Shown: piece after piece, positions 1-54,039 of the stretch
Numbering within the stretch: the first letter of the stretch is position 1
Layout of the letters: the number at the start of each line of letters is the position of its first letter
Virus record (IMG/VR): IMGVR_UViG_2541047747_000003
Source of the DNA: a virus
Lineage: Duplodnaviria > Heunggongvirae > Uroviricota > Caudoviricetes
Direction: 5' to 3' (one strand)
Length of the DNA stretch: 54,039 bases
Notes under the pieces: generated by a model
Told to the model about the DNA's origin: nothing
What the model saw: only the letters and a program-made list of their open reading frames with translations
Databases searched by the model: none
Position numbers and translations under genes: made by a program

Positions 1-1215
1 ATGCTTACGGATACCAGGTTAAGGACTATTGCCAACAAGCCATATGACGGCCCAAGCGAGATAGCTGATCGTGACGGTCTGTCAGCCAGGATAAGTCCAA
101 AAGGGAAAATTACTTTCCAGTACCGTTACAGATTCAACGGCAAGCCAGTGCGAATGAAGATCGGCGAGTACGGGAAAATGAGTCTGAAAGACGCCCGCTA
201 TGCGGTGGCTGAATACAGGGAGTTGCTTGCGAAAGGGAAGAATCCGGCACTGTGCGTAAAGCAGGCCATAGCCTTTGAACAGGGCAAGAGATCGATAACA
301 GACGTAGTGGAAGACTATCTATCCCTGCCGAACGTCATTAAGCTGGTGGCATATAAAGAAGTCAAAAGCGCATTGATGCGCCATGTTGTCAACAAGTACG
401 GCGACTACATAGCTGACGACGTAACGACAAAACAGTGGATGGATATATTTGGCGAGATCACTGCGGCGGGTCACGCGGTTACGGCTGGTTTGATATTGAA
501 GCGAATGAAAATCATCGTTAACAGCGCAATCAGGCGCGGGCTAATGACTAACACGGCGATAAACAATATCCGTGTAGCTGACGTTGGCGAGCATTATGCG
601 GTGGGGGAGCGTTACCTTTCATGTGAGGAGATAGGCCACTTCTGGCGCACGGTAGACAGTTCGCAGATCTATCCGCAGAACAAAATAGCCTTAAAGCTAT
701 TATTGCTAACCGGGTGTAGGGTTGGTGAATTGCAGAAAATGAGAAGGGAACACCTAGACCTGGACAACGGTGTATGGACCGTTCCGGCGGCGGTGGCGAA
801 GACAAGAAGTGAAATCAGGCGGGGATTATCTGACTTGTCGATAAAAATGCTCAGGGAGGTTTTAACCTCCCATGAGTATGATTATGTATTCCCGCCAGTG
901 ATTAACGGCGGCAACAGGCCAGTAAACGCATCAGTGATAAAAGTAGCTGCAATATTCGTGCGTAAAAGGATGGGCGGTAAATCATGGTCCTGTCACGACC
1001 TCCGCAGGACGTGCCGGACACACCTTTCAGCTATAGGTGTTCCGGTACATATTGCAGAAAAGATCTTAGGCCATTCATTAAGGGGAATACTGGCGGTGTA
1101 CGACAAATATGATTATCTTGATGAACAAAAGGAGGCACTAAATAAGTTTGCTGATTATGTGTTATCTTTGGCTGACGTTAAACCAATCCGATCAAAGAAC
1201 TGCATTACGTCCTGA
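1..1215 (+). CDS. int: Tyrosine recombinase / phage integrase (P4-type)
   Basis: 404-aa ORF starting at position 1; C-terminal HDLRRT...H...LGH..Y-type catalytic signature and N-terminal arm typical of P4-family integrases. Confidence 0.85.
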   Translation: MLTDTRLRTIANKPYDGPSEIADRDGLSARISPKGKITFQYRYRFNGKPVRMKIGEYGKMSLKDARYAVAEYRELLAKGKNPALCVKQAIAFEQGKRSITDVVEDYLSLPNVIKLVAYKEVKSALMRHVVNKYGDYIADDVTTKQWMDIFGEITAAGHAVTAGLILKRMKIIVNSAIRRGLMTNTAINNIRVADVGEHYAVGERYLSCEEIGHFWRTVDSSQIYPQNKIALKLLLLTGCRVGELQKMRREHLDLDNGVWTVPAAVAKTRSEIRRGLSDLSIKMLREVLTSHEYDYVFPPVINGGNRPVNASVIKVAAIFVRKRMGGKSWSCHDLRRTCRTHLSAIGVPVHIAEKILGHSLRGILAVYDKYDYLDEQKEALNKFADYVLSLADVKPIRSKNCITS

Positions 1216-1385
1216 TAGCGGTACATAACGCCACGCCCGGTCCCAAGTACGTCAACCGGGTCGGGGAACGGAGTTCCGTTCCGTTCCCATTTTTTACGCC
1301 ATAAGTAAAACGTTCCCCTGCTAATTCCCCCAAGCATCCGGCAGATGGCAGGGCGACTAAGAAGGATTGTCCCGGTTTTATCCAT
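1155..1385 (-). CDS. AlpA/Xis-family HTH DNA-binding protein (putative excisionase)
   Basis: 76-aa ORF next to int; HTH-like segment LLSRPAICRMLGGISRGTFYLWRKK followed by FPDPV..GRGVMYRYQDV; overlaps the int 3' end. Confidence 0.55.
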   Translation of the reverse strand: MDKTGTILLSRPAICRMLGGISRGTFYLWRKKWERNGTPFPDPVDVLGTGRGVMYRYQDVMQFFDRIGLTSAKDNT

Positions 1386-2047
1386 TATTTATCCCCCGTG
1401 TATTCAACGTGTCCGATACATCCATCAATAATAGCTTGCGCCATATTGCGATAATCGCACGAAAAATCATTGTCGTGGTTAAAGTCAATCTCTTTTGCCG
1501 CGTCTTCACCCATAACATTGACAGCAAGTGCAAGCGCGATTTCAGCAAGTGCCTTTTCTTTCGGATCTATATGCAGCTTGAAAGAGCATGTTGTCCATGA
1601 TAGCGGCCTCTCGCCACAAAAATCTTCCTTGCTTTCACATATAGCCCATTTATCACCAACATATTTAAACCTGACGACATCAAGAATAGTTCCACTTGTC
1701 AAACCTACGCAATCAAGCCACACATTAACAGGAGGCTTATCACCTACGACCCATTCCGTTTTTTCTTGTTGTGTTTCGCAGTCACGGCGTTCATCTTCGA
1801 TTAATCCATCAATAATTTCACTTTCTTTATTCATGCCGTCATCATCCTTGTTAGATAAATTAGCGTATTTATCAAATTTCCAGCTTGCCGCCATAACTGA
1901 ATAAGTGCCGCGAGTATCAGCGCGGACGCCAACTAAATAGCATGATCCAAAATTGTATTCCGTGCGGCATGTTGTTACCTCAAACGATGGGTAAACATCA
2001 GGGTTAGTGCGATGACGAATTATGCCAATTACTCTTGATTCACTCAT
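1385..2047 (-). CDS. Hypothetical protein
   Basis: Long ORF; start taken at MSESRVIG with a GAGGA RBS; its stop overlaps the downstream AlpA-like start. Confidence 0.5.
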   Translation of the reverse strand: MSESRVIGIIRHRTNPDVYPSFEVTTCRTEYNFGSCYLVGVRADTRGTYSVMAASWKFDKYANLSNKDDDGMNKESEIIDGLIEDERRDCETQQEKTEWVVGDKPPVNVWLDCVGLTSGTILDVVRFKYVGDKWAICESKEDFCGERPLSWTTCSFKLHIDPKEKALAEIALALAVNVMGEDAAKEIDFNHDNDFSCDYRNMAQAIIDGCIGHVEYTGDK

Positions 2048-2062
2048 TTTGTTTATCCTCAA

Positions 2063-2239
2063 TTACGCCACTGTTACATTGTCAACCTTAATAAAATATT
2101 CAGGATGATTTTCTATTTCGTGCTTAAAGTGCGCGTGACACAATCGCCACTCACGCGCCTGGTTGTGAAAGTAATAAACGTATTCGCCATCAACCTTATA
2201 CAAAATGCCTGTAGGTTTAGCCATGTAATAACTAGCCAT
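2063..2239 (-). CDS. Hypothetical small protein (58 aa)
   Basis: Hand-translated ORF MASYYMAKPTGILYKVDGEYVYY...; start overlaps the NinB stop (TAATG coupling). Confidence 0.35.
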   Translation of the reverse strand: MASYYMAKPTGILYKVDGEYVYYFHNQAREWRLCHAHFKHEIENHPEYFIKVDNVTVA

Positions 2240-2670
2240 TATTGCCCCCAGCGTTTTATAAATTCCTCGTTTAATTTCGTATCACCTGACCATTGAACAT
2301 TATGTTCAGCACCGAACGAGTAGATCAGTTCGATTAATTCGCTAAATTCCGCTTTACTCATCCGGCTGGTTGATGTTCCCAGCACAACAAAGCCTGATTT
2401 GTCCAGGTTAGGGACAACGCCATATTTCTTAAGCCCGGCAGTGAATACCGCCTTCCAGTCTTCAGGTGACAGCTTTCTGCCGTACCAGTTAACCTGATCG
2501 CTAACGTCTGTCAGCAACGCCCAAAGCAACGCGTTTTGACTCAGTGAGCGGGTTTTCTCCTGGATGGTGATTATCAGCGGGCTTTTGCTATCAGGCTGTA
2601 TCTCCCTTATCTGCCTGATAGCGTTTTCTTTTACGGCGTCATTTACTATCTCAAATCTTATTTGCCTCAT
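2239..2670 (-). CDS. ninB: NinB/Orf-family recombination protein
   Basis: 143 aa; aligns along its length with lambda NinB as recalled from memory (FEI...NAI..I..I.P....P..ITIQE..RSL.QN..LWA.L.DVS.QV.W.GR.L..E.WK.VFTA.LK...VVPNL...GFVV.G.STSRM...EF.EL.ELI..FG). Confidence 0.8.
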   Translation of the reverse strand: MRQIRFEIVNDAVKENAIRQIREIQPDSKSPLIITIQEKTRSLSQNALLWALLTDVSDQVNWYGRKLSPEDWKAVFTAGLKKYGVVPNLDKSGFVVLGTSTSRMSKAEFSELIELIYSFGAEHNVQWSGDTKLNEEFIKRWGQ

Positions 2671-2864
2671 GATACATCGTTACTATTTTTCCACTGTGCC
2701 CGCGCATACATGATCGCCTGCAAAGAAATTAGGCGCGAGCTTGTCATAAAAGCGCCTTTTAAATGTTTCATATCAACCACAACAGGCTTATCAGGATCGT
2801 CGCAGCGCATGTATTCCGCAATTGTGCTTAAGTCTTCCACGGTCAAATCTAACTCCCTATTCAT
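2667..2864 (-). CDS. Hypothetical protein
   Basis: 65-aa ORF translationally coupled to ninB. Confidence 0.4.
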   Translation of the reverse strand: MNRELDLTVEDLSTIAEYMRCDDPDKPVVVDMKHLKGAFMTSSRLISLQAIMYARAQWKNSNDVS

Positions 2865-2873
2865 AATCGCCCC

Positions 2874-3080
2874 TTACACAATACGCATTGTGTTTCGTAA
2901 TTCCCCGCGCAGCGCCCGCAGCGCGTCACGCATTGGTACAAAAAACCGGTTAAATTTTACGTGTTTATATTTCCGCATTAGTGGCGGTGTATAAACCATC
3001 GCGCCGCAAGAATTGCATGGGAAACGGAAATGTGATTCATCAATGAATGTTTCAACTGAATAAAAGATTACACGTTTCAT
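2874..3080 (-). CDS. Hypothetical protein (Cys-containing)
   Basis: 68-aa ORF overlapping the stop of the upstream gene. Confidence 0.4.
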   Translation of the reverse strand: MKRVIFYSVETFIDESHFRFPCNSCGAMVYTPPLMRKYKHVKFNRFFVPMRDALRALRGELRNTMRIV

Positions 3081-3634
3081 AATTCCAACCCAGTTTCACC
3101 ATTAAGTTTTTCGATCTCAAATACTGGTTTATCCGGCAGCAGGCCGTTATTTTTCCGGTATTCATTCAGGCGGCTGTCAAAATCAAACGCGAGATCATTA
3201 GCGTGACCAAAGCGACCAGGTTTAAACAGTGAGTAAAAATTAAGGCCGTGTTTATTGGTATCTATGCAAAGCGTTTCATCCAGCACCATTAAACGCAGCG
3301 TGCGCGAAAGGTAATTCAACGGAATGCCAGTTTCCGCGCTAATATCTCTCATTCGCTTTCTAACGTTGTAGCCAGTAAATAACGCGGCTACACGCTCGCG
3401 TCGTTGTTCGTATAAATATTTAATTCGATAGCCCAGCAAGCGGCGGCGCGGGCCAAAATATGTATACACCCGCTCAACCAGATTAGTGTCGATCAGGTGT
3501 TTAACTGTTTCCGGCAAGCATCCGGCTTCGTCGTATTCCGCTGATAATCCGGTTTTCTGGCGTAGCTGGTGCATTGTTGCGATGCCATCAAGTTCAAGGA
3601 TATTGATAATTTTTGATTCAAGTTCAATGCTCAT
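3077..3634 (-). CDS. Hypothetical protein, probable winged-helix DNA-binding
   Basis: 185-aa ORF immediately downstream of the helicase gene in the same operon. Confidence 0.5.
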   Translation of the reverse strand: MSIELESKIINILELDGIATMHQLRQKTGLSAEYDEAGCLPETVKHLIDTNLVERVYTYFGPRRRLLGYRIKYLYEQRRERVAALFTGYNVRKRMRDISAETGIPLNYLSRTLRLMVLDETLCIDTNKHGLNFYSLFKPGRFGHANDLAFDFDSRLNEYRKNNGLLPDKPVFEIEKLNGETGLEL

Positions 3635-3713
3635 TGTTTTTTCGCCTCGTTTTAAGCGCGAAAACAGCCACCAGAAAGCGGTAAACTTTCCGGTAAGCCG
3701 TTTCTCAAGTTAA

Positions 3714-5129
3714 TTAAAAAGATGAGTTTGTCTGGTTATTTCGCTGGGAGAATCGGCTTGTCGCCTGACGTTGTTGCATTGACTGGATACACGCGGACGC
3801 CGCGCGGGCCTGGTCGCATGGTAAAATGTTGCCGTTATCATCAAACCGCTGGTAAACAGTACCCGTTTTCCCGTGACGGTTTTTTGAAACGATGATCTCC
3901 ATGTACTCGCGGGCAACTGATTGTTCGTTGTAGTAGCCGTCGCGGTAGACCATGATGATCCTGTCTGCGTCTTGTTCCAGATTGCCGGAATCACGCAGAT
4001 CAGAATTGTTAGGGCGCTTGTTCGGTCGTTCCTCAACGCGGCGGGATAACTGAGCCAGCGCAGCCACTGGCACGCGCAACTCTTTCGCCATCATTTTCAA
4101 TGACCACGACAATTGCCCTACAGCGAGATCGTGACGTTCTGCCTTAGCTAGCTTCATTAACCCGATGTAGTCAATCATTACCATACCCAGGTTGGGATAA
4201 TCCTGCTTCATTCGTTCAGTTGTGGCGCGTATTTCCTCGACAGTTAACTGTGATGCATCAACAATCCACACATCGAGATCAGCAAGTGCGCTCATTCCCT
4301 GGGCAACGTGCGCCCATCCTTCGTCATCCAGTTTTACCGGATTACGTAAGCAATCCGTTGACAAGTTCCCTGCGCCAGCGATAGCGCGTTCAGTCATCTG
4401 ATCGAGCGACATTTCAAGCGTGAACAGCAAAACGCCGACCCGCTGACCTTCTCCGCCAGGGTATTGTCGTTCAGCAGCCGCGCGGGCAATTGCCAACGCC
4501 AACGCCGATTTACCAGACCCTGGGCGTCCGGCGATAAGCACCAGATCAGTAGCGTTAATGCCGCCTAACATTTCGTCGAGTGGGTCAATCCCTGTTTTGA
4601 TGTTGTCAGAGTTCACGCCACACTCCATGCGTTTACTTAGCACTTCCGTGTATTCCTGGACAGCATCGCGCAACAGCACCGGGATAATCTGATCTTTTGT
4701 TACCTTTAATTTTGAATACCGGGAATCAAAATCTTTCATCGTCTCTTTGACGACCTCAAGTGTCCCAGTTTCCAGTTTGTAGCGCATATCGTCGATGAGT
4801 TCCAACATCTGCCGCCGCTGGTGCTCTTCACGTAGTAGCTGTGCATATCCCTTCAGGTTGGCAGCAGAAGGGCACGATCGCGCCGTTTGCATTAGCGGTA
4901 CAAAGTTTTCATTACCAATCTCATCACCAACCAGTAACGCGTCGATAAGATTTCTGTTTCTGGCTTGCGCCCGGATAATTTCAAAAGCCCGCTTATATAG
5001 CGGAATAGTGAATACTTCAGGATCGAGCGTAGCAAGAACGTCTTGCGCGTTAGGTGTAAGCCCGCCTAACAGGAGTCCGCCTATCACAGCAGACTCTCGT
5101 TCTTGTCGCAGTGAGTTAACAGAATCCAT
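3714..5129 (-). CDS. Replicative DNA helicase (DnaB-like)
   Basis: 471 aa; Walker A GRPGSGKSALAL, DnaB-type N-terminal domain and RecA-like C-terminal core. Confidence 0.85.
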   Translation of the reverse strand: MDSVNSLRQERESAVIGGLLLGGLTPNAQDVLATLDPEVFTIPLYKRAFEIIRAQARNRNLIDALLVGDEIGNENFVPLMQTARSCPSAANLKGYAQLLREEHQRRQMLELIDDMRYKLETGTLEVVKETMKDFDSRYSKLKVTKDQIIPVLLRDAVQEYTEVLSKRMECGVNSDNIKTGIDPLDEMLGGINATDLVLIAGRPGSGKSALALAIARAAAERQYPGGEGQRVGVLLFTLEMSLDQMTERAIAGAGNLSTDCLRNPVKLDDEGWAHVAQGMSALADLDVWIVDASQLTVEEIRATTERMKQDYPNLGMVMIDYIGLMKLAKAERHDLAVGQLSWSLKMMAKELRVPVAALAQLSRRVEERPNKRPNNSDLRDSGNLEQDADRIIMVYRDGYYNEQSVAREYMEIIVSKNRHGKTGTVYQRFDDNGNILPCDQARAASACIQSMQQRQATSRFSQRNNQTNSSF

Positions 5130-5147
5130 TATGGCATTACCTCCGGT

Positions 5148-6266
5148 TTACAAAATGGAATATTCAGGGTAATAAACAAAGCGCCCGATTTCCCCGTGAT
5201 CAGGACTGTAAATTATTACCGCCGCCAGACGCCGCGACCGCCAGCCGCCATTCGTTGAATAAGCGTCTTTGCCCGCTAACGTGCCGTGATACTCAACAAC
5301 GCCTAACGATGATTCAATCAACCGTTGGTGGTGCCAGTGCCCGCAATGAGCATAAACCGCCGCAGACTTACCGAAATCTTCCCGCCAGTCAGAGACGCAG
5401 GCAGACAACAAATTTTCTGGTTTTTTGATGGTGTGTCCGTGGTGGTAAGCAAGGAATGTTTTGCCGTACTGTGTGTGGTGTACGATAGCAGGTGACACGT
5501 CAACCGTTACGCGCGGTTCATCTTCGTAAAAAGCCGCCAGCGCAGCACGTAGCCAAATCATCCCCGACTGATCGTGATTACCTGATAATACCTGGATTTC
5601 GATTTCTTTGTGGTTTAACAACATCTTTCCTACAGCACGGCGGACTGACCGGATCGCCACATAAACAAGTTTTGCGTAGCGTGAATCGCAATCAAGTACG
5701 TGATTGCTTGATGGCGTCACTGGCAACAGCCCATCAGTGTGAAGAACATCCCCACCGAGAAGCAATACAGCTTTTTCAGACATCGGCGCTGCGCCTACCG
5801 CGTAGTCAAAGAAATCATTTAGCACGCGTTCAGCGATCCCGGTGTCGTAGCTCTCACCGCATTCAGCTTTATGAGCAAGCGCCCCGATATGCAGATCGAA
5901 TACCGGATAAAGGGCCAGGCTTTTTTGGAAATCAATTTCCGGCACTGGCACGGCCTCCGCGCGTGGCATGTCTTCCGTGAAAGCATCGCAAGCCGCTTGC
6001 ATTAGCCTTTCCATTTCATCGCGATCACGGGCTGTTTTAATCCAGCGCATAATCACATTGCCATCCTTATCGACGAGCAATGACTCACCATTGACGCCAA
6101 AGCCCGGCGCGCGACGCGTGGATATTAAACCGCGTTTCGCCAACCGTGCGCCCAGGCGTTCGACGTTGCGTTTTGCCATTCCATATTCTTCTGCTATTTG
6201 CTTGTAAGTTTTCCCCTTGTTGTACTCGGCGATCAGTTCCTCATCGCTGATCTTTCTTTGTGACAT
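5148..6266 (-). CDS. HTH domain fused to calcineurin-like metallophosphoesterase
   Basis: 372 aa; N-terminal HTH (KTYKQIAEEYGMAKRNVERL); metallophosphatase motifs GDVLH, GNHD, HHGH, GHWHH. Confidence 0.7.
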   Translation of the reverse strand: MSQRKISDEELIAEYNKGKTYKQIAEEYGMAKRNVERLGARLAKRGLISTRRAPGFGVNGESLLVDKDGNVIMRWIKTARDRDEMERLMQAACDAFTEDMPRAEAVPVPEIDFQKSLALYPVFDLHIGALAHKAECGESYDTGIAERVLNDFFDYAVGAAPMSEKAVLLLGGDVLHTDGLLPVTPSSNHVLDCDSRYAKLVYVAIRSVRRAVGKMLLNHKEIEIQVLSGNHDQSGMIWLRAALAAFYEDEPRVTVDVSPAIVHHTQYGKTFLAYHHGHTIKKPENLLSACVSDWREDFGKSAAVYAHCGHWHHQRLIESSLGVVEYHGTLAGKDAYSTNGGWRSRRLAAVIIYSPDHGEIGRFVYYPEYSIL

Positions 6267-6443
6267 AACGTTATTACCTCCGGTTCGCGGAATGAGTATT
6301 TATTCATAAATAACTAATTTTTATTAACATGGATTTCACGGTGTCAAAAAATGCCAGTAGGGTTAATCAACAACTTATGCAAATTGAAATAACCACTTAA
6401 TGAATAACCAATCGTATACATTACGGTTTACAATTTGTATACA

Positions 6444-7499
6444 TTAGGATATAGCACAACGGAAAAACTTGCACCCCAAATAATCTTCAATGCGTTTTTG
6501 TCTTATCGCATCGCTTTTTACTTGCCGTTTGTGATGTGACTCATCAATTTCTACAGCAACGTTATTCACAGGATCGTAGCCATCAATAAAATACTTATTG
6601 CCAGCAACATCAACAGGATATTGCCTTATTAATTTAACTCCTTTTAGTTTTTCATACATAGTTAAGCCAGCATGTTCATAACGCTTCCTAATCATATTTT
6701 TACAATTATCTCTCATTTCTGATAATTTCGAGTCGCACTCCTTTTTTATTTCTTCAATTACATTTTTATCGCTTTTTAATTCAATAAAGTTTTCTATGTC
6801 GTTATAATTCCCGCATTCAAAATTATTATTAAGACCTTTATTTTCACCCCATGCATGATACTTTTCTGCCATCTTATCGCTAATATATCTTTCATACCCA
6901 TAATTTGTTTTAACTATAAAATATTCAATATTTAAATCAATGGTAAACTCATCATTATTGAGGTGTTCAGTTAAAAACGCATCTGGATCTGCAATATCGC
7001 TTGAATGGAACAACCTTACCCATAGTTTTTCTATTGATACTCCGCGAGTGACGAACAACCATTTTTTGTACTTTTCAGCATCTTCTTTTGACACATACAC
7101 AGAACATCGCCCAGGAGTATCACTCGTTTCAACATAATTGTTACACCATAAAATATAATTATAAGCATAAGGACTATCTTTTTTGGTGTTATTTGAATAT
7201 TTATTAAAGATATCTTGCAAGTCAACTAATCCACAAGATTCAATAACTGGCTTAACCCATTTTTCATTATATTCATAATGTCTATATTTACCAGGTGTAA
7301 CGAATCTAATAAACGTTATGGGTGTGATATACACATCATCACCATCAACAATAAAATCCTTGTATTCCTCAAATCCGTAAAGATCAGAGTATTTAACAAA
7401 TGATTTAAGTCTATCAATTTCAAGTTCAGAAACCAGATTATTAACAGACAGTAATTGCGTGTCCTTACAATTGAGTTTCATATGATAAGTAGCAATCAT
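6444..7499 (-). CDS. Low-GC accessory protein with C-terminal Vsr/DUF559-like (PD-(D/E)xK-type) nuclease motif
   Basis: Start chosen at MIATYHM with an AGGAGG RBS; visibly AT-rich against neighbours; C-terminal VAVEIDESHH...SD..R...I...LGCKFFR matches the E.DG..H...D..R...L..G..VLRF pattern. Confidence 0.55.
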   Translation of the reverse strand: MIATYHMKLNCKDTQLLSVNNLVSELEIDRLKSFVKYSDLYGFEEYKDFIVDGDDVYITPITFIRFVTPGKYRHYEYNEKWVKPVIESCGLVDLQDIFNKYSNNTKKDSPYAYNYILWCNNYVETSDTPGRCSVYVSKEDAEKYKKWLFVTRGVSIEKLWVRLFHSSDIADPDAFLTEHLNNDEFTIDLNIEYFIVKTNYGYERYISDKMAEKYHAWGENKGLNNNFECGNYNDIENFIELKSDKNVIEEIKKECDSKLSEMRDNCKNMIRKRYEHAGLTMYEKLKGVKLIRQYPVDVAGNKYFIDGYDPVNNVAVEIDESHHKRQVKSDAIRQKRIEDYLGCKFFRCAIS

Positions 7500-7650
7500 A
7501 TATACCTCCTTTATTAATTTTCTATATAACGCCTCAGACGAGCTACAACGCAAAAATCCCACCGCGTAACCCGTTTACAGGTTGCAGTGTCTTATTGCGC
7601 TAGAGGCGCTATCAGGTGGCTAATTTTCGATTTACAGAATGGTAGGTAGG

Positions 7651-7752
7651 TTATGGATTGATTAGCAGGTACAGACCGCCGAACAAGGCGACGTTAACAG
7701 CGATTGCCGCAGCGATGGCAAAAGCCAGGGCGAAAACGTGTTTACCGGCCAT
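7651..7752 (-). CDS. Small hydrophobic membrane peptide (33 aa)
   Basis: Hand-translated MAGKHVFALAFAIAAAIAVNVALFGGLYLLINP; GAGAGGA RBS 7 nt upstream; below the ORF-track size cut-off. Confidence 0.4.
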   Translation of the reverse strand: MAGKHVFALAFAIAAAIAVNVALFGGLYLLINP

Positions 7753-7885
7753 TTTAAAATCCTCTCTGTAACGCCCTATAACGAGCTAATCGCAAAAAGG
7801 TAAGCAAGTGTAGCACCACATGCGATTTAGCTCGCTGGTGAGGTTGTTTTGTGGGTAATTTTGGATTTTTGAGGATCGTGATTGG

Positions 7886-8938
7886 TCAAAGAACGCCAGC
7901 GCGCGTATCACGTAGCGTTTTTGGTTTAAGCAGGAAATCAAGTGTCGCGGTGAAGCCATCGCCGAAGTAAAAATCTGAAGCCGTGTTTTTGAACGTTTCG
8001 AAGTAGGCGACAAAGCCGTTAATGCTTTTGTCTTTCAGGTAGTCAGTGAACGCATAGATCTTGCGTTCAAGATCCCGATCCAGTTCGGCAGGTGGTAACA
8101 GGCCGTCAAACGTGCTGTTAAATGCTTCCACCACGTCGGCAGCGTTTACAGTGGCTGACAGTTTGCGCCATTGTTCAGCATCAGTCAGATACCCATCAAA
8201 TTTAGTTACCCGGCAAATGTTGATAGGCTTAGGTACTCCACCACGGCTACGCCATTGGGTTAAAGCCCACTCAATTACTAACGTGATCTCATTCTCCGTA
8301 TACGCTTTACGTGTTTTTGTTTCTGTCAGTAGTTCTACGAATGGCTTAGCATCACGACATTTGCATCCTGCCTTGTCGTTGTAGAAGGCAAGGCAACGCA
8401 ATGCCGCTTCGTTTACGCCATCCTGATTGACCATTTTTTGTTCATTTTCGACAATACACGAAGTGTATATATCTTTTTCTCTTTCTTTTTCTACTTCTAA
8501 TTCTAATTCATGACCCTTTCCTGACCCGGTCATGACCCTATCATGACCTTTTTGTGTTGGATTGATTAACTTTTCTAATTTTAATCGCTCCTTCGCTGTG
8601 TTTATGGCGCCCCTGTAAGCGCTTTTAGAAGTCATTGATTGGTCCAGCCTTTTCAATAACTTTAAACAAGTTATGTGGCCTTGAGAACATTCAAACAAAC
8701 CAATTTCGATGAAGTATTTCATCATTTCTTCTATACGTTTTTCAGTAGATCCGACGTTTCGCGCAATTATTCTTGCGTCATGTCGTAGGTCAAAAGTTAG
8801 ATTGTGCTGATCTACGTCATAAGTTATTAGTTCTAGGCAATACCAATAAAGCCCGTACCCTTCCAGGCCATAATCTAACAAAACGTTTTGAAGTTTTTCA
8901 TCGCGGTTCGCATCGCTGTCATGCTTAAACCACTTCAT
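7886..8938 (-). CDS. Putative replication initiation protein
   Basis: 350 aa; N-terminus MKWFKHDSDANRDEKL...GLEGYGLYWYCLELI resembles the Lin1244/DUF4373-type domain of phage replisome organisers; occupies the O-gene position. Confidence 0.45.
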   Translation of the reverse strand: MKWFKHDSDANRDEKLQNVLLDYGLEGYGLYWYCLELITYDVDQHNLTFDLRHDARIIARNVGSTEKRIEEMMKYFIEIGLFECSQGHITCLKLLKRLDQSMTSKSAYRGAINTAKERLKLEKLINPTQKGHDRVMTGSGKGHELELEVEKEREKDIYTSCIVENEQKMVNQDGVNEAALRCLAFYNDKAGCKCRDAKPFVELLTETKTRKAYTENEITLVIEWALTQWRSRGGVPKPINICRVTKFDGYLTDAEQWRKLSATVNAADVVEAFNSTFDGLLPPAELDRDLERKIYAFTDYLKDKSINGFVAYFETFKNTASDFYFGDGFTATLDFLLKPKTLRDTRAGVL

Positions 8939-8941
8939 AGA

Positions 8942-9199
8942 TCATCCCTCCGGCAACATCACTACATAGACATCACTGAATGCATCAAGACGACAAACAA
9001 ATCCTTTATCCATTAACGCGGCGAAGGCATCATGTACCGTATGAACAGGAAGTTCACACATTGCGGCTACTTCTTTGCGTGATGCATCATGTACCCGTCC
9101 TTTGTTATCTGCCTTTTCAGCCAGAGCCATTAAGACAAGTTTTTGAATCGGGCTATTAAGTTTTACGTTCCATGCTTTACTAATCATGTTTATACTCAT
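8942..9199 (-). CDS. Putative HTH DNA-binding protein (Cro/CII-position regulator)
   Basis: First gene of the leftward operon, divergent from the repressor; start chosen at MSINMISK with an AGGAG RBS. Confidence 0.4.
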   Translation of the reverse strand: MSINMISKAWNVKLNSPIQKLVLMALAEKADNKGRVHDASRKEVAAMCELPVHTVHDAFAALMDKGFVCRLDAFSDVYVVMLPEG

Positions 9200-9504
9200 C
9201 GCATTTTCTCCTATGGTTAGAGTGAACGCGCGGGCGGGCATCCCATTAGCATTAGATAGCAGTGACTGACCGCTCAACAGATCCCGCCGTTGCGTGATAT
9301 TTGTTTTTCGCTTCGCAGCGACACCGGATTTTTAAAGAGCATAAGGTAAGTGCCTTTTTGTGCCTTCCGTTATCTTTTTCCTTGCGTCTTTGCAAGTATG
9401 GCCTTACCTTGTCTGCAAGTTTACAAAATGGAATTTTAAGATCAAGGCTTAAAATGCACGTTTTGTGACTTGCATCAAACTTTTTGAGGTTATAGGGTAG
9501 CGAC

Positions 9505-10152
9505 ATGAAAACAAAATGGTATGACTTAGCAAAGCAGCTCATGCGGGCGCAGGGCATGAGCCAGGATTCACTCGCGGATCGTATGGGGATAACTAAAGGC
9601 GGCCTGTCACACTGGCTGAACGGTCGCCGAGAGCCAAATCTTGAAGATATTGCGCGGATTATGCGCGAGCTTGGTCGTCGGCAGTTTACTGTTACACATG
9701 ATGGCATGGTCATTGATGATTCTGTTTCTAATACACTTCAGGCCGTGCCGCCGCGTGATTTAGGTAGTTACCCGGTTATTGACTGGAAGGACACAGTAAA
9801 CAATATGGATGACGCAAGGCGTTCAGCATTACGACACGTTACGACTAGCGTTATTTGTTCAGATGACAGTTACTGGCTGGTTGCCAAAGGTGAATCAATG
9901 AACGCGCCGCAGGGGTTGAGCATCCCGGCGGGGACGATGATACTTGTGGACCCGCACGCGCCAGCTATTGACGGCAAACTGGTTATAGCCCAGCTTGAGG
10001 AAGGGCAGATACCGACGTTTAAACAGTTGATTATTGATGGAGGTCAAAGGCTTTTACGTTCGCTCAATCCGCTGTATCCGCCAATCCCTATGAATCCAGA
10101 ATCAAAAATTATAGGCGTGGTGGTTGATGCGAAGATCGTAAACCTGCCATAA
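9505..10152 (+). CDS. CI-like repressor (HTH plus S24/LexA-type peptidase domain)
   Basis: 215 aa; N-terminal HTH (QDSLADRMGITKGGLSHWLNG), C-terminal S24-like domain with GESM serine motif and a downstream lysine. Confidence 0.85.
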   Translation: MKTKWYDLAKQLMRAQGMSQDSLADRMGITKGGLSHWLNGRREPNLEDIARIMRELGRRQFTVTHDGMVIDDSVSNTLQAVPPRDLGSYPVIDWKDTVNNMDDARRSALRHVTTSVICSDDSYWLVAKGESMNAPQGLSIPAGTMILVDPHAPAIDGKLVIAQLEEGQIPTFKQLIIDGGQRLLRSLNPLYPPIPMNPESKIIGVVVDAKIVNLP

Positions 10153-10275
10153 ACATTAGCCGCCGGATGGCGGCTTTTCTTTGCCTGGAAAACACCAAAA
10201 CGTAAACAGAAAACGTTATTTATTGTTTAAATATCAATAGCATATAAAATATTTTAAAAAAGTATACAAAATGGA

Positions 10276-10304
10276 TTGACTCGATGTTTTACGGGGCGTA
10301 TATT
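10276..10304 (+). promoter_or_regulatory. Sigma70 promoter (PL-like): -35 TTGACT, 17-bp spacer, -10 TATATT
   Basis: TTGACT at 10276-10281 and TATATT at 10299-10304; flanked by 8-bp inverted repeat TTGACTCG/CGAGTCAA (10276-10283, 10306-10313), a possible operator. Confidence 0.5.
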
Positions 10305-10558
10305 GCGAGTCAAAGGAAGGTCGCAGGTAACAAAAGCAACTTCCTGGCACTTTAAAAATCAGGCTTAACACCTTGTCAACCGTGGAGTAACTCCCCGATG
10401 GGGGACCGAAAGCGGCACTGATAACAAGGCGCATGGGGTGTTTAAAGCGTTACATCCCCCACGAAACCGCACGCAAGGCGACGAGTCAGCTTGCTTGGAG
10501 TGAGCAAGGTCACGCCGGGAACGGCGATGATTGCGGGATTAGTTGAAAGATGTTAAGC

Positions 10559-10596
10559 CGCTCATTAACAATCTGGTCAGCCGCTGGAAGTGCGGC
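10559..10596 (+). promoter_or_regulatory. nut-like antitermination site (boxA-like CGCTCATTA plus boxB-like hairpin)
   Basis: CGCTCATTA at 10559-10567 (one mismatch to boxA CGCTCTTTA); hairpin GCCGC-TGGAAGT-GCGGC at 10580-10596, in the leader between promoter and first gene. Confidence 0.4.
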
Positions 10597-10653
10597 AATT
10601 AACGAAGATGATTTTTTTATTAAGTATCATCAAGGATATACGGAGATCAGATT

Positions 10654-10944
10654 ATGAGCGTTACAATTATATATGGCAAATGTGATAGCAAAATGAATGC
10701 CAGGGAACGCAGAAGGATAAAAAGAGAAAACGAAAGAAAATCATCACCTGCAATCAATAAAACAGACAATGTGGATAAAGCTATTCGATTTGCAAACGAG
10801 GAAAGATGCAAACCAAATAGCATTAAAGAACGTCGCAAAGGATCAGTAAAATGGTATACGGAAAATGAAAGCGGCAGCTACTACCACGCAACGCAACCAC
10901 GCCATTTAGGGGAAAAACCCCTGGATAAAGTCCGCTACCATTAA
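10654..10944 (+). CDS. Putative N-like antiterminator (arginine-rich motif protein)
   Basis: 96 aa, first gene after the promoter; N-terminal arginine-rich segment NARERRRIKRENERK; RBS AAGGATATACGGAG. Confidence 0.4.
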   Translation: MSVTIIYGKCDSKMNARERRRIKRENERKSSPAINKTDNVDKAIRFANEERCKPNSIKERRKGSVKWYTENESGSYYHATQPRHLGEKPLDKVRYH

Positions 10945-10974
10945 TACAAAATGTAAACATTTGGAGGTGACATT

Positions 10975-11097
10975 ATGGTTATTCTGGCGCTTCAATTCAA
11001 ACTGGCGGTAGCGGAAATGCTTCATGATGCCGAAATGTGGAGCGCCGCGAATAAAGCCTTATACATAGTGTTAACAGCGAAGGAGATTAAAGGGTGA
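10975..11097 (+). CDS. Hypothetical small protein (40 aa)
   Basis: Hand-translated ORF with strong RBS GGAGGTGA; stop overlaps the erf start. Confidence 0.35.
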   Translation: MVILALQFKLAVAEMLHDAEMWSAANKALYIVLTAKEIKG

Positions 11098-11735
11098 AAA
11101 CAGAGTTACATAAAAAACTATGGACGATTCAGCAAACGCTGAATGCGCCGAAAAATCAGCGTAATAACTTCGGTGGCTATAATTACAGGTCTGCGGAGGA
11201 TATTTTAGAGGCGGTTAAACCACTGCTTCAAAATATCACACTGACTGTTAGTGATGAAATTGTCCTGATCGGCAATCGCTATTATGTGAAAGCAACGGCG
11301 ACGCTAAGCGACGGTGAAGATGTAATAGCGGTAACTGCTTATGCCAGGGAGGAAGAAAGCAAGAAGGGTATGGACGCCAGCCAGCTAACAGGAGCAACAT
11401 CAAGTTACGCGCGTAAATATGCTTTGAACGGTTTATTCTGCATAGATGATGCTCGCGATCCTGATACTGATGCTTACGCGAAGCAGACAGGCCTGCAGCA
11501 GCGACAACAGAAAAACCCACCAAAACAACAACCGCAGCAGAAGAAAGCGCCGCCAAATCCTGATGAAGTATTAGCACGTTTCTGTGATGCAGCAGCGAAA
11601 GCGCAGGACGCTAACAAGCTGCGTGAAATATTTGGCAAATGCTGGAAATTACTACCGGAAGGATCGGAACATCGAATCAAGGCAAAAGATGTTTATGACA
11701 TCCGGGTAGCAGAGCTTAACGGGGAGATGTGTTAA
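11094..11735 (+). CDS. erf: Erf-family single-strand annealing protein
   Basis: 213 aa with GTG start after an AGGAG RBS; N-terminal region resembles P22 Erf-type proteins; sits directly upstream of ssb. Confidence 0.7.
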   Translation: MKTELHKKLWTIQQTLNAPKNQRNNFGGYNYRSAEDILEAVKPLLQNITLTVSDEIVLIGNRYYVKATATLSDGEDVIAVTAYAREEESKKGMDASQLTGATSSYARKYALNGLFCIDDARDPDTDAYAKQTGLQQRQQKNPPKQQPQQKKAPPNPDEVLARFCDAAAKAQDANKLREIFGKCWKLLPEGSEHRIKAKDVYDIRVAELNGEMC

Positions 11736-12154
11736 TGAGTTTAAATTCAATCACGCTGGGCGGGAATATCGGTAATGATATGGAGGTTCGCTACACACAA
11801 AACGGGAAAGCGATTGGTAGTTTTCCGTTAGCTGTAACGAATGGCTACGGCGATAATAAGCGGGTAATGTGGATCACTTGCCTGGTATTTGGCGAGCGTG
11901 CGGAAAAATTGGCGCCACATATCCGTAAGGGTGGAAAAATAGTGGTAAGCGGTCGCCTGGATGTTCGGCAATATGACCGGAACGACGGCACGAAGGGGAC
12001 TGCGGTAGAAGTGGCGGTTAATGAATTTGAATTCATGAATGTTAACCAACAAGGCCAGCAGCAAGGACAGCAGCAGAAAGCGCCGCCGCAGCAGCAGAAT
12101 AATAACGGGAATAATCCGCCTCCGATGGACTTCGACGACGATATTCCTTTTTAG
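11735..12154 (+). CDS. ssb: Single-stranded DNA-binding protein
   Basis: OB-fold core, Gln/Gly-rich linker and acidic C-terminal tail ending DDDIPF. Confidence 0.85.
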   Translation: MSLNSITLGGNIGNDMEVRYTQNGKAIGSFPLAVTNGYGDNKRVMWITCLVFGERAEKLAPHIRKGGKIVVSGRLDVRQYDRNDGTKGTAVEVAVNEFEFMNVNQQGQQQGQQQKAPPQQQNNNGNNPPPMDFDDDIPF

Positions 12155-12170
12155 AATCAATGCGTTAGCT

Positions 12171-12449
12171 ATGAGTGATTATCTAAAACCGCCACCGCAA
12201 CCACGAACAAAAGAGCAAGTATTAAAAGAAGCCCGCGATCAAATCGATCGCGGGCTTTTTTTATGCGGCACGGCAGCGGATCGAATGGCGAAAAGATTTA
12301 GTGACCTGTACGCGAAGCAAATCTGGTTTGACAACTGGCGAGCGAGTTCTTACCCGCTACAGAAAACTGATGATATGCAGTGGCCTGAATATGTTGATCC
12401 ACGAATGCGCAAATATCGCGGGCGTATGGGCAAGGTTATTAACGATTAA
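12171..12449 (+). CDS. Hypothetical protein (start uncertain)
   Basis: ORF contains a strong intrinsic-terminator-like hairpin at 12229-12263, so the true start may be further downstream. Confidence 0.3.
   Translation: MSDYLKPPPQPRTKEQVLKEARDQIDRGLFLCGTAADRMAKRFSDLYAKQIWFDNWRASSYPLQKTDDMQWPEYVDPRMRKYRGRMGKVIND
12229..12263 (+). terminator. Rho-independent terminator-like hairpin (tL-like)
   Basis: Perfect 10-bp stem GCCCGCGATC / GATCGCGGGC with 5-nt loop, followed by seven T. Confidence 0.5.
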
Positions 12450-12461
12450 TGAGGTATTACC

Positions 12462-12713
12462 ATGACAGCTACAACATTAAGCGAAAATAACGGGCGCGGT
12501 TTTCAGGGGACTGCGGAAACCTCAGACGATGGTGATGTATTTGTCGAATTCGGTGGCGGTAACTATGAATTCGAAACGTCGGCGGGCTGGCACGATAAAT
12601 GGCCTTTCCCGACGCGCAAGGAATTAAGCGATCGAAAAACATTTGGCGAAGATGCCGAACGCCTGGCGAATAATAAATGGATGGATAAATTTATTGCGGA
12701 GGCTGAAAAATGA
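12462..12713 (+). CDS. Hypothetical protein
   Basis: 83-aa ORF with RBS GAGGTA. Confidence 0.5.
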   Translation: MTATTLSENNGRGFQGTAETSDDGDVFVEFGGGNYEFETSAGWHDKWPFPTRKELSDRKTFGEDAERLANNKWMDKFIAEAEK

Positions 12714-12823
12714 GTTTTGCAAAAATTGCAGCATTGGCTGCGGCGGTGGCGATCGCGGCGCTATATCTTAGCTTATCGCTTTATATTACGGTGGCGATCA
12801 TCAAGCTGATTACAACTATGTGA
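12710..12823 (+). CDS. Small hydrophobic peptide (37 aa)
   Basis: Hand-translated MSFAKIAALAAAVAIAALYLSLSLYITVAIIKLITTM; RBS GGAGG; start overlaps the upstream stop. Confidence 0.35.
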   Translation: MSFAKIAALAAAVAIAALYLSLSLYITVAIIKLITTM

Positions 12824-12830
12824 GGCAATC

Positions 12831-12953
12831 ATGAGAGTCAGTAAGGATATTGTGACGGTCGCGTTTTGCGTTATTTGTTTCCTGTTTGCGGTTGTGTTTT
12901 GTGGCGCACTTGCGGCAGTGATTAGCTTTATTGGTAAGGGGGTGATGTTATGA
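12831..12953 (+). CDS. Small hydrophobic peptide (40 aa)
   Basis: Hand-translated MRVSKDIVTVAFCVICFLFAVVFCGALAAVISFIGKGVML; coupled to the next gene. Confidence 0.35.
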   Translation: MRVSKDIVTVAFCVICFLFAVVFCGALAAVISFIGKGVML

Positions 12954-13222
12954 CTCTGTGGGATGCAAAAGAAGGTGATCTCGTTGTCTTGCCAGCATAT
13001 CGTAGTGATCTCGGGCTGGTCGTACTGAATAAAACATGTAGCGACATTCAACGCCCGATCCTGGTTAGATACTTAGACGGCACGATGATCGAACCGCGTT
13101 TCTTCGACAAAGTTGAACTGAAGGCCCGCAATGTTCGCGTTAAGCCTTTCCGGGCTTATGTTGAAAATCACTGGCGTAAATTGTTCGCCGGACTGAATGG
13201 GATGTTCGGCGTATGGCTATAA
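12950..13222 (+). CDS. Hypothetical protein
   Basis: 90-aa ORF in the coupled early array. Confidence 0.5.
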   Translation: MTLWDAKEGDLVVLPAYRSDLGLVVLNKTCSDIQRPILVRYLDGTMIEPRFFDKVELKARNVRVKPFRAYVENHWRKLFAGLNGMFGVWL

Positions 13223-13404
13223 AATTAGTGAAGGTTAAACACCTGAAAGGCGGTGAAAGATTAATGTCATGGTGGGGACATGAATTTATTGCTACTGCCT
13301 TTCATTTCGGCCTAGGTGGTCAAGTAACAATATTTGATGAAGATTACGACGAGGTGGGGCAATGGCATCTTGAGCAATATGTCGAGGTGTTAAATGAAAA
13401 TTAA
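13213..13404 (+). CDS. Hypothetical protein
   Basis: 63-aa ORF overlapping its neighbours. Confidence 0.45.
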   Translation: MAIKLVKVKHLKGGERLMSWWGHEFIATAFHFGLGGQVTIFDEDYDEVGQWHLEQYVEVLNEN

Positions 13405-13726
13405 ATTCCACAAAGCGTATGACGCTAACACAAACAAGCTATCACTATTTATCGAATTCGAACGCCGGATCGTGGTAGTGCCTTGGTCGCGGCGCTTTAA
13501 TGACGCCGCCGGATGTAGACAATTCGCGGTCGATATGCTGTTACGCGGCTGCGGCCTTATGCGTCCGCTATCTGATTTAAAACGAATGATGCCGGGATCG
13601 TTCGGTCAGATTGATGAAATAGAAATAAGCCCGGAAGAACTGAAACGTGAGCGTGATTTATTCCTTTCAAGCGAAGGAAACCCGTTTAATTCAGAAACTG
13701 AAATGAAATGGCATCATCCACTATAA
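13394..13726 (+). CDS. Hypothetical protein
   Basis: 110-aa ORF. Confidence 0.5.
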   Translation: MKIKFHKAYDANTNKLSLFIEFERRIVVVPWSRRFNDAAGCRQFAVDMLLRGCGLMRPLSDLKRMMPGSFGQIDEIEISPEELKRERDLFLSSEGNPFNSETEMKWHHPL

Positions 13727-13737
13727 GGGTAAATATT

Positions 13738-14358
13738 ATGAACAATATCAAAACGGCTTATTCACTCGGCAGCGAAGGCATGTTAATTACTCGCTACACA
13801 GAGGACGCGAGCTTTCACGAAGTGGTAACTAAGGATTATCACGAAGTTTTAAAAGATATGGAAGCAGGAGTGTATGACAGTGACTTAAATCTGGCGCTAC
13901 AGATTGTTGATATTATGATGGATGCATCAATCCGCGATTACGTGTCTTTAAGCATGGAAGAAAAAACATCGGTAGCGCGTTATGTGTTCTGCCTCACTTT
14001 CGTAAGACGCATGGAGGAGGAATTCGGACGCGCACCAGTGCCGGAAGATGTTGATCCGCTCGCGTTCGGAAGTGCTGTTATTTTCCCGTTGAACAAGGAT
14101 CTGCTTGGCAGTGTTTCACTGCATTCTATGCGCGGCCTGATGAAAAAGGTCTTTGAGGTTAAGATGTTGCAGAAATTTATTGAGGAAGGACACGAAGAAG
14201 TGAACGTTAAGGCGTTTATTCCGGTGCTTTACGGAAAATTTGTTGGCGATGATATGCGCGCTAATGAATTCGGCGTACAGGCGGCTATAGCTACGCTTAA
14301 CGAAGCAATGAAAAGTGCACAGCCTATTCATGAACAGGAAAAACGTGTACTGCATTAA
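13738..14358 (+). CDS. Hypothetical protein
   Basis: Start chosen at MNNIKTAY; about 206 aa. Confidence 0.5.
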   Translation: MNNIKTAYSLGSEGMLITRYTEDASFHEVVTKDYHEVLKDMEAGVYDSDLNLALQIVDIMMDASIRDYVSLSMEEKTSVARYVFCLTFVRRMEEEFGRAPVPEDVDPLAFGSAVIFPLNKDLLGSVSLHSMRGLMKKVFEVKMLQKFIEEGHEEVNVKAFIPVLYGKFVGDDMRANEFGVQAAIATLNEAMKSAQPIHEQEKRVLH

Positions 14359-14456
14359 CAGCGTGATTGCGATCACATAAATATACATTTTGTATTGCGA
14401 TCGCATATCCGTTTTGTAAACTGAAATTAAGAGGTTTACGGCACGGAGGAAACAAG

Positions 14457-14675
14457 ATGGAACGCGAATTGATGCTTTATTGCGTAGAAGGTGGCGTAGG
14501 TCACGATGCCTACGTCGCCGGGAAAGGCTACCCAGCCGATGAAGTGCTTTCTAATATGCACTTCAGAGAAAATGAAAGCCAGGTGTCTGTGTGGAAACGG
14601 TGCATTGATGGTATTGAGGTTGTAAGTATCGAACGGTATTTAGGCACGTTCGATTACGGTGTTATTGAGGCTTAA
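14457..14675 (+). CDS. Hypothetical protein
   Basis: Start chosen at MERELMLY with RBS GGAGGAAACAAG. Confidence 0.45.
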   Translation: MERELMLYCVEGGVGHDAYVAGKGYPADEVLSNMHFRENESQVSVWKRCIDGIEVVSIERYLGTFDYGVIEA

Positions 14676-14773
14676 TTATGGACGACACATTGTTTTATAT
14701 GTGCTGTTGCTGGGGTTTTATTGCCTTATGTCTGTTTATCAGGTGGTTTATTGAATACCATATGAGGTGAGGC

Positions 14774-14968
14774 ATGGAACAGAAAACTGATTATAGAATA
14801 CCTGACAACCTGAAGTTGGTTGGTATTGGTTTTGGCTGTCATTTTGTATCTGACACAAACGGTGCAATTTATTTAGTGCGCATCATTGATGGCGTTCAGC
14901 ATATAAGAAGGCTAGGACTTTACATCAAAGCATTCAGAAGGGGTTATTTAAAAACTCATGAAATTTAA
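14774..14968 (+). CDS. Hypothetical protein
   Basis: 64-aa ORF with RBS GAGGTGAGG. Confidence 0.4.
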   Translation: MEQKTDYRIPDNLKLVGIGFGCHFVSDTNGAIYLVRIIDGVQHIRRLGLYIKAFRRGYLKTHEI

Positions 14969-15161
14969 ACATTACATGGAATGGAAAATTCCAGAAGCAG
15001 CAACAAAGGCAGCGCCAGGAAATTATTCTGGCGTTTATTTTTATATGGATGGCAAATGGTATTTCGGCAGCAGGCCGGATCACTATTATCAGGAAATATG
15101 CAAGCCTCACGTATGGGATATTAAAGAGCGTGTGAAAGGCGGGGTAATTGAGGACGTTTAA
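14958..15161 (+). CDS. Hypothetical protein
   Basis: 67-aa ORF. Confidence 0.45.
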   Translation: MKFKHYMEWKIPEAATKAAPGNYSGVYFYMDGKWYFGSRPDHYYQEICKPHVWDIKERVKGGVIEDV

Positions 15162-15162
15162 A

Positions 15163-15399
15163 ATGCTTAAGAGCTTTTTTAACTGGTTGGGGGCGTGGCT
15201 TTTGGCTACGCTTTTTGTTTTCCTGGCGGCCATGACTGTTATCGGTGTTATTATGCTGGGGGCTATTTTTATTACGTGGTCGCTTCCTGAATTTAACGAC
15301 ATTGGGAATATTCTTTTTGCAGCCCGCGCTTTATTGGCTGTTAGCGCATTCATTGGTTTTTGCTGGACTGCCGCGCCGGATTGGACTGACACATGGTGA
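15163..15399 (+). CDS. Hypothetical membrane protein
   Basis: Start chosen at MLKSFFNW; two predicted transmembrane segments. Confidence 0.4.
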   Translation: MLKSFFNWLGAWLLATLFVFLAAMTVIGVIMLGAIFITWSLPEFNDIGNILFAARALLAVSAFIGFCWTAAPDWTDTW

Positions 15400-15403
15400 T
15401 CCT

Positions 15404-15637
15404 ATGGCCTTATTCAATATGTCAGAGCCGCAATTTAACGCCGTAAAGACTGCCGCCCGCGCCGCGCTTTCGGCCTGCAAAGCGGAGGTAGAGAAGAACG
15501 GCTACAGCGATAAAGCCACGCGGCTGATATTAGATAAGCATTATCGCAAGGTCGCCCCGCTAATCAGTATTGAGCGTTTTGTGTGGTTGGTGGGGTATCT
15601 GAATAACCGCTGGGGAACAGATCATGATTATTTCTAA
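15404..15637 (+). CDS. Hypothetical protein
   Basis: Start chosen at MALFNMSEPQ. Confidence 0.4.
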   Translation: MALFNMSEPQFNAVKTAARAALSACKAEVEKNGYSDKATRLILDKHYRKVAPLISIERFVWLVGYLNNRWGTDHDYF

Positions 15638-15646
15638 GGGGGCGTA

Positions 15647-16186
15647 ATGAAAAATGATTACGGCGGCAGCCATACGCCGAAAGAAATAAAGGACTTATGG
15701 CAAACGCCAAAACCCGTTTTTAGAGGAATGGATCGAGAATTCGAGTTCGTCGCGGATGTGGCGGCAAACAAGGCAAACGCATTAATACCGCGATATATAA
15801 CCGAAGAAATGGACACGCTCCATTATCCGTGGGGAGCGGTGGCGATGCCTGGTGAGTATGTCTGGATGAATCCGCCATATTCTAATCCGGGGCCATTCGT
15901 TGATAAAGCGGCGCTTGAACACAGCCGAAATCATATCGGATGCGTAATGTTATTGCCCGCTGACATTTCTGTTAGCTGGTTTATGAACGGCGTGGAGACG
16001 GCAAACGAATGCCGATTAATCACGCGCGGGCGGCTGGCGTTTATCAATGCTGCAACAGGGAAACCAGTAAGCGGGAACAATAAGGGGAGCTTGTTCCTGA
16101 TCTGGCATCCACGATGCAGACATGAATGTATTTTCACGCAGATAACACGTAAAGAGCTATATGCAAGAGGTGCAGAAAATGAATAA
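15647..16186 (+). CDS. Phage DNA N6-adenine methyltransferase (Dam-type)
   Basis: 179 aa; catalytic NPPYS motif plus LLPADISVSWF and GRLAFINAATGKPVSGNNKGSLFLIW blocks typical of phage N6-A methyltransferases. Confidence 0.85.
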   Translation: MKNDYGGSHTPKEIKDLWQTPKPVFRGMDREFEFVADVAANKANALIPRYITEEMDTLHYPWGAVAMPGEYVWMNPPYSNPGPFVDKAALEHSRNHIGCVMLLPADISVSWFMNGVETANECRLITRGRLAFINAATGKPVSGNNKGSLFLIWHPRCRHECIFTQITRKELYARGAENE

Positions 16187-16499
16187 AGCGGCTGAATTGC
16201 TGAGACTTGCGGCTGAAACTATCGAGGCAAGAGGGGAGCAAAACGGATACGATCGAAAAGAAGAAAAATCAGCGCCAAAAATAGCGGCTATTTTCAACGC
16301 TAAGATGAATGCGAATTTAACCCCACTTGATGTATGGGATCTAATGATTTGCCTCAAGGAAGCGCGTTTAGGGGCTATTCTCGCTAATGGAACTGATCCG
16401 CTCGACACTCTTATAGACCTTATTGCTTATAACGCGCTTAAGGCCGAACAGATATTAGCGTATCGGGAGGAAGAGCTAAATGAAGATGGTGGCAATTGA
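16179..16499 (+). CDS. Hypothetical protein
   Basis: Start chosen at MNKAAELL. Confidence 0.45.
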   Translation: MNKAAELLRLAAETIEARGEQNGYDRKEEKSAPKIAAIFNAKMNANLTPLDVWDLMICLKEARLGAILANGTDPLDTLIDLIAYNALKAEQILAYREEELNEDGGN

Positions 16500-16983
16500 C
16501 AGGTTATTAGCCTGCGTTTATGTCGCCGTTTTCGTTATCATCAATCTTATTGTTAACCACTGTGGCCCGTGGGTAATTCCGATCACCACGGTAGCCGCCG
16601 TGTGTGTCAATATGATGATTCGTGATTTTCTGTTATATGACGGCGGCCTTAAATGGTCGGCTACAACATGCGCCGCCGCTGGCGCAATCACGGTGCTGAT
16701 AAATTACGACGCCGGAATGGTGGCGATCGCGTCATTCGTCGCGGTTGTTTCCGGTGCGCTTATTTCTGGCGGCGTTTACCGGGTTTTACCTGGTGATTTC
16801 GATTCTAAACGCTGGCCTGCAAATATAGCGTCCGCCATTGGCGATGCGTTAATTTTCCCAACGCTATCGTTTATGGCATTCATGCCGGAAATATCAGCTA
16901 TGCAATTCATCTCAAAAATGGCGGCGGTAACGGTGATCACTATCATCATGCGCCGCTACTTTACGTTCGAGGGTAGGAAATGA
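16480..16983 (+). CDS. Integral membrane protein (possible VUT/YhhQ-like transporter, uncertain)
   Basis: 167 aa with four or five hydrophobic helices; weak resemblance to the DUF165 family. Confidence 0.5.
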   Translation: MKMVAIDRLLACVYVAVFVIINLIVNHCGPWVIPITTVAAVCVNMMIRDFLLYDGGLKWSATTCAAAGAITVLINYDAGMVAIASFVAVVSGALISGGVYRVLPGDFDSKRWPANIASAIGDALIFPTLSFMAFMPEISAMQFISKMAAVTVITIIMRRYFTFEGRK

Positions 16984-17744
16984 GTGGGCTTAGAAATTGG
17001 GTGGTGTGGTCGCTGTACGACGGCAGCGGATACGCCGTTAAAGATTGGGCCGACGCTGGTTATAAATGCTATTGCTTCAACTATGATGGCGCTAATCACG
17101 GCGATTATGAAGGCGTCAAAATCATTCATCCGAACATTGAGTATATCAACGTATGGATTGACAGCCATTTCCTGGTAATGTTCTCCCCTGAATTGTCTGT
17201 TTATCCAAATCCTGACATTATCCTGGGCTTTCCTCCGTGCGACGATCTTGCGGTGTCCGGCGCTCGCTGGTTTGCTGATAAGCGGAAAAAAGAACCTTAC
17301 TTCCAGCAGAAGGCGGCATACAACGCAAAACTGGTAGAAACGCTTGCTGATATGTACCACGTCCCGTGGATGGTGGAAAATCCGGTAGGTGCGCTGTCAA
17401 CGTTATGGCGCAAACCTGATTTTATCTTCAACCCGTGCGCTTACGGTGGCTACCTGCCTGAAGACGACAAACACCCTGCTTTCCCTGAATACATAGCTGC
17501 CCGCGACGCATACACGAAGAAAACTTGTATCTGGTGCGGGAATGGATTTAAGCAGCCGCTATTCCGGCCTGTACCTATGCCGGATGAATGGGAAGACAGC
17601 AAACAGCACGCGAAGTTAGGAGGAAAGTCGAAACGCACTAAGATGATCCGCTCACTAACGCCGCGCGGCTTTGCCCGTGCTGTATTCCTGGCTAACGACC
17701 GGGCCATCACTCGTACTACGCTTAACCGCATTTTACCGGACTAA
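16980..17744 (+). CDS. DNA cytosine-5 methyltransferase-like protein (divergent motifs)
   Basis: 254 aa; motif I-like LYDGSG, motif IV-like GFPPCDD (PCQ-like), motif VI-like VENPVG; no large target-recognition domain. Confidence 0.5.
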   Translation: MSGLRNWVVWSLYDGSGYAVKDWADAGYKCYCFNYDGANHGDYEGVKIIHPNIEYINVWIDSHFLVMFSPELSVYPNPDIILGFPPCDDLAVSGARWFADKRKKEPYFQQKAAYNAKLVETLADMYHVPWMVENPVGALSTLWRKPDFIFNPCAYGGYLPEDDKHPAFPEYIAARDAYTKKTCIWCGNGFKQPLFRPVPMPDEWEDSKQHAKLGGKSKRTKMIRSLTPRGFARAVFLANDRAITRTTLNRILPD

Positions 17745-17903
17745 AGTTTACAAAATGGCATCATTGCGTGATGCGGATCACATAATGGCGCTTTTTGCCT
17801 TGTTTGGGGGTATCCATTTTGTATACTTCAAGCAAACAAAATGCTCTTTAAAAATCCGGCAGCGCTGAAATGCGTAGAAATCACCTGAAAAGGAGAGAGC
17901 ATT

Positions 17904-18080
17904 ATGTCTTTTGATGATTACCAATGGCATGACGACTATGAACGAGAAAGCGTCATGCGTGCAATGTGCAATGTATGCAGCACGAAAAAAGGAGAATGTA
18001 ACGAGTACAACGAATGTGTAGATCACTCGCTAAGGGCCGGACACGCCGAAAGGCTGAACGAAACAGAGAATCAAAAATAA
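17904..18080 (+). CDS. Hypothetical small Cys-rich protein (58 aa)
   Basis: Hand-translated MSFDDYQWHDDYERESVMRAMCNVCSTKKGECNEYNECVDH...; RBS AAAAGGAGAGAG. Confidence 0.35.
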   Translation: MSFDDYQWHDDYERESVMRAMCNVCSTKKGECNEYNECVDHSLRAGHAERLNETENQK

Positions 18081-18094
18081 TTGGGGTGGTTTTT

Positions 18095-18700
18095 ATGCAA
18101 AACCCTAAGAAACCAATAAGACGCCGTTGCAAATGCTGCGGCGTTTTTTTTGAGCCTAAATATCACAATCAAACGTGGTGCAGCGACGAATGCCTGGAAG
18201 AACTGAAATTTGACCAGTTATGCCGCGACCGTGAGAAGGCTATGAAGGCTATGGAACGGAAGAAACGCCGTGATAGCCAGCGGGAAGAACGCAACCGGAA
18301 GCGGAAGCAGTTAAATCCGCGTAGCTATTGGTTAAAGCAGGCACAAGCGGTATTTAATGCCTATATCCGCGAACGTGACGCGCGGTTGCCGTGCATATCC
18401 TGCGGGACTTACTACGGTGAGCAATGCGGATACGATGCGGGGCATTACAGGACGGTCGCCGCCGCCGGACACCTTCGCTTCAATGAAGATAACGTCCACA
18501 AGCAATGTAGGCACTGCAACCAGATACTAGACGGCAACATCGGAGGGTATCGCCCGGCGCTGATTCGAAAAATTGGCCTCGCCAGGGTGGTAGCTCTGGA
18601 GAACAACAACGATACGCATAAATGGACGATCGAAGAATGCAAGGAGATCATTAAAGTTTACCAGGCGAAATTGGACGCCTTAAGGAGAAAGGCAGCATGA
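18095..18700 (+). CDS. ninG: NinG/Rap-family recombination protein
   Basis: Aligns with lambda NinG as recalled (CK.C...F.P....Q.WCS.EC......L...PRSYW.KQAQ..NA.IRERD..LPCISCGT...Q.DAGHYRT.AAA..LRFNE.N.HKQC..CNQ...GN...YR..LI..IG...V...E.N....WTIEECK.I...YQ.KL..LR). Confidence 0.8.
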   Translation: MQNPKKPIRRRCKCCGVFFEPKYHNQTWCSDECLEELKFDQLCRDREKAMKAMERKKRRDSQREERNRKRKQLNPRSYWLKQAQAVFNAYIRERDARLPCISCGTYYGEQCGYDAGHYRTVAAAGHLRFNEDNVHKQCRHCNQILDGNIGGYRPALIRKIGLARVVALENNNDTHKWTIEECKEIIKVYQAKLDALRRKAA

Positions 18701-19098
18701 ATGAATATACTTTTAGCCTGCCTTACCCGCCATCGAACAATAAATATTACCGGCATTCGCGCGGTTTCCACTATATAAGCAAGGAAGGTAAGGAATACAG
18801 GGAGCAGGTAAAAGACATTATAAAACTGCTTAATCTGAAAATTAATCTTAAGTGTAGGCTATCAATAACGGTGTATATTGCACCGCCAGATAACAGACGC
18901 CGCGATATTGACAATGTAGGGAAGGCATTATTTGACGCTATAACTTATTCCGGTTTTTGGGCTGATGATAGCCAGGTTGACGCAATGAAATTTGTCCGCT
19001 GCCGGAAGGTAAAAAGAGGGCGATTGTTTATCAAGGTACGCGAACGCGGCGACCTGTTACCGGATATTAACGAATACTTGACTAATATGTGGTGGTAA
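18697..19098 (+). CDS. rusA: RusA-family Holliday junction resolvase
   Basis: 133 aa with conserved D-x-D-N segment (RRRDIDNVGKALFDAI) and WADDSQV. Confidence 0.75.
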   Translation: MNEYTFSLPYPPSNNKYYRHSRGFHYISKEGKEYREQVKDIIKLLNLKINLKCRLSITVYIAPPDNRRRDIDNVGKALFDAITYSGFWADDSQVDAMKFVRCRKVKRGRLFIKVRERGDLLPDINEYLTNMWW

Positions 19099-19283
19099 CA
19101 ATGAAAAACGAAATTAAAGATCTGCAAATAGATATTCAGCGCGACGAGCATGATTTGGAAACTGTACGACAAATACAGGTTTTCCACATGCGAGAATTGC
19201 TTGCGCTTAAAGAGCTTGAAAGAAAGCTAGTGCAATCAATATCTGATCGCAAAAGACTGGTTGCACGTTACGGGGGTAAATAA
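19089..19283 (+). CDS. Hypothetical protein
   Basis: 64-aa ORF, coiled-coil-like, coupled to neighbours. Confidence 0.45.
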   Translation: MVVTMKNEIKDLQIDIQRDEHDLETVRQIQVFHMRELLALKELERKLVQSISDRKRLVARYGGK

Positions 19284-20005
19284 TGAATTTGGAATCTATT
19301 CTTAAATTCCACCTCCCAAAATCACCGCGTTTGTCAGATGAAAGCCGGGGCACGTCCCCAGACTCGCTTAATACTACTGATGCACTAACCGCAGCAGGTA
19401 TGGCGCAATCGCGCGTAGAGCTTGGTTATAGCGCTTTTTTAGGGAAGATGGAACTGTCGCAAGCCGAAAAACACAGGGCCGTAGTTTTGCTTACAGAGCG
19501 TTTAAGAGCTATGGCAAAAGATTACGAATACGTCATGGAGCTGGACGAGGACAAACGCAATGATCTTATTATTCTTGTTGCCGTTTTCGCGTTTCGGGAT
19601 TACTGCCAGAGTGCCGCGACAGAAAAAACTTGTATGGATTGCGGCGGATATAAATTTACGTTTGACGACTACGGAGAAAAACACCTTTGCAAAAAATGCA
19701 AGGGGCATGGAAAAGTTCGCAATCATTGTAAACAATGCAAGGGCCGTGGCGAAGTACCGGATAAAGCAGCCAGCGAAGCGGCGGAAATGCCAGTGTTCAA
19801 AACGTGCCAGCATTGCGGCGGGCGCGGGTACTCGCGTTTCCCTGTAGATCTTGTCCGGCAGGCGGTTAATCAGCTTGTTTTCCCGGTAAGCCGATCAACG
19901 TGGTGGAAGAAATACCGTGCTTTCTATGAAGACGCCATTACTGAATTGTTCAAAGAAGAGGCGCGGGCTGATAACGAAATTAAACTAGTGACACGGGGTG
20001 AATAA
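19283..20005 (+). CDS. Cysteine-rich zinc-finger protein with four CxxCxGxG repeats (possible Q-like late antiterminator)
   Basis: 240 aa; CMDCGGYK, CKKCKGHGK, CKQCKGRGE, CQHCGGRGY; sits after ninG-rusA, the usual Q position. Confidence 0.45.
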   Translation: MNLESILKFHLPKSPRLSDESRGTSPDSLNTTDALTAAGMAQSRVELGYSAFLGKMELSQAEKHRAVVLLTERLRAMAKDYEYVMELDEDKRNDLIILVAVFAFRDYCQSAATEKTCMDCGGYKFTFDDYGEKHLCKKCKGHGKVRNHCKQCKGRGEVPDKAASEAAEMPVFKTCQHCGGRGYSRFPVDLVRQAVNQLVFPVSRSTWWKKYRAFYEDAITELFKEEARADNEIKLVTRGE

Positions 20006-20205
20006 TGAAACAACAAGAGATAAATATGAAAAAAGTGATTATTCTTTTTGAAGATTATAACGGTGAGGTATGGTGCAAGTATTTAAGCGGTGTTGAAGCA
20101 CGGTTGGCGCTAACGTTTATTGCCGCACTGGATGAAGGGGATTTTAACGCTATTCCGGTTAAGCCAGTAGAAATCTATCGTCGCGAGGTGAAGGATGAAG
20201 CCTAA
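20005..20205 (+). CDS. Hypothetical protein
   Basis: 66-aa ORF with RBS GGGGTGAATA. Confidence 0.45.
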   Translation: MKQQEINMKKVIILFEDYNGEVWCKYLSGVEARLALTFIAALDEGDFNAIPVKPVEIYRREVKDEA

Positions 20206-20464
20206 ATTAAAAGAACATCTATTCGCAAAGCTGGTCAATAACCTGACATTAACGGCGCGTGTGTGCAGTGATACGCAACAATTAAGGGCGTGGATAGCAA
20301 GGGATTTAAGAAAATACATTGAGCCAGGCGGACCAGGCGACGAAATGACTATGGACAAGGCCATCAAGCGCCGTTCGGCTGAATGGTCAGTGAGTAACAC
20401 TGGATTAACCGGATACATTGAAGGCTATAACGACTGTTTACAGGATCATAGCGATGGCAAGTAA
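20195..20464 (+). CDS. Hypothetical protein
   Basis: 89-aa ORF. Confidence 0.45.
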   Translation: MKPKLKEHLFAKLVNNLTLTARVCSDTQQLRAWIARDLRKYIEPGGPGDEMTMDKAIKRRSAEWSVSNTGLTGYIEGYNDCLQDHSDGK

Positions 20465-20762
20465 AGACCTGCATTTGAATCTGAAAGGGGAATATTTCCA
20501 CGCCATCCGGGCGGGAAAGAAGGTGGAGGAATACCGACTTTATAATGAATACTGGCGTAAACGCCTGGAGGGGCGGGAATATGAACGCCTGATCATTAAG
20601 CTGGGGTATCCAGCCAGCCACGAAACACACCGGATCATAAACCAGCCTTATTTCGGGTATGAAGTGAAAACTATCACACATCCATTGTTCGGCCCTGATC
20701 CTGTTAAGGTATTCGCAATTAAATGTGATGTGAATTGGATGTTAAGGTGGGGTGAGCAATGA
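20454..20762 (+). CDS. Hypothetical protein (possible ASCH/DUF3850-like)
   Basis: Start chosen at MASKDLHLNLKGEYFHAIRAGKK..EEYR. Confidence 0.4.
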   Translation: MASKDLHLNLKGEYFHAIRAGKKVEEYRLYNEYWRKRLEGREYERLIIKLGYPASHETHRIINQPYFGYEVKTITHPLFGPDPVKVFAIKCDVNWMLRWGEQ

Positions 20763-20974
20763 AAAAAGCTGGCCTATCAATTAGCCGTGTATTGTGCGGT
20801 GACGAAAACGAGATCCGCATAGAAATTAAATTTAGCACAGGTAAAGAGATAATCCTTTACACGACGCCTGAAAACCTGACGCTGGCGCTTACTGGTAAAT
20901 CTGAAACGCCGTGCGACGTCCGGTTGCGCAATATTGAAATTAAGGAATTAAGGAAGGTGAAAGATGAAAAGTAA
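20759..20974 (+). CDS. Hypothetical protein
   Basis: 71-aa ORF. Confidence 0.45.
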   Translation: MKKAGLSISRVLCGDENEIRIEIKFSTGKEIILYTTPENLTLALTGKSETPCDVRLRNIEIKELRKVKDEK

Positions 20975-21182
20975 CCGTAAACGCCTGGTAAGGGCGTATG
21001 ACAAAGCGTTAAAGGCTTTTGACGACCTGCGGCACAATAAGCGCCAGCGCCGCAAGTGGGCGCGAATGCTTGTTAATGAATGGCATTATCCTGATGCCGC
21101 CTTGATAGAAGGCGCACCGCCATTTACACAGGAGCAAGCCGACGAAGTGGCTAACGATAACGTTTATTATATGATGTGGTGA
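20964..21182 (+). CDS. Hypothetical protein
   Basis: 72-aa ORF. Confidence 0.45.
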   Translation: MKSNRKRLVRAYDKALKAFDDLRHNKRQRRKWARMLVNEWHYPDAALIEGAPPFTQEQADEVANDNVYYMMW

Positions 21183-21186
21183 TAAT

Positions 21187-21552
21187 ATGCAAATAATCAT
21201 TGATTACCTTTGCCACGCTGCAAATACGCTTTTCGGTTTTTATCAGCATCCATTCCTGAAAGAATGGGACGAAATGCTTAATGACATCATTGATAAAGGG
21301 TTAATAGTTGAAGTGGACGAGCTAACGATAAAATTCAATTACGAAGGCAAAGAATATGAAATATGGGTAGGGAATAGATGGTATTCATACGGGCATATTT
21401 ATTCAATTGGCGGCAAATACATTAAACGGAGCCAGGAGTTTAGACCGCGATTCCGAACAATGCGCCGTCTGCGTGACCTGCATATGAATATATTTGAAGA
21501 TCAGAAAGCGTGTGAACTATTCAAGATCTACGGTGATAAATCATGGAACTAA
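21187..21552 (+). CDS. Hypothetical protein
   Basis: 121-aa ORF. Confidence 0.5.
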   Translation: MQIIIDYLCHAANTLFGFYQHPFLKEWDEMLNDIIDKGLIVEVDELTIKFNYEGKEYEIWVGNRWYSYGHIYSIGGKYIKRSQEFRPRFRTMRRLRDLHMNIFEDQKACELFKIYGDKSWN

Positions 21553-21773
21553 AAATCTGGCAGGCTATCGACGTTGTTGATAACGAATTAACCATGTTTG
21601 CCACTGATGGAAAGCGCGTGGTGATCGCTACATGGACGCGCAACCATGATGATATAGCTTTTCGTCGCAAGGCTGCGGAGTGGCTTTTCTCTGACAACGG
21701 CTACACGATGAATATCATGCAGCTTTCCAGAATGAAGGATGAAAAGCTGGTTGATAGTTACACAACTGCATAG
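21543..21773 (+). CDS. Hypothetical protein
   Basis: 76-aa ORF. Confidence 0.45.
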   Translation: MELKIWQAIDVVDNELTMFATDGKRVVIATWTRNHDDIAFRRKAAEWLFSDNGYTMNIMQLSRMKDEKLVDSYTTA

Positions 21774-21783
21774 TGGGGCAAAT

Positions 21784-22017
21784 ATGTGTATCTATGAACA
21801 CAAGCGGGATAAAACCCGCTTTTTTGTTCGTGCTGGCGTGGCTTACCAGTATCACGACTGCGGATATATCGAGGCGCTTGCTTACGATCTGGATTTCGAA
21901 CAAGAAAAAGAATGGTTTGATTTCAAGATTTACCGGAAGCGCAAGCCAACGCGTGACGAACGACACGCTATCCGGGACTTTTTAATCAGCATAGACCGCT
22001 GGGAGGCAGACGAATGA
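21784..22017 (+). CDS. Hypothetical protein
   Basis: Start chosen at MCIYEHKRDK. Confidence 0.4.
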   Translation: MCIYEHKRDKTRFFVRAGVAYQYHDCGYIEALAYDLDFEQEKEWFDFKIYRKRKPTRDERHAIRDFLISIDRWEADE

Positions 22018-22241
22018 AAGTTAAATTCTTGCACGATCACGGATACCCGTCATTGAAACAGGTTGTTGGTAAGGTCGTTAATGTCGTTCATAGCGATGAT
22101 ATTGCTTGCATGATTAATGGTGCTGATCTCATTGCTGCTGGTGCTGATGACCATTACATCAATCCGGCGTGGTCGTATACGTTCAGCCAGGGCGACTTCG
22201 TGGGCGATAAGGGGCGCGGGCTGCAAGTAGTCGAGGGTTAA
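22014..22241 (+). CDS. Hypothetical small protein
   Basis: 75-aa ORF. Confidence 0.45.
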   Translation: MKVKFLHDHGYPSLKQVVGKVVNVVHSDDIACMINGADLIAAGADDHYINPAWSYTFSQGDFVGDKGRGLQVVEG

Positions 22242-22245
22242 TATT

Positions 22246-22494
22246 ATGGACGTTTACGAGGATGTTTACCTGGCACCTTCATCTTATAGCTTTTATTTTC
22301 TGATAAATGGAAAGGCTTATAGATGCGATTCTGACGGGGTGAGAGAAGAAAAGCTGTTTTGCACTAAAGGATACCTGGATGATTTGGTTTTTGCCGGGAT
22401 ATTTCGTAAACGCCCGGCTAACCTGGAAGAAGAAATGTTGATTGAGGTAATTAAAAATGAAAATAAGGGTAAGTTATTTCCGGGCGAAAGATAA
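22246..22494 (+). CDS. Hypothetical small protein
   Basis: 82-aa ORF. Confidence 0.45.
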   Translation: MDVYEDVYLAPSSYSFYFLINGKAYRCDSDGVREEKLFCTKGYLDDLVFAGIFRKRPANLEEEMLIEVIKNENKGKLFPGER

Positions 22495-22708
22495 GGCAAC
22501 AGGAAAGCAGATTGCGATCCTGGTTAACGAGGCGCAGTACATGTTTGTCCTTCAGCCGTGGTGTGTTGTAGATCTTAACGACAACTGTCGCCGCCACGCT
22601 GCGCGAAGTGCTGTTGGTATGAAAGGCTGGCAACCGCGCGACATGGAAAAATATTGTGAATGGAAATTGGTGGCAAAATACACGGTCGATTATAAAGGGG
22701 TTTTCTGA
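22457..22708 (+). CDS. Hypothetical small protein
   Basis: 83-aa ORF. Confidence 0.4.
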   Translation: MKIRVSYFRAKDKATGKQIAILVNEAQYMFVLQPWCVVDLNDNCRRHAARSAVGMKGWQPRDMEKYCEWKLVAKYTVDYKGVF

Positions 22709-22932
22709 TGTTTGTAAAATGTATAAAGTCTCGTTTCCCTAATCTTTTTGTGGTTGATGAGATTTACGACATAGAAACGCTAATAAGCAGAACTAACGAT
22801 ATTCAGTACATTTATGATGAAGATGGCGATCCGTGGTTTTTTTATAACGATCTCAATGGTAGCGGATTCGTTGATGGCGTTGGCGGTAATGGTGTGCCAG
22901 TTGCGCTATTTATAAATGCAAATAAGGAATGA
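22708..22932 (+). CDS. Small protein, member 1 of a tandem paralogue set
   Basis: 74 aa; shares the pattern hydrophobic-KC..S....F..G..Y.V......YI.DD.G..W.F with the next three ORFs. Confidence 0.45.
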   Translation: MFVKCIKSRFPNLFVVDEIYDIETLISRTNDIQYIYDEDGDPWFFYNDLNGSGFVDGVGGNGVPVALFINANKE

Positions 22933-23144
22933 ATATCATGTATGTTAGATGCACTGAATCAAAATCATCATGCTTTGAGGTTGGCGGAATATATACCGTA
23001 GCTCACCTGACTGGTGATGAACTTAACACCCAATACATTAAAGACGACCACGGAGACGCGTGGCGCTATTGGGATTGTTACGCGCGTGGACACGTTGCCA
23101 GCCAGTTCAGTACGGAACCGATCGCGCGTTTTGTTAAGTGGTGA
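22929..23144 (+). CDS. Small protein, member 2 of a tandem paralogue set
   Basis: 71 aa; MYVRCTESKSSCFEVGGIYTV...YIKDDHGDAWRYW. Confidence 0.45.
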   Translation: MNIMYVRCTESKSSCFEVGGIYTVAHLTGDELNTQYIKDDHGDAWRYWDCYARGHVASQFSTEPIARFVKW

Positions 23145-23153
23145 GGTAGTGTT

Positions 23154-23393
23154 ATGAGACAGAATCAGAGATACCAGTGCACATACTCACGATGCAGCGC
23201 GTTTTTTAAGAATGGCAAGATCTACGAAGTCGGAGCGGCATTGGTTGACGCAAAGGATCAGGAATATATTCACGCCATTACTGACGACCAGGGCCAGTTA
23301 TGGCGATTTTATAAGATGGGATGTGGAACTGCGCTTGTTTATGCGCGGGCTTGTGGTGGTGCTTTTGCTGCGTTTTCGTATGTAGGTGCATAA
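23154..23393 (+). CDS. Small protein, member 3 of a tandem paralogue set
   Basis: 79 aa; CTYSRCSAFFKNGKIYEV...YIHAITDDQGQLWRFY. Confidence 0.45.
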   Translation: MRQNQRYQCTYSRCSAFFKNGKIYEVGAALVDAKDQEYIHAITDDQGQLWRFYKMGCGTALVYARACGGAFAAFSYVGA

Positions 23394-23394
23394 A

Positions 23395-23613
23395 ATGATT
23401 TTAACGTGTAACGAATCGGGATTAGGTTGTTTTGAGGAAGGAGCACAGTACACGGCTGAAAAACCGATGGGATTGTCTCCTAAATTTCCGTTTATCGTCG
23501 TGACTGACACTTACGGTCACTTATGGTATGCAGGGCCGCTAGGCGGTATTGGTCGTTATGTTGTCCGTAGTTCGGATGGGGCGATGAAGGTTACTTTTAC
23601 GGAAGAAACGTAA
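23395..23613 (+). CDS. Small protein, member 4 of a tandem paralogue set
   Basis: Start chosen at MILTCNESGLGCFEEGAQYTA...VVTDTYGHLWYAG. Confidence 0.45.
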   Translation: MILTCNESGLGCFEEGAQYTAEKPMGLSPKFPFIVVTDTYGHLWYAGPLGGIGRYVVRSSDGAMKVTFTEET

Positions 23614-23711
23614 ATGTGATCTGTATCACAAGGTTTACGAAATGGCATTGTTTCGGCAGTGCCATTTTGTTATAAAGAAGCTGAAGAGAGAACGATGCGG
23701 AGGGTAGAAAA

Positions 23712-23990
23712 ATGAAACGCTGGATTAACAAAGAAGTCGAATCTCGCTTAAACGCATTTTGGGAGATGGTGGAGAAAGAAGACCCAGCACACGCTGCAAG
23801 CCCTTACCTGAACAACATCGAATATCACTACATTGCAGCAAACAACGCGGAGTTCGAAGAAGAAGGTGGAGCCGACAAGTTCGCACAAAGCAACGCATTC
23901 AACAACGCAAACGAAACGATGATGGCAGTCATCGAACAGGCAGAGGAAGACTACGAATGCAAATCACTTGAATTTGCACGCATGGCATAA
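23712..23990 (+). CDS. Hypothetical protein
   Basis: 92-aa ORF with RBS GGAGGG. Confidence 0.5.
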   Translation: MKRWINKEVESRLNAFWEMVEKEDPAHAASPYLNNIEYHYIAANNAEFEEEGGADKFAQSNAFNNANETMMAVIEQAEEDYECKSLEFARMA

Positions 23991-23999
23991 GGGGGAACC

Positions 24000-24140
24000 A
24001 TGAACGCTAACGCTAAATATCCGGCCTGGGTTTTCGAACTATACGCCCGCTACTTTGAAGTATTGGCACCAGGTGAAGAAGCATTAAGCATTGACGAATA
24101 CGCGGAGTGCTTAGGATTTAGAGGAGGAGAAGAAGAATAA
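24000..24140 (+). CDS. Hypothetical small protein (46 aa)
   Basis: Hand-translated MNANAKYPAWVFELYARYFEVLAPGEEALSIDEYAECLGFRGGEEE; RBS AAGGGGGA. Confidence 0.35.
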   Translation: MNANAKYPAWVFELYARYFEVLAPGEEALSIDEYAECLGFRGGEEE

Positions 24141-24179
24141 ACACGGGGCAGAATGGCCCCATCAAACGGAGTAGAAATT

Positions 24180-24434
24180 ATGGTTGTGATCAGACTATGG
24201 CGCGGAGTTAGTAGGCTTGATGGCACATACAGCCGTGTAATTGAGGTTGTTAACAATAGTCGGTTTTATGAACTGGAATACAGCGAAAAAAGGGAGAATG
24301 AATATTTGAGCGAATCGACCCCTATGTGGTGCAAAGTGGCTGGCCTTTCTTCACTTATGCGTTGCGGGTTTTATACAGATTATAACACGCTAACAGATGC
24401 CGAACTGGTGGCAACTCTTTACGAAGGAGAATAA
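24180..24434 (+). CDS. Hypothetical protein
   Basis: Start chosen at MVVIRLWRG with RBS GGAG. Confidence 0.4.
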   Translation: MVVIRLWRGVSRLDGTYSRVIEVVNNSRFYELEYSEKRENEYLSESTPMWCKVAGLSSLMRCGFYTDYNTLTDAELVATLYEGE

Positions 24435-24437
24435 ACA

Positions 24438-24761
24438 ATGACTAAATTTATCAGCGTTAAAGTTTTCCGTGGTACTTTACCGAACGAAGAAAGATTGGGG
24501 GAATTCGCCGGGCAACCTGGCGCATGTTTCCGTGTAGCCACTGAAGACGATGCGCATGTTAAATGCTTCCACGTATCGGAACCGCCTTTTAATGCAGACC
24601 ATCTTGAGGACCCGGATAGAATTAAAAGCCTAGTTTTTGCCTATCTGATGTTCCAGGGTATCGCTAATATGGAAGTGGAATTGCTTGGCGCTGAACTGGC
24701 GGCAGAATACAAAATCACTGAAGCAGAAAGTGTAGGGTCGGAAATTGAGCGCATCAAATAA
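24438..24761 (+). CDS. Hypothetical protein
   Basis: 107-aa ORF. Confidence 0.5.
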   Translation: MTKFISVKVFRGTLPNEERLGEFAGQPGACFRVATEDDAHVKCFHVSEPPFNADHLEDPDRIKSLVFAYLMFQGIANMEVELLGAELAAEYKITEAESVGSEIERIK

Positions 24762-24996
24762 ACCTTACAAAATCCGGTGTAAAGGCGAATACCCTGGGTT
24801 TACGATTGGTTGCGAATACCTGGGCCACATTGGGTACGGCCCTTTCGGTGAATTAGGGATGAATACGCTGGACGACGACGGCGACAGCCGGACGCTCGAT
24901 CTTGATACGGATGACTTCGAATATATCCCTCCAGTTACTTACCGTGCCGTAGATGATTTCCTGGCTGAACAAGAAGATGATGAAGAGGATGATTAA
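24745..24996 (+). CDS. Hypothetical acidic protein
   Basis: 83-aa ORF with acidic C-terminus. Confidence 0.45.
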   Translation: MSASNKPYKIRCKGEYPGFTIGCEYLGHIGYGPFGELGMNTLDDDGDSRTLDLDTDDFEYIPPVTYRAVDDFLAEQEDDEEDD

Positions 24997-25131
24997 CTAT
25001 GGATGACGAATACGTTAACAATTTTATTGTTATGTTTCTTAGTGAAAATTGGCGCATGTTTGAACATTATTGTTTTGAGCGCGGGGAAAATGCTGAAGAA
25101 ATATATCAATATTTAGGCGGGGAGAAAGAGG

Positions 25132-25326
25132 ATGATTGAATGTCTTATCATTGCTGTGTTTCTCCTTTATATTGCTGGCGCTATCCTGATGTCTTGTTTT
25201 ATCAAATCTAATGATCTCGATCGTGGTGGTCTTGAGATTCCTTTCTGGCCTGTAGCGGTGTTTATTGCTCTCGTAGATGCCGCGCGCGCGCAGATCAAAA
25301 GGGTTATTAAGGAGCGCAAGAAATGA
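25132..25326 (+). CDS. Hypothetical membrane protein
   Basis: 64 aa with two hydrophobic helices; RBS GGGGAGAAAGAGG. Confidence 0.45.
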   Translation: MIECLIIAVFLLYIAGAILMSCFIKSNDLDRGGLEIPFWPVAVFIALVDAARAQIKRVIKERKK

Positions 25327-25505
25327 TTGAAGATGGTATATACGCCGTAACACTAATCGACAAGATGTTTTATCGCGTAGAGGGTGGTGATATTCGCGTT
25401 TGCGTTAGCGATGGTGAGTGGGTAGCGCCAATCATCAAGACGACGCGAGAAACAATTAAAATCTGGCTTGATAATGGCGATTTGGTGAAAGTTAGTGATT
25501 TGTAG
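25323..25505 (+). CDS. Hypothetical protein
   Basis: 60-aa ORF coupled to the upstream gene. Confidence 0.4.
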   Translation: MIEDGIYAVTLIDKMFYRVEGGDIRVCVSDGEWVAPIIKTTRETIKIWLDNGDLVKVSDL

Positions 25506-25610
25506 CCATAATCGCGCATAAAAAACAAATAGATTAAAATATTTCCTAACAATGCGAAATTGTAATTACCCGGCCACGAGCCGGGTTTTTGCTTTGTTGG
25601 AGGAAAATCT

Positions 25611-25811
25611 ATGTTCGACAGAATACGGGAGGCGTGCGCGTATGTGACCGGGGCCGTAACTGCTTTTTTCGGCGCGATAACCATTAATGATATTGCTGTC
25701 TTTGTGGGTATCTTATCAACCATAGGCACATTTGCCGTTAACTATTACTTCAAATCACAGGAGAACAAGCGAGCGCAAGAGGAACACGACGCGCGAATGG
25801 GGAATAAGTAA
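25611..25811 (+). CDS. Putative holin
   Basis: 66 aa, immediately upstream of the endolysin; hydrophobic segments then a charged C-terminus; RBS GGAGGAAAA. Confidence 0.55.
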
Positions 25812-25812
25812 C

Positions 25813-26304
25813 ATGATTAGCCAATCGCTGAAGAATAAAATTATTGCTGCGGCGGCTGGTGGGGCGATCGCTATTGCGGCTGTGATGGTTAAACCATTAG
25901 AGGGCGTGGAGTACGATCCTTATCGTGATGTTATCGGTGTATGGACTGTTTGCTATGGTCACACCGGAAAAGACATCATGCTTGGTAAGACTTACACGCA
26001 ATCAGAATGCGATACTTTGTTAAACAAAGATCTCCACAAAACCGCAAAAGCGATTAACCCATATATCAAAGTCGAAATATCAGATTTTACCCGCGCTGCG
26101 CTTTATTCATTCGCCTATAACGTAGGCGCAACCAACTTCAAAACATCAACCTTATTAAAGCTACTCAATGACGGTAAGAAATCAGAGGCGTGCGCACAGC
26201 TTAAACGCTGGGTATACGCTGGTGGTAAGAAGTGGCAAGGCCTGGTAAACCGCCGAGATGTTGAATATGCCGTTTGCGAATGGGGTGAAAAATGGACAAG
26301 GTGA
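25813..26304 (+). CDS. Endolysin, GH24 lysozyme with N-terminal signal-anchor-release (SAR) domain
   Basis: Catalytic block [23 protein letters not shown] (E-D-T triad context); N-terminal Gly/Ala-rich weakly hydrophobic SAR-like segment [17 protein letters not shown]. Confidence 0.85.
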
Positions 26305-26762
26305 AGACGTTAATCATCGCCGTTGTTGTTTGCATTATTGCCGGGCTGACCGCCGTAACGTGTTATTACCAGGGTGAGGCGGCAAGGTTACAGGAAGAAG
26401 TCACGGTGACGAAAGGCGCACTAAAAACAGCAAGTAACACTATCCAGCAGATGAAGGAGCGAAACGCCGAACTGTCAAAACTTGATAAGAGGTATCACGA
26501 TGAGATTAAAGCTATCAGATCTGACATTGCCGATCTGCGCACTGGCATTGATAACGGCACTATCAGGCTGCGCATCAACGCAATGCCCGTGCGAGTGTCT
26601 GACCCAGCCGGAACCGTCCGCGCCATTGATGGAGCCGCCTGTAGACTCACTCCCGACGCTGAATCGGCTTATCTATCCCTCAGAGAACAACTGAAAACGA
26701 AAGATGCCCAAATTATCGGGTTGCAGGACTACATAAAAACACAGTGCTTACGCAAAGAATAA
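26292..26762 (+). CDS. Rz-like i-spanin
   Basis: N-terminal transmembrane helix, coiled-coil periplasmic domain; directly follows the endolysin. Confidence 0.7.
26500..26694 (+). CDS. Rz1-like o-spanin lipoprotein (embedded in the Rz +1 frame)
   Basis: Lipobox LSGC, proline-rich mature region; entirely nested in the Rz gene. Confidence 0.6.
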   Translation: MRLKLSDLTLPICALALITALSGCASTQCPCECLTQPEPSAPLMEPPVDSLPTLNRLIYPSENN

Positions 26763-27090
26763 CAGTGCGTGGGCGTGTCGCCGTTTCTGCCAGCCAGCCA
26801 TGACCGGGCCAATCCTTACCGCGAGCGACGGCAGAAATTCAAAAACACGTAATACCGGATGCACGTCATCCCATTAACAGGTCCGGCGCTACCTGGGTAG
26901 AAGAAAGCGCCATTACTCACCTGCCATGCGTAGGACGAGCGCCAGGATCTGTTTACCAGAGATGTTGAGCAGGTCCAGTTTTATAAAATTCTGTAAACGG
27001 TACTCACACAGCGCCGTTTTCAGTGTTTTATGTCATTCCTGCCGCTGTATAAACAGGAAGTAAAAGCAAACCAGACAGGAGATTATTCTG

Positions 27091-36694: not shown

Positions 36695-36696
36695 TC

Positions 36697-37161
36697 ATGC
36701 CTATCAAGGGGGTTAAACGCGTCCGTGAGAGATTAAAGCAGGAACTAAAGGAAATCACCGATAAAAAGACGCACGAAGTTTTATGGCGCGTCGGTATGCT
36801 GGCTGGTGGCTTCGCGGCTAATATGACGCCAGTCGATACGGGCTTCTTAATTAACAGTCAGTTCCAGTACATAGGGAACACGGCGGACGGTATGCAATTA
36901 CGCCTGGGATATACGGCCCGCTACGCTGAATGGGTGCACAATATGCCGGGTACATTAAAAGGCCAGCCGCGCGAAGATTTCGGCAAAACGAATAACCTTT
37001 CAGATTTCGGACCGAAACAGGTAATTAGTTTTGGTGGTGGTACTGGAAAGGGTAATTATTGGGATCCAAATGCGGAGCCTGGATTCTTGCGTAAGGCATT
37101 CGAAGATCCTAACCACGCCGATGATATTTATAAAGAAATTGTAGAAGGTTACAAAGTATGA
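36697..37161 (+). CDS. Putative tail completion / head-tail joining protein
   Basis: 154-aa ORF, positional call. Confidence 0.45.
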   Translation: MPIKGVKRVRERLKQELKEITDKKTHEVLWRVGMLAGGFAANMTPVDTGFLINSQFQYIGNTADGMQLRLGYTARYAEWVHNMPGTLKGQPREDFGKTNNLSDFGPKQVISFGGGTGKGNYWDPNAEPGFLRKAFEDPNHADDIYKEIVEGYKV

Positions 37162-37544
37162 AACGCAGCGAAGTTTACGACGAAATAAGGGATTGGATTC
37201 AATCCCACGGATACGATGAAGGCTATATTTTGCAGGCCCGTTTCTGGAATGAGCGAAGTAATTCGAATAATGACAGATACATCGTGATCCAGCAAAACGG
37301 CGGCGCGGCTGGTGAGGAAGCAATAACCCGTGATTATTTCCGCATCCTGGTTATTTCAGCGCGTAATGATGCAAATATCAGTGAGGTGGAAGACCTTGCC
37401 GATGCCATCCGTCAAAGTATGTTAACAGAATATAAAACTGATAAAATTACACACATGAAGCCAGTTGGCGCTATTCCTGCAATACAGACAAGAGAAGGGC
37501 GCTTTATTTTTACCGTAGCCTTTCAAACCATCATATCAAGATAA
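37158..37544 (+). CDS. Putative tail terminator protein
   Basis: 128-aa ORF directly upstream of the major tail protein, positional call. Confidence 0.45.
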   Translation: MKRSEVYDEIRDWIQSHGYDEGYILQARFWNERSNSNNDRYIVIQQNGGAAGEEAITRDYFRILVISARNDANISEVEDLADAIRQSMLTEYKTDKITHMKPVGAIPAIQTREGRFIFTVAFQTIISR

Positions 37545-37557
37545 GAGGTAAATTAAC

Positions 37558-38034
37558 ATGTCTCAGACTTGCGAAAAAGGCACGTTTACAGGCCGTGACG
37601 TTGCTGTATTCTTCGCTATCGCTTGTCCAAATGCGAAGCCGGAATCTGGAGCGTACAAAGCGTTAGGCATGATGCGTGGTAAAACACTTTCCGTTGAATG
37701 GGAAACCGCTGACGCCACCGCCGATAAATCAGCCGATTACACGAAAGAATCAATGGTTACTTACAAATCCGTTTCTTTCTCCGGCGACGGTGTGTCCCGC
37801 ACTGAAGAAATCCATAATCAGAAAGCGCTGAAACGCCACGTAATTACGCCAGGTGAAACCACCGGATCACAACCTTATGTATGGCTGAAGATCGTTTCTC
37901 CTGTAGACGTAACTGAAGGCCCATTCCTTTGCACTTCCTTTAAAGAAGAAGATCCGCATGATGATGTTTCCACCTGGTCTATTGAGTGCGAAAGCGCTGG
38001 CAAGGTAACGGTAGGCGACGTTCCGCCAGCATAA
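37558..38034 (+). CDS. Major tail (tube) protein
   Basis: 158 aa with strong RBS AGAGGTAAATTAACATG, followed by a terminator; position before the chaperone and tape measure. Confidence 0.6.
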   Translation: MSQTCEKGTFTGRDVAVFFAIACPNAKPESGAYKALGMMRGKTLSVEWETADATADKSADYTKESMVTYKSVSFSGDGVSRTEEIHNQKALKRHVITPGETTGSQPYVWLKIVSPVDVTEGPFLCTSFKEEDPHDDVSTWSIECESAGKVTVGDVPPA

Positions 38035-38051
38035 CAGCCAATATTAACAAT

Positions 38052-38078
38052 CGGGGCCATTTGGCCCCTTTTCTTTTA
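38052..38078 (+). terminator. Rho-independent terminator after the major tail gene
   Basis: Hairpin GGGGCCA-TT-TGGCCCC followed by TTTTCTTTT. Confidence 0.65.
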
Positions 38079-38089
38079 AGGTGAATACT

Positions 38090-38788
38090 ATGATCCATGT
38101 TCGTACAGGACAATTTGCTGCCGTGGTGAACGGTAAGCGCTATGAGTTTAATCCTTGCTTTGCTGCGATGGCTAAAATCGGCAACGATAGTGAGCTTGTC
38201 GAATATTTCGCACTTATCCACGGCGGCAAATATCCATCACGATTGCCAGCAGATCCAGACCTACGCAATCGCATTCTGGCGCGGTGTTATGGTGAAATAG
38301 TTCAGACATCAATGCACATCCTGAAATGTTGCTCAGACGACGAAATAGGCCCGTTATTGGGCGAATGCTGGTTTACTCCTTCGGGTAAGTTAAAGTTAAA
38401 GCCCGGATTAATGCCGATCGAGGATATCATCACGCTTGCGCAGCACTGCATGTACCACGGTCTTATTGGTGATGGCCCGGAAGAAGAGTCCGGGGAAATC
38501 CCGGAAGGGGAATATAAGCCGACTTTTAACGTCCTTGAATTCGTCTATTCTGCCGTTGCTCACCTGGGCTTGTCAGAATCGGAAGCATGGAATATGACAA
38601 TGACCGGATATAGGGCCGCTGTACGCGCTAAAACGCCGCCAGACGAAAGAAACGAGAAAAGCAAGCCAAACATTCACATAAATAAACGTGCTTATGACGA
38701 GCAAATGGAGGCCGCTAAAAAGGCACTAGAAAGAATGAAAAATCGTGAGCAAGAAAAGCCCGGTAGATCCGGGCGTTTTGCTAATTGA
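38090..38788 (+). CDS. Putative tail assembly chaperone
   Basis: Start chosen at MIHVRTGQF; positional call between tube and tape measure; no frameshift site identified. Confidence 0.45.
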   Translation: MIHVRTGQFAAVVNGKRYEFNPCFAAMAKIGNDSELVEYFALIHGGKYPSRLPADPDLRNRILARCYGEIVQTSMHILKCCSDDEIGPLLGECWFTPSGKLKLKPGLMPIEDIITLAQHCMYHGLIGDGPEEESGEIPEGEYKPTFNVLEFVYSAVAHLGLSESEAWNMTMTGYRAAVRAKTPPDERNEKSKPNIHINKRAYDEQMEAAKKALERMKNREQEKPGRSGRFAN

Positions 38789-39155
38789 AATCTTTAATTG
38801 CTGTACCTGGTGAACTGTGTGTGATTGTATTGTATACAGACTTTGCCTTACTGCGATCTTTCCATTCTTTTAGGATGCAGTTATCAAACTTTGCGATAAC
38901 CCTTGAAGGGGATAATTCTTCAACATCCATGTAAGTAAATCCTATCGTGCTGGTTACTGAATACCATACGTGATAACTATAATTACCGTCATGCTCGATT
39001 CTTTGTGGTTCCCCCATTATTTTATTCACTTGCTCACAAGTCATTCCAACTTGCAAATTTTTATCAGCTAACTTAACGAAATCAGTTGATCTTGCGCACC
39101 CTGTAAGAGCTAAAGCCATAACACCAATGAGAACCGCTTTGATTATTTTTTTCAT
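38781..39155 (-). CDS. Lipoprotein with BamE/SmpA-OmlA-like domain (accessory gene)
   Basis: Signal peptide plus lipobox LTGC; LQVGMTCEQVNKIMGEP resembles the BamE fold signature; AT-rich; opposite strand to the tail genes. Confidence 0.6.
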   Translation of the reverse strand: MKKIIKAVLIGVMALALTGCARSTDFVKLADKNLQVGMTCEQVNKIMGEPQRIEHDGNYSYHVWYSVTSTIGFTYMDVEELSPSRVIAKFDNCILKEWKDRSKAKSVYNTITHSSPGTAIKDFN

Positions 39156-39165
39156 GATTTACCCC

Positions 39166-39825
39166 TTAATTCCAGTTGCAAGCGTTTTTCACTTTGTCGA
39201 TGTGGTTATAAAGACCATCAATGTTAAACACTGCTTTCTCAATGTCGCCAGCTTCCGGCACTACTTCAATGATGAATTGTTTTTCGTTAACCAGTTTTTT
39301 AATCATTGGGATGGCTTTTTTGCCGTCCCATAATCCAAGAGCTTTATAATTAGTTGACCGCCACCACTCAGTAGCTACAGCTTTGTGAACGCCGATCCGG
39401 TAGTTAATATAAGTAGTGTCCCCGGCGTCAGTTACATGGTGTGACCATGCTACGAACATTTTTGTTTTATTACCCTGGCAAGCGATTGTTAATACCGGTT
39501 TATTCTTATCCTGTGCCTTCAGTGTCGGGAAAGCATCAAGACTTCCGCTGAATTGTTCTGCTTTCACAAAAAGGAATACGTTTTTTGCGTCCTGCATATC
39601 ATCTTTTCTTTCAACTACAAGCCACTGTTTACCAGCATTTTCTTTTTCTAACTGTGCATCGTATGCGGCTTGTTTTGCTTGTTGTTCTGCAAGCCATTTA
39701 GCATTTTTCTCTGCTAATGCTTGTTGCTCTTGATTGGTCACTATAGGCGCTTTTTCATTATCCTCATTGCAACCAACCAGACCCAATACCGCCGCAATCA
39801 TTGCCACTTTTGCTAACCGTTTCAT
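39166..39825 (-). CDS. Lipoprotein (accessory gene)
   Basis: 219 aa; signal peptide with lipobox LVGC; Gln/Ala-rich linker; opposite strand to the tail genes. Confidence 0.6.
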   Translation of the reverse strand: MKRLAKVAMIAAVLGLVGCNEDNEKAPIVTNQEQQALAEKNAKWLAEQQAKQAAYDAQLEKENAGKQWLVVERKDDMQDAKNVFLFVKAEQFSGSLDAFPTLKAQDKNKPVLTIACQGNKTKMFVAWSHHVTDAGDTTYINYRIGVHKAVATEWWRSTNYKALGLWDGKKAIPMIKKLVNEKQFIIEVVPEAGDIEKAVFNIDGLYNHIDKVKNACNWN

Positions 39826-39872
39826 AACCCACCACGCTAACTTGATTTACTGACCATTCCCTTTAGCTTCCT

Positions 39873-39912
39873 TATACAAAATGGAGTCGTTGAAGTAAAG
39901 CCATTTTGTATA
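39873..39912. promoter_or_regulatory. Perfect 12-bp inverted repeat TATACAAAATGG / CCATTTTGTATA with 16-bp spacer
   Basis: Intergenic, between the divergent lipoprotein gene and the tape measure gene; a copy pair of the dispersed motif. Confidence 0.6.
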
Positions 39913-39952
39913 AAATAGATACACAGATCACATTTTTGCATGAGGTTAAATC

Positions 39953-42295
39953 ATGGCTACCAGTGTAGGTACAATTTATTACGAAGTTGATGCGAAAACT
40001 GGTCAACTTCTCGTTGCACAACGACAGGCAGACCAGGCCTTTGATCGTATAGAGCGCGGCGCAAAACAGGCTGACCGCCAGGTAAACACCCTGAAAACAT
40101 CCATCAAGGCACTGACCAGGGTTATCCATCTGCTAATTGCTGCGGAGGCTGTGCGCCAATTTATGGATATGGCGGAGCAAGCAAAAATGCTTCGCGTAAA
40201 AATCAAAATGCTTACGGGCGATGCGGAGTCCGCCGGACGGGTTTTCGACGGCCTGAAAGCAATATCCAGGGAGACGGGGCAGAGCCTGAAAGATACTGGC
40301 GAATTATGGCAAGGCCTGGCTATCTCACTAAAAAACACCTCCGCTACGGAAGGGCAATTGCTTAACCTGGTTGGCACTATTCAGAAAATGGGTGCATTAG
40401 GCGGCGCGTCAGCGGAACAGATGTCTAACTCAATGCGTCAATTCCGTCAGTCTATCGACGGCGGTGTTCTTCGTGCCGAAGAATTTAACAGCCTGCTTGA
40501 AAATACGCCGACCATCGTACAAACAATGGCCCGCCATATGGGATTATCAATGGGCCAGTTCCGCGCCGAAATGCTGGACGGCAAGATCACGGCTGAAAGG
40601 ATGGTTAACGCAATACAGGCGGCTACGCAGGAAACAAACGATAAGTTTGCTCAGTTGCCGCGCACATCCGGCATGGCTATCAATGAGCTTAAAGTAGAAA
40701 TTATGGGCCTTGTTGAGCAGTTGGATGATCTTTTTGGCGTGTCAGATGGCGTTGTTTCAGCTATCGACTTGATCACGAAAGGCGTTAAAGGGCTTGGCGA
40801 TGGCGCTAAATTCGCTAAAACCTGCTTCGACACACTCAAAACGGCTGGTAGCGAATTTATCGACATGTTTGATGATGTGGCTGTTAAGGCTGGAGAGGTG
40901 GCAGAGAAGATCATCGCAATGGTGACGCCAATCAAGGCGCTAATGGATGGCTATAAATGGATGAAGGAGGTAGTAGGAGAGCAAACCGACGAATATAACA
41001 GCAACTACGAGAAGAAATACGGGAAGACCGTTGGCAAGGTCATGCAACTACAGGATGATCTGACCGCAGCAATCCAGGCTACAGAAGAAGCAAGGAAAAA
41101 TGAACAGAATGCTGCCAATGACGGAGCGATTACCGGATTCGACAAGCCAGTAGACAAGCCGAAAAAACAGAAAAAAGAGAAGAAATCGGAAGCTGATCGG
41201 CTTGGTGACAAAGGTATAAGCGTTTCTGATCAGTACAACAAAGACGCCGCCGCCATGCGCAAAGCGTTGGAGAACGGCAAGGCCATTGATGCTGCATTTG
41301 CCCAGGGTAAAATCACGCTCCTTGAGTACCGCGCCGCGCAAAAAGGGATCGGCAAGGAACTGAAAGAAGAATTAGCACAAATTCCGGTAGATGAATTGCG
41401 TGATAAATGGTCACAAATAGTAAGCCCGATGGATCAGCTAAAAGGCGAAGTTGACCCCATCCAGCAGGCGCAAAATGAATGGGCCATCCGTAAGCAAATG
41501 CTTATAGACCTGGGCGCTACTGAAGCGCAACAGAAACAGGAATTGTTAGCCTATGAGCAACAGATCCGCGATCTGAAATGGGAACAATGGCAGGCGCAAA
41601 GCGACACAAACGGCCTTATCGGTGATTGTGTTAATGGCCTTAAAGGCGGAATGAGTAATGCGCTTGTTGGCCTGTTAAACGGCACTCAATCATTGAGTGA
41701 TGTTTTTGCTAACTTAGGAAGCAATATACTCGGCAATATCGGTAACAGACTCTCAGACATAGCTGCAAACTGGATAGCAGATCAGATCATGATGGAGACA
41801 CAAAGCAAGGCCACGCAAACAAGTACAACAGCAAGCGCGGTAGCAGCTCAGGGAAGCATTGCTGCGGCGGCGGCCCCAGCAGCGGCGGCAACTGCGGCGT
41901 CAACTGGCGGTAGCTGGGCGGCGGCTGGTTCGGCGGCGCTCACTGCGATCATGTCGCTGGCTACGTCAATTTTCGGCGGCGGTCGCTTTAATGGTGGTAG
42001 CGTCATTGGTGGTAATATGTACCGCGTAGGGGAACACAACAGGCCGGAGCTATTCCAGACATCTAACGGCAATCAATATATGATCCCTGGCGAGAACGGC
42101 AGAGTTATTCCGGGTCGTGATATTGGCGGCGGTGGCGGTATTAGTATGCCTGTCAGTATCAGCATTCAGACCACGAACGGATTCAGCGACGAAGACAGCC
42201 GCAGACTTGAATTAACAATGGAACGTGTAGCCATGAAAATGATAACAAGGGAATCTCAAAGACCAGGCGGAATGTTGCAACCTCGCCGCAAATAA
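39953..42295 (+). CDS. Tail tape measure protein
   Basis: 780 aa, largely alpha-helical and low-complexity, Gly-rich C-terminal region; canonical position. Confidence 0.85.
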   Translation: MATSVGTIYYEVDAKTGQLLVAQRQADQAFDRIERGAKQADRQVNTLKTSIKALTRVIHLLIAAEAVRQFMDMAEQAKMLRVKIKMLTGDAESAGRVFDGLKAISRETGQSLKDTGELWQGLAISLKNTSATEGQLLNLVGTIQKMGALGGASAEQMSNSMRQFRQSIDGGVLRAEEFNSLLENTPTIVQTMARHMGLSMGQFRAEMLDGKITAERMVNAIQAATQETNDKFAQLPRTSGMAINELKVEIMGLVEQLDDLFGVSDGVVSAIDLITKGVKGLGDGAKFAKTCFDTLKTAGSEFIDMFDDVAVKAGEVAEKIIAMVTPIKALMDGYKWMKEVVGEQTDEYNSNYEKKYGKTVGKVMQLQDDLTAAIQATEEARKNEQNAANDGAITGFDKPVDKPKKQKKEKKSEADRLGDKGISVSDQYNKDAAAMRKALENGKAIDAAFAQGKITLLEYRAAQKGIGKELKEELAQIPVDELRDKWSQIVSPMDQLKGEVDPIQQAQNEWAIRKQMLIDLGATEAQQKQELLAYEQQIRDLKWEQWQAQSDTNGLIGDCVNGLKGGMSNALVGLLNGTQSLSDVFANLGSNILGNIGNRLSDIAANWIADQIMMETQSKATQTSTTASAVAAQGSIAAAAAPAAAATAASTGGSWAAAGSAALTAIMSLATSIFGGGRFNGGSVIGGNMYRVGEHNRPELFQTSNGNQYMIPGENGRVIPGRDIGGGGGISMPVSISIQTTNGFSDEDSRRLELTMERVAMKMITRESQRPGGMLQPRRK

Positions 42296-42298
42296 ACT

Positions 42299-42327
42299 AA
42301 ACCCCGGTGCAATGCCGGGGTTATTTT
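42299..42327 (+). terminator. Rho-independent terminator after the tape measure gene
   Basis: CCCCGGTG-CAAT-GCCGGGG then TTATTTTT; near-identical to the terminator at 35713. Confidence 0.7.
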
Positions 42328-42381
42328 TCGTATTTATAAACGACCATTCCGCGCGATATATCCCCTTTCGAATATCTCGAC

Positions 42382-42636
42382 TCACTTATGAGTGCCTTTC
42401 ACGCCACATAACTTGTTATAGGCACGGTGCTCAACAATTAACCAAACCTTCAAATCTTCGCTAAACAGCCTCCAATCAAGATTGATATCCATTTTGTATC
42501 CGTAACCGTCGCGTAACTTTTTGGGGTAAACTTCTTTTCTCAGAAAGGCTTTAAGTAATTCCTTACCTTTCTTGATGATCCGGTCCTGTGCGTTTTTCTG
42601 TGCTTTCAGATTTCTGTCAATCGCTACCAGTTTCAT
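42382..42636 (-). CDS. Possible RelE/ParE-like toxin (84 aa), low confidence
   Basis: Small basic protein; C-terminal hydrophobic strand ending in HR (VWLIVEHR) resembles the RelE/ParE C-terminus; GGGGTGAG RBS; follows a 50-aa ORF. Confidence 0.35.
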   Translation of the reverse strand: MKLVAIDRNLKAQKNAQDRIIKKGKELLKAFLRKEVYPKKLRDGYGYKMDINLDWRLFSEDLKVWLIVEHRAYNKLCGVKGTHK

Positions 42637-42659
42637 AACTCACCCCATCATCCTTAGTT

Positions 42660-42812
42660 AAGTGCCTTCAGGAAGAAGTCCCGGTATTCATCTTCTTTCG
42701 CATTCATCATGAATTGACCGTATTTGAATGCGTCGTCGAAACCCTTAACGATTGCTATTTCCACTTGTTCGAATGCGTTATTTAGCATTACTACTACATA
42801 GCGTTTCATTTT
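42660..42812 (-). CDS. Hypothetical small protein (50 aa), possible antitoxin partner
   Basis: Hand-translated MKRYVVVMLNNAFEQVEIAIVKGFDDAFKYGQFMMNAKEDEYRDFFLKALN; upstream of and close to the 84-aa ORF. Confidence 0.3.
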
Positions 42813-42976
42813 GGGCCTCCTTCGTTGGTACTACTTTCTTCTTGCTTTCTATATACATCTTGTTGCGTGCTATGTGAAGCCATTTTGTAAACTAGCTATA
42901 ATCATTGTGACAATGATCTTATTTTTCGCGTAGAAGCGCGTAAAGATATATACAAAATGTAACTTGTGGGGGTTTT

Positions 42977-43330
42977 ATGCCGGAAGTGTTCAGATGGACG
43001 CCGCAAAGAAGCTACAGCGTGACCAGGAAGCCAGACGTATCTGTTGTTAAGCTGGGCGATGGTTATGAGCAAAGACAGGTAAAAGGTATCAATCCATTGC
43101 TTGATAGCTACACCCTGGTGTTTAAAGGCAGTAGCGCCGGATGTGGTGATGGTGGAAACGTAGCAATCCAGGCGGAAGCATTCTTGAGGGCGCGCGGCGC
43201 GGTCGAGGCTTTTTACTGGTCGCCGTCAATGGATAACGTGCAAAGGCTTTTTGTCTGTCGGCAATGGAGCATGACTAAAGACGGGCCTTTGTACACGCTA
43301 AACGCAACGTTTGAGCAAGTTGTTGGCTAA
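42977..43330 (+). CDS. Minor tail protein (lambda M-like)
   Basis: 117 aa; first gene after the tape measure, conserved lambda tail-tip gene order. Confidence 0.65.
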   Translation: MPEVFRWTPQRSYSVTRKPDVSVVKLGDGYEQRQVKGINPLLDSYTLVFKGSSAGCGDGGNVAIQAEAFLRARGAVEAFYWSPSMDNVQRLFVCRQWSMTKDGPLYTLNATFEQVVG

Positions 43331-43527
43331 TGGGGGTTGTTATGTACGGGACTTGTGTAGTTGACAAAACTTACGCTTTTACATTGTTTGACGACTATGA
43401 GATCAACGACCTTACTGTAAAAGCTGACAACGGCGATATATGGTATCTTCACGACGTTGGTGATGGGTACGTTGGGTGTAGATCCCGGGAAGGGAAGGAG
43501 GTTTTATTTTTGGTTGATGGCGTATAA
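43330..43527 (+). CDS. Hypothetical small protein
   Basis: 65-aa ORF followed by a terminator. Confidence 0.35.
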   Translation: MGVVMYGTCVVDKTYAFTLFDDYEINDLTVKADNGDIWYLHDVGDGYVGCRSREGKEVLFLVDGV

Positions 43528-43533
43528 ACACGA

Positions 43534-43561
43534 CCCCGCGCGAAGCGGGGTTATTTTTATT
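43534..43561 (+). terminator. Rho-independent terminator
   Basis: CCCCGCG-CGAA-GCGGGG followed by TTATTTTTATT. Confidence 0.6.
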
Positions 43562-43683
43562 CTATTTCCATTAATGCTATATTTTCTGCTATCGTTTTCC
43601 AGTCCAGATCTACAGCATGAACGCCAAATACTATCAACCCCATTATTATTAGCGCCAAAACTTTTATTTTTATAATTAGTCAC

Positions 43684-43932
43684 CTATAAGTTATCACGCA
43701 GATAATTAACGCCCTTATCAGTGACGAATGAATGGTTAACCTGGTTTTCATCCGTCATGATGATGAATAACTTTTCATGTAGGTATTTCGCTTTCGGGTA
43801 CAGCGTTAAACAGACCTGGTACAGTATCCCGCGCTCAATCAGCAAATCAATAAATTCGTGTTCATGATAACCGATGAGGCGGGCGGCCTGTTTCAACGTG
43901 TACACATAATCACCGTGATTGCGCCGCCCCAT
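43684..43932 (-). CDS. Hypothetical protein (accessory gene, minus strand)
   Basis: 82-aa ORF last in a three-gene minus-strand cassette. Confidence 0.45.
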   Translation of the reverse strand: MGRRNHGDYVYTLKQAARLIGYHEHEFIDLLIERGILYQVCLTLYPKAKYLHEKLFIIMTDENQVNHSFVTDKGVNYLRDNL

Positions 43933-43941
43933 GTTGCCGCC

Positions 43942-44289
43942 TTATTTATCGAATGCTGAAAGGTTATCGATACAGAAATCTTTCGCCGCTTTTTCGTATT
44001 CGCGTTTTGCTTCTGGATCGTCAGCCGGGAAACCTTTTGCGTGTATTTCACCAGGGCAAGACTGGTCCATAGAATCTGCATAATAAGCAGTGAAGCTACC
44101 ATTAATATCTTTCGGGTTCATATCTTCCACCTCATCAACTATCTGTACCGGATTAGCAGCATATTTCACTGGATGGCCTAAACTACATTCAAGAATCCTG
44201 CCTTCTTCCAGGGCTACTTCTTCGCTATCAAATAATCCGAAACACTCCTTGCTACCACTTAACCACACATCAAGACTGTATTTTTTCAT
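43942..44289 (-). CDS. Hypothetical protein (accessory gene, minus strand)
   Basis: Start chosen at MKKYSLDVWL with a GAGG RBS. Confidence 0.4.
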   Translation of the reverse strand: MKKYSLDVWLSGSKECFGLFDSEEVALEEGRILECSLGHPVKYAANPVQIVDEVEDMNPKDINGSFTAYYADSMDQSCPGEIHAKGFPADDPEAKREYEKAAKDFCIDNLSAFDK

Positions 44290-44458
44290 TTTTGTTAGCC
44301 TCATATTTGACAGGTTCGATCTGGTATCCCAAAAGGCGGTCATCCTCAGCAAGTAAAAGCGCGTCAACCAATGCTTCACCCTCGTCGTCATACAGGGCGA
44401 TAACCTTTTCCCTACCGTCTGTCATGAATACCGTCAACTTCCATAGCTTTTCAGTCAT
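44270..44458 (-). CDS. Hypothetical acidic protein (accessory gene, minus strand)
   Basis: Start chosen at MTEKLWKL with a GGAGGTG RBS; dispersed-motif copy immediately upstream. Confidence 0.45.
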   Translation of the reverse strand: MTEKLWKLTVFMTDGREKVIALYDDEGEALVDALLLAEDDRLLGYQIEPVKYEANKNEKIQS

Positions 44459-44587
44459 AACGCACCTCCGCGCCATTTTGTTAACTATGCTTCCGTTTGA
44501 GTAAAATATACATATTGTAAAAACCGCGATCAATCCATTTTGGTATGATTTAGCGTGACGCAGATCACAGAATGACAAGGTGAGAAA

Positions 44588-45292
44588 ATGCGCAATATTC
44601 CGAGAGAAATGATTATTGATTCCGTCGATGCCGGAGTCGGCGCGGTAATTGACTTGTTTGAATTAGACCTCACGCCCCTGGGTGGCGAGGTTATCCGCTT
44701 CCATTCCGGCGTGAATGGCTATTACGGCCCGGTTATCTGGAAGGGGGTGGCTTACAACAGCTACCCTATCGAGGCCACTGGCTTCGAAATGAAAAACGAG
44801 GGTGTCTATTCACGCCCGCAAATGGTTGTAGCCAACATTGGCGGCCTAATCACCGGGATGAATAACGATTTCAACGACCTGCGAGGAATGAAAGTTACAC
44901 GCCGCCAGGTGGAAGTAAAATACCTGGACGCCATCAACTTCCCCAACGGCAACCCGGATGCAGATCCGTCTATCGAGGCGGTGTCTTTTTACGTCGTTGA
45001 GGCGATGAGCGAAGAAACAGCCGACCAGGTGCAATATGAGCTGTCAACGCCAATTGATGCTGACAAGGCGGTTATCCCAGGGCGCACAATCCTTGCTGAC
45101 GTTTGCCAATGGCAATATCGCGGCGACGGTTGCGGATACAGTGGCGGCCCTGTAGCTACTGATAAAGACGAATCGACCAGCGATCCAAAGCTGGATAAAT
45201 GCAGCCACCGCCTGAGCGGTTGCCGTTTACGTTTCCCGCGCCCGAATCCGTTACCAATTTCATGTTTCCCAGGATCGAGCAAGGTGGGTTGA
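44588..45292 (+). CDS. Minor tail protein L
   Basis: 234 aa with lambda gpL-like size and position, C-terminal cysteine cluster (CQW...CGY...C..C). Confidence 0.75.
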   Translation: MRNIPREMIIDSVDAGVGAVIDLFELDLTPLGGEVIRFHSGVNGYYGPVIWKGVAYNSYPIEATGFEMKNEGVYSRPQMVVANIGGLITGMNNDFNDLRGMKVTRRQVEVKYLDAINFPNGNPDADPSIEAVSFYVVEAMSEETADQVQYELSTPIDADKAVIPGRTILADVCQWQYRGDGCGYSGGPVATDKDESTSDPKLDKCSHRLSGCRLRFPRPNPLPISCFPGSSKVG

Positions 45293-45294
45293 TT

Positions 45295-54039: not shown

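What the first reader, a model, noticed from the sequence alone, without database searches (positions are those of the whole stretch)
6267..7885. Low-GC accessory gene with a Vsr/DUF559-like nuclease motif inserted in the replication operon: candidate defence or abortive-infection gene
Between the replication initiator and the HTH-phosphoesterase/helicase genes lies a segment that is clearly more AT-rich than its surroundings. It encodes a 351-aa protein (6444..7499, minus strand, strong AGGAGG RBS) whose C-terminus (VAVEIDESHH...SD..R...I...LGCKFFR) matches the restriction-endonuclease-like pattern of Vsr/DUF559 domains. The roughly 300-aa N-terminal region has no motif I can recognise. A compositionally foreign nuclease-domain gene inside an otherwise conserved early operon is the typical signature of a prophage-borne defence or exclusion gene. 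The fusion to an unknown N-terminal domain makes it a candidate for an uncharacterised single-gene system.
Basis: partly seen in the sequence, partly recalled or inferred. Interest (0 to 1): 0.8.

Follow-up and report, generated by a model that had tools for sequence, protein, structure and literature searches.

The report
Swappable phage nuclease gene, orphan N-terminus
This AT-rich gene in a temperate E. coli phage is a swappable cassette encoding a small Vsr-type DNA-cutting domain fused to a domain with no known relatives; it most likely behaves as a selfish "homing" nuclease, and a bacterial defence role is possible but less supported.

Summary
A 351-aa ORF (6444-7499, minus strand) with 31% GC sits between flanks of about 50% GC. 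Its last ~70 residues model confidently as a Vsr/DUF559-type PD-(D/E)xK nuclease with all catalytic-type residues present. The first 282 residues have no homologue among 1.84 billion representative proteins.

The defence interpretation is only partly supported. The window is an mEpimmI (mEp021-like) coliphage. The gene occupies a cassette-exchange slot between conserved boundary sequences in the early replication operon. Of 16 related genomes, 3 have the slot empty. Ten of the 13 occupied slots carry DNA-binding-plus-nuclease genes, either zinc-finger+T5orf172 (published as putative homing endonucleases) or this Vsr-like module.

The same module is fused elsewhere to Rha, Bro-N and AntA domains. 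It also lies between the halves of an intein-fractured terminase gene, and sporadically in the gp32-frd slot of one T4-like phage. These are homing-endonuclease contexts. Both domains are under purifying selection (omega about 0.05). No promoter of its own was found.

Defence is not excluded. By sequence, the nearest solved relatives of the nuclease are the type IV restriction enzymes AbaSI and PvuRts1I, and the N-terminus is unusually acidic for a DNA binder.

Verdict: new variant of a known kind, moderate interest.

The parts
6444..7499 (-). 351-aa CDS (stop codon 6444-6446): orphan N-terminal region plus C-terminal Vsr/DUF559-like nuclease
   Evidence: The identical protein is P0001; a 78% allele, P0002, is named 'DUF559 domain-containing protein' by NCBI. 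Omega is 0.089 between the two alleles.
6444..6653 (-). Nuclease core, residues 283-351 (alpha-beta-beta-beta-alpha-beta). Catalytic-type residues are E283, D306, E317, D319, H323 and D330
6654..7499 (-). Orphan N-terminal region, residues 1-282. It includes a long helix (245-286) leading into the nuclease, and a marginal internal repeat (135-147 and 205-217)
   Evidence: No homologue outside its own cluster among 1.84 billion representatives. No Pfam, PHROG or NCBIfam hit. AlphaFold pLDDT below 50. Residues 1-170 have omega 0.054. The repeat scores 41 against a 95th-percentile shuffle score of 40. Net charge is -10.
7505..7510 (-). Ribosome-binding site AGGAGG, five bases before the ATG
   Evidence: Read directly from the sequence.
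7500..7537 (-). Cassette-specific leader, between the conserved upstream boundary and the start codon
   Evidence: Homology to phages lacking the gene stops at 7538.
7538..7555 (-). Conserved upstream boundary of the slot (TTTTGCGTTGTAGCTCGT on the coding strand)
   Evidence: Present in every relative whatever the cargo. It is the second copy of a leader repeat also found at 7770-7788.
6430..6452 (-). Downstream boundary motif (stop codon + TGTATACAAATTGTAAAC). In other phages this motif directly precedes the exo ribosome-binding site
   Evidence: Junction comparison. A tandem 23-nt partial copy lies at 6407-6429.
6267..6443 (-). 177-bp AT-rich spacer between the gene and exo; an independent unit, not part of the gene's cassette
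   Evidence: Absent from the Ecol_244 allele. Present at 91% identity behind a different zinc-finger+T5orf172 cargo in L014. No Rfam hit. Its last 38 bp (6267-6304) match the empty-site exo leader.
5148..6266 (-). Downstream neighbour: HTH + metallophosphoesterase 'DNA repair exonuclease' (phrog_704). It travels with the gene in the near-identical recombination tract
   Evidence: Identity is 99.7-100% in all loci carrying the exact protein, while dnaB falls to 91-94%.
7886..8938 (-). Upstream neighbour: replication initiator (Lin1244_N; phrog_20981, phrog_428)
   Evidence: It is only 63% identical in amino acids between the two gene-carrying lineages, so the slot lies at a mosaic boundary.

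Best explanation
The gene is a free-standing, horizontally exchanged nuclease cassette of the homing-endonuclease type. It sits in a cargo hotspot of the early replication operon of an mEpimmI (mEp021-like) temperate coliphage.

Shown: it is an accessory cassette bounded by sequences conserved in all relatives. Its C-terminal ~70 residues form a minimal Vsr/DUF559-type PD-(D/E)xK nuclease with a complete set of catalytic-type residues. That nuclease module is a shuffled phage domain found on many different N-terminal domains. Both halves of the protein are under purifying selection.

Inferred: the gene is transcribed with the early operon during lytic growth or induction. The orphan N-terminal region supplies target recognition. 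The nuclease cuts DNA of co-resident or co-infecting relatives that lack this cassette or carry a different one. Recombinational repair then copies the cassette and the adjacent exo gene into the cut genome. That spreads the gene and, as a side effect, favours its carrier in phage-phage competition.
For: 1. Sporadic presence at one fixed site. Only 2 of 33 complete E. coli genomes with the backbone carry it, and none of 7 sequenced relatives. In all 8 places shown for the exact protein (25 contigs read, 211 index blocks) it occupies the same slot.

2. Clean cassette junctions. Empty-site phages have about 9 bp where the window has about 1.23 kb.

3. The slot is dominated by nuclease genes. Of 13 occupied slots, 6 hold zinc-finger (1, 2, 3 or 5 copies) + T5orf172 genes and 4 hold the Vsr-like module. 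Published work treats the zinc-finger+T5orf172 architecture as putative homing endonucleases that cluster near replisome genes and recombination boundaries (PMC10448857; PMC8263062). A second site, between exo and the helicase, carries HNH endonucleases in mEp515, mEp010 and mEp021.

4. Relatives of the module sit in hallmark homing contexts. P0007 (41% identical module) lies between the ATPase half of a terminase gene and an ORF with an intein-splicing hit plus the terminase C-terminal half. That matches the 'fractured gene' setting in which Vsr-like homing endonucleases were discovered (PMC3239194). A Rha+module gene lies between gp32 and frd in 1 of about 60 Krischviruses, where others have nothing or other 'endonuclease' genes.

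5. The fold and the composite E-D-x-H-D residues match I-Bth0305I and Vsr.

6. Purifying selection acts on both domains (omega 0.054 and 0.051). Allele divergence (dS 1.4) exceeds that of the flanking genes (dS 0.65).

7. A near-identical tract (gene + spacer + exo) has one shared left edge in two mapped backbones and three different right edges inside dnaB.

8. No promoter-like site lies upstream within the cassette or intergenic region. The gene is in the early, Gp17-antiterminated operon.
Against: - No cleavage or homing has been shown for this protein or for any Rha, Bro-N or AntA fusion of the module.
- I-Bth0305I is matched by fold only, not by sequence.
- The N-terminal region has no detectable DNA-binding motif and is acidic (net -10; the family's N-termini have a median pI of 9.3). 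That is unusual for a homing endonuclease, though the second allele is near neutral (net -1).
- The slot also holds non-nuclease cargo (Bro-N+ANT, Rha+ANT). The conserved boundaries could support ordinary homologous cassette exchange with no nuclease involved.
- The tract analysis is biased, because the loci were chosen for carrying the exact protein.
- The strong purifying selection and about 20% allele divergence at one site fit a retained useful function as well as they fit a selfish one.
Confidence: 0.47

Rival explanations
1. It is a prophage-borne defence or exclusion nuclease. It could be a type IV-like enzyme whose N-terminal domain reads modified or foreign DNA. It could instead be a weapon like ICP1 Odn, directed at competing phages or satellites. 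In either case it cuts invader DNA rather than promoting its own spread.
For: By sequence, the nuclease module's nearest solved relatives are the nuclease domains of the 5hmC-dependent restriction enzymes AbaSI (E 5.7e-5) and PvuRts1I (E 1.1e-3), with near-identical EIDExHH and sDAxRxxxI motifs. PADLOC mREase_II gives E 1.3e-8. The gene is a single gene with no partner, as expected for a nuclease that spares unmodified self DNA. It has low GC and sits in a variable hotspot. The acidic, orphan N-terminus under strong purifying selection looks more like a sensor than a classic DNA-binding domain. There is precedent for a homing-endonuclease-derived chimeric nuclease serving as an anti-parasite weapon in a phage (PMC8263062).
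Against: PADLOC and Pfam match only the nuclease domain. Profile positions 102-294, the SRA-like reader half, are unmatched, and the domain order is reversed. No promoter-like site lies in front of the gene, and it sits inside the repressed early lytic operon, so lysogen protection is doubtful. None of the other cargos in the slot matches a known defence system beyond domain-level hits. The module's relatives sit in homing contexts.
Confidence: 0.25
2. It is a regulatory or replication-accessory protein of the Bro/Rha/Ant modular family. The Vsr-like fold would serve in DNA binding or nicking for the phage's own replication or recombination, or in the lysis-lysogeny switch, with no role in mobility or defence.
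For: Most module fusions are annotated as Rha-family regulators. The slot's alternative cargos include Bro-N+ANT and Rha+ANT antirepressor-type proteins. The gene lies between the replication initiator and the exonuclease and helicase genes. Purifying selection is strong.
Against: The gene is dispensable. Three of 16 relatives have an empty slot, including phages isolated as plaque formers. All catalytic-type residues are invariant or nearly so across 88 members, which argues for catalysis rather than binding alone. The N-terminus is not Rha or Bro-N by profile comparison.
Confidence: 0.15
3. It is a decaying or inactive remnant of a mobile nuclease with no current function.
For: Homing endonuclease genes commonly degenerate after fixation (general knowledge). 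The N-terminus has no relatives.
Against: Omega is 0.05-0.15 across all parts of the protein at dS 1.4. The ORF is intact with a strong ribosome-binding site. All catalytic residues are retained. The identical protein is indexed in 211 blocks of the assembly collection.
Confidence: 0.03

Closest known systems
EDxHD / Vsr-like homing endonucleases (I-Bth0305I, PDB 3R3P; the T-even 'Hef' genes; metagenomic 'fractured gene' endonucleases)
   Different: A family profile detects no sequence similarity to I-Bth0305I. There are no NUMOD or HTH motifs in the N-terminus. The N-terminus is orphan and acidic. No cleavage or homing data exist.
PvuRts1I / AbaSI family of 5hmC-dependent type IV restriction enzymes (PDB 4OQ2, 4OKY, 4PAR)
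   Same: These are the closest solved relatives of the nuclease domain by sequence (E 5.7e-5 and 1.1e-3; 25-29% identity in structural alignments). The EIDExHH and sDAxRxxxI motifs are shared. PADLOC mREase_II gives E 1.3e-8. Both are single-gene systems.
   Different: The domain order is reversed: nuclease at the C-terminus here, at the N-terminus there. No match to the SRA-like modified-cytosine reader half. The gene is encoded in a phage early operon and not on a plasmid or chromosome island.
Phage Rha, Bro-N or AntA + DUF559-like fusions (145-205 aa, annotated 'Rha family transcriptional regulator'), including mEp044_12 in the same slot
   Same: The same nuclease module at 45-68% identity, in the same kind of genomic slot (mEp044_12; P0028), with the same N-terminal-partner-plus-C-terminal-module layout.
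   Different: The N-terminal partner here is about 280 aa. It is unrelated to Rha or Bro-N by profile comparison, has no homologues at all, and is acidic where the family's N-termini are basic. These fusions are themselves uncharacterised.
Zinc-finger (CapR/DUF4379) + T5orf172 putative homing endonucleases, and the derived weapon Odn of phage ICP1
   Same: They occupy the very same slot in sibling phages (mEp021, mEp013 and four prophages). They share the logic of a modular targeting domain plus a small C-terminal nuclease. Published work places them near replisome genes and at recombination boundaries.
   Different: They have a different nuclease superfamily (GIY-YIG-like T5orf172 rather than PD-(D/E)xK/Vsr) and different targeting domains.

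Membership tests
DUF559 (PF04480) / Vsr-like branch of PD-(D/E)xK nucleases | Score at or above Pfam's gathering threshold | tested here: met
   21.7 bits against a cutoff of 20.6, residues 282-339. This is marginal. Relatives P0028, P0031 and P0036 also hit DUF559.
DUF559 (PF04480) / Vsr-like branch of PD-(D/E)xK nucleases | Alpha-beta-beta-beta-alpha-beta core fold superimposable on Vsr or DUF559 structures | tested here: met
DUF559 (PF04480) / Vsr-like branch of PD-(D/E)xK nucleases | Conserved acidic and histidine active-site residues (D on beta-2, E/D on beta-3, H after beta-3) | tested here: met
   D306, E317 and D319 are invariant, and E283, H323 and D330 are at least 90% conserved in 88 sequences. 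All are present in the window protein.
EDxHD homing endonucleases (I-Bth0305I type) | C-terminal Vsr-like catalytic domain carrying the composite E, D, x, H, D residues | tested here: met
EDxHD homing endonucleases (I-Bth0305I type) | Detectable sequence homology to characterised members | tested here: not met
   A profile of the module against all PDB sequences finds AbaSI and PvuRts1I but not 3R3P at E up to 10.
EDxHD homing endonucleases (I-Bth0305I type) | N-terminal NUMOD or HTH DNA-binding region | tested here: not met
   No Pfam, PHROG or NCBIfam hit in residues 1-282, even at E up to 10 on sub-segments. The relative P0007 does have a NUMOD3-like GRSHTEETKKK motif, but I identified that by eye only.
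EDxHD homing endonucleases (I-Bth0305I type) | Selfish-element distribution: in an intron or intein, or free-standing and sporadic between conserved genes | tested here: met
   Free-standing. Found in 2 of 33 backbones in complete genomes, with clean empty sites. Module relatives lie in a fractured terminase gene and in the gp32-frd slot.
EDxHD homing endonucleases (I-Bth0305I type) | Site-specific cleavage of the cassette-less allele and super-Mendelian inheritance | not testable with these tools
   This needs biochemistry and phage crosses. The recombination-tract pattern is compatible but biased by how the loci were chosen.
PvuRts1I/AbaSI type IV restriction enzymes (PADLOC mREase_II) | Vsr-like nuclease domain homologous to the family's | tested here: met
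   PADLOC E 1.3e-8 over profile positions 37-101. PDB profile search gives AbaSI E 5.7e-5 and PvuRts1I E 1.1e-3.
PvuRts1I/AbaSI type IV restriction enzymes (PADLOC mREase_II) | C-terminal SRA-like domain that reads 5hmC or ghmC, with the nuclease at the N-terminus | tested here: not met
   Only positions 37-101 of the 294-position PADLOC profile match. The nuclease is C-terminal. The N-terminal region has no SRA hit. Its structure could not be modelled (pLDDT below 50), so a fold-level resemblance cannot be excluded.
PvuRts1I/AbaSI type IV restriction enzymes (PADLOC mREase_II) | Modification-dependent cleavage and restriction of T-even phages | not testable with these tools
   This requires experiment.
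Rha / Bro-N / AntA + module fusion proteins | N-terminal Rha (PF09669), Bro-N (PF02498) or AntA (PF08346) domain | tested here: not met
   hhalign against a Bro-N profile gives probability 2.4%. Against a Rha profile the score is 13, below shuffled controls of up to 18. No Pfam hit.
Known anti-phage defence systems (PADLOC-DB v2) | Full-length match to a system protein, or a neighbouring partner gene of a known system | tested here: not met
   There is only the partial mREase_II domain hit. The neighbours (exo, rep) have no significant PADLOC hits.

The most novel reading that the evidence does not exclude
The orphan, acidic, strongly constrained 280-residue N-terminal domain is a new kind of sensor or targeting domain that directs a PvuRts1I-type nuclease against foreign DNA, such as modified DNA of other phages or a satellite or competitor replicon. 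On this reading the gene is an uncharacterised single-gene phage-versus-phage weapon or defence system carried in a homing-endonuclease hotspot, comparable in logic to ICP1 Odn but with a different nuclease and an unprecedented recognition domain.
Probability: 0.2. Interest if true: 0.7.

Novelty: new variant of a known kind. Interest (0 to 1): 0.4.

Why it matters
If the homing-type reading is right, this locus is a compact natural example of several things in a temperate coliphage group common in the human gut. Three unrelated nuclease families (Vsr-like, T5orf172 and, one gene further on, HNH) and antirepressor-type proteins compete for the same few intergenic sites beside the replisome genes. 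They appear to be exchanged through short conserved boundary sequences.

It also shows that a roughly 70-residue Vsr-like module, currently annotated mostly as 'Rha family transcriptional regulator' or 'DUF559', is a widely shuffled phage nuclease domain. This module links type IV restriction enzymes (AbaSI, PvuRts1I) with homing-endonuclease contexts.

The N-terminal domain has no relative among 15 billion proteins yet is under strong purifying selection. It is a clean target for discovering a new recognition domain. If the minority reading is right, the gene would add a new single-gene nuclease system to phage-phage conflict.

Tried and rejected
- **Identifying the N-terminal domain by HMMs.** I tried Pfam on the whole protein and on three sub-segments at E up to 10, plus PHROGs, NCBIfam and PADLOC. 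Nothing was found.
- **Exhaustive phmmer.** Residues 1-282 against 1.84 billion representatives returned only the protein's own cluster.
- **Structure of the N-terminus.** AlphaFold on the full length had only two informative sequences for the N-terminus, giving pLDDT below 50. I did not run a fold search on it because it would be meaningless.
- **Bro-N or Rha relationship.** The hypothesis that the N-terminus is a degenerate Bro-N or Rha domain, or tandem copies of one, is rejected. hhalign gives probability 2.4% against Bro-N. A faint hit to the start of Rha-type N-termini did not survive a dedicated profile with shuffled controls.
- **Internal repeat and P0028 link.** The repeat (135-147 and 205-217) scores 41 against a 95th-percentile shuffle score of 40. 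The motif link to the N-terminus of P0028 has pairwise E 0.015. I keep both only as hints.
- **Sequence link to I-Bth0305I.** Not found. Only the fold matches.
- **A known RNA or own promoter.** Rfam gives nothing for 6000-8100. No minus-strand sigma-70-like site lies between the slot boundary and the rep gene. The one site near the start would initiate inside the ORF.
- **The 177-bp spacer as part of the cassette.** Rejected. It is absent from the second allele and present behind a different cargo.
- **The mEpimmI paper.** It does not discuss this slot or these genes.
- **The identity-tract test for homing.** It is informative but biased by selecting loci on the exact protein, so I do not count it as proof.
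Full report
**1. The observation**

The ORF listing and the raw sequence show an ORF at 6444..7499 on the minus strand (351 aa), with AGGAGG five bases upstream of the ATG. A longer GTG-started version (to 7562) would run through sequence that is conserved in phages lacking the gene. Both database alleles also begin MIATYHM, so the ATG at 7499 is the start.

GC content falls to 0.29-0.33 over 6400-7600. The exonuclease and helicase genes on one side have 0.49-0.53, and the region on the other side has about 0.47. The gene itself has GC 0.314 and GC3 0.256, against GC3 0.52 for exo and dnaB.

Pfam DUF559 scores 21.7 bits against a cutoff of 20.6 (residues 282-339), with a weaker PvuRts1I-like_N hit. 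PADLOC mREase_II gives E 1.3e-8 for residues 288-349. PHROGs and NCBIfam give nothing useful.

**2. What the window is, and what the site is**

The region is 86-91% identical to Escherichia phages MagusPhagus, mEp515, mEp554, mEp044, mEp010, mEp021 and mEp013. This is the mEpimmI group of Nus-dependent temperate coliphages (PMC11893012).

The gene order is cI repressor (9505-10152, plus strand), then divergently a MarR-like gene, the replication initiator (7886-8938), small ORFs, the slot, an HTH-metallophosphoesterase 'DNA repair exonuclease' (5148-6266) and DnaB (3714-5129). According to that paper, this leftward early operon is subject to the N-like Gp17 antitermination system through nutL.

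None of the seven phages has the 351-aa gene. Each carries something different at exactly this position. Pairwise BLAST puts the edges of homology at window 6304 and 7538. In MagusPhagus and mEp010 only about 9 bp separate the two edges.

Reading the junctions on the coding strand shows two conserved boundaries:
- The upstream boundary (GGGTTACGCGGTGGGATTTTTGCGTTGTAGCGCGT...) is followed by each cargo's own ribosome-binding site and start codon.
- The downstream boundary is the cargo's stop codon, then [A/G]TATACA-n4-GT[A/T][A/G]AC, then the exo ribosome-binding site and ATG.

In the window the downstream boundary follows the stop codon directly (TAATGTATACAAATTGTAAACCG). After it comes a partial tandem copy and about 140 bp of extra AT-rich DNA before a degenerate boundary copy and the exo start. 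That 177-bp spacer (6267-6443) is absent from the second allele of the gene. It is present at 91% identity behind a different cargo in another prophage. It is therefore a separate unit. The foreign gene cassette proper is about 6444-7537.

**3. What fills the slot in relatives**

I examined 16 genomes: the window, seven phages and eight E. coli prophages. I classified their cargo with Pfam.

| Slot content | Genomes |
|---|---|
| Empty | 3 (MagusPhagus, mEp010, strain MFDS1019527) |
| 1, 2, 3 or 5 treble-clef zinc fingers (DUF4379/CapR) + C-terminal T5orf172 | 6 (one, shared by L012 and L013, is just below the T5orf172/MUG113 cutoff) |
| The Vsr-like module | 4 (window, M15, Ecol_244; and mEp044 as Bro-N+module followed by Rha+ANT) |
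| Bro-N + ANT/KilAC | 2 (mEp515, mEp554) |
| Rha + an unidentified C-terminus | 1 (L017) |

So 10 of the 13 occupied slots encode a DNA-binding-type N-terminus plus a small C-terminal nuclease. The sample is not independent, since the window and M15 are near-identical and L012 and L013 share one protein.

Published work on ICP1 and other phages treats the zinc-finger+T5orf172 architecture as putative homing endonucleases. That work reports that they cluster near replisome and other essential genes, sit next to endonuclease genes of other classes, and mark recombination boundaries (PMC10448857; PMC8263062).

A second site, between exo and the helicase, carries an HNH endonuclease in mEp515, mEp010 and mEp021. 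It is empty in the window, where only 18 bp separate the two genes.

**4. The protein: the C-terminal module**

A search of 5.8 billion clustered proteins found only two full-length relatives. One is the identical P0001. The other is P0002, 78% identical, from E. coli Ecol_244 in the same slot. Five further hits shared only the last ~70-110 residues. They include mEp044_12, the Bro-N protein in the same slot of mEp044 (46% identity).

A profile of this module retrieved 184 proteins:
- Most are 145-158 aa fusions to Phage_pRha.
- Others are fused to AntA or Bro-N.
- Others are stand-alone 70-100 aa proteins that sources call very-short-patch-repair endonuclease or DUF559.

In an 88-sequence alignment D306, Y308, E317, D319 and R333 are invariant. 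E283, D309, E320, H323 and D330 are conserved in at least 90%. The window protein has all of them.

AlphaFold on the full length gave confidence only for residues ~280-350. A dedicated model of residues 262-351 with the deep alignment reached pLDDT 87 and pTM 0.75, with alpha-beta-beta-beta-alpha-beta topology.

The I-Bth0305I paper defines the composite EDxHD motif as E170, D196, N208, H213 and D222, equal to Vsr E25, D51, H64, H69 and D97. By order and spacing these correspond to E283, D306, E317/D319, H323 and D330 here. This mapping is an inference, not a residue-level superposition.

By sequence the module profile finds AbaSI (E 5.7e-5) and PvuRts1I (E 1.1e-3) among all PDB sequences. The motifs are nearly identical: EIDEAHH...KADAVRRLDI against EIDESHH...KSDAIRQKRI. 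It does not find I-Bth0305I.

**5. The protein: the N-terminal 282 residues**

An exhaustive phmmer pass over 1.84 billion representatives, standing for about 15 billion proteins, found only the protein's own cluster. No HMM library recognises any part of the region, even at E up to 10 on sub-segments.

Profile-profile tests against the Bro-N and Rha N-termini that accompany the same module were negative. An internal repeat (YVSKEDAEKYKKW and YISDKMAEKYHAW, offset 70) is at the edge of significance. A similar motif in the N-terminus of P0028, a 152-aa module protein in an equivalent slot of a related phage, gives a pairwise E of 0.015. These are hints only.

The region is acidic (net -10; pI 5.2 for residues 1-275, 4.9 for residues 1-244) and 16% aromatic. 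The N-termini of 108 other module fusions have a median pI of 9.3. The second allele is near neutral (net -1), so the charge is not a fixed property.

Between the two alleles, omega is 0.054 for residues 1-170, 0.15 for 171-250 and 0.051 for the nuclease core. This is at dS 1.4, against dS 0.65 for the flanking exo and dnaB genes. Both halves are therefore functional, and the cassette's history is older than, or independent of, that of the backbone.

**6. Contexts of the module elsewhere**

- **P0007.** It has a zinc ribbon, a NUMOD3-like GRSHTEETKKK stretch (recognised by eye only) and the module at 41% identity. It lies between a 288-aa terminase ATPase fragment and a 386-aa ORF, directly upstream of a T4-type portal gene. 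The 386-aa ORF combines an Intein_splicing hit (23.1 bits, below Pfam's 35.8-bit cutoff) with the terminase C-terminal region. This looks like the 'fractured gene' arrangement in which the Vsr-like homing endonuclease family was first recognised.
- **Krischvirus vB_ESM-pEJ01.** A Rha+module gene lies between gene 32 and frd, next to an HNH gene. Of 64 records sharing those flanks only pEJ01 has it. The others have an empty slot or other genes annotated as endonucleases there.
- **A stand-alone 78-aa module (70% identical).** It sits next to the lysis cassette of an E. coli prophage, with two HNH_3 genes nearby.

These are the places where free-standing homing endonucleases live.

**7. Spread of this particular gene**

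The exact protein is indexed in 211 blocks of the assembly collection. In the 8 places shown, from 25 contigs read, it always lies between rep and exo with the 177-bp spacer. One locus (GCA_000457435.1) is 100% identical to the window over 9 kb.

In four other backbones the gene, the spacer and exo are 99.7-100% identical to the window. Identity falls to about 94% from about 140 bp upstream of the start codon (98.9% in L025). It falls to 91-94%, and then 80-90%, from three different points inside dnaB. The block has therefore recombined into diverged backbones several times. This is what co-conversion around a homing site would look like. However, the loci were selected for the exact protein, and ordinary recombination gives the same picture, so I treat it as compatible and not decisive.

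**8. Synthesis**

Shown:
- The gene is an accessory, compositionally foreign, single-gene cassette in a boundary-delimited hotspot.
- It has a catalytically complete Vsr/DUF559-type nuclease module that phages shuffle among many N-terminal partners.
- It has an orphan N-terminal region under purifying selection.
- It has no promoter-like site of its own and lies in an early antiterminated lytic operon.

Inferred: the protein is a targeted DNA endonuclease made during lytic growth, and its gene persists and spreads by homing-type gene conversion. I give this about 0.47.

The grounds are the sequence kinship of the nuclease with AbaSI and PvuRts1I, the sensor-like oddity of the N-terminus, and the precedent of ICP1 Odn, a homing-endonuclease-derived chimeric nuclease used as a weapon. 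Against it are the missing reader domain, the reversed domain order, the lack of autonomous expression signals and the company the gene keeps. A regulatory or replication-accessory role gets about 0.15, and an inactive remnant about 0.03.

**9. Novelty and score**

The kind of thing, a modular free-standing phage nuclease in a homing-endonuclease hotspot, is known. The nuclease superfamily is known, and NCBI already labels the protein 'DUF559 domain-containing'. What is new is the architecture (an orphan ~280-residue domain on this module), the recognition of the Rha/Bro-N/AntA+module proteins as a shuffled nuclease family linking type IV restriction enzymes and homing contexts, and the description of this slot.

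That makes it a new variant of a known kind. A specialist would find it a tidy example and not a surprise, so I set interest at 0.4. The upside is that the N-terminal domain could turn out to be a new recognition or sensor domain.

Noticed in passing
window 6267-6443: A 177-bp AT-rich (28% GC) spacer lies between the gene and exo, and it is an independent unit. It is absent from the second allele of the gene. It recurs at 91% identity behind a different (zinc-finger+T5orf172) cargo in E. coli LP-26-E1-261 (L014 1488-1662). It starts with a tandem 23-nt repeat of the slot's downstream boundary (6407-6429 and 6430-6452, core TAATGTATAC). It has no ORF and no Rfam hit, and its function is unknown.
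   Followed up: partly
window 7528-7545 and 7770-7788 (minus strand): A ~35-nt leader (TTTTTGCG..TAGCTCGT..GGCGTTA) occurs twice, once before the conserved 33-aa ORF and once as the upstream boundary of the cargo slot. The pattern TAGCNCGT-N(2-7)-GGCGTT matches twice in the window, against 0.03 expected by chance. The slot boundary may therefore be a duplicated gene leader.
   Followed up: partly
window 7566-7585 (minus strand): A hairpin just upstream of the slot boundary (AACCTG-TAAA-CGGGTT) appears, by my reading of the sequences, to keep its pairing through different stem sequences in relatives (for example AACATGT...ACGTGTT in mEp515). That would suggest a conserved RNA or DNA structure. 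It is not a canonical terminator, because the T-run lies 11 nt downstream.
   Followed up: no
window 7654-7752 (minus strand): A 33-aa strongly hydrophobic ORF (MAGKHVFALAFAIAAAIAVNVALFGGLYLLINP) is annotated as a 102-bp CDS in all mEp relatives. No family hit was found.
   Followed up: no
window 5129-5148; L002 981-1535, L003 945-1535, L006 1-484: There is a second mobile-nuclease site. mEp515, mEp010 and mEp021 carry an HNH or 'homing endonuclease' gene between exo and the DnaB helicase, where the window has only an 18-bp gap.
   Followed up: partly
L026 3122-5889 (Logan SRR12762294 contig): A large-terminase gene is split into an ATPase half (288 aa) and a 386-aa ORF. That ORF has an Intein_splicing hit (23 bits, below the Pfam cutoff) plus the terminase C-terminal region. 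A 243-aa zinc-ribbon + Vsr-like endonuclease gene (P0007) lies between the two halves, just upstream of the portal gene. This looks like a 'fractured gene' with a split intein.
   Followed up: partly
L010 2782-3219 (Escherichia phage vB_ESM-pEJ01): The gp32-frd intergenic slot of Krischviruses is polymorphic. It is empty in JSE and PHB13, holds annotated 'endonuclease' genes in RB49, Phi1 and GEC-3S, and holds a Rha+Vsr-like module gene only in pEJ01 (1 of 64 records).
   Followed up: partly
L005 1807-3161 (mEp044) versus L002 2638-3381 (mEp515): The two slot genes of mEp044 (Bro-N+Vsr-like module, then Rha+ANT) share their first and last parts with the single Bro-N+ANT gene of mEp515. It looks as if a 'module + Rha' segment had been inserted into, or recombined with, a Bro-N+ANT gene. 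This is domain shuffling visible at one locus.
   Followed up: no
window 7886-8938 versus L008 4955-5953: The replication initiator is only 63% identical in amino acids between the two lineages that carry the gene, while exo and DnaB are 95% identical. The slot therefore lies at a mosaic boundary of the replication module.
   Followed up: partly

Follow-up and report, generated by a model that had tools for sequence, protein, structure and literature searches.

A probable Gp17/nut antitermination module in the rightward early region of an mEp021-type temperate coliphage

We find that a 54,039-nucleotide viral DNA (IMG/VR record IMGVR_UViG_2541047747_000003; the whole stretch is called the window below) very probably carries the rightward early control module of a temperate coliphage of the mEp021 type (mEpimmI group), with Gp17/nut antitermination. 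A sequence-only reading of the region had proposed an N/nut antitermination system, and our analysis supports this proposal: the first gene of the early operon encodes a Gp17 ortholog with 93% amino-acid identity to the mEp021 protein, and boxA/boxB sites are present at the three places published for this system. It is not a new system, since Gp17/nut has been tested experimentally in mEp021, to whose Gp17 the window protein is this closely related, and it has been surveyed across 48 genomes. Here, we obtained the sequence elements, their conservation and covariation, and the orthology to Gp17. Gp17-dependent early antitermination at three nut sites and the Nus dependence of the phage group are reported for the ortholog in PMC11893012; the Gp17-RNA contacts and an identical behavior of the window phage and mEp021 are inferred.

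Results

Region 9500-11100, which holds the repressor gene, the leader and gp17, shares 92-94% DNA identity with Escherichia phages mEp010, mEp515 and mEp021, and prophages matching it at up to 99.4% identity are present in 35 of the 5,426 complete E. coli genomes. Together with an annotated gene order shared with the mEp relatives, this identity assigns the window on sequence grounds to the mEpimmI group, described as Nus-dependent, non-lambdoid temperate coliphages (PMC11893012). Replication genes and an HTH gene run leftward at the left end of the locus (Table 1). The repressor gene is followed by a terminator, the promoter and leader, the 96-aa ORF, a 40-aa Kil-like ORF, and the genes for Erf, SSB and Abc2, and farther downstream by methyltransferase genes, Nin-like genes and a Q-like gene. 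The terminator behind the repressor gene, which is also annotated in the records of mEp021, mEp010 and relatives, insulates the gp17 promoter from repressor-gene transcription. For the boxB comparison below we used ∼50 related loci from IMG/VR, GenBank, E. coli genomes and Logan assemblies.

Table 1. Features of the early control region and associated sites, in window coordinates
Feature	Position	Strand	Sequence or remark
nutL	9308-9341	-	boxA TGCTCTTTAAAAATCCGG and boxB UCGC-U-GCGA-A-GCGA; on the leftward HTH/replication transcript; 56.6 bits
CI-like repressor gene	9505-10152		HTH and peptidase S24 domains
Intrinsic terminator behind the repressor gene	10158-10183	+	stem AGCCGCC-GGAT-GGCGGCT, then a T-run
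Invariant 15-mer	10260-10274	+	AAGTATACAAAATGG; abuts the -35; four perfect copies in the window
Sigma-70 early promoter	10276-10304	+	TTGACT, 17 nt, TATATT; 10/12 match; hexamers conserved
8-bp inverted repeat, left arm	10276-10283		TTGACTCG; overlaps the -35 hexamer
8-bp inverted repeat, right arm	10306-10313	+	CGAGTCAA; perfect (8/8) in the window
boxA-prime, fourth boxA-like element	10347-10360	+	GCACTTTAAAAATC; directly 5' of the structured block
Optional structured block, predicted	10362-10559	+	∼197 nt, GC-rich; closed by a 9-bp helix, GGCUUAACA/UGUUAAGCC
nutR1 boxA	10559-10567	+	CGCTCATTA; conserved motif runs on to 10576
nutR1 boxB	10580-10596	+	GCCGC-UGGAAGU-GCGGC; folds as drawn; stem covaries
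gp17 ortholog, 96-aa N-like antiterminator	10654-10944	+	93% identity to mEp021 Gp17; phrog_271
Strong intrinsic terminator hairpin	12229-12263	+	inside the abc2 coding sequence, downstream of nutR1
Methyltransferase ORF	16980-17744
nutR2	17842-17875	+	boxA TGCTCTTTAAAAATCCGG and boxB GCGC-UGAAAU-GCGU; 50.7 bits
Q-like gene	19283-20005		downstream of nutR2

The 96-aa ORF has an SD sequence, GGAG (10642-10645), 8 nt upstream of its ATG. Its product differs from mEp021 Gp17 (mEp021_17) by 7 amino-acid substitutions and is 100% identical to a MagusPhagus protein annotated “anti-termination protein N-like”; the phrog_271 profile bearing that same annotation matches residues 1-95 (E = 1.3e-13, 52.2 bits). 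The arginine-rich stretch already seen in the sequence-only reading, NARERRRIKRENERK, comprises residues 15-29 (encoded at 10696-10740), and its arginines (Arg-17, Arg-19, Arg-20, Arg-21, and Arg-24) are all kept and invariant in the comparison with mEp021 Gp17. Arginines 17, 19, 20 and 24 of Gp17 are reported to be fully conserved in 48 genomes, and Gp17 is described as the N-lambda-like protein behind early antitermination in mEp021, shown experimentally (PMC11893012; its section 3.5 takes the antitermination result from Valencia-Toxqui et al. 2023, Arch Virol 168:92).

The protein had also been called a divergent N. BLASTP of Gp17 against lambda N gives E = 11, hence no detectable pairwise similarity, and the Pfam N_peptide family (PF25694) aligns to residues 4-57 with 15.9 bits (E = 0.019), below its cut-off of 27.9. 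No relative was found in a PDB sequence search with Gp17 or in a Gp17-profile scan of 185,579 GTDB species representatives, and tblastn against 50,697 phage records returned matches only in the mEp group and in MagusPhagus. When 1.84 billion representative proteins were searched exhaustively with HMMER, the hits were the Gp17 family, one spurious repeat protein (P0032) and one distant homolog of 115 aa (P0033), which resembles Gp17 in its basic motif at the N terminus and its KWY...PLD..RY region at the C terminus. As to functional class, we find an N-terminal arginine-rich motif in the protein and, in the same genome, boxA/boxB sites with GNRA-like loops. The 96-aa protein thus belongs to the Gp17 family and very probably functions as an N protein does, with membership in the lambda N family not demonstrable by sequence.

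An 18-nt boxA pattern, YGCTCWTTAAHAATCYGG, occurs three times in the window versus 0.00 expected: on the minus strand at 9341-9324, 164 nt upstream of the repressor start; at 10559-10576 in the gp17 leader; and at 17842-17859, 98 nt downstream of the methyltransferase ORF. A short GC hairpin begins 3-4 nt past each copy. With a covariance model of the nut site, whose training alignment included all three window sites, these sites score 50-57 bits and the next match 12 bits. Gp17 is reported to act on nutL and nutR1, located upstream of the repressor gene and of gp17, respectively, and on nutR2, placed downstream of a cytosine-methyltransferase gene (PMC11893012), and boxA plus boxB sites are found exactly at these three places and nowhere else in the window. 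No nut sequences are given in the supplements of PMC11893012. The nutL and nutR2 sites are absent from the sequence-only reading. In mEp021 coordinates, the nutR1 counterpart maps to 12224-12261 and boxA-prime (see below) to about 12010. A nutR2 counterpart is present in mEp021 at 7,947 bp from nutR1, in agreement with the distance reportedly given in the abstract of the mEp021 study, where nutR2 is said to lie “more than 7.9 kbp” downstream of nutR1. Position, conservation and this reported distance suggest that the boxA at 10559-10567 and its hairpin are the published nutR1.

Both leader elements of nutR1 had been picked out beforehand, namely a boxA-like CGCTCATTA and a hairpin with a 5-bp stem, and both are confirmed here: RNA folding reproduces the hairpin as drawn, at -10.1 kcal/mol. 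The nutR1 boxB stem takes five forms in the relatives (GCCGC/GCGGC, GCUAC/GUAGC, UGCAC/GUGCA, GCAC/GUGC, and UCGC/GCGA), the last four belonging to GCUAC-UGAAAU-GUAGC, UGCAC-UGAAAU-GUGCA, GCAC-UGAAAA-GUGC, and UCGC-UGAAAU-GCGA. In an alignment of 13 sequences, base pairing at the inner three boxB pairs is kept in 97.4% of cells, with compensatory changes at two of these pairs. The nutR1 loops among relatives are UGAAAU, UGAAAA or UGGAAGU, and the nutL loops UGCGAA, UGCGAU, UGUGAA or UGCAAU, with cores (GCGA, GUGA, and GCAA) that are all GNRA. Overall, each loop core (GCGA, GAAA, GGAA(G), GUGA or GCAA) sits between a U and an A/U, and the boxB rule of the family is a short GC stem followed by U, a GNRA core, and A/U (U-GNRA-W, six bases).

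The 7-nt loop of the window nutR1, rightly described before as unusual, corresponds to this U-GNRA-W hexaloop plus one extra base; a putative drawing of it has a GGAA tetraloop with a closing U·G pair and a U bulge. It is specific to a subgroup with the Gp17 motif RERRRIKRENERK; relatives with the motif NAR(K/A)RRRMKRAAEQD have UGAAAU at nutR1. Among those relatives whose nutL was readable, nutL is identical, and the Gp17 N terminus and nutR1 vary together.

Could hairpin 10580-10596 instead restrict gp17 expression as an attenuator, as a terminator or as a site of RNase processing, and not be a boxB? Its stability, its GC content and its location in a 5' leader would be compatible with this, and the minimum-free-energy fold of the leader has the boxA/spacer paired to the region where gp17 translation starts, so that some translational control is plausible. 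However, the sequence 3' of the hairpin is GCAATTAACG, without a T-run (U-run in the RNA), so it is not an intrinsic terminator, and the simple terminator that the sequence-only reading had set against its own proposal is not what the sequence contains. In addition, the boxA-plus-hairpin unit recurs at two other operon starts, and the boxB hairpins combine covarying stems with loops of constant GNRA core, as is typical of a hairpin that serves for recognition. We consider this alternative extremely unlikely and retain the boxB assignment.

Downstream of nutR1, a strong terminator after ssb had been cited as fitting antitermination. This strong hairpin is confirmed (-33.6 kcal/mol, z = -7.4, with seven T in a row behind it), but it is located within the abc2 gene and not in a gap after ssb: it lies 75 nt after ssb, inside the abc2 anti-RecBCD ORF (12171-12449; phrog_656, E = 2e-29). 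An ARNold terminator is annotated at the matching hairpin inside the mEp010 and mEp044 homologs. It is plausible that this terminator is an antitermination target. A match to the Rfam family Thr_leader corresponds to the same terminator hairpin and to nothing else.

The early promoter (TTGACT at 10276-10281, TATATT at 10299-10304) is joint best by score among 7 sites found in 9000-13000. Promoter-like sites in this interval show no excess over shuffled sequence, and our call is based on intergenic position and on hexamer conservation, not on site frequency: both hexamers are invariant in 8 aligned relatives and are found in 52 of the 54 loci scanned. The earlier promoter assignment is upheld by these data.

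A flanking 8-bp inverted repeat, TTGACTCG/CGAGTCAA, had in turn been suggested as a repressor operator. The repeat exists, is perfect over 8 bp in the window, and brackets the core promoter. Across 54 related loci it matches at 8/8 positions in 32, at 7/8 in 13 and at 6/8 or fewer in 9, and the changes are non-compensatory. Six mEp phages tested are reported to share one immunity, with Rep021 excluding all six (PMC11893012), yet the copies in five of these same-immunity phages (mEp021, mEp010, mEp515, mEp044, and mEp554) retain just 6-7 of 8 matches. The left arm, moreover, is constrained regardless, since it is the -35. We therefore regard it as improbable that this repeat is the repressor operator of the early promoter. 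A better candidate for an operator or regulatory site is the 15-mer AAGTATACAAAATGG, which directly adjoins the -35 and has further copies at both of the remaining nut-associated promoter regions. Its perfect copies in the window lie at 10260, at 9417 in the nutL promoter region, and at 17744 and 17814 as an inverted pair just upstream of nutR2; its core, GTATACAAAATG, is identical in 54/54 related loci. The window contains 20 copies with up to 3 mismatches versus 4.6 expected, and the 15-mer may have a broader role, either in regulation or as a motif that accompanies promoters.

The window leader is ∼340 nt long, and relatives have leaders of two classes, long (∼348 nt from the -10 to the ATG) and short (∼135 nt). 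The classes differ by a replaced segment: short-leader phages have ∼42 unrelated nt and then TGCTCTTTAACAA at the nutR1 boxA position. In the window, a fourth boxA-like element, boxA-prime, precedes a structured block. boxA-prime has one mismatch to a 14-mer common to nutL and nutR2, is the fourth-best match of the nut covariance model (12.4 bits, boxA part only), and is kept in all long-leader relatives. The block is absent from about one-third of relatives, for example from the short-leader phages mEp013, mEp044 and mEp554.

The whole leader folds far better than shuffled sequences (z = -4.2). The helix predicted to close the block, GGCUUAACA/UGUUAAGCC, extends as far as the first nutR1 boxA base, and the block contains a covarying hairpin (10490-10508) and a GNRA hairpin (10513-10526). 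Among 16 distinct copies there are 25 variable columns: 14 fall at positions unpaired in the predicted structure, pairing is retained in 9, and in the other 2 a pair is lost in single sequences. In one lineage, hairpin 10490-10508 has changed from CUUGCU/AGCAAG to AUCACU/AGUGGU, corresponding to three compensatory pairs and one U-A to U·G change; covariation within the block is seen only in this helix and from this single lineage, and the remaining architecture is a thermodynamic prediction. The block has diverged less than the sequences on either side of it, and this holds also for prophages with a gp17 of just 71% identity.

GenBank annotates a 37-aa ORF (mEp021_16) in the block, where PGAP calls no gene. 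We rejected this ORF as the selected feature: the one diverged lineage alters 6 of 9 consecutive codons in a pattern that keeps the RNA hairpin exactly, which argues for selection on the RNA hairpin and against selection on the peptide. All copies checked have an intact ORF, and a leader peptide is possible. A retron msr/msd, suggested by the flanking inverted repeats, was rejected as well, with no reverse transcriptase being present nearby. Rfam 15 returned no match to the block at E ≤ 10 (two chance-level hits in 10300-10660 fall outside it), an Rfam scan of 9000-13000 gave no match for the leader block at E ≤ 1, and ARAGORN detected no tRNA or tmRNA. By phage blastn, a single 21-nt chance match was the only hit to the block outside the mEp phage group; in E. 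coli genomes it is matched only in 31 prophages. An exact 20-mer from the block occurs in IMG/VR only in contigs of the same phage group, and in GTDB genomes as a single chance match in a Rubrobacteraceae MAG. In all of these searches the block is thus confined to this phage group. In the published accounts we examined, we found no description of the boxA-prime and block module.

That boxA-prime and the closed, multi-branched 197-nt domain form a new phage leader RNA is a tentative idea, which we hold to be possible and on balance doubtful. The structured block stands to boxA-prime as, by location, a boxB does to a boxA. Two alternative partners are available to the 3' arm of the closing helix, namely its 5' arm and boxA residues 10565-10574, and the block could thus be a regulatory domain gating access to the nutR1 boxA. 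It could also be a stable non-coding RNA whose synthesis is shielded from Rho by a boxA-recruited Nus complex. Our preferred guess, which is speculation, is an accessory regulatory or non-coding RNA that is Rho-protected and whose fold may control access to the nutR1 boxA.

The leader polymorphism also bears on a rival explanation of the whole locus, according to which boxA assembles, independently of Gp17, an rrn-type NusB/E/A/G complex that does no more than suppress Rho along the long untranslated leader, with Gp17 being an unrelated small basic regulator. The TGCTCTTTAACAA of the short-leader relatives, the E. coli rrn boxA sequence, speaks for it, as do a boxA-prime that precedes an untranslated structured block and a Gp17 family that is a sequence orphan relative to the classical N proteins. 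Nevertheless, we judge this explanation very unlikely, given that a conserved, covarying GNRA hairpin stands behind every nut boxA, that the arginine-rich motif of Gp17 is invariant, and that Gp17 is reported as an antiterminator acting on these nut sites (PMC11893012). We thus keep to Gp17/nut antitermination.

Discussion

The elements in Table 1 suggest the following mechanism. Host sigma-70 RNA polymerase would start from the early promoter (10276-10304) and make an untranslated leader of ∼340 nt that ends in nutR1, with its boxA (10559-10567) and boxB (10580-10596). Translation of the first gene would yield Gp17, whose N-terminal arginine-rich motif may bind the GNRA-type boxB loop on the nascent RNA, while boxA recruits host NusB/NusE. 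The tethered complex, with NusA and NusG, would render the polymerase termination-resistant, so that transcription passes downstream terminators, 12229-12263 among them, and extends into kil-like, erf, ssb, abc2 and the genes that follow. Gp17 would have two more sites of action: nutL, which serves the leftward HTH/replication operon, and nutR2, which precedes the Nin-like genes and the Q-like late regulator.

The window adds one genome to a published and experimentally tested system and in itself matters little. The only possibly new material is the module of boxA-prime and structured block, and the U-GNRA-W boxB rule. Relatives in which nutL is constant while the Gp17 N terminus and nutR1 covary provide natural variants for the recognition of RNA by the arginine-rich motif, and the natural presence or absence of an extra boxA with ∼200 nt of RNA makes the function of the latter directly testable. 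The boxB rule and the leader polymorphism could serve research on processive antitermination.

Comparison with known systems places the window closest to mEp021 Gp17/nut, with which it has in common the orthologous protein and its arginine-rich motif, the three nut positions, the promoter, the gene order and the long leader. The difference in Gp17 is allelic (the 7 substitutions noted above), and we regard the two as the same system and not as variants. They also differ in the genes downstream of ssb, abc2 being located ∼540 bp farther on in mEp021.

With lambda N and its nutL/nutR sites, the window shares a small basic protein encoded by the first gene after a nut site, an N-terminal arginine-rich motif, a boxA accompanied by a boxB hairpin whose loop is GNRA-like, Nus dependence, and a Q-like late regulator downstream. 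The lambda boxB loop is a GAAAA/GAAGA pentaloop, whereas the loop here is U-GNRA-W, with 6 nt (7 at the window nutR1). Other differences are the number of nut sites (two in lambda versus three here), the lack of detectable sequence similarity between the proteins, an rrn-like boxA (TGCTCTTTAA...), and an N-like gene that is codirectional with the repressor gene, with a terminator between them.

A likeness to P22 gp24 (N) is a lead and no more than that. The gp24 N terminus (MTVITYGK...NAKTRR) resembles that of Gp17 (MSVTIIYGK...NARERR), with 10/20 identities and E = 0.017, and P22 boxB, GCGCUGACAAAGCGC, has a CGCUG...GCG framework in common with the window boxB. In contrast, the Pfam score of Gp17 is below the gathering cut-off, and the rest of the protein is unrelated. 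Finally, rrn boxA/Nus antitermination resembles the mEp arrangement in the TGCTCTTTAACAA of short-leader relatives, the rrn boxA, and in a boxA-prime directly ahead of a long structured untranslated RNA, much as boxA stands ahead of rRNA; it differs in that the functional boxA here is coupled to a boxB hairpin and to a phage protein with an arginine-rich motif.

The N-terminal part of Gp17 and the nutR1 boxB vary together

We compared Gp17, the N-like antiterminator, and its nut sites across six related loci, L051, L052-L054 (E. coli RM9245, E21845 and STEC308), L055 and L056, and the proteins P0020-P0029. The N-terminal third of Gp17 and the boxB of nutR1 vary jointly among these relatives, and we find four Gp17 motif types, each with its own boxB stem and loop. 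The constant parts are nutL and the C-terminal two thirds of the protein. P0020 looks like a recombinant whose N-terminus is of one type and whose C-terminus is of the other. The only distant Gp17 homolog found among 1.84 billion representatives, the metagenomic P0033 (115 aa), shares with Gp17 an N-terminal VIIYGN followed by a basic motif, as well as the C-terminal KWY...PLDRIRY, and has a longer middle region.

A structured module in the gp17 leader

Upstream of the nutR1 boxA we located a fourth boxA-like element, GCACTTTAAAAATC, followed directly by a structured, highly conserved block of 197 nt. A 9-bp helix closes the block and adjoins the nutR1 boxA, and one hairpin within the block carries three compensatory pairs. 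This module is present in long-leader relatives, whereas short-leader relatives carry ∼42 nt in its place. The block has no match in Rfam; GenBank annotates a 37-aa ORF over it and PGAP annotates nothing there.

The minimum-free-energy structure predicted for the leader pairs the boxA/spacer segment (GCUCAU...AAUCUGGUC) with GAUCAGAUUAUGAGC, which spans the last base of the Shine-Dalgarno sequence and the gp17 start codon. A 9-bp part of this pairing is kept in the main group and is weaker in diverged relatives; we detected no covariation within these 9 bp. The predicted pairing resembles the leader structure of lambda N, which controls N translation.

Features of the early region and repeats in the window
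Feature	Position	Remark
Perfect AAGTWTACAAAATGG copies	9417-9431, 10260-10274, 17744-17758 (+), 17814-17828 (-)	
Weaker AAGTWTACAAAATGG copies	e.g. 42880, 39870/39901	n = 16
Fourth boxA-like element and 197-nt block	10347-10559	upstream of nutR1 boxA
37-aa ORF (GenBank)	10433-10546	
Block hairpin	10490-10508	
boxA/spacer segment	10560-10578	
GAUCAGAUUAUGAGC	10645-10659	
Kil-like ORF	10975-11097	40 aa
Terminator hairpin	12229-12263	
abc2	12171-12449	

A 15-mer adjoins putative promoters

The 15-mer AAGTWTACAAAATGG is over-represented in the window (20 copies with up to 3 mismatches, 4.6 expected). Each of the three nut sites (nutL, nutR1 and nutR2) has a putative promoter upstream of it that is adjoined by perfect copies, and the reverse complement contains a -10-like TAWACT. 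AAGTWTACAAAATGG could be the repressor operator or another promoter-associated motif, and it raises the question of whether a separate promoter serves nutR2.

Genes downstream of gp17

A very strong, bidirectional intrinsic-terminator hairpin lies within the coding sequence of abc2, an anti-RecBCD gene, and 7 of the related loci that were retrieved carry an exact copy. The ORF directly 3' of gp17 has a weak likeness to lambda Kil (Pfam Lambda_Kil, E = 2.4e-4, under the cut-off; phrog_2055, E = 0.002). Between this ORF and erf, one relative, the E. coli E21845/O/A prophage (L053), has an inserted HNH endonuclease gene (2230-2697 of that locus), which the window lacks. Because the ORF after gp17 is weakly Kil-like, the gene order in the window reads N-kil-erf-ssb-abc2, reminiscent of the PL operons of lambda and P22.

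Follow-up and report, generated by a model that had tools for sequence, protein, structure and literature searches.

We analyzed a 54,039-nt stretch of viral DNA (Caudoviricetes; IMG/VR record IMGVR_UViG_2541047747_000003), referred to here as the window. Its source is a temperate coliphage of the mEp021/mEpimmI type, a gut coliphage group that is already known. Four overlapping genes on the plus strand fill the block from position 15647 to 17744 (Table 1), which is an ordinary early-gene stretch whose two stand-alone DNA methyltransferases both come from families already described. A preliminary description of this DNA had placed genes for a Dam-type enzyme, a membrane protein, and a 254-residue protein here, and the coordinates of these ORFs are real. 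It had, however, counted three genes instead of four and set the 254-residue protein two genes downstream of Dam; the distance is three genes, because a DUF6378 ORF sits between Dam and the membrane protein gene.

Table 1. Features identified in and just downstream of the early-gene block
Feature	Position	Strand	Basis
Dam-type N6-adenine DNA methyltransferase, orphan, 179 aa	15647..16186	+	PF05869, TIGR01712, phrog_111
DUF6378 protein, 112 aa	16161..16499	+	PF19905, phrog_474, phrog_9871
Short VUT/YhhQ-family (DUF165) multi-pass membrane protein, 167 aa	16480..16983	+	phrog_4899, Vut_1, hhalign
Phage "Dcm-like" minimal C5-cytosine DNA methyltransferase, 254 aa	16980..17744	+	phrog_757, predicted fold, motifs
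boxA-like TGCTCTTTAA, followed by a small A-rich hairpin	17842..17851	+	exact match; local fold z = -2.6

From 5' to 3', the overlaps between consecutive ORFs measure 26, 20, and 4 nt; in the last of them, the ATG of the 254-residue protein gene shares nucleotides with the stop codon of the membrane protein gene (ATGA). Because of these overlaps, and because no promoter-like site was found on the plus strand inside the block, the genes are probably co-transcribed as a single transcription unit. We interpret the block as a tightly packed segment of the rightward delayed-early operon in a temperate coliphage of the mEpimmI type, with the erf/ssb/abc2 recombination genes to one side of it and ninG-rusA-Q to the other. 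The boxA-like site is a probable nutR2 at the downstream end of the block; in mEp021, published work places nutR2 shortly after the methyltransferase gene, in agreement with the position of this site (PMC11893012), and the number of such boxA matches across the window is not above chance. Avoidance of CCWGG or GATC was also considered and was rejected, as both words are over-represented (131 CCWGG observed versus 59 expected and 251 GATC observed versus 181 expected, from word counts). Methyl-protected sites would account for this excess, but ordinary word usage of the E. coli type would do so just as well, and the excess is therefore not counted as evidence.

The identification of the first gene product as a Dam-type enzyme, already made in the preliminary description, was borne out by the family models and by the NPPY catalytic motif, which is read in the translation as MNPPYS. 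The protein scores 174.5 bits against PF05869 (E = 1.9e-51; cut-off, 28.1 bits) and 140.9 bits against the TIGR01712 equivalog model (cut-off, 97.05 bits), and it matches phrog_111 with an E value of 5.8e-64. As in the phage Dam family defined by PF05869/TIGR01712, which it matches over its full length, it is an orphan enzyme in the nin-like region of a temperate coliphage, and there is no notable difference from that family. Its dN/dS is 0.055 (33 unique alleles). By analogy with the family, the target is presumably GATC, where the enzyme would methylate adenine at N6.

The DUF6378 ORF exceeds the cut-off of PF19905 (E = 3.4e-9; 37.3 versus 27.1 bits) and also matches the two PHROGs families given in Table 1. 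Translation likely begins at position 16179, with an ATG preceded by AGGTG; the choice makes use of the ribosome-binding site and start position in mEp021. The window carries a short allele without the C-terminal tail of about 50 residues that is found in mEp021 and in the related phage MagusPhagus. The short allele is also present in several related loci (L013-15, L017-19, and L023), and alleles of 148 to 168 residues are found elsewhere. Because of the motif pattern of DUF6378, assignment as a MazG-like pyrophosphohydrolase was tried, and it was rejected, with nothing obtained from hhalign against the MazG-like neighbor of a transporter homolog or from a PDB profile search.

In the 254-residue protein, the three C5-methyltransferase-like motifs reported earlier are all present: LYDGSG (residues 12 to 17), GFPPCDD (residues 83 to 89), and VENPVG (residues 132 to 137). 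The protein matches phrog_757 (E = 1.5e-87) and has 2359 homologs at E values of 1e-3 or below. It gave no match to PF00145, even in a member-by-member scan at E ≤ 1, and reached no Pfam threshold; 23 of 55 homologs touch PF00145 at E ≤ 1, the best with an E value of 1.3e-6. Structure prediction, which had been proposed as a check, returned a methyltransferase fold. An AF2 model based on an 80-sequence alignment that included an actinophage clade reached a pLDDT of 89 (a single-sequence model reached only 36) and displayed a Rossmann methyltransferase fold of the AdoMet-dependent C5 type, with DNMT3A/3B as the top PDB matches. It is this predicted fold and the motifs, not the Pfam model, that place the protein in the C5-methyltransferase (PF00145) superfamily.

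The profile of the Dcm-like family aligns motifs I to IV to DNMT3B, with motif IV opposite PCN. P86-C87 in motif IV and E133-N134-P135 in motif VI do not vary within the family, and C87, E133, and K180 are invariant among 80 of its members; motif I, the AdoMet loop for which FxGxG is the typical form, is LYDGSG in the window protein and LCDLTG in the actinophage clade. The residues following PP are CT in about 95% of the family (PPCT) and CD in the window protein (PPCD). The earlier expectation of PCQ was thus too strict, given the PPCT of the family and the PCN of DNMT3B. Because PPCT is the family norm and PCN occurs in DNMT3, PCD is no sign of repurposing; the Q of motif IV is absent from DNMT3 just as it is from the window protein. 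Identity to DNMT3A/3B and M.HhaI, which belong to PF00145, is only 12 to 17%. The bacterial C5 enzymes have RxR in motif VIII, whereas the window protein has KKT at this position. The stretch between motifs VIII and IX is short and highly conserved, and for this reason we regard the protein as having no large recognition domain. In contrast to DNMT3 and the bacterial C5 enzymes, it has a short conserved region after motif VIII in place of a variable recognition domain, and it has no regulatory domains. A relationship to the small DpdA proteins encoded at the same position in other phages was rejected, as there is no similarity.

The 254-residue protein is 61% identical over 232 residues (E = 1e-102) to the Dcm protein of phage KarlJaspers (Bas06; bas06_0055), which in turn is near-identical to the Dcm protein of phage K42. 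In the K42 study, this enzyme raised 5-methylcytosine (5mC) on the msDNA of retron Ec86, as measured by LC-MS, and triggered the retron; a catalytic-site mutant did not raise 5mC, and the CCTGG site in the msDNA was required for defense. The host in that study was dcm+ MG1655, and CCWGG specificity was deduced from the motif of the host enzyme and from msDNA mutants, not mapped. The four residues that were mutated in that study with loss of activity, C82, E128, K175, and K176 of K42 Dcm, are conserved in pairwise alignment as C87, E133, K180, and K181 of the window protein. Both the K42/KarlJaspers protein (phrog_757) and the window protein are DNMT3-like minimal C5-methyltransferases, both are orphans with no restriction partner, and their sizes are similar (236 and 254 residues). 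They differ in the motif IV sequence (PPCT versus PPCD), and in about 15 extra C-terminal residues that the window protein has relative to KarlJaspers Dcm and that are modeled at low confidence. KarlJaspers Dcm also comes from a virulent phage of the Drexlerviridae, whereas the window protein comes from a temperate mEp-type phage. The protein had been described as a "minimal or repurposed enzyme"; minimal is upheld and repurposed is not, since a homolog with 61% identity yields 5mC and the mutated residues are conserved. By analogy with the K42 homolog, the window protein would introduce 5mC into phage DNA during its replication, with CCWGG, the motif proposed for that homolog, as the probable target. 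Cys87 would act as the nucleophile, and Glu133 in the ENP motif would protonate N3.

The resemblance of the 167-residue membrane protein to VUT/YhhQ-type transporters, previously judged weak and uncertain, holds. The protein matches phrog_4899 (E = 2.7e-46). In the suggested HMM search against DUF165, the protein alone fell below the cut-off of Vut_1 (PF02592) (E = 0.22; 12.3 versus 27.2 bits), although the alignment spans positions 6 to 149 of the 152 in the profile, whereas its relatives passed. Its phage homologs match it with E values of 1e-17 to 1e-30, and two of them, PEAT2 gp18 and AB3P2 CDS37, score 38 to 39 bits against Vut_1; a profile of the clade to which it belongs led to more distant relatives, which score 41 to 58 bits. 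Membership in the VUT/YhhQ family is therefore transitive, as the relatives exceed the cut-off and the window protein by itself does not. A comparison with E. coli YhhQ by hhalign gave an E value of 0.0014 over 145 columns.

The protein contains 5 or 6 hydrophobic segments, and mEp021 gp32, which is 98% identical to it, is annotated with 6 transmembrane segments. At 167 residues, it is about 55 residues shorter than E. coli YhhQ (COG1738/DUF165; 221 residues), but it is likewise multi-pass, and the N...D.V.RD...IAxAS...D...F motifs of YhhQ and of the DpdA-linked phage homologs are conserved. Residues N22, R48, D49, K110, N115, D122, Q142, and K146, which are invariant across the DpdA-linked homologs, are all kept. 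The family is small, with 259 representative clusters among 1.84 billion. Relatives of about 300 residues have C-terminal extensions that give no informative domain, and scans of IMG/VR with the Opt-719, AB3P2, P0256, and P0257 transporters found no relatives. YhhQ of E. coli is known to transport preQ0/preQ1 (Zallot 2017). By analogy, the 167-residue protein is a probable importer of a 7-deazaguanine-type base; inserted into the inner membrane, it would import preQ0, preQ1, or queuine.

Outside the mEp group, the transporter gene lies immediately adjacent to a gene for a small DpdA (phrog_887) in 14 of 14 phage records and in 10 of 10 IMG/VR loci of the PEAT2 clade; these 24 loci represent other small-phage clades, with the loci on large contigs (L077 and L080-L084) not counted. 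The partner of the PEAT2 transporter is listed as DpdA in Supplementary Data 1 of Hutinet 2019. In most other phages examined that encode the transporter family, the cargo would feed the adjacent DpdA DNA transglycosylase. Directly downstream of the transporter, most DpdA-linked loci have DpdA, and the window has the Dcm-like gene at this position. The presence of a hidden DpdA in the window was rejected on three grounds: tblastn with the small DpdAs of PEAT2, AB3P2, and Opt-719 gave a best E value of 0.13 in the window, no TGT-like or DpdA product is annotated in MagusPhagus, and none was found among ten early ORFs in a PHROGs scan. DpdA was also not found in 47 related IMG/VR loci, and neither a product of the preQ0 pathway (FolE, QueD, QueE, or QueC) nor an amidotransferase is annotated in MagusPhagus over its first 50 kb. 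The nearest outgroup of the transporter, in L077 (47% identity), is located 0.8 kb upstream of another DNA methyltransferase gene (N6/N4) with no DpdA within 4 kb. The nearest relatives in large phages have varied neighbors, including ligase, lysozyme-like, and MazG-like genes.

Judged from their sequence variation, the Dam, transporter, and Dcm-like genes are all functional, with dN/dS values of 0.04 to 0.06. For the transporter, dN/dS is 0.044 at a dS of 0.28 (38 unique alleles), corresponding to strong purifying selection. The transporter gene is intact in 46 of 47 IMG/VR loci, whereas 8 have a damaged Dcm-like gene beside it or none at all. In L016, L018, L021, L022, L047, L052-54, and L073, the transporter remains intact while the Dcm-like gene has been lost by deletion, exchanged for an ORF resembling a homing endonuclease, shortened by an internal deletion, or frameshifted. 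The two families also differ greatly in distribution. Among 50,697 phage records, 1516 contain a member of the Dcm-like family (Drexlerviridae, Dhillonvirus, and Vequintavirinae are represented), nearly all of them without the transporter, and the transporter family is present in only 21. These counts, the survival of the transporter after loss of the Dcm-like gene, and the absence of the usual partner DpdA speak against the anti-restriction or DNA-modification module proposed in the preliminary description, if it is understood as an interdependent three-gene unit. The four-gene order, transporter included, is retained in L072, a relative at 54 to 64% amino acid identity, and this conservation would also fit a functional link between neighbors. 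A tie between PCD and the transporter was considered as well. The D after the catalytic Cys is common to the window group and the L072 lineage, but it is also found in the T1-like contig L079, which has no transporter, and the T variant adjoins the transporter in the mEp-like prophage L078; the tie was rejected on the basis of these two cases. Our preferred reading, to which we assign a probability of roughly 70%, is that Dam, DUF6378, a short YhhQ/VUT importer, and a minimal Dcm-like enzyme are four accessory genes that are co-transcribed yet functionally separable.

One alternative would join two of these genes in a hypermodification module, in which the 254-residue protein has been repurposed to add a non-methyl group and the VUT-type transporter imports the precursor or cofactor. 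The 4-nt overlap of the two genes, their continued adjacency in L072 at only 54% and 64% identity, the presence of D rather than T, Q, or N after the catalytic Cys, and the gene context of the L077 outgroup would all be accommodated. We consider it very improbable, given that 5mC is produced by the homolog with 61% identity, that about 1500 phage genomes have the enzyme but not the transporter, that the transporter persists in loci that have lost, exchanged, or disrupted the enzyme gene, and that the D and T variants are distributed without regard to the transporter in the T1-like contig and the mEp-like prophage. That the membrane gene is a decaying, functionless leftover of a DpdA-YhhQ module, with DpdA swapped for a methyltransferase gene, would account for the Dcm-like gene in the slot otherwise held by DpdA and would suit a mosaic region of the phage genome. 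The low dN/dS over 38 alleles, the near-universal integrity of the transporter compared with the Dcm-like gene, and its retention in the divergent L072 lineage make decay extremely improbable.

Two further alternatives concern what the transporter does. It might feed a real 7-deazaguanine DNA modification, by way of an unrecognized phage transglycosylase encoded by one of the many uncharacterized ORFs or by way of a host-encoded Dpd system, as could be expected from the adjacency to DpdA in 24 of 24 loci of other small-phage clades, the conserved transport-type polar residues, and the strong purifying selection; viruses with 7-deazaguanines in their DNA but no recognizable DpdA have been noted and provide a precedent (Hutinet 2019). 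Against this stand the empty tblastn searches of the window with three small DpdAs and the lack of a TGT-like product in the MagusPhagus annotation and in the PHROGs-scanned early ORFs. E. coli K-12, one of the hosts of mEp-type phages, is not known to carry a dpd cluster; the ordinary NdeI patterns of mEp phage DNAs are a further, weak argument, and we hold such a modification to be quite improbable. A similarly low probability applies to co-option of the membrane protein for a role other than transport, for example superinfection exclusion or membrane perturbation in lytic growth. The missing DpdA partner, the small size and strong hydrophobicity of the protein, and the varied large-phage contexts of its nearest relatives are compatible with such a role, but all of the charged and polar intramembrane residues common to the DpdA-linked homologs and the Vut_1 profile are retained, which is the pattern that continued ligand binding or transport would produce.

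With four separable genes as the preferred reading, and because the phage is without DpdA, the likeliest beneficiary of import would be the host QueF/Tgt tRNA-queuosine pathway or an enzyme still unrecognized. What the tRNA pathway would gain from additional import is not evident, since E. coli synthesizes preQ0 itself and has a YhhQ of its own. A DpdA-independent job of the transporter under strong selection could consist of queuosine-precursor import that reprograms host tRNA queuosine in lytic growth, or of a changed cargo that serves as a precursor or cofactor for DNA modification; we regard this as unlikely. The location of the transporter between two methyltransferase genes here, and beside an N6/N4 methyltransferase gene in the nearest outgroup, fits the changed-cargo version. 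The two methylases together would leave progeny DNA fully methylated whatever the dam/dcm state or capacity of the host, and full methylation would shield the progeny when the host infected next practices methylation-sensitive restriction. In return, the Dcm-like enzyme would carry the cost that retron Ec86 (Eco1) can sense it.

In practice, little of this is new, as the mEp021 and MagusPhagus records in GenBank already have Dam and Dcm-like annotations for these genes and the Dcm-like family already has an experimentally studied member. A useful correction is that phage proteins of about 230 to 250 residues of this type would be real DNMT3-like cytosine methyltransferases and not degenerate or repurposed enzymes. 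Our results also lead to the prediction that temperate phages of the mEp type, a common group in the gut, encode an expected trigger of retron Ec86 (Eco1), and this may help explain the frequent loss of the Dcm-like gene in prophages of the group. The one unexplained part of the block is the DpdA-less YhhQ-family transporter, which is kept under strong purifying selection and poses a modest question. Knowing what it carries would reveal whether import of queuosine precursors serves phages for purposes other than DNA modification.

The block described earlier as a Dam-type gene, a membrane-protein gene, and a short C5-methyltransferase-like gene consists of four open reading frames (ORFs), as listed in the table below; the three ORFs named in the preliminary description were correctly placed, and a fourth, encoding a DUF6378 protein, had been overlooked. 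Each ORF overlaps the next (by 26, 20, and 4 nt, in that order), no promoter-like site was found on the + strand inside the block, and a single transcription unit is the simplest reading of the four ORFs. The identical four-gene order is annotated in phage mEp021 (gp30 to gp33) and in Escherichia phage MagusPhagus. The 2.1-kb region is 85 to 90% identical in nucleotide sequence, over its full length, to MagusPhagus and to the Mexican coliphages mEp010, mEp554, mEp044, mEp013, mEp021, and mEp515, and these relatives are Nus-dependent "mEpimmI" temperate siphoviruses (PMC11893012). Within the rightward early operon, the block is preceded by genes for a repressor, Erf, SSB, and Abc2 and followed by genes for NinG, RusA, and a Q-type antiterminator. 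The boxA-like site past the block agrees in position with nutR2, which in mEp021 lies just after the methyltransferase gene, and the site on the opposite strand is consistent with the published nutL of mEp021 (PMC11893012); the count of boxA-like matches across the whole window is not above chance.

Features of the block, its surroundings, and related loci
Feature	Sequence	Position	Strand	Remarks
Dam, 179 aa	window	15647-16186	+	full-length PF05869, E = 1.9e-51; NPPY present
DUF6378 protein, 112 aa	window	16161-16499	+	PF19905, 37 bits (cut-off, 27)
VUT/YhhQ-family transporter, 167 aa	window	16480-16983	+	
Dcm-like protein, 254 aa	window	16980-17744	+	
Antisense ORF, 134 aa	window	16956-17360	-	entirely within the transporter and Dcm-like genes; most likely spurious
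boxA-like TGCTCTTTAA, exact	window	17842-17851	+	about 100 nt past the last block gene; strand expected for rightward early transcription
boxA-like TGCTCTTTAA, exact	window	9332-9341	-	strand expected for leftward early transcription
HNH/AP2-type homing-endonuclease-like ORF, 175 aa	L016 and L022	3501-4028		exactly at the position of the Dcm-like gene
HNH_3/AP2 ORF	L078	5232-5708		between ninG and rusA
Dam::transporter fusion	L059	2923-3270		Dam residues 1-36 joined to transporter residues 79-167
Dcm-like, Dam-like, and DUF6378 genes	L076	717-3989		within 3.3 kb

The Dam-type assignment was confirmed by PF05869, by the NPPY motif, and by the NCBIfam equivalog model for phage N6-adenine methyltransferases (140.9 bits; cut-off, 97), and this portion of the finding is ordinary. 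The DUF6378 protein has 106 aa if counted from the likely start at 16179, lacks the C-terminal tail of about 50 aa present in mEp021 gp31 and MagusPhagus CDS0099, and occurs in this short form in several IMG/VR relatives; its dN/dS ratio (0.24) is above that of its neighbors. A possible likeness to MazG-type pyrophosphohydrolases was supported neither by hhalign comparison with a MazG-like neighbor of a transporter homolog nor by a PDB profile search.

The 254-aa protein alone matched nothing in Pfam, NCBIfam, or PDB sequences. It is a member of phrog_757, "DNA methyltransferase" (E = 1.5e-87), and has 2359 homologs in a large protein database, mostly of 225 to 250 aa, several of them labeled cytosine methyltransferase by their sources; 23 of 55 homologs touch PF00145. 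By tblastn, the family is present in 1516 of 50,697 phage records, including those of Drexlerviridae, Dhillonvirus, Vequintavirinae, Kagunavirus, phiKO2, and phages of Campylobacter, Vibrio, and Arthrobacter. Motifs I to IV of the family profile align with DNMT3B (SLFDG...PPCTDL versus SLFDG...SPCNDL). Structure prediction from the single sequence was unsuccessful, and a confident model (pLDDT, 89.4; pTM, 0.89) was obtained from an alignment of 80 sequences to which an actinophage clade had been added. The methyltransferase fold that the preliminary description wished to see checked was borne out, since the solved structures best matching this model were C5 methyltransferases throughout, with DNMT3A/3B at E values of about 1e-7 (Foldseek). 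Purifying selection acts on the gene (dN/dS, 0.057). The actinophage clade in the alignment has LCDLTG rather than LFDGSG as motif I and lacks a segment of about 16 residues corresponding to HPAFPEYIAARDA in the window protein, and the AdoMet-loop glycines are not conserved throughout the family.

A member of this family has been studied by experiment. Escapers of retron Ec86 were isolated from phage K42, a KarlJaspers (Bas06)-like member of the Drexlerviridae, and in 4 of 4 the lesions fell inside a 711-bp "dcm" gene or immediately before it; expression of K42 Dcm was toxic only when the retron was present (10.1101/2023.08.16.553469). In the same 2023 preprint, K42 Dcm increased C5-methylcytosine in msDNA as measured by LC-MS, and no such increase was seen with a C82A/E128A/K175A/K176A mutant, whose residues had been chosen by superposing an AlphaFold model on DNMT3A (10.1101/2023.08.16.553469). 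KarlJaspers bas06_0055, likewise a 711-bp gene, is annotated as a "Dcm-like C5 cytosine methyltransferase," and its product is 61% identical to the window protein over 232 residues (E = 1e-102). The four mutated residues align with C87, E133, K180, and K181 of the window protein, and C87, E133, and K180 are invariant in the 80-member alignment. On the basis of this homology and the matching residues, the 254-aa protein is therefore assigned to a minimal phage cytosine methyltransferase family that is already known and experimentally supported. The K42 experiments were done in dcm+ MG1655, and CCWGG was inferred from the host enzyme motif and msDNA mutants (10.1101/2023.08.16.553469); CCWGG is a putative target of the family and of the window protein. 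Avoidance of the presumed target sites was not seen across the whole window, where CCWGG (131 observed, 59 expected) and GATC (251 observed, 181 expected) are over-represented relative to dinucleotide-preserving shuffles.

The preliminary description suggested that the protein may be minimal or repurposed; the former holds, and the latter does not, as the K42 counterpart of the 61% identical KarlJaspers Dcm yields 5-methylcytosine. The altered motif concerns the residue after the catalytic cysteine, which is D in the window protein and N in DNMT3. Among the 229 other homologs listed with a [F/W]PPC motif, it is T in 224 and D in 5, the latter including the closest mEp-type proteins and a more distant one from L072. 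Because D also occurs in a T1-like contig without a transporter nearby (L079) and T occurs directly after the transporter gene in an mEp-like prophage (P0003, 79% identical, in L078), D is a lineage polymorphism, and its distribution led us to reject it as a sign of new chemistry or of a tie to the neighboring gene.

The membrane protein belongs to phrog_4899, a family of unknown function, and on its own matches Pfam Vut_1 only at E = 0.22, with an alignment spanning the entire profile. Its phage homologs PEAT2 gp18 and AB3P2 CDS37 (E = 1e-17 to 1e-18 to the window protein) exceed the Vut_1 cut-off (38 to 39 bits versus 27.2). A profile from the window's clade alone retrieved, by exhaustive HMMER search, 259 representative clusters among 1.84 billion; Vut_1 was matched by 9 of 10 tested representatives, 8 of them above the cut-off (38.6 to 58 bits). 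Together with an hhalign match to Escherichia coli YhhQ (E = 0.0014, 145 columns), these relatives show that the VUT/YhhQ assignment, offered earlier with doubt, was right. The window protein is shorter than YhhQ (167 versus 221 aa), which imports preQ0 and preQ1 (Zallot 2017, as cited in Hutinet 2019).

Homologs of the transporter occur in only 21 phage records, 7 of them mEp-type. In every one of the remaining 14 (Tunavirus LHE71, Lg3, Eclunavirus Phc, four Rogunavirinae, RCIP0319, two PEAT2, two Tbat1_6, ECO111 5-P, and Acinetobacter AB3P2), the gene directly adjoins one for a phrog_887 protein of 243 to 275 aa, "queuine tRNA-ribosyltransferase," and Hutinet et al. 2019 (Supplementary Data 1) list the PEAT2 copy as DpdA, the DNA transglycosylase of 7-deazaguanine modification. 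Ten more IMG/VR loci of the PEAT2 clade have the same pairing. No DpdA was found in the window by tblastn with the PEAT2, AB3P2, and Opt-719 DpdAs, in 47 related IMG/VR loci, in the MagusPhagus annotation (first 50 kb), or among early ORFs scanned with PHROGs, and no similarity was seen between the 254-aa protein and the small DpdAs of these other phages. In L077, an IMG/VR contig of 136 kb that carries the nearest outgroup (47% identity), an N6/N4 DNA methyltransferase gene follows 0.8 kb downstream of the transporter homolog, and there is no small DpdA within 4 kb. In a 35%-identical clade (L080 to L084; contigs of 117 to 140 kb) the gene follows that for an ATP-dependent DNA ligase, and in L081 it overlaps and precedes a MazG/PRA-PH-like ORF; no small DpdA adjoins the short VUT/YhhQ homologs in these six contigs. 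DpdA adjacency is not universal outside small phages. The transporter is not a relic; its dN/dS is 0.044 (dS, 0.28) over 38 alleles, and it retains every polar residue invariant in DpdA-linked homologs. This strongly conserved YhhQ-type transporter without DpdA is the sole point of residual interest.

The proposal that these neighbors form a single integrated modification module draws on the 4-nt overlap of the transporter and Dcm-like genes and on L072, which keeps the Dam-DUF6378-transporter-Dcm order at identities of 54% (transporter) and 64% (Dcm-like). However, in about 1500 phage genomes the Dcm-like family functions on its own, and the transporter is intact in 46 of 47 mEp-type IMG/VR loci, whereas the Dcm-like gene is damaged or missing in several. 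The latter is replaced by an HNH/AP2-type ORF in L016 and L022, where a remnant of its 3' end survives, deleted in L047, internally deleted in L052 to L054, and frameshifted in L018 and L021; L073 has the transporter and no Dcm-like gene. Conversely, L059 has an intact Dcm-like gene beside the Dam::transporter fusion, a natural in-frame deletion that removed DUF6378. The transporter and Dcm-like genes can be separated in nature, and the single module is not supported. The region appears to have been remodeled by homing endonucleases. In L076 (Escherichia phage PaulFeyerabend, Dhillonvirus), of a virulent lineage unrelated to the window phage, a homing endonuclease gene and a phosphatase gene lie between the Dcm-like, Dam-like, and DUF6378 genes. 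These three genes tend to share an early DNA-metabolism neighborhood.

Our results identify the short C5-methyltransferase-like protein as a genuine member of the phage Dcm family and not as a repurposed enzyme. Upon infection or induction, the early operon would supply two orphan methyltransferases, replicating phage DNA would be methylated at adenine by Dam and at cytosine C5 by the Dcm-like enzyme, and progeny would then be shielded from methylation-sensitive restriction whatever the dam/dcm status of the host. Import of a 7-deazaguanine-type base most likely remains the function of the transporter, and because the phage has no DpdA, we infer that the obvious sink would be the host QueF/Tgt queuosine pathway. 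In a host with retron Ec86, Dcm-like activity would also be a liability, and this raises the possibility that the retron, alongside ordinary prophage decay, could contribute to the frequent loss of the Dcm-like gene.

Follow-up and report, generated by a model that had tools for sequence, protein, structure and literature searches.

A copy-number-variable tandem array of small paralogous genes in an mEpimmI-group E. coli prophage and its predicted Gp54-like barrel fold

Results

Four small genes in a packed run downstream of Q

The window, i.e., the whole stretch of 54,039 nucleotides that was analysed, is a temperate E. coli siphophage or prophage of the mEpimmI group (mEp021-like). The four consecutive plus-strand ORFs that a first-pass annotation had recognised at 22708-23613 are present and tightly packed, and are called A to D here. 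The features of the locus, together with a related gene elsewhere in the window, are as follows:

19283-20005, plus strand: gene for a Q-type antiterminator (PF03589, E 2.9e-30; annotated Q in mEp021 and MagusPhagus)
22457-22708, plus strand: u1, 83 aa, phrog_38609; conserved; left boundary of the variable slot
22708-22932, plus strand: gene A, 74 aa; acidic (pI 4.15); a single Cys; member of phrog_31142; orthologues P0009 and P0013
22929-23144, plus strand: gene B, 71 aa; prototype of phrog_31142; modelled as a six-stranded beta-barrel
23154-23393, plus strand: gene C, 79 aa; pI 8.75 (mildly basic); kept more widely among relatives than the other members
23395-23613, plus strand: gene D, 72 aa from ATG 23395; more diverged than A, B and C; same predicted fold
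23637-23670, plus strand: terminator-like stem-loop just past the D stop; 15-bp stem followed by a weak U tract
25568-25586, plus strand: intrinsic terminator, homologue of mEp021 t5 (terminator scan; TERM_5 annotation in mEp021)
43330-43527, plus strand: gene F, 65 aa (61 aa from ATG 43342); member of phrog_3249

Each of A to D is preceded by a Shine-Dalgarno-like sequence, the stop of one gene overlaps the start of the next or is 1-10 nt away from it, and both PGAP and phanotate predict the genes in relatives. For gene B an alternative ATG at 22938 gives a protein of 68 aa and is the start used for several database orthologues. The ORF listed for gene D begins with GTG at 23386 (75 aa). However, the ATG at 23395 appears to be the likelier start because AGGTG is found 7 nt upstream of it and the orthologue P0005 begins with MILTC. 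The array genes are under purifying selection with pN/pS about 0.17 (0.16-0.19 for B, C and D; 0.17 for C). Four of the five paralogues in the window are acidic (pI 4.2-5.8), C alone being mildly basic. No signal peptide or membrane segment was found in the family sequences, and the proteins are soluble.

About 25 small genes, the array among them, begin with the Q gene and follow one another without gaps up to 25506, and u1 is found directly upstream of the slot in 21 of 21 related loci. The stem-loop at 23637-23670 gave an RNA fold centroid z of -3.35 against shuffles, and mEp010, mEp044, and mEp554 have a Rho-independent terminator (ARNold) annotated at the homologous site. It is a putative terminator-like element closing the array. 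The t5 homologue is located 25 nt upstream of the holin start at the right end of the small-gene run; t5 was reported as experimentally demonstrated (PMC11893012). The array therefore lies between the Q gene and terminator t5, which precedes the lysis cassette.

No sigma-70-like promoter was predicted on the plus strand from 21718 to 25145. There is no gap in the gene packing between Q and 25506, and close to the lysis genes just one promoter-like site, 25485-25512, is present. The array thus probably makes up the distal part of the rightward operon under N-like (Gp17) antitermination. The first-pass annotation had placed the array in an early region. This does not hold for the classical early region, as the genes lie downstream of Q, but we infer that they are probably delayed-early. 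Their expression would then probably fall in lytic growth, as part of the antiterminated rightward operon.

A to D and gene F belong to one diverged family

Similarity among the four proteins was tested by Smith-Waterman alignment against 300 shuffles, which gave z values of 13.7 for A-B, 10.9 for A-C, 8.9 for B-C, 8.8 for B-D, 3.4 for C-D, and 0.2 for A-D. For A-B, A-C, B-C, and B-D none of the 300 shuffles equalled the observed score. HMMs were then built with one subfamily left out of the build and run against all 620 six-frame segments of the window; the subfamily left out was recovered with E 4.7e-14 for B, 7.7e-11 for C, 3.3e-10 for A, and 0.03 for D. In hhalign the joint orthologue profile of A, B, and C aligned with the orthologue profile of D over 62 columns (82%, P 1.1e-5). 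By these comparisons A, B, and C are clear paralogues, and D is more distant yet linked to them, mainly via B and via the common predicted fold. The proposal of one small domain that was duplicated and diverged is thus borne out by leave-one-out HMMs, shuffle z, and hhalign alike, and the similarity of the four pairs A-B, A-C, B-C, and B-D is far above chance. No DNA-level repeats beyond chance join the four genes, which suggests that the duplications are old or that the copies were brought together by recombination.

Two details of the motif as first described have to be corrected. A Cys pair near the N-terminus is not common to all four proteins, as A has one Cys and only Cys5 is invariant across A to D, and the YI.DD.G..W motif is not C-terminal but central, in the beta3-beta4 hairpin. 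In a family alignment of 16 sequences the invariant columns are C5, S8, F13, Y19, D36, G39, and W42. The Cys pair was also considered as a metal site and rejected, because A has one Cys and no paralogue has three or four ligands in register.

Gene F lies directly after a minor tail protein M-like gene, at a locus separate from the array. The family HMM matched it with E 0.001-0.02 among the 620 segments, the ABCD profile aligned with the F-family profile over 61 columns (hhalign 93%, P 3.3e-7), and the B-F pair reached a shuffle z of 5.6. These profile and pairwise matches make F the fifth paralogue of the family. Gene F also adjoins a reverse-strand moron in the tail region. ORF E (24745-24996) resembles the family by eye (YKIRC..F.IG.EY..DDDGD), but hhalign aligns six columns only and it was not counted. 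Neither was the Z-type gene found inside the arrays of some relatives (hhalign 31%, P 5e-4).

The array occupies a variable slot

A check of copy number among related phages, as the first-pass annotation had suggested, found 0 to 5 members in the slot after u1 across 21 related loci. In these loci and the window the slot contains ABCD, ABCD', B'CD, B'X2ZCD, X1X2ZCD', B, X2, B'C, or nothing (mEp021), and alternative alleles at one slot position are 44-55% identical. C is found in most related loci. The isolated phages carry three copies (mEp010 and mEp044), two (mEp013), one (mEp554), or none (mEp021). The full array was found in 3 of 5,426 complete E. coli genomes, carried on chromosomal prophages, and a tblastn search of B against 50,697 phage records hit mEp013, mEp010, and mEp044 only. 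In GTDB representative genomes no match was found for C or for the divergent member P0055.

This pattern suggests a hot-spot slot between u1 and the terminator-like hairpin, inside the small-gene run after Q. With 0 to 5 copies among relatives, the genes look like dispensable host-interaction genes, although purifying selection combined with presence/absence variation fits any accessory function.

Matches to known families and structures

The phrog_31142 HMM matched A, B, and C with E 3.4e-9, 1.6e-40, and 1.8e-5, respectively, and F matched phrog_3249 with E 1.5e-22; gene D had no match among the PHROGs. Scans of A to D, E, and F with Pfam, NCBIfam, and PADLOC gave no meaningful family. B and C matched phrog_4927 with E 8e-4. 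The Pfam models DUF7244 and DUF6501 did not match A to D or F at E up to 1 or 10. Both match the P0052 repeat protein, which has four repeats (DUF6501 1.3e-10, DUF7244 8.9e-6), and hhalign of the family against these four repeats gave 79% and P 1.6e-5, over strands 1-4 and 39 columns only. Kinship with the Reg_prop (PF07494) beta-propellers was rejected. The matches to Reg_prop sensor kinases, which came up in an exhaustive search with the family profile, are summed weak repeat matches via the D..G.lW motif, whereas A to D have no Reg_prop match, carry a single motif instead of tandem 24-residue propeller repeats, and are modelled as closed barrels (B and D).

Among the PDB sequences the family profile had no match with E below 1. 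AF2 gave confident models for B (2 of 5) and D (1 of 5), from shallow alignments that in the case of D included other subfamilies. Both models have the same six-strand order and both match 9axb_A. A fold common to the paralogues is thus supported for B and D, the two that were modelled: they are predicted to form a six-stranded beta-barrel with the Gp54 fold, i.e., an SH3-like barrel extended by one strand, in which the beta1-beta2 loop is long. Gp54 of phage Bas11 (PDB 9AXB) is the only close structural match, while BFVD holds many uncharacterised coliphage proteins of 60-135 aa with TM-scores of 0.7-0.85 to the B model.

According to its published description, Gp54 is a six-stranded barrel of a rare type in which the beta1-beta2 loop is prominent (PMC11578894). 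It is non-essential and directly binds the antitoxin domain of CapRelSJ46 through strand pairing, possibly it inhibits another defence system, and its close homologues of Bas5, Bas8, Bas10, and SECphi27 do not activate CapRelSJ46 (PMC11578894). Homology to Gp54 at the sequence level was rejected, because the Gp54 family PF25180 had no match in A, B, C, D, or F even at E up to 10 (gathering score 27 bits; Bas11 Gp54 reached 113 bits in the same search) and hhalign of the family against 12 Gp54 homologues gave P 0.6. It is therefore conceivable that the family and Gp54 converged on a small barrel.

Discussion

Possible role of the array

The explanation we favour is that the paralogues are diversified protein-binding modules for host takeover or counter-defence; we regard it as a real prospect but stop short of calling it probable. 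Every paralogue would serve as a small module for protein binding with a different host or host-defence protein as its target, and the contact could be made by edge-strand beta-sheet augmentation, like that of Gp54 with CapRelSJ46. Taken together, the copies would give the phage a set of host-takeover or counter-defence factors that it can do without and that turns over fast, and such factors would be potential triggers of defence sensors too. Both the structural match to Gp54 and the presence or absence of the genes in relatives agree with a role of this kind, which had been suggested from the sequence at first pass. The mostly acidic proteins also suggest protein partners rather than nucleic-acid partners. 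The lack of matches in PADLOC and NCBIfam was counted against it.

A more specific version, which we consider unlikely although not far-fetched, is that the array serves as a modular counter-immunity repertoire with interchangeable Gp54-fold alleles per slot, each neutralising or sensed by a different immune sensor. Targets could be, e.g., CapRel-type zinc-finger-like antitoxin domains. If true, an arms race is recorded in the way mEpimmI phages replace alleles slot by slot and change in copy number, and Bas11 Gp54 is one isolated representative of a much wider family of phage proteins that have this fold and bind sensors, to which the many uncharacterised BFVD look-alikes in Drexlerviridae belong too.

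Alternatively, the proteins could be nucleic-acid-binding small barrels (SH3-like, Tudor, KOW, or Sm-like) that act on DNA or RNA of the phage or the host in recombination, replication or transcript regulation, like nin-region proteins of lambdoid phages. The array shares its operon with NinG, RusA, and Q, and the P0052 repeat protein weakly matches a PHROG annotated 'DNA binding protein'. However, the acidic pI of four of the five paralogues does not fit such a function, mEp021 still replicates and lyses with no family member, and the best structural match is a protein binder and not a nucleic-acid binder. We consider this role rather improbable.

Very improbable, in our opinion, is a service to the lysogen, in which the genes would encode prophage-borne exclusion or defence factors, or decoys, against other phages instead of aiding this phage in host takeover. 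Moron-like variable cassettes of temperate phages often encode exclusion functions. The array genes sit on prophages in E. coli chromosomes, and paralogue F has a moron as its neighbour. However, the genes are embedded and translationally coupled in a lytic operon, with no predicted promoter of their own on the plus strand between 21718 and 25145, and PADLOC has no match. In addition, this phage group has known exclusion proteins, which are lipoproteins with genes at other loci (PMC11893012).

The chance is slimmer still that the proteins are accessories of the lysis module, i.e., standalone proteins of the SH3 type with a modulating effect on the endolysin or on binding to the cell wall. The array is located upstream of the holin, lysozyme, and Rz genes, and the family has the weak profile link to the DUF6501/DUF7244/phrog_4927 repeat protein. 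Eremina et al. (2026) reported standalone SH3 genes beside the lysis modules of T1-like phages (PMC13164509). The DUF7244 proteins encoded upstream of the lysis cassette of Drexlerviridae have been proposed to act in lysis, which is itself a hypothesis only (PMC13164509), and the Pfam DUF7244 model is not matched here. Moreover, the holin gene lies about 2 kb beyond the array, with roughly nine other genes and terminator t5 in between, the proteins have no signal peptide or membrane segment for reaching the periplasm, and the lysis cassette is conserved at 91-100%, whereas mEp021 has no array and other relatives have a variable one.

That the similarity is due to chance or composition, or that the ORFs are not real genes, can be considered refuted for practical purposes: the A-D pair shows nil pairwise similarity, D was recovered by its leave-one-out HMM at E 0.03 only, and the family profile also catches the unrelated Reg_prop repeats via D..G.lW, but against this stand the z values of 8.8-13.7, the full-length hhalign alignments of D and F, a pN/pS that speaks against spurious ORFs, orthologues kept across 21 loci, and confident models that agree on one rare fold known from experiment.

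Bas11 Gp54 is among the few phage proteins known to be read directly by a bacterial immune sensor, and its fold was described as very rare. The array supplies natural relatives for this orphan structure, in the sense that a family unrelated in sequence is predicted to have its fold and has multiplied, in a common gut E. coli prophage group, to an array of variable copy number. The isolated phages mEp010, mEp013, mEp044, mEp554, and mEp021 offer a tractable system for barrel function and defence sensing. Even if these were ordinary dispensable ORFs, the result would still be a useful annotation of four 'hypothetical proteins'.

Comparison with known systems

Accessory small-gene runs of lambdoid phages are dense, translationally coupled, mosaic and largely dispensable and lie in the distal rightward operon. 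Like the genes of the lambdoid nin region, A to D are tightly packed, translationally coupled small genes that are mosaic between relatives. In difference to the nin region the run is found after Q and not between P and Q, and among its genes is a paralogue family of several members, to which the lambda nin region has no counterpart. In the PHROGs, A to C and F are already catalogued as uncharacterised phage protein families. However, phrog_31142 (A to C) and phrog_3249 (F) are unconnected there, D is absent, and neither the fold nor the array is recorded.

The standalone domains of the SH3 clan (DUF7244, DUF6501, and phrog_4927) share with the family the short beta-barrel and the pattern V.C...(loop)..G..Y.V....DD.G, and the DUF7244 protein of KanT1 was described as a minimal SH3 barrel (PMC13164509). 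The DUF7244/DUF6501 domains are likewise encoded upstream of lysis genes, in T1-like phages, and also occur in several copies, although inside one polypeptide instead of in separate genes. They are about 50 aa long, whereas the proteins described here have about 70 aa and six predicted strands.

The closest counterpart in structure is Gp54 (Pfam PF25180, 'Phage antiviral trigger protein Gp54'), like the array products a small, soluble, acidic and non-essential accessory protein of a coliphage. It has 66 aa compared to 68-79 aa here, and its six-stranded beta-barrel with the long beta1-beta2 loop is predicted for B and D as well. However, Gp54 is encoded by a single-copy gene in a virulent Drexlerviridae phage, whereas the family described here forms a tandem, copy-number-variable array in a temperate phage.

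Four paralogous genes and a fifth copy

The array consists of four short genes behind u1, a conserved 83-aa gene (22457-22708) that forms the left boundary of a variable slot, and has a fifth paralogue, F, elsewhere in the window.

22708-22932, + strand: gene A, 74 aa
22929-23144, + strand: gene B, 71 aa, or 68 aa if the second ATG at 22938 is used
23154-23393, + strand: gene C, 79 aa
23395-23613, + strand: gene D, 72 aa; the mechanical ORF from GTG 23386 gives 75 aa
43330-43527, + strand: ORF F, 65 aa, phrog_3249, paralogue of the array family

For D the ATG at 23395 is the likelier start, because AGGTG lies 7 nt upstream and database orthologues begin with MILTC. The genes overlap or are separated by 1-10 nt, and each is preceded by a Shine-Dalgarno-like sequence. 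A 15-bp stem-loop follows D (23637-23670, RNA fold z -3.35); in three related phages the homologous element carries the annotation of a predicted Rho-independent terminator.

The similarity among A-D is real and graded across the pairs. Smith-Waterman z scores (300 shuffles) were 13.7 for A-B, 10.9 for A-C, 8.9 for B-C, 8.8 for B-D, 3.4 for C-D and 0.2 for A-D. HMMs built with one subfamily left out and run on the full set of 620 six-frame segments from the window recovered B at 4.7e-14, C at 7.7e-11, A at 3.3e-10 and D at 0.03, and the A+B+C orthologue profile aligned with that of D over 62 columns (hhalign 82%, P 1.1e-5). In the PHROGs search phrog_31142 was matched by A, B and C, and D had no match. 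The tandem array of four paralogues proposed in the first-pass annotation is thus confirmed, and extended by a fifth copy and by variation in copy number and alleles. The interpretation given there is partly supported: an origin by duplication and divergence of one small domain holds, whereas the location had to be corrected. Two details had to be revised: A has no second Cys and so does not share the proposed Cys pair, and the aromatic motif described as C-terminal is central. In the family alignment of 16 sequences C5, S8, F13, Y19, D36, G39 and W42 are invariant. No DNA-level repeats joining the A-D copies were found, which suggests that the divergence is old, and pN/pS values pooled over orthologues (B 0.16, C 0.17, D 0.19) indicate that B, C and D are real genes under purifying selection.

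All five products are small soluble proteins whose sequences lack signal peptides and membrane segments. Most are acidic (pI: A 4.15, B 5.8, D 4.84, F 4.17; C is the exception at 8.75). The array ORFs of relatives are all annotated as 'hypothetical protein'.

F lies directly 3' of a minor tail protein M-like gene (PF05939) and 5' of a reverse-strand moron. Every family HMM recovered it (E 0.001-0.02), and a nine-sequence F profile aligned full-length with the ABCD profile (hhalign 93%, P 3.3e-7). It has hundreds of member sequences and is far commoner than the array among E. coli genomes. Next to F, a reverse-strand pair of genes (43684-44391, - strand) is inserted in the tail cluster, with the M-like gene on one side and the L-like gene on the other; their products are a protein of 81 aa carrying a KilAC/ANT antirepressor domain (E 1e-6) and one of 148 aa without a family match.

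Three further candidates were considered.

24745-24996, + strand: ORF E, 83 aa, phrog_25234, strongly acidic tail, net charge -16
L004 4196-4459, L019 4217-4480, L014 793-1056, L018 4439-4696: Z gene, 85 aa, inside some arrays of related loci, sequence MKHLYFE..FEEGKIYCGV..ITGDDDKVYFAY
L005 (mEp044) 268-504, L016 (IMG/VR contig) from 7: 78-aa gene between RusA and Q, MELINIVVKCTQSS..FFTEGKKY..DDADAWRL

The N-terminus of E resembles the family motif by eye, but profile comparison with hhalign gave no support and E was not counted as a paralogue. In the Z gene the family motif is weak (hhalign 31%, P 5e-4). The gene between RusA and Q, which is absent from the window, matches the family weakly (HMM E 0.0013), suggesting that the domain occupies a third locus in some relatives.

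The slot behind u1 is variable

Sequence searches returned close orthologues only, from phages of the mEpimmI group and prophages of E. coli: 37 clusters when 5.8 billion proteins were searched, and 37 matches among 1.84 billion representatives, with repeat proteins, Reg_prop sensor kinases for instance, making up about half of the latter. With B, tblastn against 50,697 phage records found mEp013, mEp010 and mEp044 only, and queries C and P0055 (a divergent family member) had no match in GTDB species representatives. Some part of a 1,264-bp query (u1 plus array) was matched in 35 of 5,426 complete E. coli genomes, the weakest matches reaching the u1 end only; three carry the full array.

The position directly after u1 was surveyed in 21 related loci.

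Slot content in the window and related loci (B', D' and X2, alternative slot genes)
A B C D: window, L008, L009
A B C D': L010
A (disrupted) B: L011
B only: L012, L013
B' C D: mEp044, L015-L017
B' C D': mEp010, L021
B' and truncated C: mEp013
X2 only: mEp554
empty: mEp021

The copy-number variation among related phages that had been suggested as a check is therefore found. Alleles at the same position have diverged (B and B' 44% identical, D and D' 55%), and databases contain natural deletion fusions, namely A::E, B::E, C::d4 and C to a downstream ORF (P0019, P0027, P0016, P0037, P0006). A::E and B::E (P0019, P0027) point to deletions between the array and E, and in P0006 from mEp013 the truncated gene C is fused to the C-terminal part of a 60-aa ORF (25324-25506 in the window). 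Together, variable content, diverged alleles and fusions suggest that the slot acts as a recombination hot spot with interchangeable cassettes.

Genome context and expression

The window is an essentially complete genome of a temperate E. coli siphophage of the mEpimmI group (mEp021-like), a group known from a 2025 description (PMC11893012). Over the array region the window matches a prophage of E. coli strain N25 at 100% identity, and mEp010, mEp044, mEp554, mEp013 and MagusPhagus at 81-86% nucleotide identity. A Q-type antiterminator gene (19283-20005; PF03589, E 2.9e-30) precedes the array, and the lysis cassette follows it.

25133-25327, + strand: 64-aa membrane-like ORF
25324-25506, + strand: 60-aa ORF, previously unlisted, MIEDGIYAVTLIDKMFYRVEGGDIRV..
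25485-25512, + strand: sigma-70-like promoter-like site, GTGAAA-16-CATAAT
25568-25586, + strand: strong terminator, homologue of mEp021 t5, about 56 nt downstream of the promoter-like site

The two ORFs fill DNA before the lysis genes that was first taken as non-coding. From Q to 25506 small genes follow each other without intergenic space, and the sole intergenic gap before the holin (start 25612) is one of about 105 nt. The t5 terminator of mEp021 is reported to be experimentally demonstrated (PMC11893012), and 25485-25611 looks like a compact pR'/tR'-type unit where Q could act, 5.5 kb from its gene. From the gap-free packing and the promoter-like site and terminator in the gap we infer that the array is the distal part of a rightward operon, probably antiterminated by the N-like Gp17 and expressed as delayed-early. 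Its placement in the early region was therefore corrected, since the array seems to belong neither to a classical early region nor to the late operon.

Promoter-like sites in the array region do not exceed in total the shuffle expectation. The top-scoring one (22718-22689, - strand, TTTACA-18-TATAAT, 11/12) spans the u1/A junction and points leftwards. Two genes upstream of the array, an 82-aa ORF (22246-22494, + strand) has the position and length (249 nt, 82 aa) of mEp021_41, which is annotated 'virion structural protein' because mass spectrometry found its product in virions, although its gene lies a long way from the structural cluster.

Predicted fold and possible distant relatives

Of the four array products B and D were modelled separately. 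AlphaFold2 with the family alignment gave pLDDT 87.7 and pTM 0.73 for B (two of five models confident, alignment shallow) and pLDDT 87.4 and pTM 0.73 for D (one of five, from a shallow alignment including other subfamilies). Each model contains beta-strands only, six of them and in one common order, with a loop of 9 residues joining strand 1 to strand 2, and each lies within 1.6 A of the rare, experimentally solved fold of phage Bas11 Gp54 (PDB 9AXB, released 2024). This agreement of predicted structures would be hard to explain as an artefact. Foldseek against BFVD returned many uncharacterised coliphage proteins of 60-135 aa (TM-scores 0.7-0.85).

Membership of A-D and F in the Gp54 family by sequence was rejected: up to E 10 none matches PF25180, where Gp54 itself scores 113 bits, and hhalign of the family profile against 12 Gp54 homologues gave P 0.6. 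At the profile level the family appears moderately linked to phage SH3-clan domains of the standalone type. Searching 1.84 billion representatives exhaustively with HMMER brought up P0052, a 270-aa protein in which a related domain is repeated four times in tandem and which matches DUF6501, DUF7244 and phrog_4927; its repeats align with strands 1-4 of the family (hhalign 79%, P 1.6e-5), and B and C match phrog_4927 at E 8e-4. The same search (P0039-P0060) pulled in multi-repeat Reg_prop sensor kinases with E down to 6e-10. The beta3-beta4 hairpin motif of the family (I.DD.G.lW.f...G) resembles the blade motif of these two-component-regulator propellers, and homology was rejected in favour of summed motif matches and motif convergence.

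Possible function

The first-pass annotation suggested host takeover or anti-defence. We tentatively regard A-D as diversified protein-binding modules, each of which would bind a host or host-defence protein for takeover or counter-defence and could also trigger defence; we rate this whole reading somewhat short of an even chance, and its structural and evolutionary part far higher. It is the most likely one because the sole strong structural relative has an immune protein of the host as its binding partner, genes in the slot come and go and their alleles are replaced, mEp021 shows by its empty slot that the array is dispensable, and the array probably lies inside a lytic operon. Rival readings are nucleic-acid-binding barrels; lysis accessories, by analogy with the DUF7244 proteins upstream of T1-like phage lysis cassettes, for which a lysis aid was proposed without experiment (PMC13164509); and factors serving the lysogen, via exclusion.

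Gp54 has 66 aa, is non-essential and of unknown function, and after partial unfolding pairs a strand with the antitoxin domain of CapRelSJ46, a defence protein that is thereby activated (PMC11578894). The predicted folds of B and D are alike to it, whereas a sequence relationship to the array family was not detected. Small accessory proteins of phages with an SH3-like or Gp54 fold and no assigned function were already known; new here are the fold link to Bas11 Gp54 and the cassette-like organisation.

Follow-up and report, generated by a model that had tools for sequence, protein, structure and literature searches.

The lipoprotein Llp of phage T5 mediates superinfection exclusion and also protects progeny phage. 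Cor of phi80, N15, and mEp167 is likewise an exclusion lipoprotein (PMC3594210). In the mEpimmI phages, Lpp021 and Lpp010 are proven exclusion lipoproteins; proteins of this type exclude phages that use a given outer-membrane receptor, and they co-vary with receptor use (PMC11893012). HK97 gp15, the archetypal moron product, is expressed from the prophage and targeted to the envelope, where it stops genome entry without blocking the receptor (PMC3594210). SDIC4 of Serratia is a small operon of secreted envelope proteins located outside type VI secretion system (T6SS) clusters, and one of its products, SDIC4B, for which a VasI-like fold was reported, alone protects 10- to 200-fold against phage (bioRxiv 10.1101/2024.01.28.577318). 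In Vibrio cholerae, vasI itself lies in the T6SS cluster in the order vasH-vasI-tssA (PMC5371669); according to a 2026 review of T6SS accessory factors, the function of VasI is unknown even in T6SS (PMC13584744).

Here we describe two lipoprotein genes in a 54-kb stretch of DNA (54,039 nucleotides; the window), all of which is prophage lying between dgcM and zntB. The element belongs to the mEp021-like (mEpimmI) group of Escherichia coli prophages. The two genes occupy the same slot position as the HK97 exclusion moron gp15 (PMC3594210), but gp15 is a small, YebO-like inner-membrane protein rather than a lipoprotein and has no sequence relationship to the window proteins, which are two lipoproteins encoded on the opposite strand. 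The window proteins resemble Lpp021, Lpp010, Cor, and Llp in being phage lipoproteins that have a classical lipobox and whose genes lie within the structural gene cluster. Lpp021 and Lpp010, however, are 72 to 82 aa long and are encoded directly after J, while the window cargo adjoins the tape measure gene, and no sequence is shared between the two sets. The window proteins are thus not the published mEpimmI Lpp types A or C (72 and 82 aa, after J). The larger protein has the same domain (58 bits) as VasI/TagO of T6SSs (V. cholerae VCA0118; PF11319, TIGR03360) and is also extracytoplasmic; T6SS VasI/TagO is soluble in the periplasm, whereas the window protein is a lipoprotein with a 33-residue helical spacer, encoded outside a T6SS locus.

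Two accessory genes inside the tail gene cluster

Two AT-rich minus-strand genes had been predicted between the tail chaperone and tape measure genes, and we found both, with exact coordinates (Table 1) and with low GC: 0.37 to 0.42 over positions 38750 to 39950 versus 0.47 to 0.52 in the flanking tail genes. The "tail chaperone" label of the DUF6246 gene derives from its position only. The DUF6246 and small lipoprotein genes are convergent, their 3' ends overlapping by 8 nt, and the small lipoprotein gene begins 10 nt past the stop codon of the VasI lipoprotein gene. Both coding sequences are annotated in RefSeq. Pairwise dN/dS is 0.20 to 0.35 for the large gene and 0.10 to 0.16 for the small one, values indicative of purifying selection; we therefore regard both genes as real and maintained. 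A six-frame scan of the whole window for a charged N terminus, a hydrophobic stretch, and a lipobox recovered the LTGC and LVGC lipoboxes of the original prediction; the only other lipoprotein-like ORF was a 52-aa GTG ORF antisense to J.

Several observations support classifying the pair as accessory genes (morons in the sense defined by Hendrix) rather than tail genes: a composition foreign to the neighboring genes, extra DNA between genes that are adjacent in related phages (see the slot census below), a terminator of their own (a GC-rich hairpin followed by TTTTCTT), a conserved upstream region, a variable slot, and lipoprotein signals. The locus is best explained as a moron operon of two genes that runs antisense to the late operon and lies between the gene at the tail chaperone position and the tape measure gene. 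PADLOC defense models gave no match to this cassette.

Table 1. Coordinates of the lipoprotein operon, its signals, and its neighbors in the window
Feature	Positions	Strand	Details	Basis
Tail tube gene	37558-38034		Left flank	
DUF6246 gene	38081..38788	plus	Left border of slot; Pfam DUF6246 2.2e-54; phrog_791	
Intrinsic terminator of operon	38748..38774	minus	Hairpin GCCCGG-ATCTA-CCGGGC, then TTTTCTT; 6 nt past stop	Terminator scan and sequence
Small BamE-like-fold lipoprotein gene	38781..39155	minus	124 aa; MKKIIKAVLIGVMALALTGC/ARS; lipobox LTG/C20	ORF
VasI-domain lipoprotein gene	39166..39825	minus	219 aa; MKRLAKVAMIAAVLGLVGC/NED; lipobox LVG/C19	ORF
VasI domain	39172-39663	minus	Residues ~55-218 of large protein	
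Signal peptide and lipobox of large protein	39769-39825	minus		
Intergenic control region	39826..39952	minus	~107 nt beside tape measure start kept in all cargo classes	
Candidate sigma-70 promoter	-35, 39894-39899; -10, 39871-39876	minus	TTTACT; 17-nt spacer; TATAAG	
Perfect 13-bp inverted repeat	39872-39884 and 39901-39913			
Tape measure gene	39953..42295	plus	Right border of slot; 780 aa; Pfam TMP_3 1.1e-49; phrog_1538	

Terminator and candidate promoter

The plus-strand copy of the operon terminator falls within the last codons of the DUF6246 gene, and the depositors of mEp021, mEp044, and mEp013 annotated terminators at the equivalent place. At the other end of the operon, conservation of the upstream region was established by aligning 14 loci that carry different cargo. 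The candidate promoter, picked by eye in this conserved alignment, matches the consensus at 9 of 12 positions; a consensus promoter scan made no call in the intergenic region upstream of the VasI lipoprotein gene, because the last base of the -10 element is G. An SD-like GGTGG lies 5 nt ahead of the ATG of this gene. The control region also holds a TGTGA box.

The original prediction took opposite orientation to imply expression in the lysogen. Orientation does not by itself imply this. A putative sigma-70 promoter in the conserved 107-nt region would drive transcription in the lysogen while the late operon is silent. We also considered whether the late mRNA forms a hairpin ahead of the tape measure gene; its folding was not significantly better than that of shuffled sequences (z -1.46).

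Lipoprotein signals and predicted sorting

Signal peptides were judged by a positive n-region, a hydrophobic h-region, and a lipobox of the form [LVI][ASTVI][GAS]C, all of which are present in both the large (MKRLAKVAMIAAVLG-LVGC) and the small (MKKIIKAVLIGVMALA-LTGC) pre-protein. The lipobox Cys is invariant among homologs of the large protein; of the small protein's homologs, at least 90% have it, the one exception being an N-terminally truncated fragment. Both pre-proteins are predicted to be exported by Sec and lipidated at Cys19 and Cys20, respectively. Their residues at +2, Asn and Ala, would by the E. coli +2 rule direct them to the outer membrane, where they would sit in the inner leaflet. 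Localization may vary, since homologs have D, R, G, or E at +2.

Outer-membrane lipoproteins serve as o-spanins, and a very weak PHROG match to an Rz-like spanin (E 0.089) could hint at a role in the lytic cycle: either as a spanin-like lysis component or by inactivating receptor on lysing cells, so that progeny are spared from debris, as Llp of T5 does. We reject spanin function, as the PHROG match covers the signal-peptide region only and a separate, complete lysis cassette (holin, lysozyme, and Rz-like genes) lies elsewhere, at 25727 to 26885. A lytic-cycle role of any kind seems exceedingly unlikely: the lipoprotein genes are antisense to the late operon and are absent or replaced in mEp021, mEp044, and MagusPhagus, which are viable close relatives.

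The large protein carries a VasI domain

Pfam VasI (PF11319) matches residues 55 to 218 of the large protein over profile positions 25 to 184 of 184, with 58.1 bits against a cut-off of 26.5, and it also appears in the precomputed annotation of the protein's homologs. This identity had not been noticed in the original prediction. Residues 31 to 63 form a single helix, and the protein probably presents a periplasmic VasI beta-sandwich, similar to IalB and to the N-terminal domain of MotY, at the end of this 33-residue spacer after the lipid anchor. All residues invariant across the family (C116, T121, R143, C216, and W218, with the C-terminal ACxW) are present; the two Cys are invariant among VasI family representatives, and a Cys116-Cys216 disulfide is probable. 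Nearly all of 150 family representatives have an N-terminal signal peptide, transmembrane segment, or lipobox.

Word-indexed homolog searches yielded few distant relatives, and the VasI family became visible only by exhaustive search of representatives. In that search the subfamily of the large protein proved small, with about 6 of 2018 matching clusters at E ≤ 1e-30. Unrelated temperate phages repeatedly carry VasI genes at positions that are expressed in the lysogen: in P2-like phages these genes lie after ogr and before int, and in Brucella phage BiPBO1 the VasI gene is directly downstream of a CI-like repressor gene. Two distant family members sit among housekeeping genes, outside T6SS loci, and the domain may therefore have a more general part in envelope physiology.

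The fold of the large protein resembles IalB (PDB 3dtd) and 8z5n_A, a chain from the structure of a flagellar LPHT ring; this chain is described as part of the sodium-driven motor of polar flagella and is probably the N-terminal domain of MotY. Identity is only 7 to 10%, at which function cannot be transferred from either protein. A direct PDB sequence search gave no match at E ≤ 10 for either lipoprotein.

Using the SDIC4B coding sequence recovered from the plasmid table of the preprint (bioRxiv 10.1101/2024.01.28.577318), we found no Pfam match and no detectable similarity to VasI (hhalign probability 0.3 over 17 columns). Sequence homology between SDIC4B and VasI is therefore rejected, and the link between them rests on the fold claim of the preprint. 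Both SDIC4 proteins carry cleavable signal peptides, but these are SPase-I signals rather than lipoboxes; in addition, the SDIC4 genes are chromosomal defense-island genes beside BrxR, and their order is reversed relative to that in the window.

The small protein has a BamE-like model fold

The original prediction of a BamE-like segment in the small protein holds at the level of predicted fold but is weak by sequence: Pfam BamE (PF04355) aligns with residues 33 to 51 only and reaches 18.9 bits, short of its cut-off of 23.2. OsmE NF008423 reaches 17.8 against a cut-off of 65, so that the protein lies under both the Pfam and the NCBIfam sequence cut-offs, and Pfam DUF7738 is also below cut-off. 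Among PHROGs, the protein matches phrog_18614 (8.9e-64). The AF2 model (pLDDT 74.5, with the core above 90) shows two helices packed on an antiparallel sheet. Foldseek matched it to many BamE chains, OsmE (4dm5), BLIP, and BtiO with probability 0.9 to 1.0, TM 0.4 to 0.58 by target length, and E of ~1e-2. With moderate confidence, then, the model has a BamE/OsmE/BLIP-like alpha-alpha-beta-beta-beta fold, to which a C-terminal tail and a conserved Cys40/Cys93 pair are added. Like BamE and OsmE, the protein would be held by a lipoprotein anchor, and it may display a BamE/BLIP-like protein-binding domain; nothing suggests that it is part of the BAM complex.

Periplasmic lipoproteins are common among T6SS immunity proteins, and the small protein matches the fold of the Bacteroides fragilis T6SS immunity protein BtiO (9uu1, probability 0.99), although a BamE-like fold is generic among small lipoproteins. 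The large protein, for its part, belongs to a Pfam family first described in T6SS clusters (PMC5371669), and its PGAP/RefSeq name is (T6SS-associated protein) TagO. The operon might accordingly be related to T6SS, either as orphan, immunity-like protection of the periplasm or with the VasI lipoprotein modulating the host's own T6SS. We consider this very unlikely. There is no T6SS gene in the 54-kb window, and homologs of the large protein occupy the same phage slot; the TagO equivalog model NCBIfam TIGR03360 gives 47.4 bits against a cut-off of 124.2; and the C..RLxCYD motif, which follows the signal peptide in most T6SS-type and P2-type VasI members, is absent from the large protein. Moreover, VasI is not known to act in immunity, and the two distant members mentioned above lie outside T6SS loci.

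An always-occupied slot with exchangeable cargo

Each of the 52 loci whose DUF6246 is at least 68% identical holds 650 to 1280 bp of cargo in the slot; in 49 of the 52, a minus-strand ORF within this cargo is predicted to encode a signal peptide, lipobox, or transmembrane segment. Among distant DUF6246 relatives, 13 of 19 have 159 bp or less between the DUF6246 and tape measure genes.

The original prediction treated the two lipoproteins as a functional pair, a view that did not survive comparison across loci, where the genes assort independently. The VasI lipoprotein is accompanied by the small lipoprotein at 10 loci (including the window) and by an unrelated 106-aa protein at 7, and it stands alone at 2; the small lipoprotein is also paired with an unrelated secreted protein (3 loci), and phage mEp013 combines it with a membrane protein of 59 aa. 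This independent assortment rules out an obligate two-protein system.

Among the loci compared, neither the J receptor-binding domain nor the tape measure type proved to be strictly tied to the cargo. The receptor-binding domain of the window's J, at 98% identity or more, accompanies VasI cargo in 9 contigs and different cargo in 2, and two full-length VasI-bearing contigs lack a J receptor-binding domain of the window type. VasI cargo is present in 9 of the 12 contigs with the window's J tip, an enrichment that is probably due to relatedness. It is found beside both 780-aa and 957-aa tape measures, which are only 32% identical over the first ~200 residues. Masking of an outer-membrane receptor, as originally proposed, is not directly supported.

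Lambda Bor (a lipoprotein) and Lom alter outer-membrane properties, and IalB, whose fold the large protein resembles, reportedly acts in Bartonella invasion. The operon could thus be a lysogenic-conversion cassette that changes the outer membrane to the benefit of host fitness or virulence, through serum resistance, adhesion, invasion, or stress tolerance. We think this fairly unlikely: the IalB fold match, at only 8 to 10% identity, is uninformative on function, and the slot swaps many unrelated envelope proteins in phages of ordinary gut E. coli, a pattern that typifies conflict between phages more than it does any one virulence trait. Furthermore, the precedents by position (HK97 gp15) and by phage group (Lpp021 and Lpp010) are exclusion factors.

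Proposed function

Superinfection exclusion, or defense at the level of the envelope, is in our analysis the best reading of the operon's job because of the precedents of HK97 gp15, the mEpimmI exclusion lipoproteins, and SDIC4B, and we hold it with evenly balanced confidence. Each lipoprotein would act independently, as a periplasmic binder that shields the lysogen from incoming phages. The block could come after adsorption, by hindering penetration of the tail tip or tape measure and delivery of DNA; alternatively, the lipoproteins might act on the receptor from its periplasmic side.

A broader proposal, which we regard as distinctly unlikely, is that the VasI domain is a general periplasmic "interceptor" of tail-like injection machines. 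Phage VasI, whether as a lipoprotein or in a soluble or zinc-ribbon/transmembrane-anchored form, would stop a rival's tail tip or tape measure from crossing the periplasm, and VasI/TagO of T6SSs would be the same module with the T6SS membrane complex or incoming spikes as its target.

Significance

Envelope-remodeling morons of prophages determine which phages can infect gut E. coli, a matter that bears on phage therapy and on prophage-driven competition between strains. The work defines a specific cargo slot, always occupied in close relatives, in a prevalent group of gut coliphages; since proteins bearing signal peptides swap there behind one shared upstream region, the slot is a ready source of candidate entry blockers. 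A genuine VasI-family domain, moreover, is now located in a simple phage setting of two genes. If the large lipoprotein excludes phages, the RefSeq name "T6SS-associated protein TagO" would be misleading for prophage copies, and VasI proteins defined by sequence would be linked to the "VasI-like fold" defense of SDIC4. Should the interceptor proposal be true, the cassette would offer a T6SS accessory family of unknown function its first tractable assay.

A lipoprotein gene pair in the tail module

The window as a whole is a complete prophage, with the integrase beside dgcM at one end and tail fibers beside zntB at the other. Over the queried region it is 100% identical to prophages of several E. 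coli genomes; its relatives are the mEp021-like (mEpimmI) coliphages mEp013, mEp044, mEp554, mEp010, and MagusPhagus. Two lipoprotein genes lie among the tail tube, DUF6246, and TMP_3 tape measure genes. GC content is 0.37-0.42 over the pair versus 0.47-0.52 in the flanks, and when all 54 kb were scanned for lipoboxes in six frames, both lipoproteins, one implausible 52-aa antisense ORF, and no others were returned. Only 10 nt separate the large gene from the small one, an SD-like G-rich run precedes each, and a terminator-like GC-rich hairpin with a T tract lies 6 nt past the second stop. In pairwise comparisons, dN/dS runs from 0.20 to 0.35 in the large gene and from 0.10 to 0.16 in its small neighbor. 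These features mark the genes as a separate, real unit; the ORFs, lipobox scan, GC content, and dN/dS confirm the two minus-strand lipoprotein genes of the original prediction, and we are highly confident of the anatomy, a moron encoding lipoproteins.

Features of the window and of a related module in P2-like phages
Feature	Coordinates	Strand	Description
Q gene	19173-19895		Annotated
Acb1-named gene	30667-32046		Portal position, just after large terminase
DUF6246 gene	38081-38788		
Final DUF6246 codons	38758-38788		Encoded by the moron's terminator hairpin (…PGRSGRFAN)
Small lipoprotein gene	38781-39155	-	ORF, 124 aa, begins MKKIIKAVLIGVMALALTGC
Large lipoprotein gene	39166-39825	-	ORF, 219 aa, begins MKRLAKVAMIAAVLGLVGC
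Inverted repeat	39872-39913		13 bp, perfect; TTATACAAAATGG / CCATTTTGTATAA; 16-nt variable loop
TGTGAT	39927-39932		Invariant
Tape measure gene	39953-42295		
ParE-like toxin gene and preceding 51-aa ORF	42382-42809	-	Toxin of 84 aa, PF24732
Third antisense island	43762-44998	-	Between minor tail genes 42977-43330 and 45128-45832
J	46513-51483		
Small ORF after J	51523-51825	-	From internal Met reads MKKLIVACILSALSFGAFA/SVN...
P2-like zinc-ribbon and VasI genes	2936-4166 of locus L007		Phage P88_4B11 gp36-gp37; also NC_049343.1 gp37-gp38

The larger protein passed the Pfam VasI threshold (PF11319; 58 bits, threshold 26.5, residues 55-218) but failed the NCBIfam TagO/VasI equivalog cutoff (47 bits, cutoff 124), despite which RefSeq names it "type VI secretion system-associated protein TagO." Both distant VasI family members that we looked up have housekeeping-gene surroundings, not T6SS loci; a T6SS-related role for the cassette is improbable. 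An exhaustive profile search yielded 2018 representative clusters at E ≤ 1e-3 and only ~6 at 1e-30; judged by this search, the protein belongs to a small, divergent branch within the large VasI family. Among the 150 best family members, nearly all have an N-terminal signal peptide, TM anchor, or lipobox, and C116, T121, R143, C216, and W218 are invariant over two diverse VasI alignments, a pattern that fits a disulfide-bonded periplasmic domain. Canonical members, including the P2-like and Brucella phage BiPBO1 copies, mostly carry at least one C..RLxCYD motif after the signal peptide; in the window protein the motif is missing, and the lipobox leads into a single helix of 33 residues. The P2-like VasI protein is secreted, has 297 aa and three such repeats, and follows a zinc-ribbon multi-TM protein; zinc ribbon, TM, and VasI are fused in one chain in family representatives P0038, P0136, and P0161, which suggests a conserved two-part membrane module.

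The smaller protein matched phrog_18614 strongly, and all its matches to the DUF7738, BamE, and OsmE profiles were below threshold. Its model (pLDDT 74.5 overall, >90 in the core) has helix-helix-strand topology, and Foldseek paired it, at probability 0.9-1.0, with many BamE chains, OsmE, BLIP, and the T6SS immunity protein BtiO. Thus, its earlier description as BamE-like holds at the level of fold but not of sequence. Its homologs have Cys40 in at least 90% and Cys93 in 100%. An 82%-identical copy occupies the same slot in the cultured phage mEp013, and a 29%-identical "SmpA/OmlA" gene lies among morons that follow the tape measure gene in an unrelated siphovirus.

An occupied cargo slot with a common control region

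We catalogued the interval between the DUF6246 and tape measure genes (the slot) in 76 viral contigs fetched via the DUF6246 protein, plus phage and genome loci. Cargo of 650-1280 bp was present in all 52 loci with DUF6246 identity of at least 68%; in 49 of the 52, by our own heuristic, it included an ORF on the minus strand predicted to encode a signal peptide, lipobox, or TM segment; the slot was ≤159 bp in 13 of 19 distant relatives. With the window counted, the cassettes encode a secreted 116-141-aa protein (21 loci), the VasI lipoprotein (19), the small lipoprotein (13), a two-TM 100-aa protein (8, with a 35-aa ORF alongside in 7), a 106-aa protein without a signal (7), a 165-aa secreted protein (1), and a 245-aa lipoprotein (1). 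The VasI lipoprotein is partnered by the small lipoprotein in 10 loci, by the 106-aa protein in 7, and by nothing in 2; the small lipoprotein is also paired with the secreted protein in 3. These differing partners rule out an obligate two-gene pair, and the window's two genes are therefore independent modules. Cargo proteins with different mature domains have the N terminus MKRLAKVAM... in common; together with the conservation described next, this suggests cassette exchange downstream of one common control region.

Alignment showed that the 107 nt adjoining the tape measure start are kept in every cargo class. They contain TTTACT-17-TATAAG in the window (TATAAA in most relatives) and an inverted repeat kept in every relative whatever its cargo; the candidate −10 lies inside one arm and the candidate −35 inside the loop. 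The repeat could be an operator of the moron promoter or a late-mRNA hairpin immediately before the ribosome-binding site of the tape measure gene. More speculatively, TGTGAT, ∼60 nt upstream of the inferred transcription start, resembles a CRP half-site. Many relatives (for example, L013, which is mEp021, L003, L025, L002, and L024) have a conserved 27-aa ORF, MKNVNYRPNEHERYADFIEEMLKALKK, with a strong Shine-Dalgarno sequence between the control region and first cargo gene; it is absent from the window and unannotated in the phage records seen. At the other end, the DUF6246 gene overlaps the 3′ end of the small lipoprotein gene by 8 nt. Cassette insertion seems to have remodeled the DUF6246 C terminus, since the protein has 234-235 aa here versus 226 aa in most relatives.

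Possible function in phage exclusion

In the lysogen, with the late operon silent, the conserved candidate promoter would give a bicistronic mRNA ending at the cassette terminator. In lytic growth, late transcription antiterminated by Q would pass the hairpin's plus-strand copy, which has a poor T tract, and run antisense to the cassette; a lytic-cycle role is very improbable. Both proteins would be exported, lipidated at Cys19 and Cys20, and outer-membrane bound by the +2 rule, although which membrane they reside in may not matter critically, because the +2 residue in homologs is D, R, G, or E. The helical spacer would put the VasI beta-sandwich several nanometers into the periplasm, where it could bind a component of an incoming tail tip or tape measure complex or the periplasmic face of a receptor; the BamE/BLIP-like protein may likewise be a binder.

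The original prediction proposed superinfection exclusion, and several lines point to such envelope-level protection against other phages. HK97 gene 15, the founding moron, has exactly the same location, and its product, an envelope protein, blocks genome entry (PMC3594210). Lpp021 and Lpp010, lipoproteins of the same phage group, exclude OmpA- or LamB-using phages (PMC11893012), although they are small, encoded after J, and unrelated to the window lipoproteins. VasI-family genes recur at lysogen-expressed positions in unrelated temperate phages: between ogr and int in P2-like phages, after the zinc-ribbon membrane protein gene, and directly downstream of a CI-like repressor in BiPBO1. SDIC4B, with a reported VasI-like fold, is reported to give 10-200-fold phage protection on its own (preprint, bioRxiv 10.1101/2024.01.28.577318); cleavable signal peptides are predicted in both SDIC4 proteins (plasmid sequences from the preprint supplement), by which SDIC4 too is predicted to work in the periplasm. 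Finally, nearly all slot cargo is envelope targeted, by the same heuristic classification as above. Against exclusion, sequence similarity of SDIC4B to the VasI profile was undetectable, PADLOC was silent on the cassette, no strict link of cargo type to the J receptor-binding domain or tape measure type was found, and the promoter is a consensus match only; the reading is further weakened because a 2026 review lists the TagO/VasI role as unknown (PMC13584744). Weighing both sides, we consider an exclusion function evenly poised; of its rivals, host fitness or virulence conversion is unlikely.

Other cargo

Directly past the tape measure gene, the ParE-like toxin gene and preceding ORF form a second moron, probably a toxin-antitoxin pair, also found in relatives L009, L011, and L012. 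The third island holds five small ORFs, one of them a KilAC antirepressor-domain fragment; in the mEp021-like group, at least three antisense cargo slots break up the tail module. The small ORF after J, whose product is predicted to be a secreted protein rather than a lipoprotein, fills the slot where mEp021 and mEp010 encode proven exclusion lipoproteins (gp81 and gp116); in this prophage it is a candidate for exclusion at the receptor level. In the head module, RefSeq names one gene "anti-CBASS protein Acb1 family protein"; its place there suggests that this may be a naming artifact.

Tail-module morons encoding envelope exclusion proteins were already known, and the window genes were annotated but unstudied. 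What is new is that a genuine VasI-family lipoprotein is recognized, that the slot is defined as a cargo site that is always filled and whose cassettes share a control region, and that a link to VasI-like-fold phage defense is drawn. The cassette would be of greater interest if VasI function can indeed be reached through it.

Follow-up and report, generated by a model that had tools for sequence, protein, structure and literature searches.

The RelE/ParE fold is borne by toxins of type II toxin-antitoxin (TA) systems, among them YoeB, in which the C-terminal His-Tyr pair is functional. Prophages are among the carriers of such systems, and some carry ParE modules whose small antitoxin has no DNA-binding domain, as in PaaA2-ParE2. 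The same fold also occurs in T4 RegB, a phage RNase of the RelE/YoeB type that has no known antitoxin and is used by the phage itself (PMC3014915).

Here we describe a small reverse-strand cassette that looks at first sight like a TA module. The window, the whole stretch of 54,039 nucleotides analyzed here, is a mEp021-like temperate coliphage genome of about 54 kb. The DNA around the cassette matches phages mEp554, mEp021, mEp010, mEp044, mEp013, mEp515, and MagusPhagus, which constitute the “mEpimmI” group (PMC11893012); the two cassette genes, which we call p51 and p84, are not discussed in the paper on those genomes. A sequence-only reading of the window had suggested that the two genes might form a toxin-antitoxin pair. 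What we add is that the mEpimmI phages carry the pair as a conserved operon and that the antitoxin assignment, judged from sequence, appears to fail two defining tests: that the partner have a recognized antitoxin or DNA-binding fold (RHH, Phd/YefM, HTH, or AbrB) or a disordered tail that wraps the toxin, and that the toxin gene be inherited only together with its partner.

Results

Layout of the cassette

The two-gene, minus-strand pair opposing the tail operon was found where it had been placed by the sequence-only reading (Table 1). Both genes lie on the same strand, with p51 upstream of p84 and a spacer of 17 nt between them. The second gene has the 84 codons ascribed to it and its product is basic, as claimed (pI 10.0, against an acidic pI of 5.1 for p51), but the first encodes 51 residues rather than 50. 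The motif VWLIVEHR, previously taken for the end of the larger protein, corresponds to residues 64–71 of p84 and is followed by 13 further residues (AYNKLCGVKGTHK).

Table 1. Positions of the cassette, its neighbors, and its signals in the window
Feature	Position	Strand	Description
Bidirectional intrinsic terminator	42300–42322	both	Stem of 8–10 pairs, 6 G-C pairs, T-rich tail on each strand
Tape-measure gene	39953–42295	+	One neighbor of the cassette
p84 (second gene)	42382–42636, including stop	−	ORF; 84-aa basic protein, Pfam ParE_like (PF24732), RelE/ParE-superfamily fold
Shine-Dalgarno-like GGGGTGAG of p84	42639–42646	−	Within the 17-nt spacer, 2 nt before the p84 ATG
p51 (first gene)	42654–42809, including stop	−	ORF; 51-aa acidic protein, PHROG 29810
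Shine-Dalgarno AAGGAGG of p51	42816–42822	−	Sequence reading; 6 nt before the p51 ATG
Inferred sigma-70-type promoter	42850–42878	−	TTCACA (42878–42873), 17 nt, TATATA (42855–42850)
10-nt perfect inverted repeat, CCATTTTGTA / ATACAAAATG	42880–42889 / 42950–42959		Directly upstream of the inferred promoter
Minor tail gene	42977–43330	+	Other neighbor of the cassette; Pfam Phage_min_tail
Second bidirectional terminator	43532–43552		End of the third reverse cassette

The G+C content of the cassette is 40%, compared with 50–51% in the flanking tape-measure and minor-tail genes. By composition, orientation, terminator, and inferred promoter, the cassette resembles a moron-type operon. Its earlier description as clearly an accessory insertion is only partly apt. 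Composition and orientation are indeed moron-like, but among the 51 related loci that we gathered (four GenBank phages and 47 IMG/VR contigs), p84 is present in all 51 and the pair in 49. In relatives, variable extra genes lie between p84 and the terminator (L001 1584–2918; L003 1170–2328; L002 1999–2286; L004 2079–2505). mEp021 has a zinc-ribbon protein here and mEp515 has an HNH endonuclease, and several ORFs of 30–60 aa also occur; the window is the minimal form, with zero extra genes at this place. Within this insertion hotspot, p51 and p84 are the part that stays constant, next to the promoter.

Regulatory DNA

The Shine-Dalgarno sequence of p51, kept as AAGG(A/G)GG in most relatives in our upstream alignment, is stronger than that of p84. 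Farther upstream, the hexamers TTCACA and TATA(T/C)A are kept 17 nt apart in 44 distinct upstream sequences while the sequence of the spacer between them varies, and both hexamers and spacing are also kept in genomes that have no p51. A consensus promoter scan did not call TTCACA-17-TATATA because position 6 of the −10 element is not T; the conserved hexamers are probably a weak sigma-70-type promoter of the cassette, from which p51 and p84 would be co-transcribed. At the other end, the tape-measure terminator that had been proposed to bracket the cassette was recovered as a G+C-rich hairpin. This hairpin has T-runs on both strands and thus can terminate both the tape-measure gene on the plus strand and the cassette on the minus strand.

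The claim that the regulatory region is rich in repeated motifs did not survive inspection, which yielded only one 10-nt inverted repeat and one unconserved 15-nt palindrome. The inverted repeat, which lies in the divergent region separating the cassette from the minor tail gene, is well conserved in the subgroup of the window and degraded in the mEp021 subgroup. We estimate the chance expectation of such a repeat in 170 nt at roughly 0.01–0.05, and it could be a candidate binding site for a regulator. The palindrome TCATTGTCACAATGA (42902–42916) is confined to the subgroup of the window and was rejected as an operator on account of its lack of conservation among relatives. Alignment of the 44 distinct upstream regions brought out no convincing candidate for an autoregulatory operator. 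An Rfam search of 41800–45000 returned just a sub-threshold chance match to a snoRNA, so no RNA antitoxin is evident.

Both open reading frames are genes

Among related phages, the median pairwise dN/dS is 0.047 for p51 (28 distinct DNA alleles) and 0.072 for p84 (37 distinct DNA alleles). Thus, p51 and p84 are real genes under strong purifying selection. That both are short, and that one has no family beyond a PHROG, would also fit chance open frames in an intergenic spacer. The probability of this explanation is negligible: it is already refuted by the selection analysis, with dN/dS at 0.05 and 0.07 across dozens of alleles, and good ribosome-binding sites, a Pfam match, and a confident fold for p84 speak against it as well.

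Family and fold of p84

The suspected RelE/ParE-type fold of p84 was borne out by both profile search and structure prediction. p84 matches Pfam PF24732 (ParE_like, “ParE-like toxin domain”) over model positions 2–67 of 67, with an E-value of 2.2e-11 and 44 bits against a gathering threshold of 24.4 bits, and the same family is matched by 11 of 11 diverse p84 relatives. p84 also matches PHROG 1525, a group without assigned function, and near-identical proteins of E. coli prophages bear the RefSeq name “ParE family toxin-like protein.” The fold assignment is therefore already catalogued in Pfam and RefSeq. The cassette itself is present in 32 of 5426 complete E. coli genomes, and truncated or frameshifted p84 copies of 47–61 aa occur in some E. 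coli chromosomes (P0033–P0040, P0099; contigs of up to 4.9 Mb), from which it follows that the gene decays in some prophages.

An AlphaFold2 model of p84 built with 27 sequences (pLDDT 88.5, pTM 0.77) has the order beta-beta-alpha-beta-beta-beta-alpha and the RelE/ParE-type alpha/beta fold, in which a helix packs on a small antiparallel sheet. It matches only toxins of the RelE/ParE superfamily (HigB, YafQ, RelE, YoeB, and ParE2), with modest scores. YoeB takes the top rank in Foldseek (probability 0.98, TM 0.5, 24–25% identity), and zero PDB matches were returned at E ≤ 0.001. In a viral structure library, strong matches (TM 0.72–0.85) are limited to “ParE-like toxin domain” proteins from Klebsiella phage RaK2 and Yersinia phage fHe-Yen9-04. 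Searching PDB sequences with p84 and with its profile gave nothing meaningful, PADLOC and NCBIfam gave no match for p84 or p51, and ParE_toxin (PF05016) was not matched even at E ≤ 10. Our literature search found no papers on PF24732 or “ParE family toxin-like” proteins. Direct sequence homology to YoeB or RelE was considered and rejected: only a helix segment of 11–15 residues aligns (hhalign E 0.031, probability 1.6%; BLASTP E 0.036), and the z-scores of global alignments against shuffles are 1.8 for YoeB, whose query sequence was checked to be identical to PDB 2a6q_E, and 0.25 for RelE.

Across p84 homologs of 28–54% identity, R56 and H70 are invariant, and K40, L57, D61, W65, and N74 are nearly so, the position of N74 being Asn or Asp. 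Position 73 is aromatic throughout, with Tyr in most homologs and Phe in a few. In the model, R56 lies in the central strand, and H70, the aromatic residue 73, and N74 come directly after the last strand. An invariant Arg and an invariant His in homologs below 35% identity suggest a conserved active or binding site. The C-terminal tail (residues 77–84; window 42382–42408) usually reads C-G-V-(K/R/Q)-G-x-H-K, and no 84-aa allele departs from G78, V79, G81, H83, or K84. Its GV-KG-HK part is kept in an 88-aa homolog of 51% identity, and the 72-aa members of the family have no such tail. Residues 81–84 are predicted to be disordered (pLDDT below 50); this conserved, disordered His-Lys end may be functional, like the C-terminal His-Tyr of YoeB.

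The first gene and its link to p84

p51 matches phrog_29810 (E 9e-40). It has no match in Pfam, NCBIfam, or PADLOC, nor in PDB sequences searched with the p51 profile. Its close homologs form 57 clusters that are 75–100% identical, and those with a named source come from E. coli or phage; p51 is thus restricted to mEp021-like phages. AlphaFold2 renders it as a single helix of 49 residues, but the five models are unstable (pLDDT 50–84; pTM 0.43). p51 was also compared with the small proteins that open a further reverse cassette (43942–44578; mEp021_74). The secondary-structure patterns are similar by eye, and a paralogous relationship was rejected on hhalign E-values of 0.3–0.5.

p84 is found in 51 of 51 related genomes and contigs, with p51 directly upstream in 49, and p51 was never seen without p84 (44 of 44 p51-carrying IMG/VR contigs have it). 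In the two exceptional contigs (L019 and L020), p51 is cleanly absent, and the conserved upstream region passes through a new Shine-Dalgarno sequence to the start of p84. E. coli UMNK88 has this junction at 100% identity in its complete chromosome, and the 255-nt p84 coding sequence there is intact. The p84 alleles without p51 (L019, L020, and UMNK88) differ from the p51-linked ones only at positions that are generally variable. Moreover, one and the same p51 protein occurs next to p84 alleles of 100, 93, 82, 67, and 65% identity, which indicates that the two genes recombine independently. The view that the upstream gene is an antitoxin is thus not supported: an intact p84 exists without p51 in a viable lysogen, UMNK88, and in two phage contigs; searches of Pfam, NCBIfam, PADLOC, and PDB sequences gave p51 no antitoxin-family or DNA-binding signature; and more distant family members have no such partner in the contexts read. 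A lack of co-occurrence in other genomes had been named as grounds for refutation. It is seen outside the mEpimmI lineage and in two of 51 loci inside it, the other 49 having the pair. Even the high count may reflect descent only, since it comes from one lineage with conserved synteny.

The wider PF24732 family

When 1.8 billion representative proteins were searched exhaustively with a profile, only 10 p84 relatives came up at E ≤ 0.001, and a scan of one genome per species found none. A word-indexed profile search gave 83 proteins, which carry PF24732 except for a few truncated copies from E. coli; their sources, where named, are E. coli, Serratia, Citrobacter, Mixta, a Yersinia phage, and one partial “Clostridium perfringens” record. 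Homologs of 72–88 aa from Serratia, Citrobacter, and Mixta prophages and from Yersinia phage fHe-Yen8-01 are embedded in long arrays of phage genes on the same strand.

The upstream neighbors of these distant homologs differ, and they often overlap the ParE_like gene by 4–14 nt. P2-like prophages have an Rv2179c-like exonuclease and a Toprim primase as the neighbors; elsewhere, unknown proteins of 114–128 aa lie upstream. In several unrelated prophages (L052–L055 1671–2701; L103, L111), the ParE_like gene starts 4–14 nt inside the end of a gene for a ParB-like (HTH_ParB) protein of 271 aa or about 441 aa. This overlap suggests that the gene is translationally coupled to that of a DNA-binding or partition-type protein. 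In one of these prophages (L055), a C5 DNA methyltransferase-like gene follows the ParE_like gene. No conserved small partner was seen in the contexts read (Serratia, Citrobacter, and Mixta prophages and fHe-Yen8-01), and the p51 profile matched none of 2347 ORFs flanking the distant homologs. RaK2 and fHe-Yen9-04 are large virulent phages, in which an addiction-type module would have no obvious role. On this distribution, PF24732 appears to behave as a phage effector family rather than as a TA family.

Other reverse cassettes of the tail region

Three opposite-strand units are present in this region, so the tail operon is interrupted three times. Just upstream of the tape-measure gene, a reverse cassette (38781–39825, minus strand) encodes two predicted lipoproteins, with lipobox-like LVGC and LTGC sequences after hydrophobic N-termini. 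The 219-aa protein matches Pfam VasI (type VI secretion-associated; E 1.2e-15), and the 124-aa protein has just sub-threshold matches to DUF7738 and BamE. This cassette may be a lysogenic-conversion or immunity-type moron. The third reverse cassette (43532–44578), between the minor tail gene cluster and a homolog of tail gene L, encodes three proteins: one of roughly 62 aa, one of 115 aa (phrog_38567), and one of 82 aa that matches a KilAC antirepressor domain (Pfam ANT, E 1.1e-6).

Discussion

Our preferred explanation, to which we would give about an even chance, is that the cassette is a moron operon encoding a stand-alone effector of RelE/ParE fold, p84, together with a dispensable, lineage-specific partner, p51. 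Transcription of the cassette would run opposite to the tail operon, from a weak sigma-70-type promoter of its own to the bidirectional terminator that it has in common with the tape-measure gene. p84 would then act alone on the nucleic-acid machinery of the host. Our guess at its activity is ribosome-associated mRNA cleavage, as by YoeB, RelE, or T4 RegB, with gyrase poisoning, as by ParE, as the alternative; we favor the former because YoeB is the closest solved fold and because R56 and H70 (with Y73 and N74) are conserved. p51 may modulate or bind p84 without being an obligatory antitoxin. The existence of both genes, the selection on them, the fold family of p84, and its distribution and gene contexts are direct results, whereas the promoter, any toxicity or molecular target of p84, and any contact between p51 and p84 are inferred. 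The explanation is supported by the PF24732 match and the fold, by p84 genes without p51, by a wider family without the partner, by the looseness of the pairing, and by the precedent of RegB. Against it stand the type II TA look of the anatomy, the co-occurrence in 49 of 51 loci, and the fact that p51 is never found alone. In addition, the similarity to YoeB and RelE is not significant, with no Foldseek match in the PDB at E ≤ 0.001, and the conserved Arg, His, and Tyr of p84 could be structural rather than catalytic. Survival of the p51-less prophage could also simply reflect silence of the cassette in lysogens.

Two other explanations use much of the same evidence. The pair could be a classical type II TA system, in which p51 is a new, minimal antitoxin that neutralizes p84 in the service of prophage maintenance or abortive-infection defense. 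Gene order, sizes, opposite charges, the 17-nt spacer, and the stronger Shine-Dalgarno sequence on the first gene all point this way, as do the toxin-type fold of p84, the own terminator and low GC, and the 49 of 51 co-occurrences with p51 never alone. PaaA2-ParE2 offers a precedent, and the ParE2 structure is among the fold matches of p84. We nevertheless consider a TA system unlikely, although it would fit if the cassette were silent in lysogens or p84 only mildly toxic. p84 is intact without p51 in UMNK88, L019, and L020, where the promoter is kept and the ribosome-binding site is good; p51 has no antitoxin-family, DNA-binding, or PADLOC match, and its models show a single helix (pLDDT 50 to 84 over the five). 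The alleles of the two genes are freely recombined, and the co-occurrences all come from one phage lineage and may be descent only. Finally, the wider family has no such partner, and its fold also occurs in RaK2 and fHe-Yen9-04.

Alternatively, p84 could have kept a toxin fold without toxic activity and have taken on another role, for example in regulation, as a decoy that binds ribosomes or antitoxins to counter host defense toxins, or as an accessory of DNA metabolism, with p51 being an unrelated small moron protein. This would agree with the tolerance of p84 alone in a lysogen, with the family's place among replication- and partition-type genes (ParB-like, primase, and exonuclease) in other phages, and with the lack of a significant sequence match to catalytically characterized toxins. 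We think it unlikely in view of the strong purifying selection on p84 and of an Arg and a His that remain invariant across homologs below 35% identity. The truncated p84 copies (P0039 and P0099) are also expected from decay of a costly gene.

The stand-alone effector that we prefer invites a broader conjecture, which we regard as somewhat unlikely but worth stating: PF24732 may be a class of antitoxin-independent effectors of RelE/ParE fold that enterobacterial phages direct at the host, either to cleave mRNA on the ribosome or to control gyrase, and one of which the mEp021-like phages moved into a prophage-expressed moron with p51 as a new, tuning partner. If true, the cassette would show a TA or defense module beginning to arise from a phage effector. 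An active p84 would provide another case, besides T4 RegB, in which phages turn RelE/ParE-fold proteins to their own use, and it would give a function to a Pfam family named by fold alone. More practically, the prophage layout of a small acidic gene followed by a small toxin-fold gene is insufficient for a TA call, because here the toxin-fold gene is kept intact without its partner and the wider family has no conserved partner in the contexts read. We advise annotation as “ParE-like domain protein plus hypothetical protein” rather than as “toxin-antitoxin.”

It is useful to contrast the cassette with the systems that it most resembles. With type II TA modules it shares the anatomy: an acidic gene first and a basic, toxin-fold gene second, a 17-nt spacer, a stronger first ribosome-binding site, and its own terminator. 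It departs from the RelE-type systems in that p84 occurs without the upstream gene. p84 has no significant sequence similarity to the toxins of YefM-YoeB, RelBE, DinJ-YafQ, or HigBA, which are ribosome-dependent mRNA endonucleases, and its model has one long helix in place of the helical hairpin usual in RelE-type toxins. p51, by Pfam and NCBIfam, is not a relative of the YefM/Phd, RelB, or DinJ antitoxins. The Arg and the His/aromatic/Asn cluster of p84 occupy places topologically similar to those of Arg65 and His83/Tyr84 in YoeB; RelE/YoeB-type RNases have a catalytic set of basic, His, Tyr, and Glu residues on the sheet face (E46, R65, H83, and Y84 in YoeB), and any equivalence of p84 residues to it would be one of topology, the alignments to YoeB and RelE not being significant. 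As for PaaA2-ParE2 and ParDE, whose ParE toxins inhibit DNA gyrase and need a C-terminal region for toxicity, ParE structures score below the RelE/YoeB group against the p84 model, and the cassette has no regulator gene such as PaaR2.

The phage side of the comparison is closer. p84 is a member of PF24732 with no difference in kind, its mEpimmI subgroup being distinguished from the 72-aa members by an extra N-terminal beta-hairpin and the C-terminal tail. The use of RegB by T4 for itself parallels the embedding of the PF24732 family in phage early-gene arrays. RegB has no sequence or profile link to p84 and is absent from its fold matches, and in the virulent phage T4 it is an early gene, whereas p84 belongs to a reverse-strand, tail-region cassette of a temperate phage. 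With phage morons, which are promoter-gene-terminator units standing independently in late operons, the cassette shares a reverse orientation, lower GC, its own terminator, a probable promoter of its own, and a position between two tail genes, and the variable genes downstream of p84 in relatives fit an insertion hotspot. Whereas morons are sporadic, however, the p51-p84 pair is nearly universal in its phage group.

Follow-up and report, generated by a model that had tools for sequence, protein, structure and literature searches.

A conserved two-copy motif upstream of the portal and M-like genes of mEp021-group phages, a candidate control site for late genes

Phages Mu (C) and P2/186 (Ogr/B) repeat one activator site ahead of each of their separate late operons for head and tail; the Ogr site is TGT-N12-ACA near −55 and the Mu C site is a dyad at −30 to −55, and we know of no Q protein in Mu or P2/186. 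The late promoters of P1 have a good TATAAT and a repeat centered near −22, and to our knowledge P1, unlike the phage described here, has not been shown to use a Q antiterminator. Lambda CII sites (TTGC-N6-TTGC) are direct tetranucleotide repeats with a 10-bp period in promoters that have no good −35, and the lambda late promoter PR′ carries ATTG-N6-ATT at −28 to −16 (read directly from its sequence). Lambda Q binds a 13-bp asymmetric site as a monomer, touching positions 1 to 4 and 11 to 13 (PMC9388147).

The mEp021 phages, recently named mEpimmI (PMC11893012), are a recently defined, gut-prevalent group of temperate coliphages in which so far only early N-like antitermination has been studied. 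The group uses an extra nut site, and the detailed 2025 paper on it covers early antitermination, immunity, integration, and receptors and describes no late-gene signals (PMC11893012). We analyzed a 54,039-bp stretch of viral DNA (IMG/VR record IMGVR_UViG_2541047747_000003, hereafter the window), which over its structural region is ~86% identical to this group of temperate Escherichia coli phages, composed of mEp021, mEp010, mEp013, mEp044, mEp515, mEp554, and MagusPhagus. An initial annotation of the window had pointed to an element repeated upstream of two late genes, proposed to be a late-operon re-initiation or processing site or a binding site for a late regulator, and it is this element that we describe here.

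Two copies of the motif in the late region

The motif, ATTTTTCGCGTAG-nnn-CGCGTAAA, occurs on the plus strand at 30541–30564 (site P) and 42921–42944 (site M), and both repeat copies of the initial annotation are thus present where it had placed them and on the same strand. The identity that it gave, 23/25, is too high, as the two 25-mers agree at 22/25 positions (23/26 if the leading T in its title is counted), and the pattern in that title was one C short, the real form being TAG-N-A-N-CGCGTAAA. The similarity extends downstream, with 30/36 matches between 30540–30575 and 42920–42955; a score of 29/36 or better was absent from 2,000,000 position pairs drawn at random. These are the only two sites in the window that match ATTTTTCGCGTAGNANNGCGTAAA with three or fewer mismatches (0.00 expected from 100 dinucleotide shuffles), and in a scan of the window up to 8 mismatches there were no further copies at 1 to 4 mismatches. 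At 5, 6, and 7 mismatches the counts match Markov expectations of 0.4, 2.4, and 11, and the 5- and 7-mismatch matches include reverse-complement images of sites P and M themselves. The additional degenerate copies for which a search had been suggested therefore do not occur above chance in the window, and the same scan found no motif before the lysis genes, terS, or the tape-measure (TMP), L, or tail fiber genes. A left-half look-alike at 25368–25394, in a 60-aa open reading frame (ORF) before the late cassette, has the same spacing to a −10-like hexamer; we ascribe it to chance because it is confined to the window's own type and is not conserved. We also set aside a 12-mer common to both site regions in inverted orientation, CCCCCACAAGTT, which is not conserved as such in the relatives. 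In the whole window, CGCGTAAA occurs seven times on the plus strand and not at all on the minus strand (~1.7 expected per strand), and CGCGTA occurs 29 times versus 14 expected; this plus-strand bias may reflect codon usage, because most of the copies lie inside plus-strand genes.

Site P (TATTTTTCGCGTAGCAACGCGTAAAC, 30540–30565, plus strand) lies, in the window and at the same position in all relatives, in the gap between the large terminase gene terL (Terminase_6C; 28954–30438, plus strand) and the portal gene (PF06381, Phage_portal_3; 30587–31966, plus strand), which is the first gene of the head block. Its core is CGCG-TAGCAA-CGCG (30547–30560, plus strand), in which the last three bases of the center vary, and the portal ATG at 30587 is 22 nt after the motif. 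From the end of terL to site P there are 102 nt in the window versus 35 nt in mEp021; the ~70 extra bases after the terL stop (30439–30510) are found in the window and some relatives, and hold the AT-rich palindromes TTGATTATTATCAA and CTTCGAAAAATTTTCGAAG, neither of which is predicted to be a terminator. Lambdoid prophages of Enterobacter and Citrobacter with ~60% identical portals have a different terminase type and a terL–portal gap of 15 nt without the motif, and because these prophages do without it, the motif-bearing gap is a regulatory spacer added at a module joint. In mEp021 (22039–22075 of its record) an indel removes the usual portal ATG, with ATTATATTG in place of ATTATGCC, and in consequence that record starts the portal at an ATG in the conserved block just after the motif; a TTG behind AGGAG is a likelier start than the annotated ATG. 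We note that most RefSeq annotations of E. coli prophages name the portal (Phage_portal_3, DUF1073) an "anti-CBASS protein Acb1 family protein," which is probably a naming artifact.

Site M (TATTTTTCGCGTAGAAGCGCGTAAAG, 42920–42945, plus strand; core CGCG-TAGAAG-CGCG, 42927–42940, plus strand) is conserved in all relatives and sits in a 167-nt divergent intergenic region between a ParE-like island and a lambda M-like minor tail gene (PF05939, Phage_min_tail; 42977–43330, plus strand). The ATG of the M-like gene at 42977 is 31 nt after the motif, and the initial placement of the element upstream of the portal and M-like genes is correct at both sites (22 and 31 nt to the ATGs). The M-like gene is followed by a 65-aa ORF (43330–43527, orf65) and then by a bidirectional terminator (43532–43552). 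To the left of site M, a minus-strand 51-aa ORF and a ParE-like gene (PF24732), which resemble a toxin–antitoxin pair, occupy 42382–42809 and are served by a minus-strand promoter, TTCACA-17-TATATA (42850–42878), both hexamers of which are invariant. In two relatives (L014 and L050) the 51-aa gene is precisely absent, with the ParE-like gene in its place and both motifs kept; pairing of the 51-aa ORF with the ParE-like gene, or toxicity, is doubtful because of this absence. A plus-strand TATAAT at 42897–42902, which precedes the first CGCG of site M by 24 nt, is invariant in 35 unique sequences and may be a separate promoter (P_M); the motif would then span roughly +12 to +36. Its weak −35 kept it from being called in the promoter scan. 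Just upstream of site M there is also a CRP-like TGTGA-N6-TCTTA (42906–42921; TCTCA in most relatives), centered ~41 bp before the putative transcription start at 42954, and site P has no counterpart.

Four minus-strand islands break the tail cluster, before the tape-measure gene, M, L, and the tail fiber gene, and strong bidirectional terminators are located at 38758, 42300, 43532, and 51487. The view that each copy follows a terminator or a gene gap thus holds loosely for the gaps, but no terminator is predicted between the terL end (30438) and site P, and the nearest plus-strand terminator before site M (42300–42322) is 600 nt upstream, beyond the minus-strand island.

The window also holds other repeats. 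CCATTTTGTA (with at most one mismatch) is far commoner, with ~24 sites in the window that mark most intergenic regions; examples are 39875–39884(−)/39901–39910(+), 23636–23645(−)/23662–23671(+), 17749(−)/17814(+), 9422(−), 10265(−), 42880(+), 42951(−), and 51917(−), and two of the pairs are inverted repeats with spacers of exactly 16 nt. On one strand it abuts a −10-like TAnAnT, and on the other TACAAAATGG stands directly upstream of −35 hexamers, as in PR (TACAAAATGG-A-TTGACT-17-TATATT, 10265–10304) and the ParE-island promoter (TACAAAATGG-C-TTCACA-17-TATATA). It is probably a general promoter module or the site of a global regulator, and is probably the repeat that the initial annotation had counted as its first. 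ACAGATCACA occurs at 39923–39932, 44560–44569, and 51911–51920 (ACAGATTACA before the fiber gene) and precedes the start codons for the tape-measure, L, and tail fiber proteins by 18 to 46 nt; these late blocks are without the CGCG motif.

Anatomy, conservation, and distribution

The core of the element, CGCG-N6-CGCG, presents two invariant CGCG(TA) patches that are 10 bp apart from start to start, or one helical turn, with T5 to their left, TAAA to their right, and three free base pairs at the center. Two readings suit the core, an imperfect inverted repeat (TTTTCGCG / CGCGTAAA) and a direct repeat of 10-bp period (CGCGTAG / CGCGTAA), of which the direct one has fewer exceptions. The element is asymmetric, with TAG fixed on one side only and a reverse complement that is 5 to 7 mismatches away from the consensus, and both copies are oriented alike relative to the downstream gene, as expected of a directional signal. 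Agreement between the sites runs on downstream of the motif as T-AAAsAT-rTAynC-R; the hexamer variants (AAAGAT, AAATAT, AAAGGT, AAACAT, and AAACGT) differ only at positions 4 and 5, and the C before the putative start purine, which is 7 nt after the hexamer, is invariant across the relatives. From this pattern of constraint, site P would have a −10-like AAACAT (30562–30567), followed by GTATTC and a start at A30574 (30562–30574 overall, plus strand), which is the first base of the AGGAG Shine-Dalgarno sequence; of 42 sequences, 41 have TAAACAT and 40 have GTATTCAG. The corresponding elements of site M would be AAAGAT (42942–42947), ATATAC, and a start at A42954 (42942–42954, plus strand), and the second A and the last T of this hexamer, for which AAATAT and AAAGGT also occur, are invariant.

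All seven GenBank phages of the group carry the two copies in homologous places (two per record), as do ~50 IMG/VR contigs, and both are also found in 23 metagenome contigs. The motif occurs in 35 of 5426 complete E. coli genomes, with sites P and M always together. Within the phage database it is confined to the seven group members, and in the GTDB representative genomes (596 Gb) there are five motif matches versus ~4 expected—chance level—and nothing for the portal; with the pattern loosened, IMG/VR gave some 28 matches beyond the group, in unrelated contexts. One relative (L104) has a 157-aa HNH homing endonuclease gene inserted between the motif block and M, ~33 nt after the motif, which leaves the block intact ahead of whichever gene stands first.

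The arms are invariant in ~100 independent sequences, and the neighboring intergenic DNA varies freely. Column analysis of 42 unique site-P and 35 unique site-M sequences showed variation inside the motif to be confined to its three central bases—seen as CAA, AAG, AGG, AAT, CTA, CGA, and AAA—and to two columns at the left end of site M that vary at low frequency. Variable columns make up 3/24 of the motif versus 48/89 (54%) outside it at site P (Fisher p = 3.6e-4), and 5/24 versus 98/158 (62%) at site M (p = 2.5e-4), p values that are rough since the columns are drawn from related sequences. The CGCG and TA/TAAA bases are fully invariant, without compensatory or wobble changes, which argues for recognition of specific bases over pairing alone; the members of the group are too alike for co-variation between the sites to be analyzed. 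The motif is thus a two-copy element, constant in position and orientation, restricted to this lineage, and under purifying selection.

What the motif may do

A binding site for a late regulator, one of the roles proposed at the outset, fits a selected, sequence- and orientation-specific element just upstream of two late genes, and we consider a protein-binding control site for late genes to be the most likely role of the motif. More specifically, we favor—tentatively, as one possibility among several—a protein-recognized DNA site that marks two factor-dependent internal late promoters. A protein would recognize the motif base-specifically through the CGCG(TA) patches one helical turn apart, and the motif would replace the −35 and spacer contacts, abutting the weak −10-like AAAsAT, with the C-A context 6 nt after the hexamer setting the start of transcription. 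Transcription of the head block (portal onward) would begin near 30574 and that of the tail-tip unit (M and the 65-aa ORF) near 42954, and these internal promoters would supplement the Q-antiterminated late transcript. This reading draws on the invariance of individual bases, the one-turn spacing of the patches, the constant orientation and distance to the gene that follows, and the conserved hexamer and start context, and also on the block kept ahead of the first gene in L104 and the motif-free 15-nt terL–portal gap of the more distant prophages. Binding by a protein, activity as promoters, the positions of the starts, and a role in activation instead of repression are inferences from the sequence.

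Several features bear on such promoters. AAAsAT matches TATAAT at 3/6 positions, neither site has a −35-like hexamer, and a scan for sigma-70 promoters (−35 and −10 hexamers 16 to 18 bp apart, at least 9/12 matches) found none attributable to the motif at either site; the only nearby match (TAAACA-16-TATTAT, 30561–30588) overlaps the start codon. The earlier suggestion of re-initiation is therefore compatible with the weak −10-like hexamer, the C-A context, and the shared spacing, but not in the form of a canonical sigma-70 promoter. Counting against the promoter reading, the portal mRNA would have its Shine-Dalgarno sequence at the very 5′ end, and the other plus-strand blocks that come after minus-strand islands (TMP, L-K-I-J, and tail fiber) lack the motif; internal promoters could also be dispensable, since Q and the lysis-gene cassette could transcribe the whole late region. 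Pfam and PHROG comparisons gave no activator or regulator among the islands and ~45 small ORFs, most of which have no known function, and no Ogr-like CxxC (zinc-finger) protein was found in the window.

The alternative that the bound protein represses rather than activates has some appeal, but we think it unlikely. As an operator or roadblock, the motif would let its protein block RNA polymerase, at site M the polymerase coming from the TATAAT 24 nt upstream and at site P the polymerase leaving terL, so that the head and tail-tip genes would stay off until late, or in the lysogen. Operators typically have such a dyad-like form with a free center, the unit of M and orf65 is bracketed by bidirectional terminators like an independent cassette, and the invariant TATAAT (42897–42902, with its weak −35) just before site M would make the motif part of a transcribed leader, where either an operator or an RNA element would be expected. 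Site P, however, has no conserved upstream promoter (its TAAAAT is TAAAAA in many relatives), Q-modified polymerase would still need to pass the motif, and the conserved downstream AAAsAT-rTAynC-R block is left unexplained; nor is there a nearby repressor candidate, since orf65 is acidic and two genomes with both motifs lack the 51-aa ORF. The latter absence (from L014 and L050, both motifs being kept there) also weighs on the idea that the motif is the operator of the 51-aa ORF and ParE-like operon, with a stray second copy before the portal. Antitoxins commonly bind repeats one helical turn apart, and site M does belong to the operon's promoter region, where it precedes the −35 by ~45 to 70 bp, but this is upstream of, not over, the conserved TTCACA-17-TATATA promoter, and site P is far from any toxin–antitoxin gene, making a toxin–antitoxin operator very improbable. 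We give equally little credence to a motif without a function of its own, a short duplication in which ectopic gene conversion maintains the likeness of the copies. An Erf-type recombinase is encoded by the phage, and there are hints of exchange between the sites: the center is usually CAA at P and AAG at M, yet a few P sites (L004, L030, and L123) carry AAG, and the M site of one contig (L071/L017) has the P-type CAA, its P site also being CAA. Conversion accounts neither for the invariance in ~100 divergent genomes with variable adjacent bases nor for the fixed orientation and distance to the start codons.

Alternatively, the motif may act as RNA: it would form a hairpin in late mRNA (CGCG stem, UAGnnn loop, and U5/UAAA flanks) bound sequence-specifically, and a protein or nuclease would set the processing, stability, or translation of the portal and M messages. 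The sense strand carries both copies, with ribosome-binding sites 22 to 31 nt further on, and at site P the motif must be transcribed within the terL–portal message. An AU-rich single strand beside a hairpin is a classic RNase E context, and a 72-aa ORF just downstream of Q (20964–21182, plus strand; phrog_8758) has an arginine-rich stretch, RHNKRQRRKWARM, like those of N-type RNA-binding peptides. The short site M segment folds at −10 kcal/mol with z = −2.7. The 31-nt segments fold at −6 to −10 kcal/mol, and in context z is +0.2 to −1.4; the folds are thus weak, lack significance in context, and do not have the same best register at P and M. Covariation lends the stem no support because the stem columns never vary, which speaks neither for nor against structure, and Rfam gave no match at gathering score over the whole window, with only noise around the sites (E ≥ 0.55). 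On balance we regard the RNA reading as doubtful, and the processing site that had been suggested is disfavored as a purely structural hairpin, given the weak fold, the differing registers, and the lack of compensatory change.

A further candidate for the bound protein is Q itself. The window encodes a lambda-family Q (PF03589, E = 2.9e-30; phrog_127) with a zinc-ribbon region, and the Q gene lies 5.5 kb upstream of the late cassette, with ~24 small ORFs between them. This cassette, before the holin gene, contains a promoter, an invariant TAAAAT, and a terminator at 25568–25592 (25485–25592 overall in the window, about 17340–17440 in mEp021), and differs upstream, reading ...TTTGTAGCCATAATCGCGCATAAAAAAC... 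in the window versus ...TATTTGTAGAGCGTAAAC... in mEp021. The mEp021-type cassette is probably the real Q site, because the TAAACA-TAAAAT spacing of 13 nt equals that from the lambda −10 to the pause element (at +1 to +6 in lambda); it has TATTT..GTAG..GCGTAAAC in common with the motif, in the same order. CGCG-N6-CGC has the geometry of the lambda Q site and would be at −27 to −15 of the putative promoters, like the lambda Q-binding element (QBE), so the motif could in principle be a secondary binding site for the phage's own Q. Against this, CGCG-N6-CGCG is in neither cassette variant, no −10-like pause element follows P and M at a matching distance, no terminator closely follows site P, and the third degenerate copy (25368–25394) is found only in the window's own type. 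The absence of the motif from the cassette, the want of a common pause element, and the unconserved third look-alike leave the Q reading improbable, and we are just as skeptical that the helix-turn-helix body of Q would contact CGCG at positions 1 to 4, and its zinc arm CGC at positions 11 to 13, at both motifs. If it were true, the head and tail-tip blocks would each have their own Q-responsive entry point in the late operon, a previously undescribed case of one Q-type antiterminator or activator serving several sites.

Other candidates were tried and rejected. No terminator was found by scan at either site, and the motif does not have the form of one, because the T-run is 5′ of the hairpin on the plus strand and the A-run follows the hairpin on the minus strand, leaving no U-run on either strand. 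It is not a nut site, having no boxA, and loops of AGCA and AGAA versus the G-first loops of boxB; the three nut sites in the window have boxA GCTC(A/T)TTAA and loops of GGAAG, GAAA, and GCGA. The RfaH ops site has only GTAGC in common with the motif, the consensus sequences of alternative sigma factors (54, 32, 28, and E) were not matched by eye, and CRP does not serve as an explanation, TGTGA-N6-TCTCA being at site M only. The immunity operators, ACTTGCA-type repeats near 9380–9470, are unlike the motif, and a pac/cos or recombinase site makes no sense with two direct copies 12.4 kb apart inside essential genes.

Comparison with known systems

The two motif copies suggest that late transcription in these phages is not a single lambda-style read-through unit and may have internal control points instead, possibly because the tail cluster is split by four minus-strand islands of accessory genes. 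If confirmed, factor-dependent internal late promoters would provide a handle for finding the late regulator and would aid the engineering or silencing of structural-gene expression in these prophages. The motif is not by itself a new kind of mechanism and would be a lineage-specific regulatory element of a familiar general kind; what is unusual is the pairing of the portal and a tail-tip gene only, in a phage with both N-like and Q-like antitermination.

Among regulatory sites within the group, the mEp021 nut sites, used by the N-like Gp17, resemble the motif in having a short G+C stem and a purine-rich loop in the sense strand. The lambda CII sites are, like the motif, direct repeats with a 10-bp period; however, CII repeats flank a −35 that is ~12 nt from the −10, and at CII spacing only site M has a −10-like hexamer, site P having CAGGAG, and CII promoters serve lysogeny rather than late genes. 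The QBE of lambda PR′ has two short contact patches one turn apart with an uncontacted center, located between the −35 and −10, an arrangement that the motif with its putative promoters would match, but sites P and M, unlike PR′, have no shared sigma-dependent pause element or nearby terminator, and the phage's own late cassette lacks the motif. The activator sites of Mu C and P2/186 Ogr/B are further upstream than the motif and unrelated to it in sequence. We liken the motif to the Lpa-dependent late promoters of P1, in which a conserved short repeat, the site of the late activator, takes the place of the −35 before late operons. No Lpa-like protein was recognized in the window, and P1 has 11 such promoters versus two copies of the motif, each with a weak −10-like hexamer; with AAAsAT taken as the −10, the center of the motif dyad would lie at about −20.5, close to where P1 has its repeat.
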